A stretch of DNA of 64,000 bases. Origin: Amphiscolops sp. MND2022 (taxonomy: Eukaryota). Both the position numbers and the translations under genes were made by a program. The notes below the pieces were generated by a model, which saw only the letters and a list, made by a program, of their open reading frames with translations, was not told where the DNA came from and did no database searches. The stretch's first letter is position 1. Every line of letters begins with the position of its first letter. Positions 1-64,000 of this stretch are shown piece by piece. Where the stretch lies: contig OZ076409.1 in the NCBI GenBank assembly GCA_964187785.1, forward strand, positions 43,464,001 through 43,528,000. The letters are read 5' to 3'.

Positions 1-2436
1 GTACTGTATTGCTCGAGAAACGATTTTAATTGCTTCGGATTTTCCGGGTGTTTCAAATCCAGTATGGCTTTGACTTTTTCTTTGTTTGGTTTTATTCCTT
101 CTTCGTCTATTTCATGTCCGAGCCATTTCATTTTGTTTTGAAAGAATTCGGATTTCTCCTCACTTGCTCTATAACCGGCATCTTCCAATTTCTTCAGTAC
201 ATCGAACAGTTTCTTTTCGTGATCTTTTCGGTCTCCCCGTGTTACTACTATAATATCGTCTAACCATGCGGGTGTACAATATTCCAGTGTTCGATCAATT
301 TTTTCCTGGAAAATTGTGGGTATGTCGGCTAGTCCGTAGAATCCCTTTTTAAATCGGTAGTACCCGCTGAAATTTCCCCCGGTAATTGCAAATACACATT
401 GTCTGCTTGTTCCTTCCGATAACATCATTTGACCGTAGGCATAATCGAGATCTATTTTTGACATCATTAGTTCTTTCGTTCGGTCTTTTGTTATTTCCAC
501 CGAAATTTGGTTCAGCAGTTCCTCCATGTTCGGCATCTGAGGTCGGACTTTTATGCAACTGTCATTCAGTTTTCGTGAATCGAGTGCTATTTTTACCGAT
601 TTATCGTTTTTCACAGTTATCACTACCGGTGACACAAAACAGTCTTCTTCTACTTGTTTTACTCTTTCCAAGTGTCCGGATTTCGTTATTTTTTCAATTT
701 CTTTTCCAACTGCTTCTTGTAGATGAAGAGGGATCGGTCTTGCTTCTTGTTTTACCGGATAATGTCCCGGTTTCAATTGTATATTTATTTCAGCATCTTT
801 TATGGTTGTGCTATTCTTGAACAAGTCCGGAAATTTCTCTACGATCTGTCTCTTTTCTGATTGGTTGTTATCGTCCAATCGGATGTTGCCGATTGTTAAT
901 TTGAATTTCTTTAACCAGTCCATTCCAAGTAGTGGTGTTATGTCATTTCGTTCGGTAATTAATAGTTGCATCTTTTGTTTTTTGTTCTCATATTCGATGT
1001 CTACCGGTATCTTTCCCCGGAATTTTACTTCGTTCTTGTTTACATCTTGGTACCGGTGTCTCACTTTTTGAATTTCGGTATCTTTCACTATTGTTTTATC
1101 CGCCGGCATCATCGATATTGGTGATCCGGTGTCTATTATAAATTCTTTGTCCGTTCCGCTGATTTTCACTGTCGTTGTTAAATTTTTGTTTTTGTCCACG
1201 ATTCTGTTTATTCTTTCAATTCTGTAGATACTCGATTCTGATTCGTCGCTTTCTTCATCAATTGTTGAGGCTTCGTTCTCGGTTACATTCCGTATTTTGC
1301 GTTTGTGATAATCTTTTTGTCTGCATGCCCGGGCGAAGTGGCCCTTCTTTCCGCAATTATTGCATGTCTGATCTAATGCTGGGATCTTGTGTTATTGGTT
1401 CCAGTTCGGTGCATTGCAGAATCTGCATGGTCTGTTATTGTTGAATTTATTTCTCGGTCGTGTGTTAAATTTGTCCATTCTCTGTATCGGTTCTTCCTTA
1501 ATCTCTTTTTCGCGGTTTGATATCAGTGCTTCCGGTATTGTGTTTTTGTTGTTTTTCTTCTCGTATGTGTTTTGCTTGATCATTTCTATCGCTTTTTTCA
1601 TCTCGAGTTTTTTTCTTTCATCAATTTGTCTCGGAGTTTCTTGTCCGTAATTGCGGTCATGAATTTGGAAATGAGTAGTTCTTCGGCTGTTATGCTTTCG
1701 AAGTTGCATTCTTTTTCGATTTCTATCAGTCTTCGCCAGAAGTCTTCTGGTGTTTCGGATTCTGTTTGTTTAGTCCAGAAAAATTCTCCCCGGTTGTGAT
1801 ATGTATTTCTTTTCGGTAAGAAATACTCGTTGAATAGCCGGATTATTTCTTTGATTGCAATTTTGTCCGGTTCTGTCTTGTACTCTGCTCTTGTCATTTG
1901 GTATAGAGCTTCTGGGCCGATACCTCATATGAAATCGTCTTGTACTTGGTTTTCTTTTGTGGCCCAGTCTGCTTGCGTCATGTCTTCTCCTCGGATCAAT
2001 TCCGCAATGTCTATTTTGTATTTCCGTTTTGTGTATTGCCGGAATCGTTCACGCCATTGTTTCGGTGTGAATATCTTCTTTCCGTCTGTTGTTGCCTCGA
2101 AGTTTGGCACCTCAATTTGTGTTGCTTCTTGTGTCATTGTTTCTTTGTTTCGATAAAATCAAATTAGGAAGCTGACTGCGCCATGTTCTATTTCTGCTTT
2201 GTTGAGATATAAGAAAACAATGTCAGTACTGATTTCTATTTTCTAATGCCAAACTGTATCGTAAATTTACGTTAACAACAATGGTTCCTTACGAAACTAA
2301 TCTAGTGTACATATGTATATAAATATGTATAAACAGAAAGAGGAACAATTATAGTTTGTTGGTATATGTTCGTTTTCAGTTTGATTGGCACTTCATTGAA
2401 CCGAATAATTCGGACGCGGTATATCACCGTATAACA
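1..2436 (-). mobile_element. Ty3/Gypsy LTR retrotransposon, 5' portion (LTR, PBS, gag, protease, RT), running off the left edge; degenerate
   Basis: Minus-strand translation gives frameshifted gag pieces (2137-1392), protease EFIIDTGSPISMMP (~1105-1146), and RT motifs KIDLDYAYGQM (~425-455) and TPAWLDDIIVV (~243-275). Confidence 0.9.
2184..2436 (-). repeat. 5' LTR (253 bp) of the Gypsy element; PBS follows at 2183-2171
   Basis: Termini TGTTATA...TAGAACA on the minus strand, immediately followed by TGGCGCAGTCAGC, complementary to a tRNA-Ser-type 3' end (GCUGACUGCGCCA). Confidence 0.75.
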
Positions 2437-2989
2437 TGAAGTAACATCTGGTTGAAAAACATATGTAGGTTTTTTCAGGATCTTATGAAATTGATTCAAG
2501 TCTTGCTGTGCAATCTTCATCGATTCAACGTAGTGTTGCTCTTCTATTGGTCTATTGGGTGAAGATTTCGTGTGGAAAATGGCTGTATATTTGAACACTA
2601 ATACGATGTTTTGGAGTAATATATCTTATGCATATCATGACACACATAGACGAAACATCATTCAGAAAGATTACAAAATACGTAGTCTCGTCGTTAGGGG
2701 GAAGGTTCGCACGCACGAGTTTAAGGGTTCAAACCCAGCTCTGGCCATTTTTTAGTCAGTGCTTTAGTAGAAAGAGCAGACTAAACTAGTGACATTTTAA
2801 AATTTTTAGGACCAACGAGATGACAGACGTTATAAGTTTTATAAGCTGTTGCTTAGTAACTTGTAACTTCTACTGCCATTTGGGACAAAGGTTAATTAGG
2901 ATTTGAGGTCTGAGAAGCATAAGACTACTTGACTAAAACTTTTTCGAGCTTGTTACTTCGGCTTTGTAGGACATTGTTTCCGAGAATTT

Positions 2990-3537
2990 TTTATAGTCTT
3001 CAAAAGGTCCCCCCCTTCAATTTTTAAAATAAATTGCAACAAATTGGATTTTTAAATTGCCCAAAAGGTCGCTCTTTTACAAGTTTCGGCATTGTGAGAT
3101 TTTCCGAAATGAATATCTTTCGTCTTAAAATTTTAAGGTTTTCTCAGCGAGCTATGTCGGAAATTTTTTTCACGACCGACGTTTTTTTCATGCGGTATTT
3201 TTCTGATTTGTTTTATCGGAACACTCAATTTTTACTGGAAATGAAACGTTTTGCGAGCATAGAGGCTTTTTAGGGTTATTGCACTATGCAACTTACCGGA
3301 GACCTTCATCATAAAATTTTTTCTCGATTTTTTTTTAGATTCTCGAGGTTTTCTCTGGGGCAAATGAGTTTTATTATCTCCAGTTGAGGAAAAGTGATTT
3401 TCGAGTCTCATGCGTATCCCTTTTGGTCTTTTTCGGCACTGTAAAATTGATGAAATTTTAACAGCAGTGTCCTTTTGCATATTTAAACTTTGCTTCTATT
3501 TTTTGAACCTTGAGTGAGACGCCGACTTGGGTTTGTT
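2990..3537 (+). mobile_element. Degenerate family A Helentron-type non-autonomous element (HINE)
   Basis: Internal blocks shared with other copies (CTTACCGGAGAC, GGGTCCCCC-type motifs); 3' end GACGCCGACTTGGG..TTGTT lacks the hairpin. Left boundary approximate. Confidence 0.55.
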
Positions 3538-3699
3538 TTATTTTATTTAGTTTAACTAATTCATTACCGTTTTCTGATTTAATGTAAGAAGCGAAATGAA
3601 GTTAATACTTCCAACTTTTTGACGTCATAATGCGTGTTGTCAGAATGAAGTTAGGCAATTGAATCTATCCTTTTTCTACTTTTTAGTCCGCTCTTCAAT

Positions 3700-3987
3700 A
3701 TTTTCCGCCCACATAAATGGGGGAGGAAAATCATGATCTGCGTTGCGTTTTTTTTACAAATTCTGAAAAAACTCCACTTTATCTCCACTCCACTTAGTTA
3801 CTTGACTATTTTTAGTTACTTGACTATTTTATTAGTAACTATATAATAGTCAAGCAACTAAAGAAGCGCTCATGCCGCAGTTGGTAGTGCGGGTGCCTGC
3901 CGGGCACGAGGTCATGGGTTCGAGGCCCGAGGGTGAAGCGTTACATTTTTAGCGGAAAATATCCCGGTGCTTAGCGGGCGTCTTGTT
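3700..3987 (+). mobile_element. Family B HINE/DINE-like element, short copy with a tRNA-like internal segment
   Basis: 5' hairpin ATTTTCCGCCCACATAAATGGGGGAGGAAAAT; 3' inverted subterminal GCGGAAAAT, hairpin CCCG-GTGCTTAG-CGGG, terminal CTTGTT; same ends at 6264-7152. Confidence 0.7.
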
Positions 3988-5388
3988 GAAATTGAAACAC
4001 GACTATTATATTGATTTTTCGTTGGTTTTTCTTTCAATCCGCCAGCACTGACCAGAATGGTTCTACAAATTCTTGAAATCAGCCACTTGGCCCAGGGAAC
4101 TTATCTGTTTTGATAGCTTTTTCTGATATGAACAAATTTTTCACTACACGCTAAATCTGTTTCTTTTACGTTATATCCCAAGCGATTGGTGTTTCTGTTG
4201 GAAATAAAGCAGAAAAATGTTGGTATTTTTACATTTCTGGTGAGAATGAACGCAAAAAAACCCTTGTGAGCCAAAAGGGTCCTCCTTTGATTTTTTGGTA
4301 CTTTGAAATTGAGAATTTATTCAACAGAAAATCATTGACGCTTTGAAACTCTCTTGCTCCTTTTGAACTTTGAGCGGCGCGCCAACTTATCTCATTCCCG
4401 GCTTGTTTTATACTTATGGCTGAACAAGGTTTGATTGGTTACCCTATTTAACTTTTATGACTGAAACACATTGGATATAACAAAAAAATGTTATATTCGG
4501 ATATTGTTACGTTTTGCCAAGAAAAATGTGCGTCTATGCAAGGGGACTTTTTTGAATAACATCTTTTCAAAATGAACTGTATTAGTATTGACATTTGAAT
4601 AGGGCAAGAAACAAAACAATTGGTATAAATTCGGTTCAAATTCGAATCTAACTTGCTTCGCGCATTTCCCCAATGTGAACTATGGAAAAATTTTTGGAAA
4701 GACATTAATAACAGTTTAAAAATGTAATATACGCAATTTATCAACGTGGGACTGTCTGGCCACTAAAAAGCCACGCAAACACCTACATTTGATTTGTGTC
4801 GCATGAAGTTTAGGTCGAATAAAGTTGTTTTCAATCGTTTTTCTTCAGTTTTTCAACGCAGTCGAAGTAACAGAACATTCAAAGAAATCATGCCGATTAC
4901 ATTTATGATCTGAAGCGAAAATGTCCCCTTTCTGCCCTTTCTTTGATTTTTGAAACTACATGAGACCAAAACGTTCCTATTTGAAAGTTTCGACGCTGAG
5001 AAAGTTTTTGAACAAATTTTTCATTTGGCATAAAGATTGTTAGTTTTACAGTTTGGAAAAGGTCAGTCAATTGTTATTCATGTTCCGGTTCCCTTATTTA
5101 GTACTGTGCAACTTTCTTGATACTTTTTCATTCCACATAACTCTTCTCGCTTTGTTGTTCGATGTTCTTGGTTTACAAAAGCGTATTTTTAGTATTAATC
5201 GGTAAAAGTGACAAAATAGCCTATCAGTCTCGAGAGCGCTCGATCTGAGCTTGAATTTATACATTACCAAACTCTTTGATTTTTTAAATCGATTCATATT
5301 TTAAACACTGGTTTAACTAATGGAAAGTGAAAACTTGATTGCATATCATTCTAAGATTTCGTTCATCATTATAACGTTAAATGTATTG

Positions 5389-6160
5389 TCAAACTTTGCG
5401 GTTTTTCACAATTTTGGTACAGTAAATATCGGTTAAAATATTGAAGGTTCTGACGTACACAGTTACAAATTTCAAGCTAAGGTCTTCCGTAGTGGGACAG
5501 AGCGGATCGGAATGTTTCAAGTGAGAACTTGAATTATGAGCATTTTTTGCCCAATTATTCTTGAAATACCGCATCAGGTCTAAGTAACTGTTCCAACGAG
5601 TTTCACAATTTGTTGCTGGTCTCATCATCGAATTACGTTGAATATCAGCTGAACTAGCGTGTGAATTTCTCAAAAACTTTAGAACTGCATTTATTTTGCT
5701 TCCGACGGGCTTCATTTCCTTTGTCGATATTTTATCTTGGAACAACAAGTTTGCAATATGCGCTTGACATCCTTTGGTATGCATGTACGCCCAGTTTTTA
5801 ATTGTTTTCGCATCAACGTCATGTTTGAAGCGTTGTCGGTAACGATGCTCGTTACATGAGCCCCAAATCCTCTCAACGTACTTGATCTGGTCAGGTATGT
5901 TAGTCAAAAGATAATGTCGCCAAGGGTTCCAATGTTATTCACAAGGTAACAAGATCCATTGGTGTAAACACAGACCTCTAATACAAACTAATTGGACATC
6001 GTAGACCAGCAATATCTCCGTCTACTTCTGCACCACCGAAACCTTTATCAGGAGGATTTTTCCATTCTTGATGCATTATGCACTGTTTGCAAACCACATT
6101 TATTGCACTTTGTCCGTTTGGTACCACCGGAAACCTTTTCCCTGATATGGGACCTTACGG
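5389..6160 (-). pseudogene. Degenerate, internally deleted hAT transposase
   Basis: BED-finger-like KCNKCGLQTVHNASRME (~6060-6125), CxxH motif GCQAHIANLL and CETRWNSYLD in ORF 5389..5907. Confidence 0.75.
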
Positions 6161-6406
6161 TTTTTTTTCTCGAAGCATATCAGTTATCTTTAAATTGCAT
6201 AATCTGTTGTCTGCTACAAAATGTAAAAGATAAAGTGTTGAAAACATGTATGAGAAATATCGTTATTTTCCGCCCACATATAATGGGAAAAGAAAATCAT
6301 AATCTGTGTTGCGTTTTTTTCCCAAATTCTGCCAAAACTCTATCCAATCCACTTATTTTCCGCCCACATATAATGGGGGAGGAAAATCATGATCTGTGTT
6401 GCGTTT

Positions 6407-6663
6407 TTAGTCGGCGATTTTCGTTAAAAAACGCAGACTATAGCAGTGACAAAAACTCCCAAAGGGCCCCCTTTTACATTTTTCGGCACTATGCGACTTA
6501 CCGGAGACCAAAAAAAATTGAAAAAGTCGAAAAAAAATTCGGATTTTTTTCTCGATTTTTTCCTCATGCGGGTACTGTAAAAGAGAATACTTGACACTTT
6601 GAAGTCCTTTTGCTATTTTTGAGCCTTAGATATGGCGCCGACTTGGGCCGTTCCCGGCTTGTT
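6407..6663 (+). mobile_element. Family A HINE, short complete copy
   Basis: TTAGTCGGCG ... GCGCCGACTTGG-GCCG-TTCC-CGGC-TTGTT; inserted in a T run without TSD (empty site visible at 6311-6335). Confidence 0.8.
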
Positions 6664-6774
6664 TTTCCAAATTCTGCCAAATCTCCAATTTATTCTTGCT
6701 CCACTTAGTTACTTTTTCATTTGTAGTTACTTACTGACATGTAGTTACTTAATCCAAATTCTCCCACTATGCGA

Positions 6775-7070
6775 ACTTTTGACGTTATATCCGAAGTAAA
6801 TTGCGTTTTGCTAAGAAGTAAGCGGAGGTTCGAAATTATTGCGCTTTGTTCGAATTTTTGACGTTATATCCGAACTATGTTGGGTTTCACTAAGGAGGAG
6901 GCGGGCGTTCGAAAAAGTGCGACCCTATTTGCCACAGCACGCTATATCCGAATTTTTGACGTTAAATTTCGAAGTAAAATGTGTTTTACTAAGGAGGACT
7001 CGGAGTTTCAAAATTATTGCGCTTTATCCCAATTTTGACGTTATATCCGAAGTAATTGCGTTTTACGAAG
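6775..7070 (+). repeat. Degenerate minisatellite with core TTTTGACGTTATATCCGAA(G/C)T
   Basis: About four copies with ~80-100 bp period; the same core recurs at 19320-19460. Confidence 0.7.
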
Positions 7071-7483
7071 GAAGAGGTAAATTTTTGATTAAGCGTCTAT
7101 AGTTAGCCAATTGAAGGCGGAAAGTATCCCGGTGCATAGCGGGCGTCTTGTTTGACTATTATTTTTAACTAGAAGTATTAATTCGATGTTTTTCATACTT
7201 TGTCACCTTCAACATGAATAGCTCTTGCTTGGAAAATTAAACTACTGAAACAGGAAAAATTATCAAGCCTCAATTGTTGGAAAAAAGTGAAAAAAATTGA
7301 AAGACTCGATCTAAAAGGCCCTAGATCTGAAAATTAGGTAGTGCACATATGGTTCCGAAATGGCCAATCAAAAATTTGTTCCCATTGTCTTCTGGGCAAG
7401 TAATAAATCGAGAAGTACAAAAAGTTGAAAATACCGGTTTCCGTTGTTACCTTGTCAGAAAACAGCAAAAAACTTGAAAAATT

Positions 7484-8325
7484 AACAAGACGGGAACGTC
7501 TAAAGTCGGCGCCATATCCAAGGCTCAGAAAGCGCAAAGTTTTTAAAATTGTGGAAGGAGGGACTCTTTGGGTTTTTGAAAATCCCGTTTGTTGCAAAAT
7601 ATCAAAAAAAAATGAGGGAGCCACCCTTCGGAGACATTGAAAATTTTCCATAAAAAAAAAACGAAAAATGAGAACTTTTAACAGTCTCATAGTGCCGAAA
7701 AATGTACACAGAGGCGAAGCGGTGCTTCGCAACACATGACGAAGACATTATTTTAATATGCGTATATATATTATTTTAATCGCATGCGTATATATTCAAC
7801 AGTTCAACTTTGTTCAATAACGTCCCTATGGCACATTGGTCAACACTTATGCCGTGCAATCGGGAGGCTGCAGGTTCGAATCTCTCAAGGGTTTTGGCTT
7901 TTGTCTAAAAGGCGCTCATTATGAAGTTGACTATTGTGGAAAAAAACTTTTAGCTGGACTGCAATGCACATTAACTTCGTCATGTGCAAAAAGGGGGCCC
8001 TTTAGGCTTTTTCAACATCCATTCAGGTGCAAAACACCAAAAAATAGAAGGGGACCCTTTGAAGACTAAAAAATTTCGAAGTCTCACAAAGGCGAAAAAG
8101 GGGCGGGAAAGTCTCATAGCGCCGAAACATTGGAAGGGGGGACGCTTCTGGGTTTTGCGTTTCAAGGTAGAGGCTTTTGGATGCGATCAAAATCAAGTAC
8201 TGAGTACTTTTGGTAAAAGTGAATATTTCACAAAAAAGGTACATACGCGATGAGTGAATAGTCTGACGAAAAAAAACTAGCCACTGTAATAGTCGGGCTC
8301 TTTTCACTAGAAAAGCGCCGACTAA
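7484..8325 (-). mobile_element. Family A HINE (AGACG-GGAA-CGTCT hairpin variant) with ~280-bp internal insert carrying a tRNA-like segment
   Basis: Starts AACAAGACGGGAACGTCTAAAGTCGGCGCC and ends GCGCCGACTAA. Confidence 0.8.
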
Positions 8326-9135
8326 AAACGTTTGAAACTTCTTATTCGAACACCAATATGATCTTAGCAAGACCTCAAATAGTCGCACAATGCCGAAACT
8401 CGAAAAGGGACCCTTTGTTCTTGTTTACCTCTGCAAACACAAGAAAAACCAATTTCTTATTGATATGGGAATTATTGTGTGTAGGATTTTTCTAATTTTT
8501 CCAAAATCTTATTTTATACCTAAAGAAACAGGGAACGGCGCAAGTGGACACCCCCTCAAAGCTCGAAAAACGATAAGTACATTAATTCGCTTGGGATTTT
8601 TTTCCGAAAAAAAAACGATCTCAGCTGAAAATGTTCGAAGAGAGGACCCTTTGTGCTCAAAAAGTCTTTTCTTTCATCTGTAGTAAAAACAGAGGAATAC
8701 AGAAAAAGCTATTTCACAAAAGATCGCCAGATAAACACACTCAATTTACAATTTATACATAATTATACTCATTTACAGCAAAAATATTGCACGAAAAAAC
8801 TTTACAACACTGGTAATTAACTATTGCAAGATATTGAGCTCTTGCACTGATCTGATTTGGTAAGCCCAAACACTTCAAACATTTCAGAATATGTGAAGCT
8901 TGCATTCCATTTCACATCAATAATTTATTGCACTACAGAAACCTAATTGAAATAGTAAATCTAATCACATCAGAGAGCACTAGCACAAAGAAGCTTGTCA
9001 GAAATCTCACACCAAATCCAACAAATTTTCTCCCAAGCAACTAATTCTATTATTCCAATAAATATCACGCACTTAGGCATCTAAGTTTGTCGATAGAGGA
9101 TGGATCTCAGAGCAGCATGCTGTTACATCGAACCG

Positions 9136-12100
9136 TCAGTAACTGCTCGCAGAAGAGCTAGCTAAAGCAGGAAGCTTCTTCACGGCAGCAGCTTTCCGAA
9201 TTGGCCCCTTGCGAGGATCCAAAATTCGCTGATTGGGTGCCAGCGTGTTACCCTCAGAAACTCTGAAATATTTAATGATTAAAACATCAACTCAGTCCAA
9301 AAAGGCATTCAGAAGACCTCAACACACAATATTATGTCACCAAAACGTCTCAGCCGAAATCGCCAAAAACCGCCACAATTGCTACGGTGCTTATTAAAGG
9401 AAAAACTGAATAGGTGTACTTGTTTTTGATTACCTCATTTTGAAATTTTTAATGCTGATTCGATGCATCTCAAAAATTTCATTACGGACCATTGAATTGG
9501 TCACAGGGAACATCCGGTAATCTGTAATACCTCATTACACCCATTTGACAAAAGGTTTCCACAAAATTTTTTTTCAAGGTTATCAATAATAGTTACATGA
9601 CTGAAAAAGAGCTTCCTATGGCAGCATCTCAATTTTCTTCGCTAGATTGGACATTGCTGATAGCGTAGTAGTATTAAGAAAATGCTGGTTATACGGGATT
9701 ATTGGTCACTCACTCACAAAAATGTTCAATGGAATCAAATATGATAGAATGACACTTTTCACGTTGTTTGCGACCAAAGATTTAAGTAGGCAACAGTTGC
9801 GGAACAGATCTCGATGCTACTCCCTGAGTTCTGTTTAGAGCTTGGATCCGTTAATGGGTAAATCGATTAACCAATTTTGAAAAAGTCTACTCGGTTAATG
9901 GATACAGTTGAAAAATGGACTTCAACCCCGCAGACCCTGGTTGGTAAAATAAATGAATGAGTTTTCCACAGTTCTACACGGGAAATACAAATATTAGTTA
10001 ACAGTACTGTTTGATAACGAATTTCCAGAATTTCGAGCCATGAAATTCAATTTAGAAACCACGGTACTTTGGGTTTGATGAAAAATTGTTCGCATTGCAA
10101 TTATACTATTCTTCGGTATTTGAGATATCTTATTGGTTACTCGATTTACCCAGTTATTTCCAACTATTGATCGGTTAGATGAAAATTTCAACTGGTCCAG
10201 GTCCCACTGCACAAAACTGGCATATTCAAGGAATGGATCAAAAGAAATTTAGGAATGTGGCAGATTTCGTCTCACGTGGAATGTTGACAGATTTCGTCCC
10301 ATTTTTGACAGATTTTGTCCCGGATTATGAAAAATTATTCCATGCTATACACAAAATTAAGCGCTAATCGGTATAATTTACTCATTTCATAATGTGACCT
10401 CAAAATGAAATGTTATTTTCAGGTTATTATTTGAAGAGGTTAGCATATTTGTAGCATGGCTCGGTCGCTTCGCTTCCTTAGCCAAGTAGCAACATTGAGG
10501 AATGGCCATATGGCAAGTCGCTTCGCTCCTGCATTTAGGGCACGAGGGGTATGTGAACATAGCTGACTATGTTGTCGTAAAAATAATCAGTAAAGATCAA
10601 TAATTAACCACAACTTGACTGTCACGAATTCGGCACATTTAGTTTCTACAAATTCTAAACGCACCAGCTGATTGTATGGTAAAGAAAACTCTTGAATAAG
10701 ATTTTCAGACGATATTCCATAGCTTCGCGCCTTTTCACGGAATATTGACGTGATGTCCTCCGAAATTCAGGAAAAAATTGAATGCAGATTTCCGTTTTTC
10801 CAGTTTTCGTGTGTGGCCCTTTTATCCCACTGGTATCAACATTGGGTCCAAGCGGCCACAGCATGTTTTGAAACATGCTGAAATGCAGTCAAAAACGCGA
10901 GGCGTGCAAAGTTTTGGCGCAAAGTCCGGAGCCAGTGCGGCGCAAAAAAGTTTGCCCGCATCCCAGCAGTTTAAATATCAAAATGAAAGCCCTGATTGTC
11001 TTCTTTTGAACGCGCTAAAAATCGTTTGTCGGACTTGAATAGTTTAGGTGATATTGCGGTTTAAAGTTTAAGCACCCAATTTTTGGATGGATCCAGAATT
11101 TTCCTCGTCAACTTAAGGTTAACAACCAAAGTCATGGAAGGTCAAATGGATGTGGGACGAAATCTGTTTTAAATGTAAAAATGGGACGAAATCTGTTTGG
11201 GACGAAATCTGTACCGAAATTTAGCACGAATTTGCAGTAATTTCAGGGGAAAAAGTACAATAGTGTAAGAAAAGAACTGAACCCTTATTTGTAAGAAATA
11301 ATTTGGACTGCATGTAAAGAGCTAGCATTTTACATGGGGATTTCGTTCATTCTCTATGCCACCCATGAATTTAAGGGACTGGAAGGCCAAATTGAATGTC
11401 TAAGATAATGGGTTTAATCGCCTTAGTTAGCAGATTCTCTTGATATTAATTTTATCGGTTAAAAATCTAAAACAGAAAACATAATCCCCAATCTTTGCGA
11501 AAAATAGCTGTGTCCCACGTATTAAGATAGTAAATAAAATGAAATAGAAAACCCCTTTCCCTTCAAAAACTATATAATACCAATTATTTTGATGTGAAAT
11601 AGTTGAATGGCTTCAGTTAATGAAGAAGTACCTGCGAAATAAACAAAAGTTCCAAATTAGGTGCCAAATGTTACAAAATTGCCCAAAATGATGTCCCATA
11701 TGCTAATTCAGTAGTAAATACAATCAATGAAAAATGAAATTAGGAAGTTTCTTCATTAATTTGCAAACCTACATTTCAAGTGCACAGCAAAGCTTTAGAA
11801 TGTGTCTATTTGATTTTCAAATAACTTGGATGATAGCAGAAATCAGAGCTAGTTTTGTTTTGGTCAAATTCTTTTCTTTTACAAATAAAGGTTCAGTTTA
11901 TTTCTTACACTATTGTACATTATCTTACTGTCTGTGAGTGTTATTTGGTACAGCGATGTGAGGCCGTGCCACTGAGCGTGGGTTTGACTTGCCGTTACTA
12001 CTGCTGAATGAAGCAGCCACTACTGCGTGGGGAGTGGCTTGAGCTTTGGTCGACAACTGTCCCAGACGCTTCAAATCAGTCTGCAGGATATCAAGCTGGT

Positions 12101-14402
12101 TCTTCTGGTGTTTCTGCATGACTGCTTGCTTATTCTGAAAATGAAACAAGTACCAGTCACTTTGCGTTTTCAAAACCCAAAACATTTTACAGTAAAAGCA
12201 AACCATCATCAGGAAGAGTAATAACTATAATTACTATGAGACAATTTTTGGATTACTATTTGGACAGAAATAAATGTCGATACTTTTTTTTCGGCAAAAT
12301 TTATCATCCAAGAATACATACACTGTTGAGTTCGTTCAGAAGTTGGCGTCTCTCTTCATTGGCTCTGTGGAACGCCTAAAAATGACCCCATTTTAGAGAA
12401 AATATTAGCGGGATAATTCCTGGACACAAAAATGAACCAGAGATTTGTCGACAATGTAATGCAACATGCGAACTTACTTACACTTATATGATTAGAACGG
12501 GAAAACATGATCGTCATCTTGAAAAAAAAACAGCAATAGAAACTCACTTTAGCTTCCTGTTCAATGCGCTGCTCAATTTCTCTCATTTCAGTCTCCAAAT
12601 GCATTTTCTCCTTCTGGGCAATACGGATATTTTTCTGAATGCTGCTCTGAAACAAAACCATCAATCATTAAAACCTTGCTATGACGCACTTCGACAGACA
12701 TTGACATCTAAACATTGAAAACACCAAAAGTACCTGTTACTCAGAATAAAGATAAGCATCATGAGAACTTACATCTGTAACATCTGAGAAGGCCTTTGAC
12801 ACGGTGCCTGAAACAACATCAGAGCTGGTAAATTCAAGGAATGTTCGGAAAAATTCGAATATTCCGAATTATTTCTGAATTCAGAATAAAATTTTGGAGA
12901 GTTTGAATTTACTCTGTTTGCCATTGAGTCTGCACTTAGCGTAAAAAGTACCTCGCAGTGAATTTAGCCAAATGATGTTATTGAGATTTTCCATCAAATT
13001 GGTCGGCCAAAATTAGTCATTCACATTTCCCGACAAACATTTTTTTTCAGCAAAAAGTTGTCGGTTATTATGTAGAGACCCATAATACATGTCTTCAAAA
13101 TAGGAAACTAAACTGAAAATGGGGACTGATCTCTTGTTAAGAACAAGCTTGTTGCCAACAAATTTCAGGCTTTTCACCCTAAATAGTGTGAAACTTGTTT
13201 GTCAGGCCGGTTTATATTGCGCCTCCATATAAAAACAATTCGAATACGAAGATGAAAAATATGAGAACGGTCAAGACAAAATGCCGGAATTTAATGTTGG
13301 GCGAATCGTTTCTAGTTTTAGCCCACATATAAGAATACCAGATACCTTCATTGAGAAGCTTTACAAAAGGCGGACATGACTGTATATGGTTTTTGTATAT
13401 GATTCATTCAGGCTTGAAATATTCCTTAACAAACTGAACATTACCTTCGGCAAAAATCTACTTATAATCGTGTAAATTGAAAACTAGTGACAAACCCTCT
13501 TTGAGAAGTAACTTGGTGTCTTCAATTTGGTTGGCCAAAATCACGATTTGTCGTTCCAACATCTGGTTAACCTCATTTTGGTTATGAAACCTTGTCTTCC
13601 ATTCACTCCCTAGAGAAAGTAATGAGTTATGACCCATAACTTAGGAGGAAAGTTAACCCTTCATATCCAAGGCCTCCAACCTTCATTTTCAATGTCCTCC
13701 AGCCTTCTTTCCAGTTCTTCAATGGCTACAGCCAACTCATGGCAACACGATTTCAGAAGGGATCTGAACAAATAAAACTGTTCATTCCCGAAATATTCAT
13801 TTCAAATTCGATATACAGGAAGTATTTCGAGTTTTTATTCCACATTAAAATTGAGATCATTTTTGTACTACTCTCAGTAAAATTCCAACTTCAAAAAGGA
13901 TTTTGCACACCGGAACTATCACATCTGTAAGTTACGTCGACATGCTGACATATTTGTGAAGAAAATTTCATAGAAGGAAAGGTAGAATTGGGGTCGGTAA
14001 GTTGTAATATGCAGAGTCCCATGATACAGGTCTTCAAAATAGGAAACTAAACTGAAAATGAGGACTAATCTCTTGTTAAGAACAAGCTTGTCACAAACAA
14101 ATTCCAGACTTTTAACAAGGCCAATTTCGAAATTTTGTGATTCTATTCCTCTTGCTCAGAAAATTCATTTTTACACACTAAGTACCACTATTCCACTAAT
14201 GTATAATTTTCTAACTTTATTTGCTATAATTTTCTAACTTTATTTGCATTTCTTCGTAGATTTCACAGTCCAGTTTATCCAATTCTTCTAAAGCTTCTAA
14301 ATTTAGCATGTGGAAGTCAGCTACTGTTCTCAGAGAGATGGCTCCATCTTTCACAGTGGCCGCATAGTTACCCCCCGCCGGGTTCCATGTGAACACAACC
14401 AT
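9136..14402 (-). CDS. CCDC169: CCDC169-like coiled-coil protein, 8 coding exons (14402-14239, 13763-13681, 13609-13496, 12807-12773, 12646-12548, 12375-12322, 12134-11929, 9262-9136), ~293 aa
   Basis: All junctions GT-AG with matching phases. Motifs ELERRLEDIENEGSEWKTRFHNQ, RIEQEAKAFHRANEERR and C-terminal NQRILDPRKGPIRKAAAVKKLP are recognised from memory as CCDC169/C13orf38-like. Confidence 0.72.
10253..11215. mobile_element. Non-autonomous MULE-type element with repetitive inverted ends, in the last CCDC169 intron
   Basis: Three ACAGATTTCGTCCC-like repeats at each end in inverted orientation; 9-bp TSD GAAATTTAG at 10244-10252 and 11216-11224. Confidence 0.75.
10608..11118. mobile_element. 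Possible piggyBac-type MITE nested in the MULE element
   Basis: TTAA at 10604-10607 and 11119-11122 flanking imperfect TIRs CCACAACTTGAC / GTCAACTTAAGG. Confidence 0.4.
13080..14110 (+). repeat. Two direct copies of a ~90-bp intronic sequence (~13080-13170 and ~14018-14110)
   Basis: GTCTTCAAAATAGGAAACTAAACTGAAAATG.GGACT.ATCTCTTGTTAAGAACAAGCTTGT present in two CCDC169 introns. Confidence 0.8.
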
Positions 14403-14773
14403 CGTCTCTGAAAATTTGACGAAACATCAAGTAAGTTTGTGGGGTCTTGAAAAGTCGCTAGCATAATCTATCCTTTCTCACAGAAAAGGCCGAATTATGA
14501 AGAGTATGTCGTAGGGACGCAGAATCAAATGGCCTATTTCTCAACAGAAAATTGACTTCACACAAGACGCTGCACTAAAAAAAAACATTTTCTTCCTGAA
14601 GAGTCCTTTCTCGAATTTGTTGCGCGTGAAAAGTAAGTGCCAAATTATGGCACGAAGCTGAGAAACAAAAAATTCAAATGTGAAAAAAAAAATGTACAAT
14701 ATTTAGAAATGTAAAATTTACAGTAAGTAACAAGTTGGAAGCGTTCATAAAATTACATAAATTTATCTGAATA

Positions 14774-15745
14774 TCAAGATACAAGAAGTAAGTTTTTATC
14801 AACTTGGCACAGCAATTTTTCCAATTTGACTCGATTCTGTTGTTTTAAAAATTCTATTTTGGTGGCCAGAAAATTGATATCACTCGAAGACACTTCCTCA
14901 ACCATAGAAGATAACGAAGGGCCAACATTTTCGACTTTATGAGGTGTATTGAGGCACTCCCGAATGTTTTCACACCTTTTCTTCAAAGATTCTACCACAG
15001 TGGTAAACTCGGGCATGAACAGATTATGGGCGCCTATAATTTCTTTTCTCTCGTCTTTGAGAGATTGAATTTCTAACTGGATGATGGAAAGCATCCATTG
15101 GTGAAAAATGGGAATAAATTCTTGCCAGGACAACCATAGCTTTAGTAACTGTGTCATCATTGATGCATTTGACTGGTTGCGTCTTTCAGCTGACCAAAGT
15201 TTCAATAAGTTCAAATTAAGCTTCTCAGCATTCGACTCCACGGCTTTGACCTCATGCAGACAACACAAAAACTCGTTTTCAGCTAGCTTCAATTGATTTT
15301 TGAACAAGGCACAATCTGAGAAAATATTCGCTGAAAAGGGGAAAGATTTTGAAATCGAAGACTGCAGGCACATTTTCAACGTTTGATGGAACTGCCGATC
15401 TTTGGAATGAATATCGAAAACTTGCATATGCTTGAAAACTAAATTGTAAAGACAGTTCGTTGAAGTTATGATGGATCCGAAAGTGAGTAAGAGGTTTCTA
15501 GGTGGCATCTTAGAAACAATATTTACAACTGTTTCTACATTCGCCTGCTGCTTTTCCGGACGCAAGGAAGCTTGAACTATCAAAATAAGGGCATGCTGCA
15601 GCAAGAAAGAATCCTCCAATTCGTTGAATTTCGCTTGTCTCAGAATTTCGGGAGTCAAATTAGGAACTTCTAAGGCATTCAACAGGGAGCACAGAGTTTT
15701 CAAACATCCCTTGATGTCGCCTTGCTGCTGGGAAGGTCTGCTCAT
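14774..15745 (-). CDS. TEDC1: Single-exon 323-aa protein, TEDC1 (tubulin epsilon and delta complex 1)-like
   Basis: Uninterrupted ORF. N-terminal LTPEILRQAKFN resembles the recalled TEDC1 motif PEIFRRAKFD; W...FHQWM motif and coiled-coil C-terminus. Confidence 0.6.
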   Translation of the reverse strand: MSRPSQQQGDIKGCLKTLCSLLNALEVPNLTPEILRQAKFNELEDSFLLQHALILIVQASLRPEKQQANVETVVNIVSKMPPRNLLLTFGSIITSTNCLYNLVFKHMQVFDIHSKDRQFHQTLKMCLQSSISKSFPFSANIFSDCALFKNQLKLAENEFLCCLHEVKAVESNAEKLNLNLLKLWSAERRNQSNASMMTQLLKLWLSWQEFIPIFHQWMLSIIQLEIQSLKDERKEIIGAHNLFMPEFTTVVESLKKRCENIRECLNTPHKVENVGPSLSSMVEEVSSSDINFLATKIEFLKQQNRVKLEKLLCQVDKNLLLVS

Positions 15746-16058
15746 TAGTTTTCTGAAGAAAAATCCCTGAACGCAGCATAATCAAGAAAACTCCATTAGT
15801 AGCTTTTAACATGAAACCGTAAATATGAATAGAAGAAATGTTGCTTTTTGGATCGTGCAACCAAAAACAAAAGACCATTCGCAAACAAATGCAGGAATTC
15901 TTGGAACATTCGGAAAAAACTGAAAAGCCTTTACAATATGTATATTTCATAAAGCACCGACTATAATATATAAGGCTGCGGTTAATAGATCATCACTGCG
16001 GCGAAGTATCATTTAAACGCTGTTTCAATGGTACCGCGTCTGAATAACATCCACACTG

Positions 16059-16987
16059 CAGGGTTGGACAAAATATGTTTTTTTCGTGAATTAAACAAGT
16101 TTTATTTGTTTTATTGAAAACAAGACGGGAACGTCTAAAGTCGGCGCTATATCTAAGACTTAAAAAGCGCAAAAGACTTTTGAAAAAAACTTGAAATTTT
16201 TGAATTTTTTTTCTTTCAGAAACCGTCGCATAGTGCCGAAAAATGTAAAAGGGGGACCCTTTGGGCTTTATTAACATATATTCTGTTGCAAAATATGAAA
16301 AAACTCGAAGGGGGGACCCTTTCGAGACATTAAAAAATTTTTCGAAAAAAAAGTCGCACAGTGCCGAAAAAAATCCAAAGGGGGGACCCTTTAGGCACGT
16401 CCGGCTTTGTAGGTTACGTTAAAATAGTAAAAAATGAAAGGGGGGACCCTTTTGCACTAATTTCCGCTGACCGGGCTTGGCCTTATGGTAGTAGTTTTAG
16501 TAGTTTCGATTGTAAGAAAAGTGGCCCAATCAGAGTGAGATTGTAGTCTGACGAAAAAAAAACAGGCCACTGTAAGTGTCGGGCACTTTTCCTTAGAAAA
16601 GCGCCGACTAAAAACACGTTTTTTTCCCAAAAATGTTGTTTTTTTTCGCTTTTCTTACAAAACCATCAATTATTTATTCAATTGACGATATAAGAATGAC
16701 AGGTTTCGTGCTTTGTCCACTCCAAGTCGTGATCGCGAAGGTTGAAAACATGTGCCTGACAGCCATATGTATGAACGCCGGGCACGTTGTAGGCGGCTGG
16801 CATCCCGGTAACATTTGCTGCATTATCGGTCACAACACTTGTTATTTTAAAATAGAATAAAACGCATAAGAAGCAATAAATTACTGGTAAAAACAGGCAA
16901 TGAAAAAAAACATGTTTTTTTCGTGTGTTCAAAACATGTTTTTTTCAGCCGTGTTTAAAACGTTTTTTTTCATCTGTGCCAACCCTG
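16059..16987 (-). mobile_element. Non-autonomous hAT element with transposase remnant
   Basis: TIR CAGGGTTGG at both ends; perfect 8-bp TSD CCACACTG (16051-16058, 16988-16995); remnant VVTDNAANV...GCQAHVFNL at ~16735-16845. Confidence 0.9.
16119..16611 (-). mobile_element. Family A HINE nested in the hAT element
   Basis: AACAAGACGGGAACGTCTAAAGTCGGCGC ... GCGCCGACTAA. Confidence 0.8.
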
Positions 16988-17637
16988 CCACACTGGAAGC
17001 AAAAAAACTATAATAGGCTCAAAAGTAGTCAAAATAGGATTTCATACAAATGACAGGAGAGGGCAATACTTTCATCTTTACGCTTTCAAAAGCTCGATAT
17101 TATTTTCGATGTCCAGTCGAGAGCCAGGTATCTGAATTGCGTCGTTGAATTAATCAAACGTTATATGCTACTTCCATATTCAACCCGAACGCGTTATATT
17201 GGATGCACGTTTTTTAACAGTGATTCTGTTTTTTCATTGTTTTCATTATTCAAAGATTTGAAATGAAGTAGGTACGGAAAAGAGAGCTGATATGCTTTGC
17301 CGACGCTCACAGCCTTTTTGTGGAGGTAAAGGACGTTTTTTGCAAATACACCGACCCTTACATGAGAAGCCTGGAAAAACTCCATTCATGTTATATGACA
17401 CAGTTCTGTAATGTTTATAGAACCCAAAATAAATCTCTGCAGCCAGCCAGGTACACTTTCAAGCTACATCTTACAAGACAAAAGATGAAAAACAAATGCT
17501 TTGGATTCATACAAAATATAATTAGCTCTCAATGATTTTAATCAACTGGCAAAACATAAATAAATTTCTAATCTTCATTTATACAAATAGAGTATTCAAT
17601 AATTAAACTATCTTTTCAAATATTAGGTCTCTGCTTT

Positions 17638-20600
17638 TCATCCGCGACCCATATCAGGCAAGGCCAAGATACACGGTCTTCGACCACACTTTTTCTGCTG
17701 AGGCAATGTAAGTAGATTGCGCAATCGCAGCGTCTTCTCATTTTGAATGAAAATGACTCCGTCGTTCTGCTCCACCCAGTTGATGCGCTTCCTCTTGGCC
17801 GAACAAATAGGCAGCGAAATACATGGCAGCTTTCTTTTAACCCGCGGCGCGCCTTCTGACGTTTTATCTGCTTGCTGGTTGAAAACCTTTATCTTCTCAG
17901 CTAAGCTCTCCAAACTCGCTTTTTTGCTGCTGTTTTTCTGGTCACGAGTCAAAGCACTTTTCAGATCAAAGTTCACCTTTTGAGCTGTTTTCAGTGTTTC
18001 TTTTTGGCACACATCTTGATCGAAGTCCACACAAGGCCGGCGTGCCAAAGACTTGACAGTTATACTGCAGAAGTTTCTACTGTAGCGTGAGAAAGGGGTG
18101 GTGACTAAGAGAAAGGCTGTTCGTGATCTGACGGCTGGTACGTAAGTATCTTTTTTGGTGAGAACCAGTTTGTGAGCCGTGGCCAAATGCCTGTCAAAAA
18201 ACACCAATCGCTCACAAGACAGGATCGACAAAAATAAAAAAATCAGCGCCCATCTCAAGGGCCGAGCTTCTTGAATAAATAAAAATCATCGCCAAAAAAC
18301 ACTTTTTGGGCTCTAAAGAAGAGTTTTCCTAACTGCAGACATCACAAAAACCAAAAAAGGACGAGAAAAAAGTCTCAAAAAAGTTGAAAGAGCCGAAAAA
18401 ATCGCTAACAGACCCTTGATTCGTAGACCAAGTGAAGATAGAACATTTTCAAAGGGTCGGTTTAGATGCTCTTTGGATCATAGGCCGAAAATGTAGAACT
18501 TTCATGGCCAGTTCGACTGCTTTGAAAAAATTTTCAAAATCCCATAAAAAACTTTACAGCACCGACTAAAAGCGGCCCATTTGCTGTCTATAGAGAGGAT
18601 TTTTGATGAAACCATAGTTTTCAACGCTATTTAACAACTCAATGAAATCTTTTGGGAACAAAATTGGTAGTCTAACAAACACTTCACAGCATTAATTGTA
18701 CTACGAAAAAAAACACGGGAAAGTATTGCCATAAAAACTATAACATTCGAATTTTCGTGCATTTTCATATGAAAAGGACTGATCTGCAAACATAAGCTGA
18801 AAAAAAACAAATGGAAAAAAAACTAATTTAATTTAAACTAACCAAATTAAATGACAGAATGTGTTTTTTTTAGTCGGCGCCGCTTCCCTTAGGGAAAAAG
18901 TCCGACCATTAGAGTAACTAGTTTTTTTGTCAGTGCCACTCTGAATGGTCTTTTTGTGCACTAAGTGCACTTTTACCAAAAGTACTTCGTACTTGATTTT
19001 GAACGCATCCAAAGCCTCTAACATGAAATCCAAAACGATTCCAAAGCAGAAGGGTCCCTCGTCTCGATTTTTTCGGCACTCGGAAACTTCCCCTCCCTTT
19101 TCGGCTTTGTGAGATTTTTTTCCGAAAATTTTTTAATGTCTCCCAAAGAGTCCATTCTTCAATTTTTTTGGGTGCAATATTTTGCAACAGAATGGATGTT
19201 AAAAATCTCAAAGCGTCCCCCTTTTGAATTTTCGGCACTATGAGACTGTTCAAAACTCTCATTTTTTGTCTGATATTAGGTTTTCTCAATATGCATCCAT
19301 CAATAACTTTTTCAATACTATCCGTATTTTTGACGTAATATCTTAAGTAAAGCGCAATATCCGAATTTTTGAAGTTATATCCGAACTATATAGCGTTTTA
19401 CTAAGGAGGAGGCGTAGGATCGGAAAAAAGTGCTCTCATTTGTCTCAGCACACTATATCCGAACTTCTGAAGCGTTTTCCGAACACGAAAGGCACCCTTT
19501 GGGTGTTTCGAAACTTTTTGAGTTTTTCATTAAAACGTCGAGGGCAAAAAACTTAGCGCCTTTTGAGCCTTAGGTATAGCGCCGACTTAATACGTTCCCG
19601 TCTTGTTAAACAAAATCTCGACACCGTAAAATGTTGGCGTTCGAACACATAGTTGGCTGATTATAATCAACTTGATTAAAACTAATTTGTTTTGAGATTG
19701 TGATTTAAATCAGTCAGAAGCCACGTTTTAAACGTGGATGAGTTATTTGATCTAGCGAACAGTTTCTGACTTTCATTTCGAGCACTGGAGAATCAGAATG
19801 CTTTTCCATCACTTTAGGCTTGGTTCATTTGTAACCTGAAACCAATTCTTGAGTTGGAACAAGCCGGAACTGCCCAAGTCGACGCCCGGCTCAAGGCTCA
19901 AAAAGAGCCAAATGTTGAAAAACATGCGGAGGGACACTATTTTGAAAAATTTTATTACAGTGCCAAAACGTACGCAAAGGGATACACATGGGACCCGAAA
20001 ACCGCTTTTTCCCTAACTGCAAGTATTCAAAAAAATCCATTTGAAAAATCTTTCAAATTTCATTTGAAAAATAAAAATCCGAACTGACGGAACCCCCAAA
20101 AGGGGACCTTTTTAAGCTTGCAAGATTTTTCCATACCGAAGACATGCTTGAAAAAGTGAAGGGGATACCCTTTAATAAAATTCAAAAATTTTCCGAAAAA
20201 GTCGCCCAGTCCCCTCTGGTTGCCCCTTTTACTTTTGCAAACATGAAAACAATTTTGGTCCTGCGCAGGATTCGAACCCAATAACACATGATGCCCAGCC
20301 ATGCACTCATCTAGGCTAAGTGGCACATGAATTGAAATGAAGTTATAGAAATCTGTTATAATGGTTATAGAAATCTGTAAGTTGACTGGTCTTTAAACCA
20401 TTACTAAAAAACTTGAAACAGCCGTTTGAATTCATTTTTGAAATAGTCATTTTTGCAATCTGTTTTTTGATTTAATTTAATCTCTTCATTATATAATCAT
20501 TTAAAAGGCTTATATTTCAATTTGATTAAAAGCTAGCCCTGGTTTAACAGCAACAGAACTGGAAATTAGCAAAACTAAGTGACTCATGTTAGGCTTTAGC

Positions 20601-23600
20601 TAGTTTGTTTCAAAACCTACAAGTTTTTGGATTTCAATGGAAGGGATCTGAAGGTTCTAATATAAATCTGAGATTTCGTGTATGCGTCGTACATTTCACG
20701 CTCGTCGCATACCTACACAATCACATCTCGCATAATACTAGTTTTGTATAACTTTTCATGAATCGGATATTATGTACTACTTAGAGCTTTTGGTTTTAAA
20801 GTTAGAGAGAAGCTCAACAAACTTTAACTGAGGTCCGAAACTTGGGAATTAATCATTTAGACCGATATTTTTTGAGAAAAGGTAAACTGGACGATACCCT
20901 ACCTATGGAGTTGATTGCGAGATTTGAAGTCCTTTTCGCACTGGCCCACGGTGCATGTGTATTCGCCATGCGAAGCCATGTGGTTGATAAGACGCTCCTG
21001 TCTATTGAAGAGTTTTCCACAACTTCGACACTCATAGCGGGCTGTTTCTGCACTGACAGAACTGCTGATAATATTGCCTTCGTAATAATTGGGTTTTATG
21101 AGCCCTCCGTACTTCTTCCAGTAGCACCAACATACACCACACAATCTGCAAGCATTGTTTGGTCCCCACAAGTACCAGCTCGATGCTTCGTCTGTTTCAC
21201 AACCCTGAATATAAGGATTTGATTACAAAGAAGTATTGGTACAAATGATCTTGCTGCAAAATTGAAATACTTTGCAAAAGGTGGAACGAATCTCACAAGC
21301 ATAATCATTCTGAGGTCTTGCGAAGTAGTTTCAAACTTCAAAAAAAAAACGGGAATATGCCATCCAATACATAAAGAAGCACGATACTTCGTCCAAAAAA
21401 TGACAAATTAAAAATCGAACGGTTTTCATCGCGTTGTTTAGTCACAGTTAAAATGAAAGACAATGAAGCGCCAACGTGTTAGAATAACCTCGCAGATGAT
21501 GCGCGTGGAAGGAGTGACTGTGGTTTTGTTGGGGTTGTTGACAGTGCCGTCTGAGGGTATGTACACTTGCTTTAGTCTCTGATCCACATCAGCCGCCTTC
21601 CTCCTCTTCTGTTTCATGTACCTATCAGTCGTCTTCCACATGTAGTAGTACCTGAACGCAATGAAGTCATCAAAAATACTCTTTTGTTTAAAACATGAAC
21701 AAGGTTATAAATTGAAAGATCAAATTCACGTTCAAAACTTTCACTCATCTTTATCAGCAACTTTGTTGGCGCCAGTCATCAGCAAGCAGAGAAAGTCGAT
21801 TGGAACATGCTACTTGAGAAACAAAACTTAAACTCTCAAAAACTTCAATCATACAACCCCCCCCCCCAGTCGGGACTTTCTCAACAACTATTAACCCTAG
21901 AGACATGAAACTTGGCATACATATGCAGGTATATAACATGAACACAACGGCTAAGTTTCAAGGTCATTCACCCATTATAACCCCCTTTACCCCTCACATG
22001 TGTAGTATTCAAGGTCATTGAGCCAAAAATGTATACTTCGCTATTTACCTATATGACCACTTCGGAATGTAACTCTGTTGCAATTAATGATATTTATATA
22101 GTGTAAACATGCTTTTGAGCGCACCTGACCAACATGCCATATCCACCACATAGTTTGTTTACATAGCCAAAACTTCATATTATGCTTTAAATGTCATTTA
22201 TTTATACTTCATATTTCAACTCATTTATCAAATAATTGGAAACGAGATGTATATCATAACTAGTTAGGCACAAATTGATTGGAAAGCTGTATTCAAGTTG
22301 GGTCTTAGGACCATTTCCATTCTCAATTCATTTCTTCACCTCTTTTCGACTTTTCGCCAAAAGACTTAGGGCGACTAGGTTAGTTACTCTCAACTTGTGG
22401 AGAGTTGGACGCGTTAAGAGACAAGGAAATGCAATTCGGGATCATTGGATCCTACTAAGTAAAGATACAGTCCTTTTAATCTAAGAAGCAAGCAGTGTTC
22501 GGAAACGATCCGCAGTGCCGAGCACCGAATTCAGGGCTGCGTGAAGTTTGGTCAAGTGAAGGGATCAAGCAGCCGTTACAAACTTTTTAAATGGATCGTC
22601 CGTACCAAAACTATCGAATGCTAGATCCTATGATAACTGGCCTTGAGCTACAGAGGGGGCAGGTCCATAACATGGCGGAGATGGTGTTGTTCCACTGCAA
22701 CAAGGAAGTTTTAGTAACGATTCGACATAAATGAAATTTTTCAACAGAAGGGGTAATTTTTCTATGAAAACGACACTTTTTTGATGCCAAAAAATATCAA
22801 ATATCATAACAAGCCGGGAACGGCCCAAGTCGGCGCCATATCTAAGGCTCAAATATAGGAAAAGGACTTCAAAGTGTCAAGTATTCTCTTCTACAGTACT
22901 CGAATGGGAAAAAATTTTCTGAATTTTTTTGAAGTCTCCGGTTAGTCGCATAGAGCCACAAAAATTACGAAACTTACAAAAAAAAACAAGAGACCCTTTA
23001 GGAGTTTTTTTAACATCCATTCTGTTGCAAAATACTAAAAATCGAAGGGGGCCCTTTCGGGACATTAACATGCACAAAATTTTGGTCAAGGGCGAGACTC
23101 GAACCCACGTCCTTTTGCTTGTCAGACCTCAAAAAATCCTAATTAACCTCTATGCCAAGTTACATTAGTGGGGCAGTTAATGGAAGCAACAGCTTCAGCT
23201 TATAAAATCTGTCACTTCGTTGGTCTTAAAAAGAAAAGTCACTTTATAGTCTGCGTTTTTTTACGAAAAGCGCCGACTAAAAAACACAGTCACTGGAACA
23301 TTCCTAAGATGATAAGAAGACGAAAGCAAGTAAAGGGACTAACTCAATGACGGTATTCAAGGTTTTCCAGGGTAACACTTGTTCTTTTATGAGCGCGAAG
23401 TCCTTGCCAAACTTATCCAAGGCCTCTTCGAAGAGGTTTGCCTCGAACACTGACCAGATTTCGATCTCGTCTCTGACCATAAGCATGCCAGTTCCGGGCA
23501 CGAGGGATAGCATGATGTCACTCATGTTGTAGTTGTGTTTATGAATGGAGGAGTAAGCGAACGCCAACGATATGTCGCGACTGGCGGAGGAAGCAGCCAC

Positions 23601-26600
23601 TAAGAGACCCGGGTCTTTAGAAGACGAAGATGAGGAAGAGTAACTCGAAGAACTGCAACAAAAGAGCATCATGATCACGTAACAACTGTCAGTCGCCATC
23701 ATAAGGATATAGTGTTTTCCAGAGCAAAAAATTGAAGATTCATCTTTGAAGATCGATCGTTTTGGGGGAAAATTTTCAAAACTAGTGGTCTTGATTTACA
23801 GAAATTTGAAAACATCGAAAGCCGCAAACCTACATTGAGGTGTCTTTGACTGCGTGGTTGTTGAAGTCGACTGCACGTGCAAGAGTCCCCACTGACTTGA
23901 TCGTGGACACAACAGCTCCGATGGCTGCCCCTGACAGCCCATTGTCAGGATTCCACACCAGCTCATCCAACTGCTGCCCTGCTCTGTAATCCTTTTTGAT
24001 TCTACCCGCCTCTCGCTATAATGCAAACCGATCGATATTAAAAACAAACAAGTCAGGAACGGCCCTATTCGGCACCGCACAAGGTTCAAAAAAACGTTTT
24101 TTAGGTATGCAAAGACACTATTGTGGGGACTATATCAAATCTACAGTGCCGGAAAATACCCGAAGAGACACCATAAGGCTCAAAAACCGCTTTTTTCCCA
24201 ACTGGAAACTGAAATTCAAAAAATTTTCTTCCGGAAAAGTCTCATAGTGCTGAAAAAGGAGCTTCAGGCTCGCCAAGAGCTCTTTTCAGGCCAAAAAAAA
24301 TATGAAAGTAAAGGGGTTGGACAATCTTAATTGCTCAAAATTGAACTGTTATTGATTTAAATATGTTATGAACAAACTCATGAAAACTTAAAGTTGACTT
24401 CCTGAATGAAATGATTTCATATCCACTTCAGATCTGTTTGAGTAATTATTCCCGCCAGTCGGTCTAATTAACTCTCTTTTCTCTCAAGAAAAAAACGTTT
24501 TCAGCTTCTAACAGCTTCAATTCAAATAGCTTTAGTTATGGCGAAGCCATTTATGGTCCTGTACCGACCCTGACAGAAACCAGAGATAGTGATTTACACT
24601 ACGCGTGTTCATTAAATTTCTGTTGTTATTATCGAAAAAAATAACTGGTTAGCTAGAAGGACGAAAACTAGAAAACAGTATCGGGAACAATCTCCGACGA
24701 AACAAAGAAACTGACAATTGCTCAAAAACTTCAGTCAATGTCAAAAATCAACCTGGAGAATCAGCTTCAGAGATGGCAAGTGCTTTTAAGCCCAAACCAA
24801 AACGAGCTAAGAAGCCTTCAAGAATCGATCGACATTGCTTCGAAGAAATAGTTTTGGCTCAAATATCTGATGTACAGGCGGAAGAATTCATCAAGGAAAG
24901 TTCTGATTTGATGTCCAAGGCTACATGGGCGATGTCTGAGATAAAGACACAGCTTACAGCTTTGACAGCGGTTTCTACAGCAGCGCCGTTTCACACTGAC
25001 TACACAAGCAGTTTCACAAGCAGTTTCACACTGACTACACAAGCAATATTCGATCTTGTCGGTCACCTAAAGGAACAAGGGATACAGAATGTGCATGTGC
25101 TGGGCATCCTGAAAAGAAGCTGTAAAGCGGATCCCAACAAAACTCGTTCTCAAATGAGTGGAACTTCTAATCCCCCTCTTAGAAGAAGAGACGCATGCAA
25201 GCCAGGTGAAAACGACAGCATCCGCTTGGTCAACGATGCCCTGAGACAGAACGAGGAAGTACACAGGTACAAGTTTGTCGGCGTTGGCGACCTTTGCTCC
25301 AGGTCGTTCTACAAACCTGATGGCGTGCACCTGAACTCCACTGGAGTTTCACGCCTTGCAAAGATCTTAAGGAAGTCGTGCCTCTGATGGTGCGGCCCGT
25401 GGTGTCGTGGTGAGGGGACCTGGCCCAAGCTGCTGCTCCCCCATTGTTCCGCCGCGGGCAACATACTACAGGAGACACTTTTAGGAGCGACACCCAGCCC
25501 GGATGTGTATCTGTGTGTGTGTGCTTCCTCAAGACACGCGTCAAGCCTGCGTCTGATTCACCTGATGACTATCGAAACCAAACCCGGTCCCAAACCCTGG
25601 GAATGCCCGATTTGTTTGAGGAACATCAACGATCGGAAAGAAACAAGCGTTTGGTGCATCTACGGGGGATATGTACACCTGAAATGCACTAACCTGGTTA
25701 GTGAAAAACAAATTCACGGGGATTTCATCTGCGAGAAATGTTCTTGGTGCAGCTTGAACAACATAGAGACGCATACCACTACTTGTGCTGACCCATGCAC
25801 ACAGACCGAGGAGGACCTGGCCTCAGCTGCTGCTCCCCTAAAGTCTTGTGCCTCCGCTTACTCAGACAGTAGTGTGACTGCCGATGAGGACCTGGCCTTA
25901 GCTGCTGCTCCCCAAAAGCAGAACTGCACTCACTGTTACAGCTGCAACCTCAAACTCAAGAATAATCAGCCATACCTACGATGCCAGAAGTGTGAGAACT
26001 GCTGCCACAAACAAGAAAAGTGCAGCAAAATCTCCAGATATGGCTGTCTAACTTCTTGGACCTGTAATGAACATGACGGAAAGACTGCTGAGTCTGATGT
26101 GCCGCAAACCTGAGCAAAGACCGGCGATTGCTGTTCCCGATGCAATGAACCGCTTCGAGTGGGCCAACCAGCACTACAGTGCTCCGCGAAAGATTGCACC
26201 GCTATGTGCCACAAAAAGGAACCCTGTAGTGGCATCGGACGCTACAGCAATGCCCTCTGGAAATGCCCCAGCCATTCTCAAACGATTGCAGGACGCCCCC
26301 TACATACGCTTGGCCAGAGGCCTGCCCCGAGTCTAAACACAAAATGCAAGCTATGTAAAGTCACCATCAAATGTAACATCAGGCCAGTGCAATGTCACGA
26401 GTGCAAAGACTGCTTCCACAAATCCTGCCTCACAAGGCAAGGACATTCAAGGGATGCCGTTGAAGTAATGAACAGTCTGGAAGAATGGATCTGCGACACG
26501 TGCGTCCCCGCCCCGCCAGCTCCAGCGCCGTCGACGACCTCAACGCTGGATGACGCCGTCGAAACCAGCCAACCCTTCAAAGGAATACGAAGAGAAAAAC

Positions 26601-29600
26601 TGAAGGCGTTACACTGGAACGCAGATGGGCTGTCAACCAAATGGCCGGAGCTCAACGAATGCCTCAAGAATGCAGACATTGACATCGCACTAATTCAGGA
26701 AACCAAGTACAAGACCAACACCAAACTTCCTGTTTTCCCAGGCTACGCTCCTATCCGTTATGAGAGGAATGGCGACGGTGGTGGCCTCCTGTGCCTGATC
26801 AAACATGATATCCCTATGTACAAACCCCATTACTGTAAACAAACAGTAGGAGGAGTAGAATCTATTACCTTCAGAGTACGGCTCGAGAAGAGGAAATGGA
26901 TCACCTTCTCTAACGTGTACATTGCCCCCAAACGACAGGGCGGGGAGGAGACAATTTACACAGACCACATCCCTGCGTCTGGACTCTGCTTTAATGCGGG
27001 GGATGTGAATGGGCACTCATTACTGTGGGATCACATTCAAGAGCCTGACAGCAGAGGAGAACGTATCGAGGAGTGGATATCCGACTGCAACTTGCACTGT
27101 GTCAACGACGGATCCCCCACCAGGACAAACAGAGCCACTGGCAATCATAGCACCCCAGACGTTTTCCTCGCTCCGTCACAGTGGCTAAACAAAGTGGGAT
27201 GGACAACCTTGGAGGACATTGGGGGATCTGATCACCTCCCTGGAATGGCCACTATCCACTGCAAGTGGAAATCTGTTGCACCACTAGAGATTAACGAGAT
27301 GGAAAAAAAACGCTGATCTGAGCGCTTTCAGTAAAGCCCTGGACGAAAAATTGAAATGGTGAAACCGCAGAAGACGATCGACAGGATAAAAGCGTTCCAC
27401 GAAGCAGTCATCGCTGCTGCCACTGAGACGGTCCCTAAGACTGCCCCAGGAAAGAAACCAACTTGTCACCTCTCAGCTAGTGTCAAAGCGCAGATAAAAA
27501 CTCGAAACAGACTCCGGCGAAGCATCGGAACAAATAGAAAGGAATGGATAGAAGCCTGTAGAGGCGTACGACAGAAAATCGAAGAGGAGAGACAAAAGAG
27601 CTGGGAGTCATTTGTTCAAGAAACCGAATTCAGCTGCGACCCAAGCAAGCTGTGGAGAGTGTTCCATGCCATTGGTGATTCCTCTCCTCCCACGCAGCCA
27701 AACGAGGCCCTCCTGGTGAATTCAAAGGTGCTCCACAGCGATCGCCAGAAAGCAGATGCGTTCGCCAAGTACTACGCACAACAGAGCAAGCTGACTTTCA
27801 CCAAGGAGGAAAGAGACACCAACAGAGCATCCAAAAAACTCCTACAGACAGCCACCGCGAGCGAAGAAAGCTCTCAAGACTTCACTGAAGCAGAACTGAA
27901 GAGAGGAATGAGACGTATAAGAACTAAGGGCGCAGCAGGCCCGGACGAAATTACTCCTGCCTTTATCAAGGCATTCGGACCGGCAGCCAGGAAAGAACTT
28001 CTCGACCTCTTCAACCGCTCGTGGAACGAAAGTGTCTGTCCACAAGTATGGCGTAACGCCACGATTATTCCCCTCTTGAAGCCAGGGAAGCCGGCATCCG
28101 AAATGTCCTCCTTCCGACCAATTAGTTTGACGTCTTGCATTGCAAAACTATTGGAGCGTCTCATTGCCACAAGGCTGATGCACATAGTTGAATCAAGGAA
28201 ACTGCTCAGCAACGCGCAATGCCGAGGGAGAAGAAATAGATGCTGTGAAGATCTGATACTGAGAATCACGCAAGCCATAAGCAACGGCTTTCAGTGCAAG
28301 AAGCCGAAAAAAACGGTGATGGTTCTGTTTGACTACTCCAAAGCCTTTGACACCGTCTGGAGACAGCAGTTGCTTATTCGACTCGCGAACAAAGGCATTC
28401 CAATGAAGTTTGTCAAGTGGTTTGCCGCCTTCCTAACAAATCGGCAAGCAAAAGTCCTGCTTGGAAGCACGGAGAGCAAGAGTGTTGAGATCAAACAAGG
28501 AGTTCCCCAAGGCTCTGTCGTCGCCCCACTCCTGTTCCTACTCTTCATCGACGACATAACAAAGGATCTGCCGACCAACCATGCCCTGTTCATAGATGAC
28601 CTGTCAATCTGGACAACTGACCACGACAAGCACAAGGCTATCGCGGCCGCTCAAGACGCAATCGACCACATAGCAGCTTGGAGCAGGAAGAATAAGTTAG
28701 GACTGAATCTGTCGAAATGCGAAACAGCAACTTTCTTTTCGGGGAACGCTGATGCGAATTGGAAACCAAGACTCACCCTCGATGGAAAGCCAGTACCGTT
28801 CAACGCGACACCTAAACTAATAGGAGTAAAACTGGACAGAACTCTCAGCTTCGGACCGCATGTTAAAGACGTAACACAAAAGATAGGGAAGAGAACTAAC
28901 CTGCTAAAGGCAGTGGGATCCCGTGAGTGGGGCTGGAAGAAGAAAACGCTTCGGAAAGTGTACGTCGCCACACAGCGCAGTGTCCTAGACTACGCAGGAG
29001 CTGCCTGGCACCCCTACCTCAGCAACACTCAGTTTCAGAAACTGGAAACGGCACAGAATAAAGCTCTGAGAGCTATTACTGGTCAATGTAGCTCGACACC
29101 AATCGAAGCATTGAGACTGGAAAGCGGCATCCCTAGCTACCGGACCCAAAGCAATAGACTCATTGCTGTGTCGCATCAAAAAGCAATCCGCAGAGAACAA
29201 GACCATCCCATGACCTCAGTGCTCCAAGATAAAGTACCACAGAGACTAAAACGAGGAAACTGGTTCACGAAAACAAACAAACTTCGCGAATTCCTACCTC
29301 CCCAAGTTCAATCAGCGAGTAACACCAGTTCAACCCCTCCACCGCCCTGGTCAGGCAAATATAACAACTGGAAGGTGTTTAGTACCGTCCTCGGCCAAAA
29401 CAAGACAGTATCCGCTGATGAAGTGAATGCCCTGATAGATTCCCACAATTGCCCCTTAGTCATCTACACTGATGGATCAGCAAGTGCTGGTATCGAAAAA
29501 GGAGGCTATGCCGCAATCTTCACCAGAGGCACAGCCGCATCCCCGACAGTTGTCAGGTCCATAAAGAAAAGGGGGAGAATGATAACGTCGTCGTATGATG

Positions 29601-32600
29601 AAGAGAAAGCGGCTCTCACAACCTGTTTGGAATATCTCAAGTTTGGAACTACCAACATGACAACAAAGTCCTGATTTGCACGGACAGCCAGTCACTGTGT
29701 AAAGCTGTTGAAAACAGCTCAACAGACACAGTCAGAATCCATCATCTACTTGACTGCTCCGCCAAGAATATTATCATCCAATGGGTTCCAGGGCACACTG
29801 CAATTGCGGGAAATGAGATTGCGGATGAAGAGGCGAAATCGGCAGCTGCCGACCTATCAGCTGAGCCCGAACCCCCATCCCTTGGTGCCGCTCTCTCTTG
29901 CATCAAACGGTCCTTCAAAGACCAGCCGCCCTCCCACCACAGAATCAGGAAGACGTACGCAGGATATTCCGAAAAACGTGAAGATCAGGTGAAATCAAGA
30001 GCTGACGCTACTTTGCTGGCCCAGTTGCGCGCTGGGCATTCCAGGCACCTCAGAGCATACGCAAGCCTGATGGACCCCAGCGTCAACCCTAACTGCCCGT
30101 CATGTGAAGAAGAGGCGCACACTCTTGAACATTGGCTAGACTGCCAATCGACTCTAGCTCTCAGACAAGAGCTACTTGGAGAAACCGAAACCCGGCTGGA
30201 ATGGCTGTCTGAGGAACCCGCCCTGTCATTGACGCTCGCCAAGAAAACACTCTTGGGCGTCAGGCGATAGCAGCCGTCCACACACACACACACACAGCAG
30301 CGCCAGATACGACCGTCAAAAATACAAGTCAGTCCAAGCTACCTCACTTCCTCACTTCAACGGCAATTACGGTGGATGGGCGTCATTCAAAGATCAATTC
30401 GAAACTGCTGTACATAGTCGCAAGCTCTCCAACGTGGAAAAGTAAGTTTATCTTGAAAGTGTGTTCACGGTCCTGCTGATTTGTTGATCAAGAATCTGGC
30501 AACAACTGATAAAAACTATCAAGTTGCACGAAAGATGCTTGAGGATGAGCTTAAGAACGAGCGACTGTACCTCAAGACATTGTTGACGAGAGTTGTAGAC
30601 GGCAAGACAGTTAACGAAGAGAATCTGACACATATACGAGCACTTTATTCAAATTTCAATGAAACAAGTCAATCAATGACAGCACAGGGATGGGTAGTGG
30701 AGAATGGTATGTGGCACCACTTGCTATTCACGAAAACGGACAAAGAGACTCAAAAGGCCTGGCAACGGAAAAACTCTGGCAGTGATTGCTTAAAGTTTGA
30801 CGATCTTTTGAAGTTTCTGGGTAACAAAATCATATCAGAAGCTAGTCTATCATGTTGTACGAAAATTCAGAAAGAGAAACCAATTCCCATCGAAGATAAA
30901 GAACCAAAAGCTTTCAAGTGTTTCTTTGAATCCTGTAATGAGCGTAACGGTCTCATGCAGTGCGAGAAATTCAAGACTGCGTCAATGAAAGATCGCAAAA
31001 ATTTTGTCAGAAAGTCGTCGTTGTGTTTCAATTGCTTACGCAAGGGACAGGTTATCAACGATTGTTCTTAAAAATCAAGGTGTAAACAATGTGATGGCAA
31101 GCATCATACCTTACTTCATGAGACCGAAAAGATTCAAAAAGTACTGAAATGTGATCTACAAGCCAATTCTTGTGATTCGAAAACTGTCTTGCTAACTGCT
31201 GAAGTAAGTGTTCCAGCATCAAATGGTAAAAAAGTGAAACTTCAAGACCTGATCGCACATGTGCTCGCATGAATGTTATCACAGCCAATGCGCAGCAGAA
31301 ACTTGGGTCGAAGATAATGGCGTCATCAGAACGAATTATTGGAGTGAATCAGAGATCTTCAATGCCGGTCAATGGTGAAATCAAAACCACTGTGTATCCA
31401 AAGAAAGGACAGCCTCTCACGTTAAACTGTGTCGTTTTGGACACTATTACTATATGTTTGAATCCAGAGGTAATTTTGCCACCGAAAAATCTTGCAACAA
31501 TTTGATTTGGCCGATCCAAAGTTCGATAAATCAGGAAAAGTGGATCTTCTGCTGGGCGAGGAAATCAACACAAAATAGTTGGTTCATCGATTCGAAAAGA
31601 ACAGAATACTTGTCTCACAGAAACATCTCTGGGGTGGATAATTGGAGGCATTGTGCCTATTTCAGCACAAAAGTCAGCCATCAAACCAGCATTCCTGACA
31701 CAATTGGACAGGAAATGATTTGAGAAAATTTGGCACCTAGAAGATTTACCAACTTACCCTGAAGCAAAGTATTCGCCCAAAGAACTAGAATGACCTGGGA
31801 ACCGCACCTTGGTTGGGACGACGACGTTGGGGCACACATAGGGAAGCTATTTCACCATTGGTTGACTTCATTAAAGCATCTGGATAACCTGGAGATACCT
31901 CGAAACATGACCAAAAATGATAACATTTTGGTCAACTTTGACGATTCGAAACTCGAGCTTCATATCTTTTGTGATGCCAGTGAAAGTGCCTACGGCTTCA
32001 GTATATATGCCCGTATGCCATTAGTAATCGAAAGAGCCTCCTCTTTGATCACAGCAAAATCCAAACTTGCACAGAAAGAACTGGAAACCCTTCCCAGATT
32101 GGAACTGTGTGCCATGAATACCGCGTCAAGGACAACAAAGGCATTTTAGAAGTACTTAGCAAGTTGGGGCTGTACCCACGACTGTATGCCTACAGTGATT
32201 CTACGATTGCACTATCTTGGGTAAAGTCACAGCCATATCGTCTCCAAACCTTTGTCGCCAACGGAGTGGTCACAATACAACAGGTTTTAAAACCTGAAAT
32301 TTGGTATCATGATCCAACAAAGCAAAATCCTGCTGATATCGCTACACACCCCATCGATTCTAAACATCTTTTAGACATGTCCCTCTGGTGGCACGGCCCC
32401 ATTTGGCTGAGCGCTCCTGGGCCCTTAGCACTCCCTGATCAACCCGATATTCTTGATCCAACACTTAAAATCAAGAAATCAAGCCAAACCTTGGTCACAA
32501 ATCAAACGGGCACTTGCAACGATGCGGGGAAAGTAAATATGGCAGCTATATCAGCGTCCACTGATCCGCAGTCAACTAGTGAAGATGACCAAAGTCAGCC

Positions 32601-35600
32601 AATCATCGATATAGAACGATTCAGTAGTCTCCAAAAGTTAATCAACACGATTACGTGGGTTCTGAAATCTGTCATGAAAGTGAGCAGGAAAGTTCGTGAG
32701 CATAATGCAGCACGTAAGGAAGCACTCAATTGCATTGTTCGTCAAGTTCAAAAGGAAGCAATTTTTGACGATATCCAGAGCTTGAATATTAACAATTCAG
32801 TACGAAAAGTTTCGAAAATTTTACAATTATATTTATTCATCGATGAGAATGGAATACTTAAAGTTGGAGGACGTTTAGCAAATACCGAATTGGCAGATGA
32901 TGTCAAGTATCCTATAATTTTGCCGAATAAAGATCCTTTGTCTTCTCTCATACAACGGCACAGTCATCACGAGCTCAAGCCTTGTGGTTTGAATGCAACT
33001 CTAGCTCACGCTCGTCAACATTTTAGGATAATTGGTACCAGACAAATGACACGTCAAATGATAGCCGAATGTATTACTTGCTTCCGGTTTAACTGTAGAG
33101 CTACCAAGCAGTTGATGGGAGATTTGCCGAAAGAAAGAATTACACCATCCCCGCCATTCTCACACGTTGGAATTGACCTTACTGGCTCAATTTTGATCAA
33201 AGAGCAGAAAACGCAATTGAAATGCTACGTGATTGTATTTGTTTGCTTCGTTTGGACATCGTGCGATCACTGAGTACTCCAGACTGTTTACAAGCAATCA
33301 GAGGATTCATTTCCAGAAGAGGATGCCCGAAACAAACCTATTCAGACAATGCAAAGAATTTCATTGGCTCACTGAATGAACTAATCAAGTGGAAGAAACT
33401 TCTCCAAGAGAAGTATGCAGATTCTTTGCCTGAAGCGGTTCTCAACTTTGGTGTGAATTGGGTAACGATCCCTGCACGAGCTCCTAGTTTTGGTCTTTGG
33501 GAATCTAGTATCAAATCCACGAAATTATTATTGAGGAAAACAATTGGCAAATCAACAAGTCTCAAGATGGATGAATTTTATACAAATATTCGCAAGATTG
33601 AAGGAATTTTGAATTCTCGCCCTGTTACATCCTTTGCAGATGACCCGAAGGACTTCATGCCACTCACACCTGCTATGTTGATCAATGGATTCAATGTTTC
33701 ACAACCACCTTTAGTAGTTGAACCTGTGAGATACCTCCCTAATGAAGAATGTCCTGAAAACGCTTCAAATACGTCAGCAAGTTCATTACTGATTTTTGGA
33801 AACAGTGGTCAAAGGAATACTTAACGCTGCAAATTAGAACAAAAAACAAAACGGAACACCCTAACCTTTCTAATGGCGATTTTGTTTATACCACAGAGGA
33901 CAACCTACCTCCGCTACACTGGCCTATCGGAGTGATTGAAAATGTATACACTGGAAATGATAATCTGGTACGTGTAGCCAAAGTCAAAACATCAGAGAAG
34001 AAATCAGTCATTAGAGCTATTACAAAGCTACGCAAACTACCCATCAAAAGAACCAACCTCAATCCTCAAGTGCCTTTCCAACGACGAATCCCTCCTCTTC
34101 TTGACCCTGCTGCTCCTGGACCCTTCTCTTTTTCGCAGCTTGAGTAGCCTGCCAGTCACCCTTCCTATCGCGTTTCCCGTCACTCCTCTTGGCACACTTG
34201 GGAAGTCGATGCTTTCGAGGAGCTCTGGGCTTTTTTCGGGCCTTGGAGGCTGATTCTCCTTACTCTCTTCTATATCTCTTCGGAGATCTTCAGCCCCCTC
34301 TGGCAACCACTCGGATTCAGCAACAGCAGACACAAAATTCTTCTTTTCTTTTGAGGAAGGATTATGTCGCGATGCCAGTACTTGTCTCAGAACCGATTCA
34401 TTCGTCATCTGAAAGTATTTTGACAAGAGTCAAGGGGGGCGACATAATGGACAATCCTAATTGCTCAAAATTGAACTGTTATTGATTTAAATATGTTATG
34501 AACAAACTCATGAGAACTTAATGTCTCCAAAGGGTCCCTCCTTCAATTTTTGATATTTTGCAACAGAATGGACGTTCAAAAAATCCCAAAGGGCCCCCTC
34601 TTTCACATTTTTCGGCACTATGCGACTTACCGGAGACTTCAAAAAAAATTTCGAAGAAAAATTCGGTAAAACTTTTTCTCAATATTGTTTTCATTATTTC
34701 GACATAGTGCGACTTCTTTTAGACAAAAAAATTTCCGCAAAAGTTCCGCCTTCATTTTTTCTGGAGTTTTGCGGCAGAATGGATATTGAAAAATACCAAA
34801 ACGTCCCCCTTTCAGTTTTTTTCGGAATTGTGAGACTTTTCTTCAATTTTGTTTTTCAGCAAAGGGCCCCCCTTCAATTTTTTGATGATTTGCGACAGAA
34901 GTGATGAAAAATGTCAAAGCGTTCCCCTGGCGCCCCAATCCGGTCCAACTTTTGAGGTGCTTTAGAAGAGAATACTTGACACTTTGAAGTCCTTTTGCCA
35001 TTTCTGAGCCTTAGATATGGCGCCGACTTGGGCCGTTCCCGGCTTGTTTTTTCTTCGAAGAGCGCCGACTAAAACGATGGCAACGCAAACGTTTAAAAAT
35101 CAATGTTCTCAACGTTCGAAAATCAGTGGTATTTTAGTCGGCGTTTTTGAAGTAGAGGTTTTTTCAAAAAAATCGAGCAGTCAGGTTTTTGCAAAACTGC
35201 CCAAAATACTAAAATACTAGCTGCCTTCATCCCAAAAACATTTGAGATATATAACGTAACAAAGTATAACGTAAAAAAATTTGGATATTATCAAATGCCC
35301 CCCTCCCCCGTATAGAAAACGAAAGCAACCCAAAGGTTCCACTACGGGACTTGGACTTTTATCGGCAGCGAAATTTTTAAATTTAACTACTAAGTTAATT
35401 CGAAGAGTTAACGCATTTCGAGCGTTGAGCCTACTTGGGCATATCCCGGCTTCTTACACTGTCGATTCAGCACAACATGAATGATTAAAATCATTAACAC
35501 TATTTATAGCACAAAGATCGCATGACTCCGATGAAAGTTTTAGTGAAACTCATTTCGATAAATGAAGTTAAGACTATCGATTTTCATAACCAACTTACAG

Positions 35601-37573
35601 CATTGAAAGGTTTAACTTCGGCTTGGAACCGAGCCCCGACTCTCATTTCGCCTCGGTCGGCTTGTAGAGATTTCTGCACAGGGTCGAACACGAGAGTGTA
35701 GAAGAACTGATCTTTGTTATTGAGATAAGAACTCATTGTTTCGACTTCACTCAACAAATTAACACAACACTTGCCCCGGATATACTGAGCAGGCACATTC
35801 TCCGATTGGCGAGACAGAAACAGTTCCCTATGTCGCAGCTGAAATGTAAAAGAAACGGTTTAAAAAAGATCGTCCAAGCAGGAACCACAGACACTACAAA
35901 GTGTCAACTGTTATCACACAGAATTTTGTCAATTATCACACTAATGCAATTACAGTTTTCCGAAATAGAGAAACTTGTCCTTTTAATTGCCGAAGTGTAT
36001 TCCGCAGAATACAGAATTTTTAGTCAGAAAGCACAATGTTAAAGAATTTTAATAAAAGGCAACAGCAACCGCTGGTGGACATTTTCGCTCAAAGTAATTT
36101 TGAGTGCTTCAACTCTTGGTTTTCTGTTAATATGAGAGTTTCAGAGGTTCAAAGATTAGGTCAACTTAGGACAAGTCCGTCCGTTTGGCATCAAAAGCTA
36201 ATCAGTTTGATTTTTAATTTTTGCAAGTTGCTGAAAAACATGTTTTTGACCATTCAAAGTGATGTGGATTGAAGAAAATTCGTAAATGAAAACAACCAAC
36301 GTTGATCTTAGACAAACTTTCACATTCTAAGTTGACGAAATCGTGTCTTCGAAAATATATGAATGAAGACTTGAATAAAGTAAGGTTACTTTCGATGGTC
36401 AAATTCATCTGATCACCTTGTATGTACGTGACTTCATAAACGAGGTTTGTTCAACAATTGACGTAGATAAACAAAGCCGGAAGATTGCTAATAACCCCAT
36501 AGATATTCAGGTACCTGGTGCTTCATTTCATCGTCCAGGTTCTCCATTGATTGTATCTCATTCTCTTCTTCCAAATATGAGTAGTGCTTGTCTGCCATGT
36601 TTATTAGAGACGTAGGCATGTCGCGACGCCTGCAATAAATATCAACCTTCTGTTCATGGAATCAATGGTTTTATATAACAAGACGCCCATTGATCACTGG
36701 AATATTCCAGCACTGATACACTAGAGTACTAAAAAGCTAACATACTCGAATTCGCTTACGAGTAATAAATTTTTATACATTCATTCGACAAAAGTCATAG
36801 AATAAAAATGCTTCGGGGGCATTTTCGCACTTCATAATTTTAGGCACTGTTTTCAGAAAAAAATCAAATTTCTGCATAAATACAAATTCGGCGTAAAAGA
36901 ACTTTCATATTTTGGGTGTCAAATAGAATTTAAAAACCAACATAAATTAATTCTCCTTTTCCTCATGGAATACGATTGAAAAGCAATACGATTGGAATAA
37001 ATTTCGAAACATTCCGTTTCGTCATGTCGGTCCCGTTTCAGGATAAATTAAAGCATTTCCTCGGGGATGAACGCCTAATGCCACTAATCAGCTTATGCCA
37101 TCGAGGTGAAAGAAAAATGATAAGGTTTCAGTGTGCAGTCTGAACTACTTAGAATAAGCTCTGACTAGGCCACGTTCATCGTACTAAACTAAGCTTGAAT
37201 TCTCATTATCTTCGAATTCGATTGAAAAACACTATTCAAACTATCGTGGCTCTTCTAAGATAAGGTGACACTGAATTCGGATACTGACAACAATTCAAAA
37301 TATTTGACACATTTGACATTACCTATAGAAACACTGAACTTTAACTTCCACTTGGGCGCCGCTGGAAGTTCTACTGAGCTCTTCAATTTTCCTTATTTGG
37401 TAGGGTTGTCCTGCGTGAACTTCGAAGTAGACATAATCGCCCACTCTGTACATGTTGTTGTTCATGGAGGCTGTGACCGCGGCGGCAACTGAGACGGTGG
37501 AGGATGAAGACGCCGCATTTTTACTCTTGGCCGTCTGTCCCCCCGCTGTTGTCTCAGGGCCACTGAGAACCAT
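17638..37573 (-). CDS. MTA1: Metastasis-associated protein (MTA family, NuRD subunit): BAH, ELM2, SANT, GATA finger, two C2H2 fingers, R1; 8 coding exons (37573-37323, 36629-36515, 35838-35599, 24015-23834, 23652-23344, 21651-21489, 21204-20903, 18190-17638), ~704 aa
   Basis: [12 protein letters not shown] (BAH), [25 protein letters not shown] (ELM2), [16 protein letters not shown]...[12 protein letters not shown] (SANT), CEGC...[23 protein letters not shown] (GATA), [11 protein letters not shown] (R1). Phases are consistent and total 2115 nt. Family-level call, not orthology to one vertebrate paralogue. Confidence 0.92.
18870..19607 (+). mobile_element. Family A HINE in the last MTA intron
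   Basis: TTAGTCGGCGC ... GCGCCGACTTAATACGTTCCCGTCTTGTT; contains the TTTTGACGT.ATATC minisatellite. Confidence 0.8.
19858..20400 (-). mobile_element. Diverged family A-related HINE with tRNA-like segment
   Basis: AACAAGCCGGAACTGCCCAAGTCGACGCC..AAGGCTC start; B-box-like GGTTCGAATCC on the minus strand at ~20268-20278. Right end approximate. Confidence 0.5.
22808..23280 (-). mobile_element. Family A HINE
   Basis: AACAAGCCGGGAACGGCCCAAGTCGGCGCC ... GCGCCGACTAA; closely related in reverse complement to 39682-40201. Confidence 0.85.
24315..24549 (+). repeat. 5' LTR of the BEL/Pao element; the first ~75 bp recur at ~34445-34520
   Basis: Direct match to the sequence after the PPT; ends GCCA just before the PBS-like TGGTCC. 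Boundaries approximate. Confidence 0.65.
24988..25387 (+). pseudogene. 5'-truncated SGNH/GDSL esterase domain within the LINE, in frame with upstream BEL gag
   Basis: VHVLGILKR...IRLVNDALR...[19 protein letters not shown] matches the SGNH block V DxxH motif. Confidence 0.65.
25505..30270 (+). pseudogene. Frameshifted LINE polyprotein (PHD x4, APE, RT, RNase H, Zn finger)
   Basis: ORF pieces 25505..26113, 26159..27316, 27356..29674 and 29989..30270 are colinear parts of one polyprotein. Confidence 0.88.
30305..34050 (+). pseudogene. BEL/Pao gag-pol remainder (DUF1759 gag, Zn knuckles, degenerate protease, RNase H, integrase); RT absent
   Basis: ORF pieces 30481..31071, 31790..32149, 32107..33273, 33222..33824, 33932..34147. 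Confidence 0.85.
34520..35048 (+). mobile_element. 5'-truncated family A HINE abutting the truncated BEL 3' LTR
   Basis: Ends GATATGGCGCCGACTTGGGCCGTTCCCGGCTTGTT; internal blocks as in 39682-40201. Confidence 0.8.
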
Positions 37574-39116
37574 TTTAACCTGGAAAGAATTCTCAATGAA
37601 AACATACACTTCCTTTGCTACATTGCCAGTCGTTATAAAAAGGGAACTGAGAGTCTACTCGAAAAACAAATTGACAAGTTGCAGTAAGGAAGGTAAAACT
37701 ACGATGAGCAACAAACATGCCCAAGATTTTTGGTAGACCTTCCGGCAACTTGAATCTGATGCCACGTTAAGGGCAAAAAACTCGAACATGTTCGTTTTCC
37801 ATTGGTCTTTTGGACACTCGTACTTGTAAATGCTCAGAGTTCTCATATGGCGTTTCTTGTCATATGATCATTATCACCGTTCGTACATACACTTCATTCA
37901 AATCTCGCGTATGGGTACACTTCATTTGAACACTATATTGGAGACCAGGCGATTCAATTAGTTATCTTTTCAGTCGCCGTTTTTCGAAGAAAAAAGCAAA
38001 AAATATTTTTCTTCAGCCCACCCTGAAGCGTCAACTTTTATGAACTATTAATAGATTAACGACGCCTGACCAACCACTTCCCAATTGTTAACGTGCGTAG
38101 CTGGAGAGCAGGAGTTTGTGGATTCGAATCCCCTCTGGTCTTTAAGTTTTGCAGAACTAGAGATCAAAGGTTTTTTCGGCCCTGACTTTTCTGAGGATTT
38201 TTCATCTCACTATAGGGTCCCCCTTCGTTTCTCCTGTTTTCACTAAGGATGCCTCAGTTGGGTATTTTTAAGCACTGTGAGACTGATGAGAATTTTTGCT
38301 ACTATAATTGTCGCTATGCATATTGAAAAGACTTTGCTGTTTTCGAGCGTTAAGCAGGGCGACTTGTGTCATTTCCGGTTTGTTTGTCCAAGGCAATGTC
38401 CAAGCCGATTCAGCATTTGTATTCGCTACAGACGACGCTTCCCAGATGAACAAGTGCTTCTTTCAGAACTACGCCCATTTTTAATCACGTGAAAAGGCAA
38501 TAGCTGTAAATTTTTTAAGTACCACGTAAAAGTCTTTGCATTCCTTTTGAAGTTTTTATTCAAATTACAAAGCTTTCCACGGATTTTTCGGCACTCTGCA
38601 GCTATTTTAAAATTGAGGACAAAGCTTTTTCTGTCCAAGAAAGAGACCTTGTACTTTTGCAATATTGAGAAGGAGATCTTTCTGATAATTTTGTATATAA
38701 TATAAGAATTTTACATGTGGTCCAGACAGTTTAATAAATTAACTTTTCATCAGGAAAAACATAAAAATGATCTTAAGACAAGAAACGTTTTATGCGATTC
38801 GCCCGGAATAGGCCTATTTTTAGTAGGCACTTTCATCAGAAAACACAGACAACTTTCCGCTTAGCCTAGTGGCTTGGGTGCTATTCGAAAGTGTTTTGCG
38901 ATAACTGCAATTGTGCTCTGTATAGCAATTGTGCTCGTAAAAACTGGAAACGATGACCCGGAAAATCCCGCAACTGAGCCATCATAATGTTTGAGCACAA
39001 GCTTCAACCGTCAGTCAAGTTTGAGGACTCAAAATACTTGAAAAGTAGCAGCTGAAGAGTGAATAAAAACACTGGAAGCGGCCAAATGTACAAAATGAGT
39101 TACTAATATGTATTAA

Positions 39117-39580
39117 AACAAGCCGGGAACGGCATAAGTCGGCGCCACGCTTAAGGCTCAAAAATAGCAAAAGGACTTCAACGTGTCCAGTATTCTCTTC
39201 CATAGTAACCGTAAAACCCAAATGGGTACCGTGCTGGCGCGCCGGGGCCCCGCTAGCTCGGGCCCCTGGTGCGCTAAAAGGGGGACCTTTGGAATTTGTT
39301 AACATCCATTCTGTTGCAAAATCAAAAAAATGAAGGGACCTTTTGAAGACATTAAAAATTTTTTCGAAAAGTGTCACAATGCCGAAAAAAACTAGAGGGG
39401 GACCCTTTAGTCTCGCCTGGTATTGTGTTACGCAGAAAAAAAAACCTTTTTGGTTCAGATCCTTAGACCAAATGGATTAATTTGACACCATGGAATGCCG
39501 TAGAACTATTTTGGTCAGTTCGTGTTGATTGAAAAAAGTCACTATAACAGTCGCGTTTCACTTCATGAAGCGCCGACTAA
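39117..39580 (-). mobile_element. Family A HINE
   Basis: AACAAGCCGGGAACGGCATAAGTCGGCGCC ... GAAGCGCCGACTAA; same subfamily as 44793-45497. Confidence 0.82.
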
Positions 39581-39681
39581 AACTGTGAGTGAGAAAACTG
39601 TACAACAAAAACGTTTATAGCAAAAACATCTGTTTTCTGGAAAACTTTAGGAATTTGCTTTGAAAAGCGTTTCGGCATTTT

Positions 39682-40201
39682 TCAGTCGGCGCTTTTCGTA
39701 GACAAACGCAGACTATAGTGGTGACTTTTTTAAGACCAACGAAGTGACAGATTTTATAAGCTTTATAATCTGGAGCGGTTCCTTCCACTAACTGCCCCAT
39801 TAATGTAACTTCTGCAGTCACTTGGCATAGAGGTTAATTAGGATTTTTTGAGGTCAAAAATTTTTTGAGTCTTTTTGCCGAGCAGAAGGACGTGGGTTCG
39901 AGTCTCGCCCTTGACCAAAATTTTGTGCATGTTAATGTCTCCAAAGGGGTCCCCCTTCATTTTTTTCTATTTTGCAAAAGAATGGATGTTCAAAAACTCC
40001 CGAAGTGCCCCCATTTACATTTTTCGGCAATATGCGACTTACCGGAGACCAAAAAATTCGAATTGAAATTTTTTTAATCGGATTTTTTTTCAATTTTTTC
40101 CTCACGCGGGTACTGTAGAAGAGAATACTTGACACTTTGAAGTCCTTTTACTATTTTTGAGCCTTAGATATGGCGCAGACTTGGGCCGTTCCCGGCTTGT
40201 T
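39682..40201 (+). mobile_element. Family A HINE with tRNA 3'-half-like segment
   Basis: TCAGTCGGCGCTTTTC ... GGCGCAGACTTGGGCCGTTCCCGGCTTGTT; GGTTCGAGTCTCGCCCTTGACCA at ~39895-39917. Confidence 0.82.
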
Positions 40202-40559
40202 TGAACAAACAAGGCTCCAATCTTTTCTGATATATGCTTTCCAAGAGTCTCTCGCTTCAAATGAATCAAACAATTTTTTTCTGACTTGCAAGTAGATCAG
40301 ATTTTTGTGAAGCCATTTTCAGATTATACCGTATTCAAAGATAGATCATAGTTTGATGTACAATTGGACAAAGGTGTATTCGTTTTGGAGGGCAAACTGT
40401 GATGGATCATTTACATATTTTTCAATCAAATGGCACAAGCCATACAAACTATCAGAGTTGATATTCGGTCTAAAAGTTGCAAACTACAATTAGATTGAAT
40501 ACTCTTTTATTTGATCAATGATTTCTTCTAAGCGTCTAGAATTCAAAAACAAGGTAACG

Positions 40560-42658
40560 CTATAAAAATACACAAGCAGCAGATTTGTTCATTTTCTGTC
40601 TCAGTGGAGGTGGCCCTTCGGCATAAAATGAACTACCATCTTGATCCCCATTTGCAAAATAATCTACCGACGAATCTGTGGATCCACACAAAGACTCTTC
40701 GTCATCTAGCTCAAACCCACCATGAGCCAAATGTCTCATCTTTTTATGTCTCTCCAAAGATTCCCCATTCTGCAGACGATGCATGAGTATGCGGAATATT
40801 CCTAATGTGCAATGCTTAGACTGCTGAGAAAAATTATTCGCCACCCTCAAATCTATGGAAGGAACTCCCAGGGTCTTCTGCATGTATGTGATCACCTGTG
40901 TCTGTGATTCGAGAACTTCATCGGAAGTTCCGTTTTTGGATATAGAACCAGATTTAGTCAATTTTGGCACCATTTGATTGCTACTGGGGTAACTGATGGG
41001 TGAAGTATAGCCCAGAAGCCAATCGGATTGCATGATTTGTTTGATAGTTGGTCTTTTATTGGCTTGTAGCTGTAAAATATCAGCTAACAGGTTCTTCAAT
41101 GAACAACTGGTGTACTGCGTGACGGAAAAATTCCCAGCGACGATGTTTTGTTTCAATTTGCCCAAAGAATCTGCCTGAAACATTGGTTAAATAAAAATCT
41201 CCTGAACCTCTCGTTCTCAAAGACTTAAAACTTGAATCCGAACCAAACTGACAAATTTATACGCGATTCCGGCCTGATACCTCTCAGAAACGGTCAGAAA
41301 ATTCACATATTCCAAAACGTACACAATATGATTTGCAAACTTACAGTGAAAGGCATTACTCCAGATGTCATGAAATAGAGAAGCACTCCAAGAGCCCATA
41401 TGTCTGAGCAAAAACCCGAGTACGAGGCATCTGTGAATAACTCCGGGGCAGCATATGGCGGAGATCCACAGAAGGTGGTCAATCCTTGACCTTGTTCACT
41501 AATTGTCGAAAAGCCAAAATCGCCCAACTTCACCAAGTCGGAGTAAAAGAAGAACACATTCTCTGCCTTCAGGTCTCGGTGAACCACATTTAGGTTATGC
41601 TGAAACCAATTATGCGTTTGACGATCACATGGAAATTACCATCATTGAAGATAAACCACTGTTAAAATATTGCAAGCATCAAGAACGAAATTCACGATCT
41701 TGAACGTGATATTTAAAAATGCTTGAAATTTTGAAAGCATAAAATGGAACAGGTTGGATGCCAACGATCATATGAGAAAAACTTCCGATAAGAAGACCTG
41801 GGACGAATTTTACTTACTATGTGAGAAACTGCAGCAACGATTTGGGAGAAAAGAGTTTTGGCGTGTTCTTCTTGTAGCTTTCCTTCATTCATTAGTTTTT
41901 GGTGCAGCTCGCCACCAGGTGCATACTCCAATACAATGTGCATGCGGTCCGCATCTTCCACGACTTCGAACAGACGAATGATGTTGGGGTGGTGCAGAAT
42001 CACCATGTTGTCGATTTCTCGGAACAACATCTTTTGCGTCTTCTTTTCCAATGACAATTTGTCCACAATTTTTACAGCCACGGTCTCTTAAATATGGAGA
42101 ATTGAGTTCTTATTGCAAGTCCCTTTGACCTCCGCGCAATAGCTTTTCGATCCTATGCATTGTTTTTAGCCGGCGCATTTTATAAGGAAAATTGGGGTTT
42201 TTCGGCATAGTGCGAGTTTCGAAAAAATTTCGACAATTTGGATTCTTTTTCATGGATTTGGAATAGTGGCGTTCAGTTAGTGGCTTTGCAACGGCGGTAA
42301 AAACCTAATCGATTTCAACGGTAGCATGAATTCAGAAACAACTCAACTAACCTTTGAGTAGAACATGAGATCCTTTTTTGACTTTGGAGAAGCTCCCAGC
42401 TCCAATTTCGCCCAGTAAGCAGTACATGCCAGTTCTCTTGCCAAGTGTGACTTGCTTGTGTACGCGCTCATCTTGCTCCAGACGGTAAATCTCTCTGAAT
42501 TATAAATTCAGATACACATTACTGGTGATAGATCGAAATTTATAGCACCAACTATTGAAAGGTCTTGAAATAAATGGGAGAACTCACTTTTGAAACCGGG
42601 TGAAATGGCTGGGAATTGCTGATTCGTCTTGAGCAGGATCTTCGTTGTCATTAACCAT
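40560..42658 (-). CDS. NIM1K: NIM1-like AMPK-family Ser/Thr kinase, 5 coding exons (42658-42588, 42494-42352, 42086-41818, 41599-41345, 41174-40560), ~450 aa
   Basis: [10 protein letters not shown]...[66 protein letters not shown]; consistent splice phases; C-terminal CVFL. Confidence 0.88.
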
Positions 42659-44042
42659 TTTGCCCCGACAATTGATAACTTTGGAGCTTCAGTTATATTG
42701 AAGCCCCACTTCAAAATACTAGTATATCATCATTTATGATGATACAAGATTCTATTCAAGTAATAAAAAGCCACGGATCAGAATAGCAAGTTTTATAAAT
42801 ATTTCATGAAAAATTCAGAACTATTCGTATTTAACCTGATTCTATGTAAATGTGCATTTAGTAGTGTCGGAGTCTTGAAATTTTAAACTTTATAGCCAGA
42901 ACAACGACGTAAGAAAAACTGATTTACGTCATCGAAGATTTTACTTTCAGCTTTTGTGCAGCTAAAAAGGTATTATGTTTAATAGAGCATGAAGTCTGCA
43001 AAAAAGAAAGACGTGGGCTGGCGACAGTTGGACATTGTTAATAGAAGACAGCACAGCAGTTCAATTTAATCGCATCAATGTATGGCGTTTATATAGGTCT
43101 GTGAAGAATTATTTTTGCACAAACGAAGCACGTGAAAAACTCAACACGTTCCTATAAGTGTTCTACCAAAACAACGGCCGGTAATCTCAGTTTTCCATTC
43201 GAAGAGAACCTTCCCTACAATATGACCGGCAAACGAAACAGCAAACTGAATTCGCAGAATTCGCGGAGGTAATCTGTCGCATTAACGGAAACCAATATAT
43301 CTATGACACATTCAGATGTGTCAGAAGTATGAATAATAATACCATTGCTTTTATGCAGAAAAATTACAAAAAATTATCGAAGATATAAAACTGGCTACAT
43401 GTGACAATTTTCGCTAACAATAAATTGATACTCAATTAAATCAGCGATTGAACTATGTGTTGAGCAATTCAGATCAGATGAACAGATTCGGTGAATGTAG
43501 ACTCAATTTTGGCTTATTATAACAGCTCTGTGAGTAAGCACTGAACCAGATGAAGTTGGAAAAACGTTTTTTTTTCATTCCGAAATTTTCAGACAGTTGT
43601 AAAATGCAAATTTCCTCGAAAAAAATCCTCAGGGAAATTAACCATGTTTTAAATGCTTTTCCTAACTCTAAACCACTCCGTAGGCTTTTGCAAGGAAACT
43701 TTGGGCATTAGAAAAGGGGGCAAAATATTCACAGTCCGAAAATATTCGAAATGGTTTGCTTTAATTCTCAAAACTAAACATCACTGTTTGAACCAGAATT
43801 ATATATAGAAACAAGACTTTCTGAATATAAAAAGAGTGAAATCAATTTTTATTCAACAATTATTTTTTGAAAACCGAAGATAATTCACAACTAACAAAAA
43901 ATACAAGTTTCAGACTACATCAATGTGCCAAGACCTCGAGGCCAAATTCCATCAACTCCAAGCAATGAACTTCGGTCAAATCTAGTCGCCTCTCGCTTGA
44001 TACAACCCAAAAATGAGTTCCAGTGAAGTTCAATATATTGCA

Positions 44043-45523
44043 CTATAAGGAGAGTTCACCAAGGTATATAGTTTTGTCGCTAGAACACGAAGATATGATC
44101 GGCTCACTGGGATGGAAATCGACTTCATTCACAGACCCCGTATGTCCAGGTAATTTATACATGATTCTCCGACTCACCACATCCCAGACATAAACGAACT
44201 TATCGGCCGAGCCACAACAAATTCTCTGACCAGAAGAATGCCAATGCGCCTTCAACAAATTTTTCTCGAAGTTGTGCTGAGCCCCTAGGAAAACTTTGAT
44301 GCACCTTTCAATGGGGGCAAAAGGGCGCACATCAAATATTCGAACTGTGTTATCCATTGCATTAGACAGAAGGTAGCAACCATCAGGACTGAGTGCCAAA
44401 CTGGTAATTGTGTCAGTGTGGCCTTTAAGAGAATTGACACAGGCGTCTCTTCGAAGATCCCATACTTTGATCTCATTGTCAATGCCACCAGAAAAGATCT
44501 GATCAACACCCTCACTGAATGCAACACTTGTCACCTGATATGTGTTGTTGAAGTTCTTCACCGCGTCTTTGCGTCTGATGTCGAACATTTTGATTGTACC
44601 ATCGTCACTACCCGTCGCTATGAACTGATCGCCCTTTCTTGTACCATCGACTGAATTTACAAATGACGTATGACCTTTCAACCTGAAAAAGTCAGTTAAC
44701 CAATCGATGTAATTCCAAATTTTGACGAACAGAGAAACGATTGTTTGAAACTGTCGAAATTTGACGGCCAGAAAACGTGAACAAAAACTTTTTTAGTCGG
44801 CGCTTCATGAAGTGAAACGCGACTATTATAGTGACTCTTTTTTTTCAATCCACCCGAACTGACCAAAATAGTTCTTAAAAGTTCTACAAAATATTATTGC
44901 ACCAAATTGCACCATTTGCCCTAGCGAACTGAACCAAAAAGGTTTTTCCTGTTTTCCCGCGTAACATACCATACCGGGCGAGACCAAAGGGTCCCCCTTT
45001 CAAATTTTTCGGCACTGCGAGACTTTTTTCGGAAACAATTTTTCCCCAAAGGGCCCCCCTTGAACTTTTTGCTGTTTTGCGACAGAATGGATGTTGAAAA
45101 CCACCAAAGGGTTCCCCCTTTCAGTTTTTCGGCAATATGAGACTTTTTTCTAAAATTTTTTTTCTCTCCAAAGGGTCCCCCTTCAGTTTCTATGATATTT
45201 TACAACAGAAGGGGTGTTTAAAAATCCCAAAGGGTCCCCCTCTCAGTTTTTCGGCGTTGAGACTTTTCGAAAATTTGTTTTTTTCTCTAAAGGGTCCCCC
45301 CTTCAACTGCGACAAAAGTGTTGGCAATTTCGGAAGTGTCCTCCCTTTTAGCGCGCCAGGGGCTCGCGCTAGCGGGCCCCGGCGCGCCACTCGGTCCATT
45401 TTTTTGCTTTTTGAGTACTGTAAATTGAAACATGGAAGTCCTTTTGCTATTTTTGAGCCTTGGATAAGGCGCCGACTTGGGCCGGTCCCGGCTTGTTTTC
45501 TCACTCCAAAGAAATGTTTCGTT

Positions 45524-45563
<40 letters not shown>

Positions 45564-48500
45564 GAGAAAGACTTAATTCTCTTTCGAGACCAAATTATTA
45601 GCACACGCTTCTGCTATATTTGCACATATTACATGTACAACAAATTAAGAACACACATAATGCATTTGAAATACTTTAACCAACAAAAATTCTAAATCTT
45701 TTTTCATGTTTTCATTGTCGAAGCCATGATGATATTGTGACGGAAAAGATAATTGACCATTTCGGCAGATTTTATGAAGAAAGCTTTCTGATGTGATAAG
45801 GTCGAGTATCCACAGTTCAGCACACTGGTTACTCCGGTCCTGATTTTTGGAAACTAATGTACGTTGAACGATCATATTTAGAGCGCCCATTGATTAAATT
45901 AGTCAGCATAACGAATGTCAAAAGCTCTATATGGTGACAAATCGGCAAAAACAGATCGATTTTAAGTTGAACTTCATAGCTTTGTTGATGGCCAAAAACA
46001 CAAAGGAAACAAGATTTTTAGAAACGCTCCATTTCTTTCAATCTTGTGATGTCGGGAAACCAAGCCGGAATACCATAAATGAGGACGGAGAGCAACTCCG
46101 CCGATAGAGGTTGAATTTTGTACGCGAAGGGGTATTGGAGGGGATTCTTGACTTCAGAGCATAAAACACTCTTCTCGCTTTGTTAAGTTGAATTTCAACA
46201 TTAATGACCCATTTAAGATCATTGGAAAAATACAAACCCAAACCCAAATCTTTATGTAATTTCACCGTCTCCAATGCTTCTGTAGATCCTAAAAAAACAA
46301 TCGGTTGACCTTTAATTGCCAAGCACTTGGTTTTATCCAGATTGGCAATCATTCCATTAGCGATATTCCAATTCCAAAGTCTTGATAAATCGTTATGGAA
46401 ATTCAGTGAAGTAAAAAGTACTTTGAGACCATCCGCAAACAACCATGGAACAGAGTCAAGAAAAATTGAGTGCAGGTCATTTATGAGTAACAGAATCAGC
46501 AAGGGGCCGAGAACCGAGCCCTGAGGCACACCACTGACAACATGAATAGCATCCGAAAAGAAATTTTCAATTTTTACGTGTTGGATGCGATCACTAAAAT
46601 AGCTTCGAAGTAGATCAACAAGATCACTATCCAAACCAAATCTAAAGAGCTGAGACAAAAGAATTGAATGAGGAACTTTGTTACATGCTTTTTCATTATC
46701 CCGGTAGTTACTGATTATATTCCTGGGACCTCTTTTGTGTAGGGGACGAACATATGCCACTTTCCAAACGTCAGGATAGATACGTGTGAGCAAGATAGAA
46801 GCAAATAAAGGATAGAAGAGGTTCGCGAAAACTTCCGGACACATTTTCAATAATTTTGACGGTAAACAATCGGCATTAGTTATTGAAGAGTCTTTCATCT
46901 CTAAAATCAGCTTTCGTATTGTGAGCATGTTCAACGAATTCAGTATATCAGGTAACTTGACAATTGACACTGGGCACGGCAAAAGGATGAAATACAGAGT
47001 ATTGTAATTTTTTGAAACACATATTGAAGGCATTTGCTATTTCCTCACCACCAGAATAGAAACATGAATTCTGTTTCATGACAATGGGGTAAGATGTCGG
47101 GTTCAGGCAGTTCAGCAAGCGAAAGCAATCAGTGAGAGAATTCGTTCGCGCTCCACCAATGAACAGTAGACGATCCAGTTCAGCAGAGGTGTCGAAATAA
47201 TGCTGTAGAATCTCGACGTTTTTAAATTGATTTTTAGTAGGATTTTTCACATCCTTTCTTTTTGCAGTGTTCAGTTCATTTAGGCGGTGGATTGTATGAG
47301 AAGAGTAATAGAAAGGATTACCAGAGCGTTTTTTACGCTTTTTCGAGCAAGACGATGCAATATTTGTCCAGAGAAAATTGTAGATTTTTTACATTGACAG
47401 GAGAAGGGTAAGAGCTAAAAGCGAAATGAATCCAGTTGTTCTGAAATATTAGTAATTCATGGGGTTCAGATATTGCGAATTCACAAGAAATTGATCTAGG
47501 GCAAAGATATTCATCAACTTTGAAAATTATGGGATAATGATCACTCAAAATACTTTGTTTCCTTATTTGTAACAAGATAGGATAACTATGGTCATCACAG
47601 AGAATATTGTCGAGTGTATTTCCATCACGATGAGTACTCACATCAATAATAAGAGGTCGTAAGCTCCAGTTGGAAAAGAGCTGTAGATAATCATTTTCTC
47701 TGGTGCAATTACTATATATTAGATGTCAATAAGCAATCGGAGGGTTCAAATCGCCTAGAACATATAATGAATGACAGTAAACACTCAAGGGATACTTTTG
47801 TTCCAACTAACGAGTAGCTATTTCCAGTATGATTGCCATACACTCTACAGACACTTTGTACGGACTAGAATATGGCAGATAAACAAGTATAATTAGAGCT
47901 ATCGTTTTTTCACTGAGGCGAAGAGCTATAGCAACAGCAAAATCGAAATCATCCAGGTCAATTTCATCAGCTAAAAAACTGCAAGTAGTGCGACAAAAAA
48001 AAGCTACACCGCCACGAGGACCCTTCACTCTATTTTTACTCGCAACAGTTTTAAAGCATCCAAAGAGCGAATATTGTGCATACTCCTTCCACCAAGTTTC
48101 AGTAAGGAATAGAACATTTATCATTTCAGAGTTAATGAAGTCTAAGAGTTAGCATTGTTTGGATATGGAGTCGAGGCCTTGAAAATTTATGAGTAGGTAG
48201 TTCGCGTTGAAATGAAGTCAATTACAATTATCATGTCAGTTCAGTTGATTCTAGGTGTGATCGGATATCAGCAAAGGAGCAAGTGTCATCTATTTGATCG
48301 CCGTTAAAAAAGAGTTTCAGATCTCTGAAGAATTCGGATTCTGAAGAATTTCCTATCAAACCCTTCCTAAATTAGGTCATATCTGAGTTTCAAGAGTGAT
48401 TTTTCTCTTTCTCTCAGCCCATTTAAGTTTCGTTTTGACGAAATAAGTAGTTCCTTTTGGGAAGAGATTCTGGAAAAGTCCTTTTTCTACCAAGCCTTGT

Positions 48501-51500
48501 CGAACGTTTAACATAACTGGATGGGACATTCAGTTTATTCATCAAATCAGTTACGACTTTACCGTCATCATTGCTCTTTTTCACATTATAGATCACAACT
48601 GATTGAGAAGCAGTGGAGTTGTAGTCACGTTCGCCATCGATTTTTTGAGCACTGATCGAAAACTGACTTGATCATCATCAGATGCACCTGGAGTGGAACT
48701 TGAGTTATGTTTTTGTTCAAGAATATCTTTGACTTCATCAATTTTAGAGTTAATTGTTTCAAATAATGAAATGGAGGACTTAGCTTTTAAGAAGATCCAC
48801 TGTGTCTTTGAGAAGACACATGAGCCAGTCCTTTCTCAATTTATCAGTCAAAGCCTTGAATTCCTCTGGCGAGGCCCGCACCAGTTCAGCTCATCCACTT
48901 GTGGATACTATTGTCCAGAGTTCTTCTCACCAGCAGAAGTAGAATTAGCTCTTTGCTTTCCAGAATCATCCGACATTGTCAATATGAAACTATTTAATCG
49001 ATTGAAACGATTTAAGTTTATCACAACAATTAGGCTGGTGATAAAGTGATACCGGTCAACATCATGATTGGAGCCAACATACTGGCTACATATTTAATAA
49101 TTTCATATACTGAATGGCTACAATGATGGACACAAGATCTGGCAGTGTGAGCTCCAACTTGATGTGCCCTCAATGTTCCAATTCAGTAGACGAACAGGAA
49201 GAATCTATTCAATGTGACAGATTTGGCTCCTGGGTCCATCAAACCTGCACAAAAATCCCTAACGAAGCACTGGCATATATGGAAAACGAAAGTGTTTTCT
49301 GGTTCTGTCCAGATTGCTCCAAGACAATGAAGAAAATACTGAAAACCAAAGTGACGACTGAGATGGAGTTCAAGCAGGACATCAACAATCGCCTGAACGA
49401 AATCAACGCAGTTGTTTCCGAACTGAAAGCTAAGTCAGATACTAAAACTTTGAAACCGAAACCAGAAAAAACGCTATCTGAAAATAACAATAGAAGCACT
49501 TATGATAATACTTCGAACGATTCTTTGAAGTTGAACAAGATTGGTGACGTCCTTGGTGACGATGATTACGGAATAACGAACATCAGAAGGCTCGGTAAAT
49601 ATGATAGCAAGAGTTCTCGACCTCGATCCCTTCTCATCAGCTTCAATACCCCATGGACTGTTAGGAAGATTCTGGCTCGCGCTAACGCTTTGCGTCAGTA
49701 CAATTTGGATAATGGCACAACAATAGATGTACTGAAGAACTCTTCAAATACTTTCGCACTTTTAATTCGATCACAATCCCAGCCATTGTGCATCTTAAAT
49801 CGGAAGTTGCTTCGGGTGCAATTTCACAAAGTTCTTTCTCCAAGCACTTTGCTTCCAGTTACAAGGAGTCTTCTGCTTTTCGACCTGTTAAAACCGAACC
49901 TTGTTCCGACGACTTTAATACATCCGAAGATACAATCGATTTGCGAGACCATCGATTACAGAAAAGCAACTGGCCCAGACCAAATTCCTGGAATTATTTT
50001 CCAAAATTGCTCCAAGACCCTCAGCAAATCCATCAGCCAAAATTAAACAGTCTGCTGTTTTCCCCTCTGTTTGGAAAAACTCGATTGTTAGTCCTGTCCA
50101 TAAGAAAGGCTCAAAATCAGATGTTCTCAACTACCGACCAGTGTCACCTCTTTGCATAATCTCAAAAATTTTTGAACGTTGGCTTTTTCTGTATTTGTAT
50201 CCTCTTCTTGAACCGCTGTTTCATCCTGCACAATATGGCTTCCGCAAAGGTAGATCCTGTATCCTACAATTATTGATATATGTTGAAACGATATACAATG
50301 CACTCGAGTCGAGGCATTGTGTAGACGTAATATATACTGACTACGAGAAAGCTTTGACAACGTGGATCACGGTTTGCTTTTGATGAAGCTCTCTAAGCTT
50401 GGCATTCATTGGAAAATATTCAAACTAATTGAATCCTATCTTACGAATCGCCAACAGAGTTCGCGTTAATGGTCACTTCTCTGGAGTTACAAAAGTAACG
50501 AGTGGAGTTCCCCAAAGGTCGATTTTATCAAGTTTACTTTTTCTCGTCTATATAAATGATCTTCCTTCGTTATGCAAGTCTTCTTCACCCTTGCTTTGCG
50601 CAGATGACGCCAAAGTTATTGCAATAAATAAACAAAAACTCCATTTTCAGCTGGACTTGTCTCGTGTTAAAAGATGGAGTGATGAGCATCAACTACCACT
50701 TAATGTCAACAAATGTTCACATCTTGCCTTCCACGCTAACGATGTGGAGTTCTACTTCTCTGGAAATGGGGAATTCACAAAGTTATGACACAGAAAGATC
50801 TTGGAATTCATGTGTCTGATGATATGAAATGGAATCATCATATCAAATCTGCAATAAAGAAAGTCTCGGGGTATTCTTCATGTTGAAGAGAAGTTCTCCC
50901 AACCTCTCTCCCCCTACTAAACTGAAATTATACAAGTCAATGGTTCTACCTGTTTTGATTTATGGGAGTACATGTTGGTTTCCAAACGAGGAAAACACCA
51001 AAAACCTCTAAGGAATTCAGAAATGCCTAAAAAGGATAAACTGCACCAGCAATAGCAACTACAAAAAGCTACTACAACAAAGCCAAATTCTACCACTTTC
51101 ACTTTATTTGCAATTACAAGATCTTTTAATGCTGTCAAAAATGCTCAAAAATGCTTCGATTCATCAACCTTCATTCATCCTCAAGAACCCCCGAGAACAC
51201 TGCGAACATCCGGTGATATTCAATTCGAACAGGGAAAAAGAAAGCTTCAACTATGTGAACAAAGTTTCTTCTACCGAACAACTGCCTTGGTAAATCGTTT
51301 GCCCAAAGAGGTCCATGTCGACGAACCTGTTGGCCTCAAACAACGACTCCTTAAACACCTGTGGACTCACTTCGACAGCAAATACAACGAAATTGTCAAC
51401 TCAACATGGAAAATTTAATACGGAATCACGAACTGTGAAAGGGAGAATCTCCCCGTACCAGTCAACGACTGGTCAAATTCATAGTACTACTACTGAAAGT

Positions 51501-54500
51501 TCTCGCGGGCCCAGACTTTACAATACTCCGCTGTGAATTACTATGATAGATAGCTGAATCAGTTCCCCATTTAGCTTTCGAATTTGAGTTACTTTGAGAT
51601 TCCACGAAGACTTAAATATCGAATTTCATTGCTTATATTGCTATATTCAATACTGATGTGCAACTTTCGCGAAATTCCAACTTTGCTCTCAATAACCCGA
51701 TGAAAGAAAGAAAGAAAGAATTAAATTTTCTCTGATGCTATGTTTAAAAAATTGAACAATAGTACCAGTACAGAAGTTAAGTACAATGCAGTCAGTTTAA
51801 ATAAAATATAGCACCAGAGGGGACCCTCCAAAGGTTATTATTCCTAAACGGGGGGGACCCTCCAAACACAAGGGCATCAACAAAAAACTATGTCTGCCAG
51901 ACGTTCGCTACTTATTTTGTTTTTAATTTTCAATATCAATCTTTTAGTCTCATTTTCACCGATCGATTCATAATTGCGAGGTAATAGCTTCGTTTTTAGT
52001 AGATGATTCAGTAAGACAGTTCCACGATATTTTAGTGATTGTCGGCTAACTTGCGTTCGTGCTTCAGGTACATAAAACATATTGGAAGAAACACTCCGAG
52101 TAAAAACAAGTGAATTTTTGTGGATAAATACGCTCTTAATATTATGCAGTTGACTTTCTCTACTAGAACGCACGGCGAATTTTAATAGTTTAAATACGTA
52201 TAGATCAAAAACATTCATAATTTCGCTTCTTTTGAACAATTCATCCGATGGATATCGTCTGTTTTTAAAATATGTAATACGGAGGATTTTTTTCTGAACA
52301 AGAAATATATCATTCAGTACACTCTTCCTCGTGCACCCATATATCAAGAGTCCGTATTGGATAATTGGTTTCATGTATGTTTTATAATATCGTAACACTA
52401 CCGAACTACTGGTGAAATGCCTTAGACGGTTAATAATGGATACATGTTTAGCTAATTTATTCAGTACTCGTTTGACGTGGAAACCGTAAGTTAAATTTTT
52501 ATCAAGTAAGATACCCAGATATTTAACGTATTCAGTACATGTTATTTCAGTTTTTTTCAATACTATGCTTTCATCTTTGCAGTTTAAAAAATGGACCAAT
52601 TCAGTTTTAGGAATATTTTGACTAAGTTTATTCATAGCCATCCATCCAGGAATGTGTTCAACTTCATCTTGTAATGTAGATGTCTCATTTTTGGGTCTCG
52701 CGTAAACGCAATTAGCATCATCCGCAAAGAGAAACGGAATAATGTTTTTACACGACTTCGGGAAATCATTTACATAAATTATAAAGAGCAGTGGGCCAAG
52801 AATAAATCCTTGAGGAACGCCGCAGTCAATAAGTAATGGTTTTGAGACTTTACCGTTAATTGAAACACATTGACTTCGTTTACTTAGATATGATGTGAAC
52901 CAGTCCAAGCAAACCCCTCTGACACCGTATGCTTCGAGTTTATACAAGAGAAATTCATGGTTTATTGTATCGAAGGCTTTTTGTAAATCAAGCAAAATAC
53001 AAGAAGTATCGAGGTTAGAATTATCCCTAATCATTTCTGTAATATCGGAGAGAGCGTGGATGGGGCTCAGTTTTGACCTGAATCCAAATTGTCTTGGGTA
53101 TAATAGCTTGGGTGACTCACTTTTAGTATTTCTGCAGTCAGTCCATCTAGACCAGGTGATTTATGGTTCTTAAGATTTTTTATAATCCTCGAAATCTCAG
53201 TGCCATCAGCTGGATAAAAAAATAGTGATTTTTCATTAGTTTTTATAACATGAGTCGTGAATGGGACATTATCAATTGAAGCAGCTAAGGTTTTACTGAT
53301 GGAAACAAATTTTTCATTGAACGATTCGGCCACATCAATATCATCCGTAATCAATTCATTTTTATCATTCTTGATAACAAAGTTGGAATTTTTTGCTGCT
53401 TTACCAGTGATTTTGTTTAGTTCTTTGTAGAAACATTTAGGATTAATGATAAGCCCATTCAGACGTGAATCGTTGTATTCGCGCTTGCTTTTACGAAGCT
53501 GCTGGTGCACATTATTTCTAGCTCTTGTGTAGCGTAGCTTGTTCTGATAGGTTTTACAGCGCTTGTATCTGTGGAAACTACAATTTCTTCGAATTAAGGC
53601 CTTTTTTACTTCCTTTGTGAACCAAGGTCTTACGGCATCTTGGTGTTCTGATTGTTTTTCAACTGTGAAAGCATTAACTGCTTCCGATATTGCATTGGCA
53701 AACGATTCAGTAGATGCATTGATGTCCTGTCCTAAGTCTACAAGTTCCAGGCAATGTTTTAAGTAATTTAGATAGAGATTTGTTGAATTACCGTCCCGGA
53801 GAAACGGTCTATCCTTATTAAAATGTTGAGAACGAATGGATTTAGATTTACTTATAATCAAATCAACGTAGGTTGCAAAATGGTCTGTAATATACGTCTT
53901 GATAACTCCTAATTCCAGAGGTCTTTGGTAGTCATTATGGATTGTATGATCGATTAACGATTCTGAGTCAAGCGTTACACGGGTTGGTTCTTCGATTCCT
54001 TGGGCGCAACCATGAATTTCCAACAATTTCAGATACCTATCTGCAACAGGGTTAATATTAATTAATATTATATTATTATTAATATCGGGGGGGGGTCAAT
54101 ATTAATATCGCCTATTAGATAGTAGTTCTTAATTTGACTAAGAGACTCAAGAAGTAACTCAAACTGATCCAAGAAATCCTGTTTATTTACGGAAGGCGAA
54201 TTGTATAAGCATACAACGGTAAATTTTTCCTTATTCCTAGCGGTACAATCGACTCCAGTATAGTTTAGATCAGGAATAGAATCTTTCTGTATGTTAAGCT
54301 CCAAAAGTTCAAATGCCAGCGATTCATGGACATATATTGCAACACCTTCATTTCTTGTTGAACCAGGATCAAATTCCATAGGTGCATAGGATTCTAGTGC
54401 GTAGGCATTTTTGTCTGAGGATTCAGTCATCCATGTTTCGGACAAGCAAATAATAGACGGTTTGTTTTCACGAAAGGTATCTATATGCGTTTCTAGTTCT

Positions 54501-56133
54501 TCAAAATTGTAGTCGATAGACCTTATGTTCAAATGAAAAATTCATTCGTTCTCAACACTTTGTTCTTTTAAGTTGTTTTTATGTTTAGGCTTTGATTTTT
54601 TACGTTTCAATTTGTAAGCTAGAGGGCCCCCTAACAATAATGTAGACTACTTTTGCATACAGAGTAGACAAAATCAGGATCGCATTCATATAATTTGAAG
54701 AGGCTATCAAAGACAGTTTTTGTATCATTTTGTTGATACACCACAATTTTTTCGTTAATCATGTTAACAGAAGTTACATCTTGTCTTTGCCTCAATGTCT
54801 TAGCCAACTTTGCTCGTAGTAGCGTGAGATCATCGTTGATATAAATTTTATTTTCACTATCCTTGAGCTTCTTTTTGTTGGTCATCAGCCCGATTTTGGT
54901 CTGTCTCCTTACAAATTTTGCAATGATAGGGCGCCCTTGGCAAGGCTTCACATTTCTGCTGGGAACCCTATGGCAGATGCTGATGTCCGCTCTGGATACC
55001 TGACATCCCGCCTTTTCTGCCACATCGATCACAGCCTGATACACGTCCTCATTTGGTGCCTCCTCCACCCCAAATATGCGGACATTGTCCCGCCTTCCAT
55101 ATTGCTGGTTTGAATCGGCATTGAAAAGACTGGACAGCTCTCCGCTGATTTGAGGCTTTTCTGCAATTTTGGCAAGTTTGGACTGCAAGTCGGCCACCTC
55201 AGCTGCTGCACAGAAGCCACATAGGAAGGGGCGGTCCATGAAACCCTTGTGGATCTTTTTCGGGAGCCATGTGGGGACCCAGGATTGGCATCCCTTTCCC
55301 TTGTCGGGACCCTTGCCAGTACATTCGATTAGGTGGGTGGACCCCTCTTCGTCTGATTGAGAGCCAGTTCTAGTAGTCGGCATCGCGTCTGAAACTATTT
55401 AATAAGTTTATCACAACAATTAGGCTTGACGAGCAACATAATTGCGATATTTTATTTACAGACGAGCATTTAATTTGCGATTCGGTGTTTCATTTTTATG
55501 AATTAGTCCTCACAATGTGCGAAGGTTTCCAAATTTATTCCTATGGGACAGCTTGCAGCGCATCGACACCATGCACGTCAAGTTGCTGAGAAGCCCCCTT
55601 CAACATGTGCTACATGCTTAAATCATCGCCATTTTTGGTTCTTGTACGCACAGTCTTTCAATTCGTAGTCATGACACAAAATGGCTTCTCAATGCCAACC
55701 TTTTCATGCGCTCTCCAGTTTCTACATTCCAAACAGCACCCGTTTTGTCCGTTGATGCAGTGAACATTAACTGTCCATCGTATGAAAAAGTTATTTGAAC
55801 GACTGGTCCCGTGTGTCCTTTCAGAACAGCGAAATTGTCACATTCCCCATACACATTCCACAAATATATCAATCGATCAAATGCACCCGAACACAAAATT
55901 TGACCATTCGGATGAAATCTGGTCGTTAAAATTTCGCCCTCATGACCGGTCAACATCATGATTGGAGCCAACATACTGGAAGTTCTTGCGGGCCCAGACT
56001 TTACAATACTTCGCTGTGAATTACTATGATAGATAGCTAAATCTGTTCGCGCAGATTTAGTTTGAACAGGGACAATAGCGGCGGTGTCCATAGCCAAGGG
56101 ATATGAAATATTCCCGTTAATTTGCTGCATCAT
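44043..56133 (-). CDS. SNRNP40: U5 snRNP 40 kDa WD40 protein, 2 coding exons (56133-55700 and 44682-44043; alternative start 56091), 11-kb intron
   Basis: RTSSMLAPIMMLTGHEGEI, LWNVYGECDNFAVLKGHTG, GAQHNFEKNLLK, YKLPGHTGSVNEVDFHP, SSDKTIYLGEL; junction AG|gt...ag|G restores MKRLKGHTSFVNS. Confidence 0.95.
44793..45497 (+). mobile_element. Family A HINE in the SNRNP40 intron
   Basis: TTAGTCGGCGCTTCATGAAGTGAAACGCGACT ... GGCGCCGACTTGGGCCGGTCCCGGCTTGTT; internal AAAGGGTCCCCC repeats. Confidence 0.85.
45525..45567. repeat. (AG)n microsatellite, possibly the 3' tail of the adjacent minus-strand LINE
   Basis: About 21 AG units with one interruption. Confidence 0.9.
45568..49036 (-). mobile_element. 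Degenerate CR1/L2-group LINE (ORF1, APE, RT) with SL-like 5' end
   Basis: APE FLTETW, GGVAF, GNTLD, SDHYPI; RT SGVPQGSVLGPLL, FADG; degenerate ORF1 from the ATG at 48976. Confidence 0.85.
48990..49036 (-). other. Spliced-leader-like sequence, interrupted by a ~15-nt insertion, at the 5' end of a LINE
   Basis: AGCCTAATTGTTGTGATAAACTT[AAATCGTTTCAATCG]ATTAAATAG; identical outside the insert to 55426-55395. Confidence 0.6.
49051..51565 (-). pseudogene. Duplicated ~100-nt fragment of SNRNP40 exon 1 (49051-49085 plus 51491-51565), split by a LINE
   Basis: ACCGGTCAACATCATGATTGGAGCCAACATACTGG and AAGTTCTCGCGGGCCCAGACTTTACAATACTCCGCTGTGAATTACTATGATAGATAGCT match 55945-56047 with few substitutions. 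Confidence 0.85.
49086..51490 (+). mobile_element. CR1-group LINE with PHD-type ORF1, internal deletion (APE missing), frameshifted RT, (TAC)n tail
   Basis: CPQC...IQCD...WVHQTC...WFCPDC; IRRLGKYD..RPRSLL; KATGPDQI, QYGFRKGRSC, SGVPQ, CADD; TSD TACTG(G/A) at 49080-49085 and 51491-51496. Confidence 0.88.
51877..54532 (-). pseudogene. LINE ORF2 (APE-RT), broken into three pieces
   Basis: ORFs 54068..54532, 53067..54026 and 51877..53034; one break lies at the G run ~54087-54096. Confidence 0.88.
54631..55383 (-). CDS. LINE ORF1 protein, 250 aa (Cys motif, coiled coil, RRM-like domain)
   Basis: QQYGRRDNVRIFGVEE, ISICHRV, PIIAKFVRR, IYINDDLT are typical of CR1/L2-group ORF1. Confidence 0.85.
   Translation of the reverse strand: MPTTRTGSQSDEEGSTHLIECTGKGPDKGKGCQSWVPTWLPKKIHKGFMDRPFLCGFCAAAEVADLQSKLAKIAEKPQISGELSSLFNADSNQQYGRRDNVRIFGVEEAPNEDVYQAVIDVAEKAGCQVSRADISICHRVPSRNVKPCQGRPIIAKFVRRQTKIGLMTNKKKLKDSENKIYINDDLTLLRAKLAKTLRQRQDVTSVNMINEKIVVYQQNDTKTVFDSLFKLYECDPDFVYSVCKSSLHYC
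55395..55426 (-). other. Spliced-leader-like 32-mer at the LINE 5' end
   Basis: AGCCTAATTGTTGTGATAAACTTATTAAATAG, ends in AG, 11 nt upstream of the ORF1 ATG; second copy at 49036-48990. Confidence 0.65.
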
Positions 56134-56435
56134 TCAAGACTCAATCCCAAATCTGAAAAAAAAAGTTTTCATAAAAGGAGCCGAACTGAAAAAAAAATCA
56201 ACATCGATTAGCGAAATGCGAACATAAGAGGTCCCACGGGCCACTAGGGGAAGGAAATGAGGACATCCGAGGCACATTTTATACTTTTTACTTTTTCTAC
56301 GGAGAAAGTTTTCGGACCCTTTCAAAAGCGAGCCGAAGAGCCTAAAAATTTTTCGACATTGAGATTCGGCATTTAGACTTTCGACATTTTGACTCCTTCC
56401 GTGCCCTGAATGCAGGAGCGAAGCGACGTGCCATA

Positions 56436-56869
56436 TGGCCATGCCTCAATGTTGCTACTTGGCGAAGGGAGCGAAGCGACCGAGCCATACAACAAATACG
56501 ATAAAATTCGACCGCATTCCATTCGATTAGGCCAACTCCATTCCAACTCACGGAATAAATAAGTCAACTCACAGAATTATCAATGTGGGGCATATGCGGT
56601 GGATGCACGCTCGCCCTCACCGTCGCAACGACCAGCTCCCACTACGATCGCCTCGCGATCTCCGTTCCCGCTAGGTCTTTGCTCCTGTTCCACCTCGCTT
56701 AGCAAGGGTGGCTGTAAATAGGTCGAATTTTTCTGGTCGAAAGGACAGAGGTCGAACCTTTTGATCGAATTGCAGGGATCGAATGGAATGCGGTCGAATT
56801 TTATCGTATTTGTTGTATGGCTCGGTCGCTTCGCTCCCTTCGCCAAGTAGCAACATTGAGGCATGGCCA
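56436..56869. repeat. Perfect 92-bp inverted repeat (arms 56436-56527 and 56778-56869) upstream of SNRNP40
   Basis: Arms are exact reverse complements by direct comparison; a diverged copy of the arm occurs at ~10447-10545. Confidence 0.9.
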
Positions 56870-57115
56870 AGTAACAACTAACTCCGATTTTCGATAGCGT
56901 TCCTTCGACCTACTTCCGCCCACCCGCTTAGCAAGATGGGAAAATGAGGAGCCCCAAGGGGCCGCAGGGCACTAGAGGAAATGGGGACATATCCTCCGAG
57001 GGGTGCTCGATATGACATGTTATAATAAAATGCTGACTACGTTATATTAATAAATTCGACAAAATTGTGACCAATTTTATTAAGCCAAATGACTTTAAGC
57101 CAAATGGCTTTGAGC

Positions 57116-58811
57116 GGATTCCGGACGTTTCGGCACAAGACGTTTCGGCAACAAGATGGCGGAAGACGTTTCGGCAACTTTTTGTTGCCGAAACGTCTTT
57201 GGTGCCGAAACGTCTTTTTCTAGTCAAATTTTGGAAAAATGAAATGAAAAGAATTATGTACCGAAAACATTGATTCAATTGATGAATATATGAACAACAA
57301 TAAATGAATTGAGAAGAAAAAAATAACAAGAACAGAAAGTTGAGTTGTTATTATGAACTGAAATGTTGAGAGCTGTTATTATGAAATGAATCAGTAAACA
57401 AGTGAATGTTTCAAAGTTTGGAATTGTTTCGAGTCAATGGAATTGGTGCACGCAAAATGAAATATCCTTCAGCAGCTGGGTGGCGTCGATCGTGCTTCCT
57501 TGTACGTTTTCCATAATTTAATTATACCAGATTGAGTAGTTTGAGACTCCTTGCGCTGATACCGGTAAACTTGTCCTTTGCTCAACAACTCAGTAGTGAT
57601 AATAACCAGTTTGGATTCATCCTGCAACAGGCGAACGAGTACGTAAAATTGTAAGGAATTACGACCAGCTTTGCAATTTAAGCGGCGATGATATCCTTCA
57701 GCGTCATTGTTGGTGCGAATAGGACGATCGTATACATTGACATCATTAATACTCCAAATTGAATGCGATAACCAGGTTTTAGCGTAATAATCGAATAAGG
57801 CAGTAAGGGCTGGATCGGTAGCAAACGGACATCAAAACATAAAGTAAAGGAACTTGCTTATACTTGCTACCGCTGGAAATAAAGGCATGAATTATCCAAA
57901 GCTGTCTGAAGGGTTGCTTAACTACCTTGAAGGTGGCATCCACATACCAGTAGTCAGCTCTTCCTAAAATAAGAAGCTGCTCCGGTGTGGCGAATACCAA
58001 GTGTCGGCGGTCCTTAAACTTGATATCGGCTTGAAGAAACCCAGCCACTTTCGACTGATCAATGTCAAAAAAGAGTGAAAAAGGTTCCCCAGGACGAGCA
58101 CGTTGTCTTGATCGGTTAATAGCTCGTGCAAGGGCCGACGTGGCAACCGGTAAATTTTCTTTTGCAATTGTTGACTCAGCAATTGTTCCAGCTGATTCGA
58201 AGACGTTTTTTCTTCCCCTGGCCTGACCCGAGCGATAAACGATTGTTTTCGATATCTTTGAGAGATCAGGAGGATGGTTGTGATGGCTTGATCCATGCTT
58301 GATTTCATCTCCCGTCTGGGCGACTGTTGCATTACAATAGGATTTCGAGCTCCGCTCCGTACAACGCCAGTATGTCGTACTACCGGACTTATTTTTCCTT
58401 AAGACCGTATAGGAAAAACCTTGATTTGAGACCAACATATCATTTCCTCTTTTCGTTCCGGATTTCAATATTTCATAATCGATTTTATCTGGGAGCACCA
58501 CTTCACGTGGCGGTGGATCTTGCAACTGACCAAATACGTTGGATCGTCGAAGCTCCGAAATAACTATGCTCTCTGTTGGGTCCTCCTCATCACTACTGGG
58601 AAAATACTCCTCAAAGATGATCATATCATCCATTTTTATCTAAAACAGACCAATAGTAAACAACTTGAGACAAATCAGGAAACGTTTAGAGACGTTTCGG
58701 CAACAACTTCAGAATCACAGGGGGTGGAAGACGTTTCGGCAACTTTTTGTTGCCGAAACGTCCGCCGCCATCTTGTTGCCGAAACGTCTTGTGCCGAAAC
58801 GTCTTGTTCCC
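57116..58811 (-). mobile_element. MULE (Mutator-like) DNA transposon with FLYWCH transposase, internally deleted
   Basis: TIRs built of GACGTTTCGGCA repeats; TSD CTTTGAGC (57108-57115, 58812-58819); YWRCTER...C...HNH, WYVDATFK, C-terminal RTNNDAEGYHRRLN. Confidence 0.9.
57430..58633 (-). pseudogene. FLYWCH-MULE transposase lacking the centre of the DDE domain
   Basis: ORF 57779..58633 diverges after PLLYVLMS; the C-terminal segment with RTNN..EG resumes in another frame near 57790. Confidence 0.8.
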
Positions 58812-59679
58812 CTTTGAGCTAAGTGACCCTTTATCGAATGATTACGGTAGTTGAGTTTGCTATTGATAGAAACTCCGGGAGACTGTTGTTTTTTAAACTT
58901 GACATATGTCACCATTGGGGGACGAGATGTAATGACGACCTCTCACCGACAAAAATTTTCGAATTGTGAAAATTCCGTTCAAGCATTGGATTGTGAACTA
59001 GTTAGTGACGATTTTGTCATATTCCGCTGAAAGATTCCGTGTCTTCATCAAGTACCTGTCCGACGAATTGAAAAGAGCCAGAACGACAAATAGAGGCAGA
59101 GACCACTTTGGAAAAAAACGAGAACTAACGTGTGCTAGTGAAACGCTGAAACTGACTCAAACTCAGTAATTAAATGGACACTTTTCATCGCCTTATCGCG
59201 TTTTCACTAGCATGTTGCTACTTAATGTTGCAAGTACCTGGAACGCGTCTTGTCATTGGCTAAACAAGCATTCGTGCTTGTGTCCTCTTTTCATTGTCAC
59301 CTTGCCATGTGAGTAGTGCAGTATATTACTAGTTTGTTGAAATGTTTGGCTCGTGCGCTACTGATTTCACGATAGAACCTAGAACGAGAATTTATCTTTG
59401 TCCCCATCTATGTTTTTAAAGGCTATCTGAGTGGTAATTTCAATGCAAAAGTGTAACTCACACTACCGATAGCAATAAAAGACTGGATTAGGTCGTCGAG
59501 TACTCCACACGAGGCGGAATCTTCCTCTGACGGGACAACTTCTACGCGAAGGAGGCAAAAGGGGCCTATGGTCATGGGAGTCTGTCCCGAGCATATACCC
59601 ATGCTGTAGGTACCTCCACCACTCTATGACGAAACGACGACCTGGTGAGAGCTTGTCGTTACAGGAGTTCGAAGTCATT

Positions 59680-62600
59680 CCCTTCGCGATTGAAAAGGAT
59701 AAATTCAGTGTTTTCTCCGTTCACTAACATACTTTAATCTGGACACCATTTCTCGGTGTCAGAAAATGTTTTTCGAGGGATGGCAGATAATTCTGACGGA
59801 CCTTTGCCAATGACAAGGAGAGAACTATCGTCTGCATACTTGAATTTTTGTGCTTCATAACTGAGGAAGTCGTTTAGGAAGATGCCGAAGAGCAATGGCG
59901 ACAACACATTTTCCTGTGGAACGTCAATCTGAATCTGGAACTTCGAAGATTGGTATCCATTCAATGCGATGGAAGCGACTCTGGTTTTTAGAAACGATTT
60001 TATTATTTGATACATTTTGCCAGAAATATTGTGTTCCAACAATATAGAGAGAAGGCCGTCCATCCACACGCCATCGAAAGCTTTTTCGAGGTCAATGTTA
60101 AGCAGAGCCGTCAGCAAACGTGAACGTTTGGCATTCTCGAGCATGAAATGTAGTCTGGAGAGCGATCGAGTGGTATTTCTTTTCTATCTGAAACCATCCA
60201 GTTCGTCCCCAAGCAGTCCATTCACTTCGAGGTGTGATTTGATTCTAGTTGCAAGTATTCTTTCCAGCGTTTTGCCGATATGACTGGAGACTGAGAGTGG
60301 TCGATATGAAGAGCATTTATCATATCTCTCTTTGTTTGGTTTGCGTATGAAGATGACTTGTGACTCCGTCCATGGCCACACATGATATTCCCAGCAAGCA
60401 TTGATAATAATTAGCAGAAAAAAGAGTCCTTTAGTGCCCAAATATTTCATCATTGTCACATGGCGACCGTCAACATCAAAAGATTTAGTGTTGCTTGATT
60501 TCAAAATGGCGTTCTTCAATTCATCGATAGAAATTTCATCATGAAATACTTCATTATCATGTTCAGGATCATCATGTGGTTGGTTTATTTTGGCTTCTAC
60601 TTGCAGTTGTGTTGCATCGTTCAAAATTTGCTTTCTCAGATGTTCTCCTCCGAAGAACGTGGTTTCGTATTCTTCGCTATTTTCCTCTGGAGCATATAAG
60701 AGCCTCCTTTCCTTACTGCGTATTAGACCAACTTATTCATGTTTAGTGTTAAGTAAGGATTTGTAAGAAGTCCAAAACTCTCTTCCTCTATAATGCCCAA
60801 GCGATGACAAATTGTTTCCATTCAGTTACACTTTTGTTGAGTAGAATTTTAAAACGTTCCTTCGCTGCCTTTGGCTTTTGCCCGTTTTCAAAATTTGATT
60901 TGTACTTGCACTTTTCGCGTAAAAATCGAAGCTCATTGCTTGCGTCTGTCAATTCTGAGTTTCAAAACGGTTTGCTATGGTTTGAAACACATTTGAGGGG
61001 TATGTGACCGAAGCAAGCTTCACGAAGCAGATTCTTGAACTCGTTCCAAAGAAAAACAGGGTCGTCCCCAACAACCAAGAGATCATCTATTCTGCCCTCA
61101 ATGAAAGAAGTCCCACCCACCCAATCAGCTTTTTCAATCCATAATTTCTTGGTTTTCTCAGTGATAATACTACGTTCCAATCTCATAACAACAGGAACAT
61201 GACTCCTCAGTGGAGCACCGGTGAACAGCTCTACAAATTCATCCGTAGGCAGAGAGTGTTTACATCTATCGAAGAGAGGCCAATAACAGATGCAAAAATT
61301 GATAACACTGGAGCCATTTGCTGCCAAAAACGTAGGCTCACCAAAATTGGGAATGCTGAAGTGGTCGGCTATTTGAACAAGTTCCTCTCCTAACAAGTTA
61401 CACGATTTGTCTCCCCAATAGATATGCATTGCATTGAGGTCACCAAATAACAGAGCTCCACTCAGGCAATTTTTGTCAACATACGCTTTGCAACTCTCTA
61501 TAACTTTCATTGTGTTTCTCAAGCCCCCGAAGTCATCGGGTCTGTCATATGCAGTGGACACAAGTAATTTTATACCGCCCAGCCTAACAGTCAAAACAAC
61601 ATTATCAACAGAGGTGTCTTCGAGATGATTCAGTCTTGAGCACGGGATGTGAATTTTCAATGAAACTGCGACGCCCCCAGAACTTCCACCCATACAACTG
61701 ATTGTTGTGAAATTGTCAAATAGATTTTCGCTAACTCGTGTCTTGGTTTCATTTAGAAAAACAATATCAGCTTTGGTTTGTTGTAAGTATTGGTTCAGTT
61801 CTCTTTTACAATGATCACTTAGGCCGCATATAATTGTTAGCAAGAAGGTCAAACCAGGATTAGCCATCATTTTTTGACACAGGTTTCTCGAAAATGGTGC
61901 TTGTAGACCTCGCGCCTCAAAAAAAATTTGCACCTGTTTAATATACTTTGGGCAGTCAAGAGAATCAGTTTCGTGGTTTCCGCTGAAAATGGTACACATG
62001 GCAGACTGATTACCTTTGCAGATAACGACAGAGTGCTCGCCGGAGCAATGTTTGCATGACACTTTCGAATGACAGTTGGAACTGACGTGCCCGAACTCCT
62101 GACCTCGGTAGCAGCGGATTATTCGTATGCCTTGCAGTATGAATTCGACTGGTTGAAAGTACAAATGGTCAATGAAAATCCCGTCGGTTGTTGCCTTGCC
62201 AAACAGGACTTTTGAGGGAAACGTGATTCTGACACCAGGTAATTTATCCGTAGGAGCTAATATCATGTAAAACTCGGCCACTTCTAATGGAACTCCTCGA
62301 ATTACGGCGCTGTGATGTTCATTCCTGTCACTAGCTCTCCGAACCGACGAGTCGCTCCCAAAAATTCAGCCTTCCATCACTGAAAAACACACACATTCAG
62401 CCTTCTGTGCAGCTGTAAATTCAAGATGTATACTACCACGCGCTGTAATAAATGCGTTCAGTATTTTTTGTTTGGAAATATTGAAGCAAACGCTTTTGTG
62501 ATTTCGATGCTTTCTCTGAAATTCTGATTTGTCTTGATGAGCATTATGTTGCGAGGATCACTATTTTGTCTTGTTCCACCTCTGGTGTCATTTGTACTTT

Positions 62601-62940
62601 TTGTTAGAGTTTCGTTTTGATTAGTTTTCACTTTATCCGCATAGTTCTCATGAGGTTGAGTTGATGCTGGGTTGTCAAGCTTGAGTTTGATGGTTAACAG
62701 ATCCTTCTTCATGGATTCCATAATTTGTATCTCCGATTTTCTAAGTTCAGTCTCTTTCTTTCTGTTGTGGATAAAGGCTTTCAAGGATTTCCAGACGTTA
62801 GAAGAACGACCCTGTAAATGCTTGTCTTCGCATTTGGAGCAATACCAATGAACAGAGGCATATTTTGAAAGTGTTTGTAGGTCTTATACATCAAGGACCT
62901 CACACGATCCTTGCCACCACAACTCACACGGTTTCTTCCT
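59680..62940 (-). mobile_element. Degenerate I/Nimb-group-like LINE (PHD plus CCHC-knuckle ORF1, APE, RT)
   Basis: VHWYCSKC (~62825-62855), RCYR..FGHVSSNC...CKHCSGEH, FLNETK, GDLNA, SYRPLSVSS, DLEKAFD, YADD. Both ends approximate. Confidence 0.85.
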
Positions 62941-64000
62941 TATCTTTTTATCTGGTTTGAACCTCTGTACGTGATTTCGGTGATTCCAGACTATAGAGAG
63001 GAGCTTGAAGTCTAGTGCTGCTGACCGATGCACCTGTTGAAAGTCGGACAGGATCGTGCTGTCTTTGCGTTTCCTATGAGAGATTAATTATCTAACAGCG
63101 TCGAGGATGATGATCTGTGAACCGAATAAGCGCCTTTTGATGTCCCCGGTGCCCAGACGACGACAGTACACTATAGCTTTATTTCTGTCTTGAAGAGCAG
63201 GAGATTTTCTTTTAGCTGGTTGATTGAATTTGGCTGATAGTGATGCATCTATGGGGCGAAATTAATTCGTTTATAACGTCGTGTCAAATGATAATAATGG
63301 TAACTTTACTGAGAGAACCTCGAGTAAGAAGGTTTTGAAGAATTTTTTGACGGCTGATGATTTTATCGTTAAAACTAAGCCCCGGAACCGAGAAGCAGCT
63401 GCAATCAAATACTTTTTTAAATTTGTAAGGTATAGAATCAAGCATTTGGCACAATGAACTAGCGGCAATAATGAAAACCATGTAATCAGTAATGAAAGGG
63501 ATGCGTGCTAAATAATTTTAGAAAAAGAACGAACTAACCATTTTTGATACAGGCCGAATTGGCACGACAAACCAACAGAACAGTCACAGAGACCAGAGTG
63601 TGATGATAGTCCTTGAGTCAGTGAAAGGTGAATAATAAATCTAACCAATAACTTTTTAAAGGCTATTCAACATGTTTTTAGCAACAATTGGATAGTAAAT
63701 GGAAAAAATCTACAAACTTGCTGTCGCGACCCGCTCCCGGTCGTCTCTACACTTGCTGTGCTGGATTTCCGGGCTAATCGAAAGAAACCGGTCACGGTTA
63801 CAACAAGTATTTTTAAGGTGAGTTACAAACTAACCTAAAGAATTCTACTTACAGTAGAGCTAAGATATTTGCAGGTAAAATTCTTGGATAACAAAAACCT
63901 AGGTAAGAGTTACCGAACAATTCAAGCAATGATCTCGATCTAGTCAGAATTTCCGGTCTCAGCTTCTAAAACTCACATACCGATTTGAATAGCGAAACAG

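What the first reader, a model, noticed from the sequence alone, without database searches (positions are those of the whole stretch)
55381..55426. Full-length LINE begins with a spliced-leader-like 32-mer: candidate retrotransposon mobilised as an SL trans-spliced mRNA
Seen: the LINE at 51702-55426 starts AGCCTAATTGTTGTGATAAACTTATTAAATAG-TTTCAGACGCG-ATG, leaving essentially no 5' UTR or internal promoter of its own. The same sequence precedes ORF1 of a dissimilar LINE at 49036-48990. Established: SL exons are short, AU-rich, often end in AG and are joined close to the start codon; SL trans-splicing is reported in acoels. I recall an acoel SL resembling this sequence but cannot verify it. Inference: the LINE RNA was trans-spliced and copied to its capped 5' end. 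Such copies would lose their outron and promoter and depend on host read-through; this copy is in sense orientation in the SNRNP40 intron. The TTTCAG after the leader could also act as a renewable acceptor.
Basis: partly seen in the sequence, partly recalled or inferred. Interest (0 to 1): 0.88.

Follow-up and report, generated by a model that had tools for sequence, protein, structure and literature searches.

The report
Acoel LINEs start with spliced leader
In this acoel-worm genome many unrelated LINE jumping genes begin with the exact 32-letter leader that the cell splices onto its messenger RNAs, and junction variants show that their RNA keeps being leader-spliced before it is copied back into the genome, so they may manage without a promoter of their own.

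Summary
Confirmed and genome-wide. The 32-mer is the published Symsagittifera roscoffensis spliced leader (SL), apart from one base at each end. Of 1709 exact cores, 1195 are followed by a GTA donor (SL RNA genes, 5S-linked where seen); 514 are not. In a 58-site sample, 56 head LINE types from three deep ORF2 lineages. In the window's family 85 of 86 ORF1 starts carry the SL; none has an outron. About 14% of copies join the SL directly to a downstream TTTCAG acceptor; this form arose repeatedly (monophyly rejected, p=4e-5) and is nearly absent from families lacking that AG (20/142 vs 1/99, p=3e-4). So LINE RNAs are trans-spliced in recent rounds. Inferred, not shown: the other 86% are re-spliced at the leader's own AG (self-renewing); rival: the DNA leader acts as a promoter. 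SL pieces at transposons were noted in flatworms (PMC12582326, PMC5832876), and this scan found SL-headed LINEs before in dinoflagellates, Perkinsus and Euglena (unchecked). Corrections: the second site has a 15-nt insertion; the window copy's ORF2 is broken.

The parts
55395..55426 (-). 32-nt spliced-leader exon at the 5' end of the family A LINE; CTAAT at leader position 4-8 and AG only at positions 1-2 and 31-32
   Evidence: (A at leader position 1 in 86 of 95 flanks, next base upstream variable)
55389..55394 (-). TTTCAG, host-type 3' splice acceptor; skipped in the short form of the family
   Evidence: host acceptors end in TTTTTCAG
54631..55383 (-). ORF1, 250 aa, 11 nt after the leader; no Pfam family
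51877..54541 (-). ORF2 (APE-like endonuclease plus RT), broken in this copy: three open stretches and a 216-nt deletion
   Evidence: intact copy L179 has RVT_1, a weak Exo_endo_phos hit and matches L1 ORF2p over residues 59-780
51702..51720 (-). (TTTC)n 3' tail; 3-nt candidate target duplication shared with the 5' flank
48990..49036 (-). Second leader, interrupted by 15 extra letters, followed by TTTCAT and an ATG at 48976 of another LINE (tail near 45517-45575)
49091..49113 (+). Degenerate leader 3' end in front of ORF1 (49114) of a third LINE; its one relative L216 has a clipped leader with 2 mismatches
55700..56133 (-). SNRNP40 exon 1 (host gene); T-rich AG acceptor at 56154-56153 just upstream
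44043..44682 (-). SNRNP40 exon 2 (host gene)

Best explanation
Many LINE families of this acoel use the host's SL trans-splicing to make their transposition RNA. Shown: the head is the SL exon, ending exactly at the splice donor; it lies inside the inserted unit; it is the 5' end of essentially every 5'-complete copy; and in recent rounds the spliceosome has repeatedly joined a fresh SL to downstream AG acceptors of these RNAs. Inferred: the cycle renews itself. A genomic copy read through from any upstream promoter presents the DNA-encoded leader as a 3' splice site (CTAAT branch-point motif 25 nt before the leader's terminal AG, no AG between); the pyrimidine tract or TTTCAG just behind it recruits the machinery; joining at the leader's own AG swaps the old leader for a new capped one and gives back the same sequence (long form, about 86%); joining at the next AG gives the short form (about 14%), which has lost the landing pad and rarely founds lineages. 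The element thus needs no internal promoter, and the cap marks where reverse transcription stops.
For: SL identity; CSE1 parent with acceptor versus SL-headed retrocopies; six unrelated host mRNA starts behind the same leader. Family census: 73 long, 12 short, 1 unclear of 86 places; 68/11/1 of 80 distinct insertions; short target duplications outside the leader. Short form needs 10 changes on a tree of 37 copies (shuffled mean 9.6), monophyly rejected p-AU 4.4e-5; also in family B on both alleles of a nearby site (4 of 27 distinct) and in J/K/S/T-type families (5 of 36), but 1 of 99 in TTTCCGG families that lack the AG; pooled p=2.6e-4. Slippage control: 14 deletions of 3 nt or more in 67 copies x 1.4 kb, all singletons, 6 AG-N4-AG sites never deleted. 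Identical leader on families whose RT is 26-47% identical to the window's in three deep lineages. Precedent for an upstream AG being preferred while the downstream AG is essential: passage in PMC2374985.
Against: Splicing at the leader's own AG leaves no sequence trace, so the long form is not shown to be re-spliced. The short fraction is about the same (14-15%) in families where the second AG is 6 or 27 nt away, and family B folds a 13-bp hairpin over the leader's AG; competition between two AGs would be expected to vary with context. The leader's end is a poor match to the host's TTTTTCAG acceptor. The dispersed-site sample was chosen by exact leader match, so families with a drifted or no leader are under-counted; one window LINE (24773-29674) showed no clear leader and no second copy. 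No raw RNA reads were available.
Confidence: 0.6

Rival explanations
1. The leader was captured by trans-splicing but is now inherited as DNA and works as an internal promoter or initiator; long-form RNAs start at leader position 1 and are not re-spliced, and only the ~14% short forms come from fresh trans-splicing.
For: Similar short fraction across contexts; anti-leader hairpins hide the leader's AG in families B, H and M; a promoter role for retroposed leaders is proposed for dinoflagellates (PMC6050394, passages); an SL exon acting as promoter element in Ascaris is recalled, not checked.
Against: Needs all 32 positions held identical to the host SL in every lineage while neighbouring bases diverge; dispersed copies lack the SL gene's upstream sequence (best 12 of 20 letters among 144 flanks); does not explain why the bases after the leader are a pyrimidine tract or acceptor.
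Confidence: 0.3
2. One or a few old captures; the short form is a recurrent reverse-transcriptase slip between two AGs near the 5' end, with no ongoing splicing.
For: 5' junctions of these LINEs often show template jumps (partial tandem leaders); AG gives 2 nt of microhomology.
Against: No recurrent deletion in the body; 1 of 99 in TTTCCGG families although they offer 3 nt of microhomology; the 27-nt skip in family B lands on the consensus acceptor.
Confidence: 0.05
3. The leader is a target-site remnant: master copies sit inside SL RNA genes and are transcribed from the SL promoter, as for SL-targeting elements.
For: SL-targeting insertions do exist in the SL-5S array of this genome; arrays can be collapsed in assemblies.
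Against: Those array insertions are preceded by only leader positions 1-12 to 1-18, not the whole exon; none of 144 dispersed flanks has the SL-gene upstream sequence; none of the family A 3' ends found continues into the SL intron; short forms would still need trans-splicing.
Confidence: 0.04

Closest known systems
SL fragments at transposable elements in parasitic flatworms (PMC12582326; PMC5832876; passages read)
   Same: Genomic SL exon sequence next to LINE or LTR elements, read by the authors as possibly coming from trans-spliced retrotransposon RNA.
   Different: There: 597 loci with partial leaders set aside, and 6 loci with chimeric assembly not excluded; no family-level census in the passages read. 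Here: whole leader on 85 of 86 copies of one family, more than 20 families, target duplications, and an AG-dependent re-splicing signature.
Dinoflagellate SL-relic retrogenes (PMC6050394, passages)
   Same: Reverse-transcribed trans-spliced RNA leaves the leader in the genome; recycling over several rounds.
   Different: Host genes moved in trans, with tandem relics as the record of each round. Here autonomous LINEs, and no leader-relic tandem at 1 mismatch or fewer; rounds are recorded by loss of the downstream acceptor instead.
SL-gene-targeting non-LTR elements (NeSL; CRE/SLACS/CZAR recalled; PMC4640811, passages)
   Same: Non-LTR retrotransposon next to SL exon sequence.
   Different: They insert into SL genes; the dispersed elements here are not site-specific and carry the whole exon up to the donor. 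A separate SL-targeting group is present in the array.
LINEs released from co-transcripts by a 5' HDV-like ribozyme, or driven by an internal promoter (L1Tc Pr77; search listings only; R2 recalled)
   Same: Same problem solved: a defined, heritable 5' end without an upstream promoter.
   Different: The 5' end is set by the host spliceosome and SL snRNP rather than by an element-encoded ribozyme or promoter; no Rfam ribozyme hit in 8 loci searched. L1Tc transcripts are described as unspliced.

Membership tests
Spliced-leader exon | Same sequence at the 5' end of unrelated mRNAs and absent from their genes | tested here: met
   Published from transcripts; CSE1 parent has an acceptor where retrocopies have the leader; six unrelated mRNA starts behind it (parent checked for 1 of 6)
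Spliced-leader exon | SL RNA gene: exon, GT donor, stem-loops, Sm site | tested here: met
   1195 cores followed by GTA; fold z -3.4 with AAUUUUUGA between stems; 904-bp repeat with 5S rRNA
Spliced-leader exon | Hypermethylated cap on the SL RNA | not testable with these tools
   Needs cap analysis
APE-type LINE | ORF1 plus ORF2 with APE endonuclease and RT | tested here: met
   L179: ORF1 255 and ORF2 983 codons open; RVT_1 strong, Exo_endo_phos below cut-off; L1 ORF2p match over 59-780, E 2e-26
APE-type LINE | 3' simple-repeat tail and target duplication, dispersed insertion | tested here: met
   (TTTC)n tails; 3-7 nt duplications seen by eye in several copies, none in others; 80 distinct flanks
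CR1/L2/Crack group | RT phylogeny with reference elements | not tested
   No reference RTs at hand; resemblance (tail, no C-terminal RNase H) is recalled
SL-gene-targeting retrotransposons (NeSL/CRE type) | Site-specific insertion into SL RNA genes | tested here: not met
   0 of 144 dispersed flanks resemble the SL-gene upstream
SL-gene-targeting retrotransposons (NeSL/CRE type) | Restriction-like endonuclease instead of APE | tested here: not met
   Family A has an N-terminal APE-like domain. Another SL-headed family (L231) has RVT_1, no APE hit and a C-terminal motif recalled as RLE-like; no PDB hit
Dinoflagellate-type SL-relic recycling | Tandem leader plus relic at 5' ends | tested here: not met
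   0 matches genome-wide at 1 mismatch or fewer; one degenerate case L204 could be a template jump

The most novel reading that the evidence does not exclude
Most non-LTR retrotransposons of this animal, across deep lineages, have given up their own promoters and run a self-renewing cycle in which the DNA copy of the spliced leader is itself the trans-splice acceptor; families tuned the bases behind it (TTTCAG landing pad, AG-less TTTCCGG or pyrimidine tracts that escape clipping, anti-leader hairpins) to keep the cycle going, and an LTR element uses the same leader as a universal landing site to swap host mRNAs.
Probability: 0.5. Interest if true: 0.88.

Novelty: new variant of a known kind. 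Interest (0 to 1): 0.74.

Why it matters
Every LINE must rebuild its 5' end after copying; the textbook answers are an internal promoter or site-specific insertion with a ribozyme. This genome shows a third route at scale in an animal, with an internal control (acceptor present or absent) showing that the host spliceosome acts on LINE RNA in recent rounds. It makes testable how promoter-less LINEs persist, whether trans-splicing shapes transposon load and orientation in introns, and whether a leader can act as its own acceptor. It also warns that genomic SL copies confound SL-site mapping in this species.

Tried and rejected
RNA evidence: only one run was offered (X1, contigs of a marine metatranscriptome, share 0.08). 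It covers the family A body at about 95-98% and the leader, with two loose ends, but contigs cannot show starts and the host exons were not covered; the loose end behind the leader has no match in G000. Not used as support. SL-variant test: a C-to-T leader variant seen in several copies occurs at 9 listed places, none followed by an SL-gene donor, so it does not trace an SL RNA pool. Tandem relic search: none. Extra G from cap copying: not seen (G in 10 of 95 at the base before the leader). Leader check for the window LINE at 24773: single copy, undecided. Hairpin with the leader in TTTCAG and TTTCCGG families: no signal (z near 0). Rfam: no ribozyme in 8 loci. Searches printed nothing (index slips) and were redone. 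Papers opened without anything bearing on the claim: PMC2566580, PMC3156134, PMC1687153 (passages). No complex prediction or structure job was needed.

Full report
Observation. The 32-mer is at window 55426-55395 (minus strand), followed by TTTCAG, five bases and the ORF1 start at 55383. It occurs once in the window at up to 3 mismatches, with none expected by chance. The element ends in a (TTTC)n tail at 51702 and lies in sense orientation in the intron (55699-44683) of a gene whose spliced product matches SNRNP40/U5-40K. The copy lacks about 216 nt and its ORF2 is split; copy L179 is open over ORF1 and a 983-aa ORF2 with RT and an APE-like start. The second site (49036-48990) is the leader interrupted by 15 letters (my notebook says 14, which is a miscount). 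A third LINE at 49114 (plus strand) has a degenerate leader end, and its one relative has a clipped leader.

The 32-mer is the spliced leader. Passages of 10.1101/2022.08.27.505549 and PMC9911081 give the Symsagittifera roscoffensis leader, rebuilt from unmapped transcript 5' ends; it equals positions 2-32 plus one A. G000 has 1709 exact 30-nt cores, 0 for the reversed control; 1195 are followed by GTA, so 514 are not. The first 100 of the GTA class lie in one array on C1, where the unit is 904 bp, holds a 5S rRNA gene and folds like an SL RNA with an Sm-type site. A CSE1 gene has a T-rich AG acceptor exactly where its two retrocopies have the leader, which fixes the 3' end at the terminal AG. 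The 5' end is the A at position 1 (86 of 95 flanks; the next base is variable).

The leader heads many LINE families. The 100 rows listed reduce to 58 distinct sites on C1 and part of C2, which I sorted by eye into about 22 downstream types. One representative each of 20 types was fetched; 18 of 20 have a same-strand LINE RT within 6 kb, 26-47% identical to the window's; types O and P are unresolved; type F resembles C. That puts 56 of 58 sites in LINE types. A tree of 21 ORF2 sequences (V, O and P left out for length or no hit) spreads them over three deep lineages. Of 20 further loci several are LINEs too, including a family with RVT_1, no APE hit and a C-terminal motif I recall as RLE-like (not confirmed). 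The sample was seeded by exact leader match, so it says nothing about families without a leader.

Family census. All 86 places that keep the family A ORF1 start (up to 2 mismatches) were inspected: 73 long form (leader, TTTCAG, exon), 12 short form (leader joined straight to the exon), 1 unclear; 68, 11 and 1 of 80 distinct insertions. None has an outron or a family 5' UTR. Short target duplications of 3-7 nt lie outside the leader in several copies with both ends (read by eye), so the leader was on the copied RNA. Partial tandem leaders at some 5' junctions fit template jumps at the RNA's end.

Trans-splicing is recurrent. On a tree of 37 copies (26 long, 11 short; 3 of 40 dropped for short coverage) the short form needs 10 changes, like shuffled labels (9.6), occurs in each successive subfamily, and one clade is rejected (p-AU 4.4e-5; branch supports are modest). 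Family B (30 of 47 places inspected; 23 long, 4 distinct short, 2 without leader) skips 27 nt to its own TTTTCAG, on both alleles of a site 12 nt away. In one search, 36 of 43 rows are TTTCAG-type: 5 short, 31 long (7 rows of other types dropped). Families with TTTCCGG, which lack the AG, give 1 short of 99. Pooled 20 of 142 against 1 of 99, Fisher p=2.6e-4; family A alone p=6.5e-4; the and 71 rows were not cleared of local duplicates. Slippage does not explain it: 14 deletions of 3 nt or more in 67 copies over 1.4 kb are all singletons and six AG-N4-AG sites are never deleted. Cis-splicing cannot remove these bases because no donor follows the genomic leader (inference from the sequence).

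How it most likely works. At least about one in seven copies of the AG-bearing families came from an RNA freshly joined to an SL. For the long form I favour re-splicing at the leader's own AG: CTAAT lies 25 nt before it with no AG between, the same motif precedes a host acceptor, and most types continue with a pyrimidine tract. PMC2374985 (passage) describes introns where the downstream AG is essential while the upstream AG is preferred at the second step. This would keep the leader identical to the host's in every lineage and make short forms mostly dead ends, as their scatter on terminal branches suggests. Against it: the step leaves no trace; the short fraction is alike in different contexts; and families B, H and M fold an arm back over the leader's 3' end (13-20 bp in B and H, z -3.8 to -6.5). 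Departures in these arms mostly keep G-U pairs (16 of 20 tallied; 3 of the 4 breaks come from one tandem-leader row; rows are related), which points to selection on the RNA. The promoter rival keeps 0.3. Masters inside SL arrays are unlikely: none of 144 dispersed flanks resembles the SL-gene upstream, and the true array insertions carry only leader positions 1-12 to 1-18.

RNA data. One contig-only run was offered; it is not used as evidence.

Relation to what is known. SL pieces at transposons were noted and read as trans-spliced retrotransposons in flatworms (PMC12582326, 597 loci with partial leaders; PMC5832876, six loci), and SL relics tag dinoflagellate retrogenes (PMC6050394); passages only, supplements not read. 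Searches listed no paper on SL-headed LINE families in acoels or on the long/short signature; Repbase and subscription journals are not covered. This scan has unchecked notes of SL-headed LINEs in dinoflagellates, Perkinsus and Euglena, none for this genome; my reading was set before them. Verdict: a real, genome-wide system; a new variant of a known kind; interest 0.74.

Noticed in passing
L252-L260; L238 with L261 (G000:C7:58582600-58596331): One LTR-type element (two 2.18-kb repeats 99.8% alike, zinc-knuckle ORF) carries at one fixed point the whole leader followed by the 5' part of six unrelated host mRNAs in 9 places: CSE1, TRPM-type SLOG, WDR36/UTP21, a nucleoside transporter, XRN and an AMP-binding ligase. 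The 5' junction is fixed, the 3' return point varies, and two copies share the last ~22 nt, which suggests serial swaps by template switching at the leader.
   Followed up: partly
L012-L030 (G000:C1:16.23-16.30 Mb): Several different elements sit inside SL genes of the SL-5S array, preceded by leader positions 1-12 to 1-18 and followed by a whole SL gene; one has RVT_1 and a weak zf-RVT hit (Tx1/L1-like by recalled motifs). A separate SL-targeting group.
   Followed up: partly
L111, L116, L007, L121, L232, L235, L237, L239, L241, L245, L247: Anti-leader arm just behind the leader forms a 10-20 bp hairpin like stem-loop I of the SL RNA, some with a GAAA loop; departures mostly keep G-U pairs. 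Function unexplained.
   Followed up: partly
L230, L231, L234, L243: Leader followed by a long pyrimidine tract without AG in families whose RT lacks an APE hit; L243 has the leader joined at an internal AG of this family; a conserved structured-looking stretch follows, with no Rfam hit.
   Followed up: partly
window 51556-51497 and 49083-49050 (minus): A duplicated piece of SNRNP40 exon 1 lies in the gene's own intron, split by the plus-strand LINE and directly abutting the second leader (read by eye).
   Followed up: no
window 24500-29674 (plus): LINE of another lineage with a weak leader-end-like stretch near 24520; no second copy found, so its status is open.
   Followed up: partly
5' junctions of 95 dispersed copies: C is the base before the leader in 30 of 95 flanks, against 15-30 at the next three positions; unexplained, perhaps target-site microhomology.
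   Followed up: no
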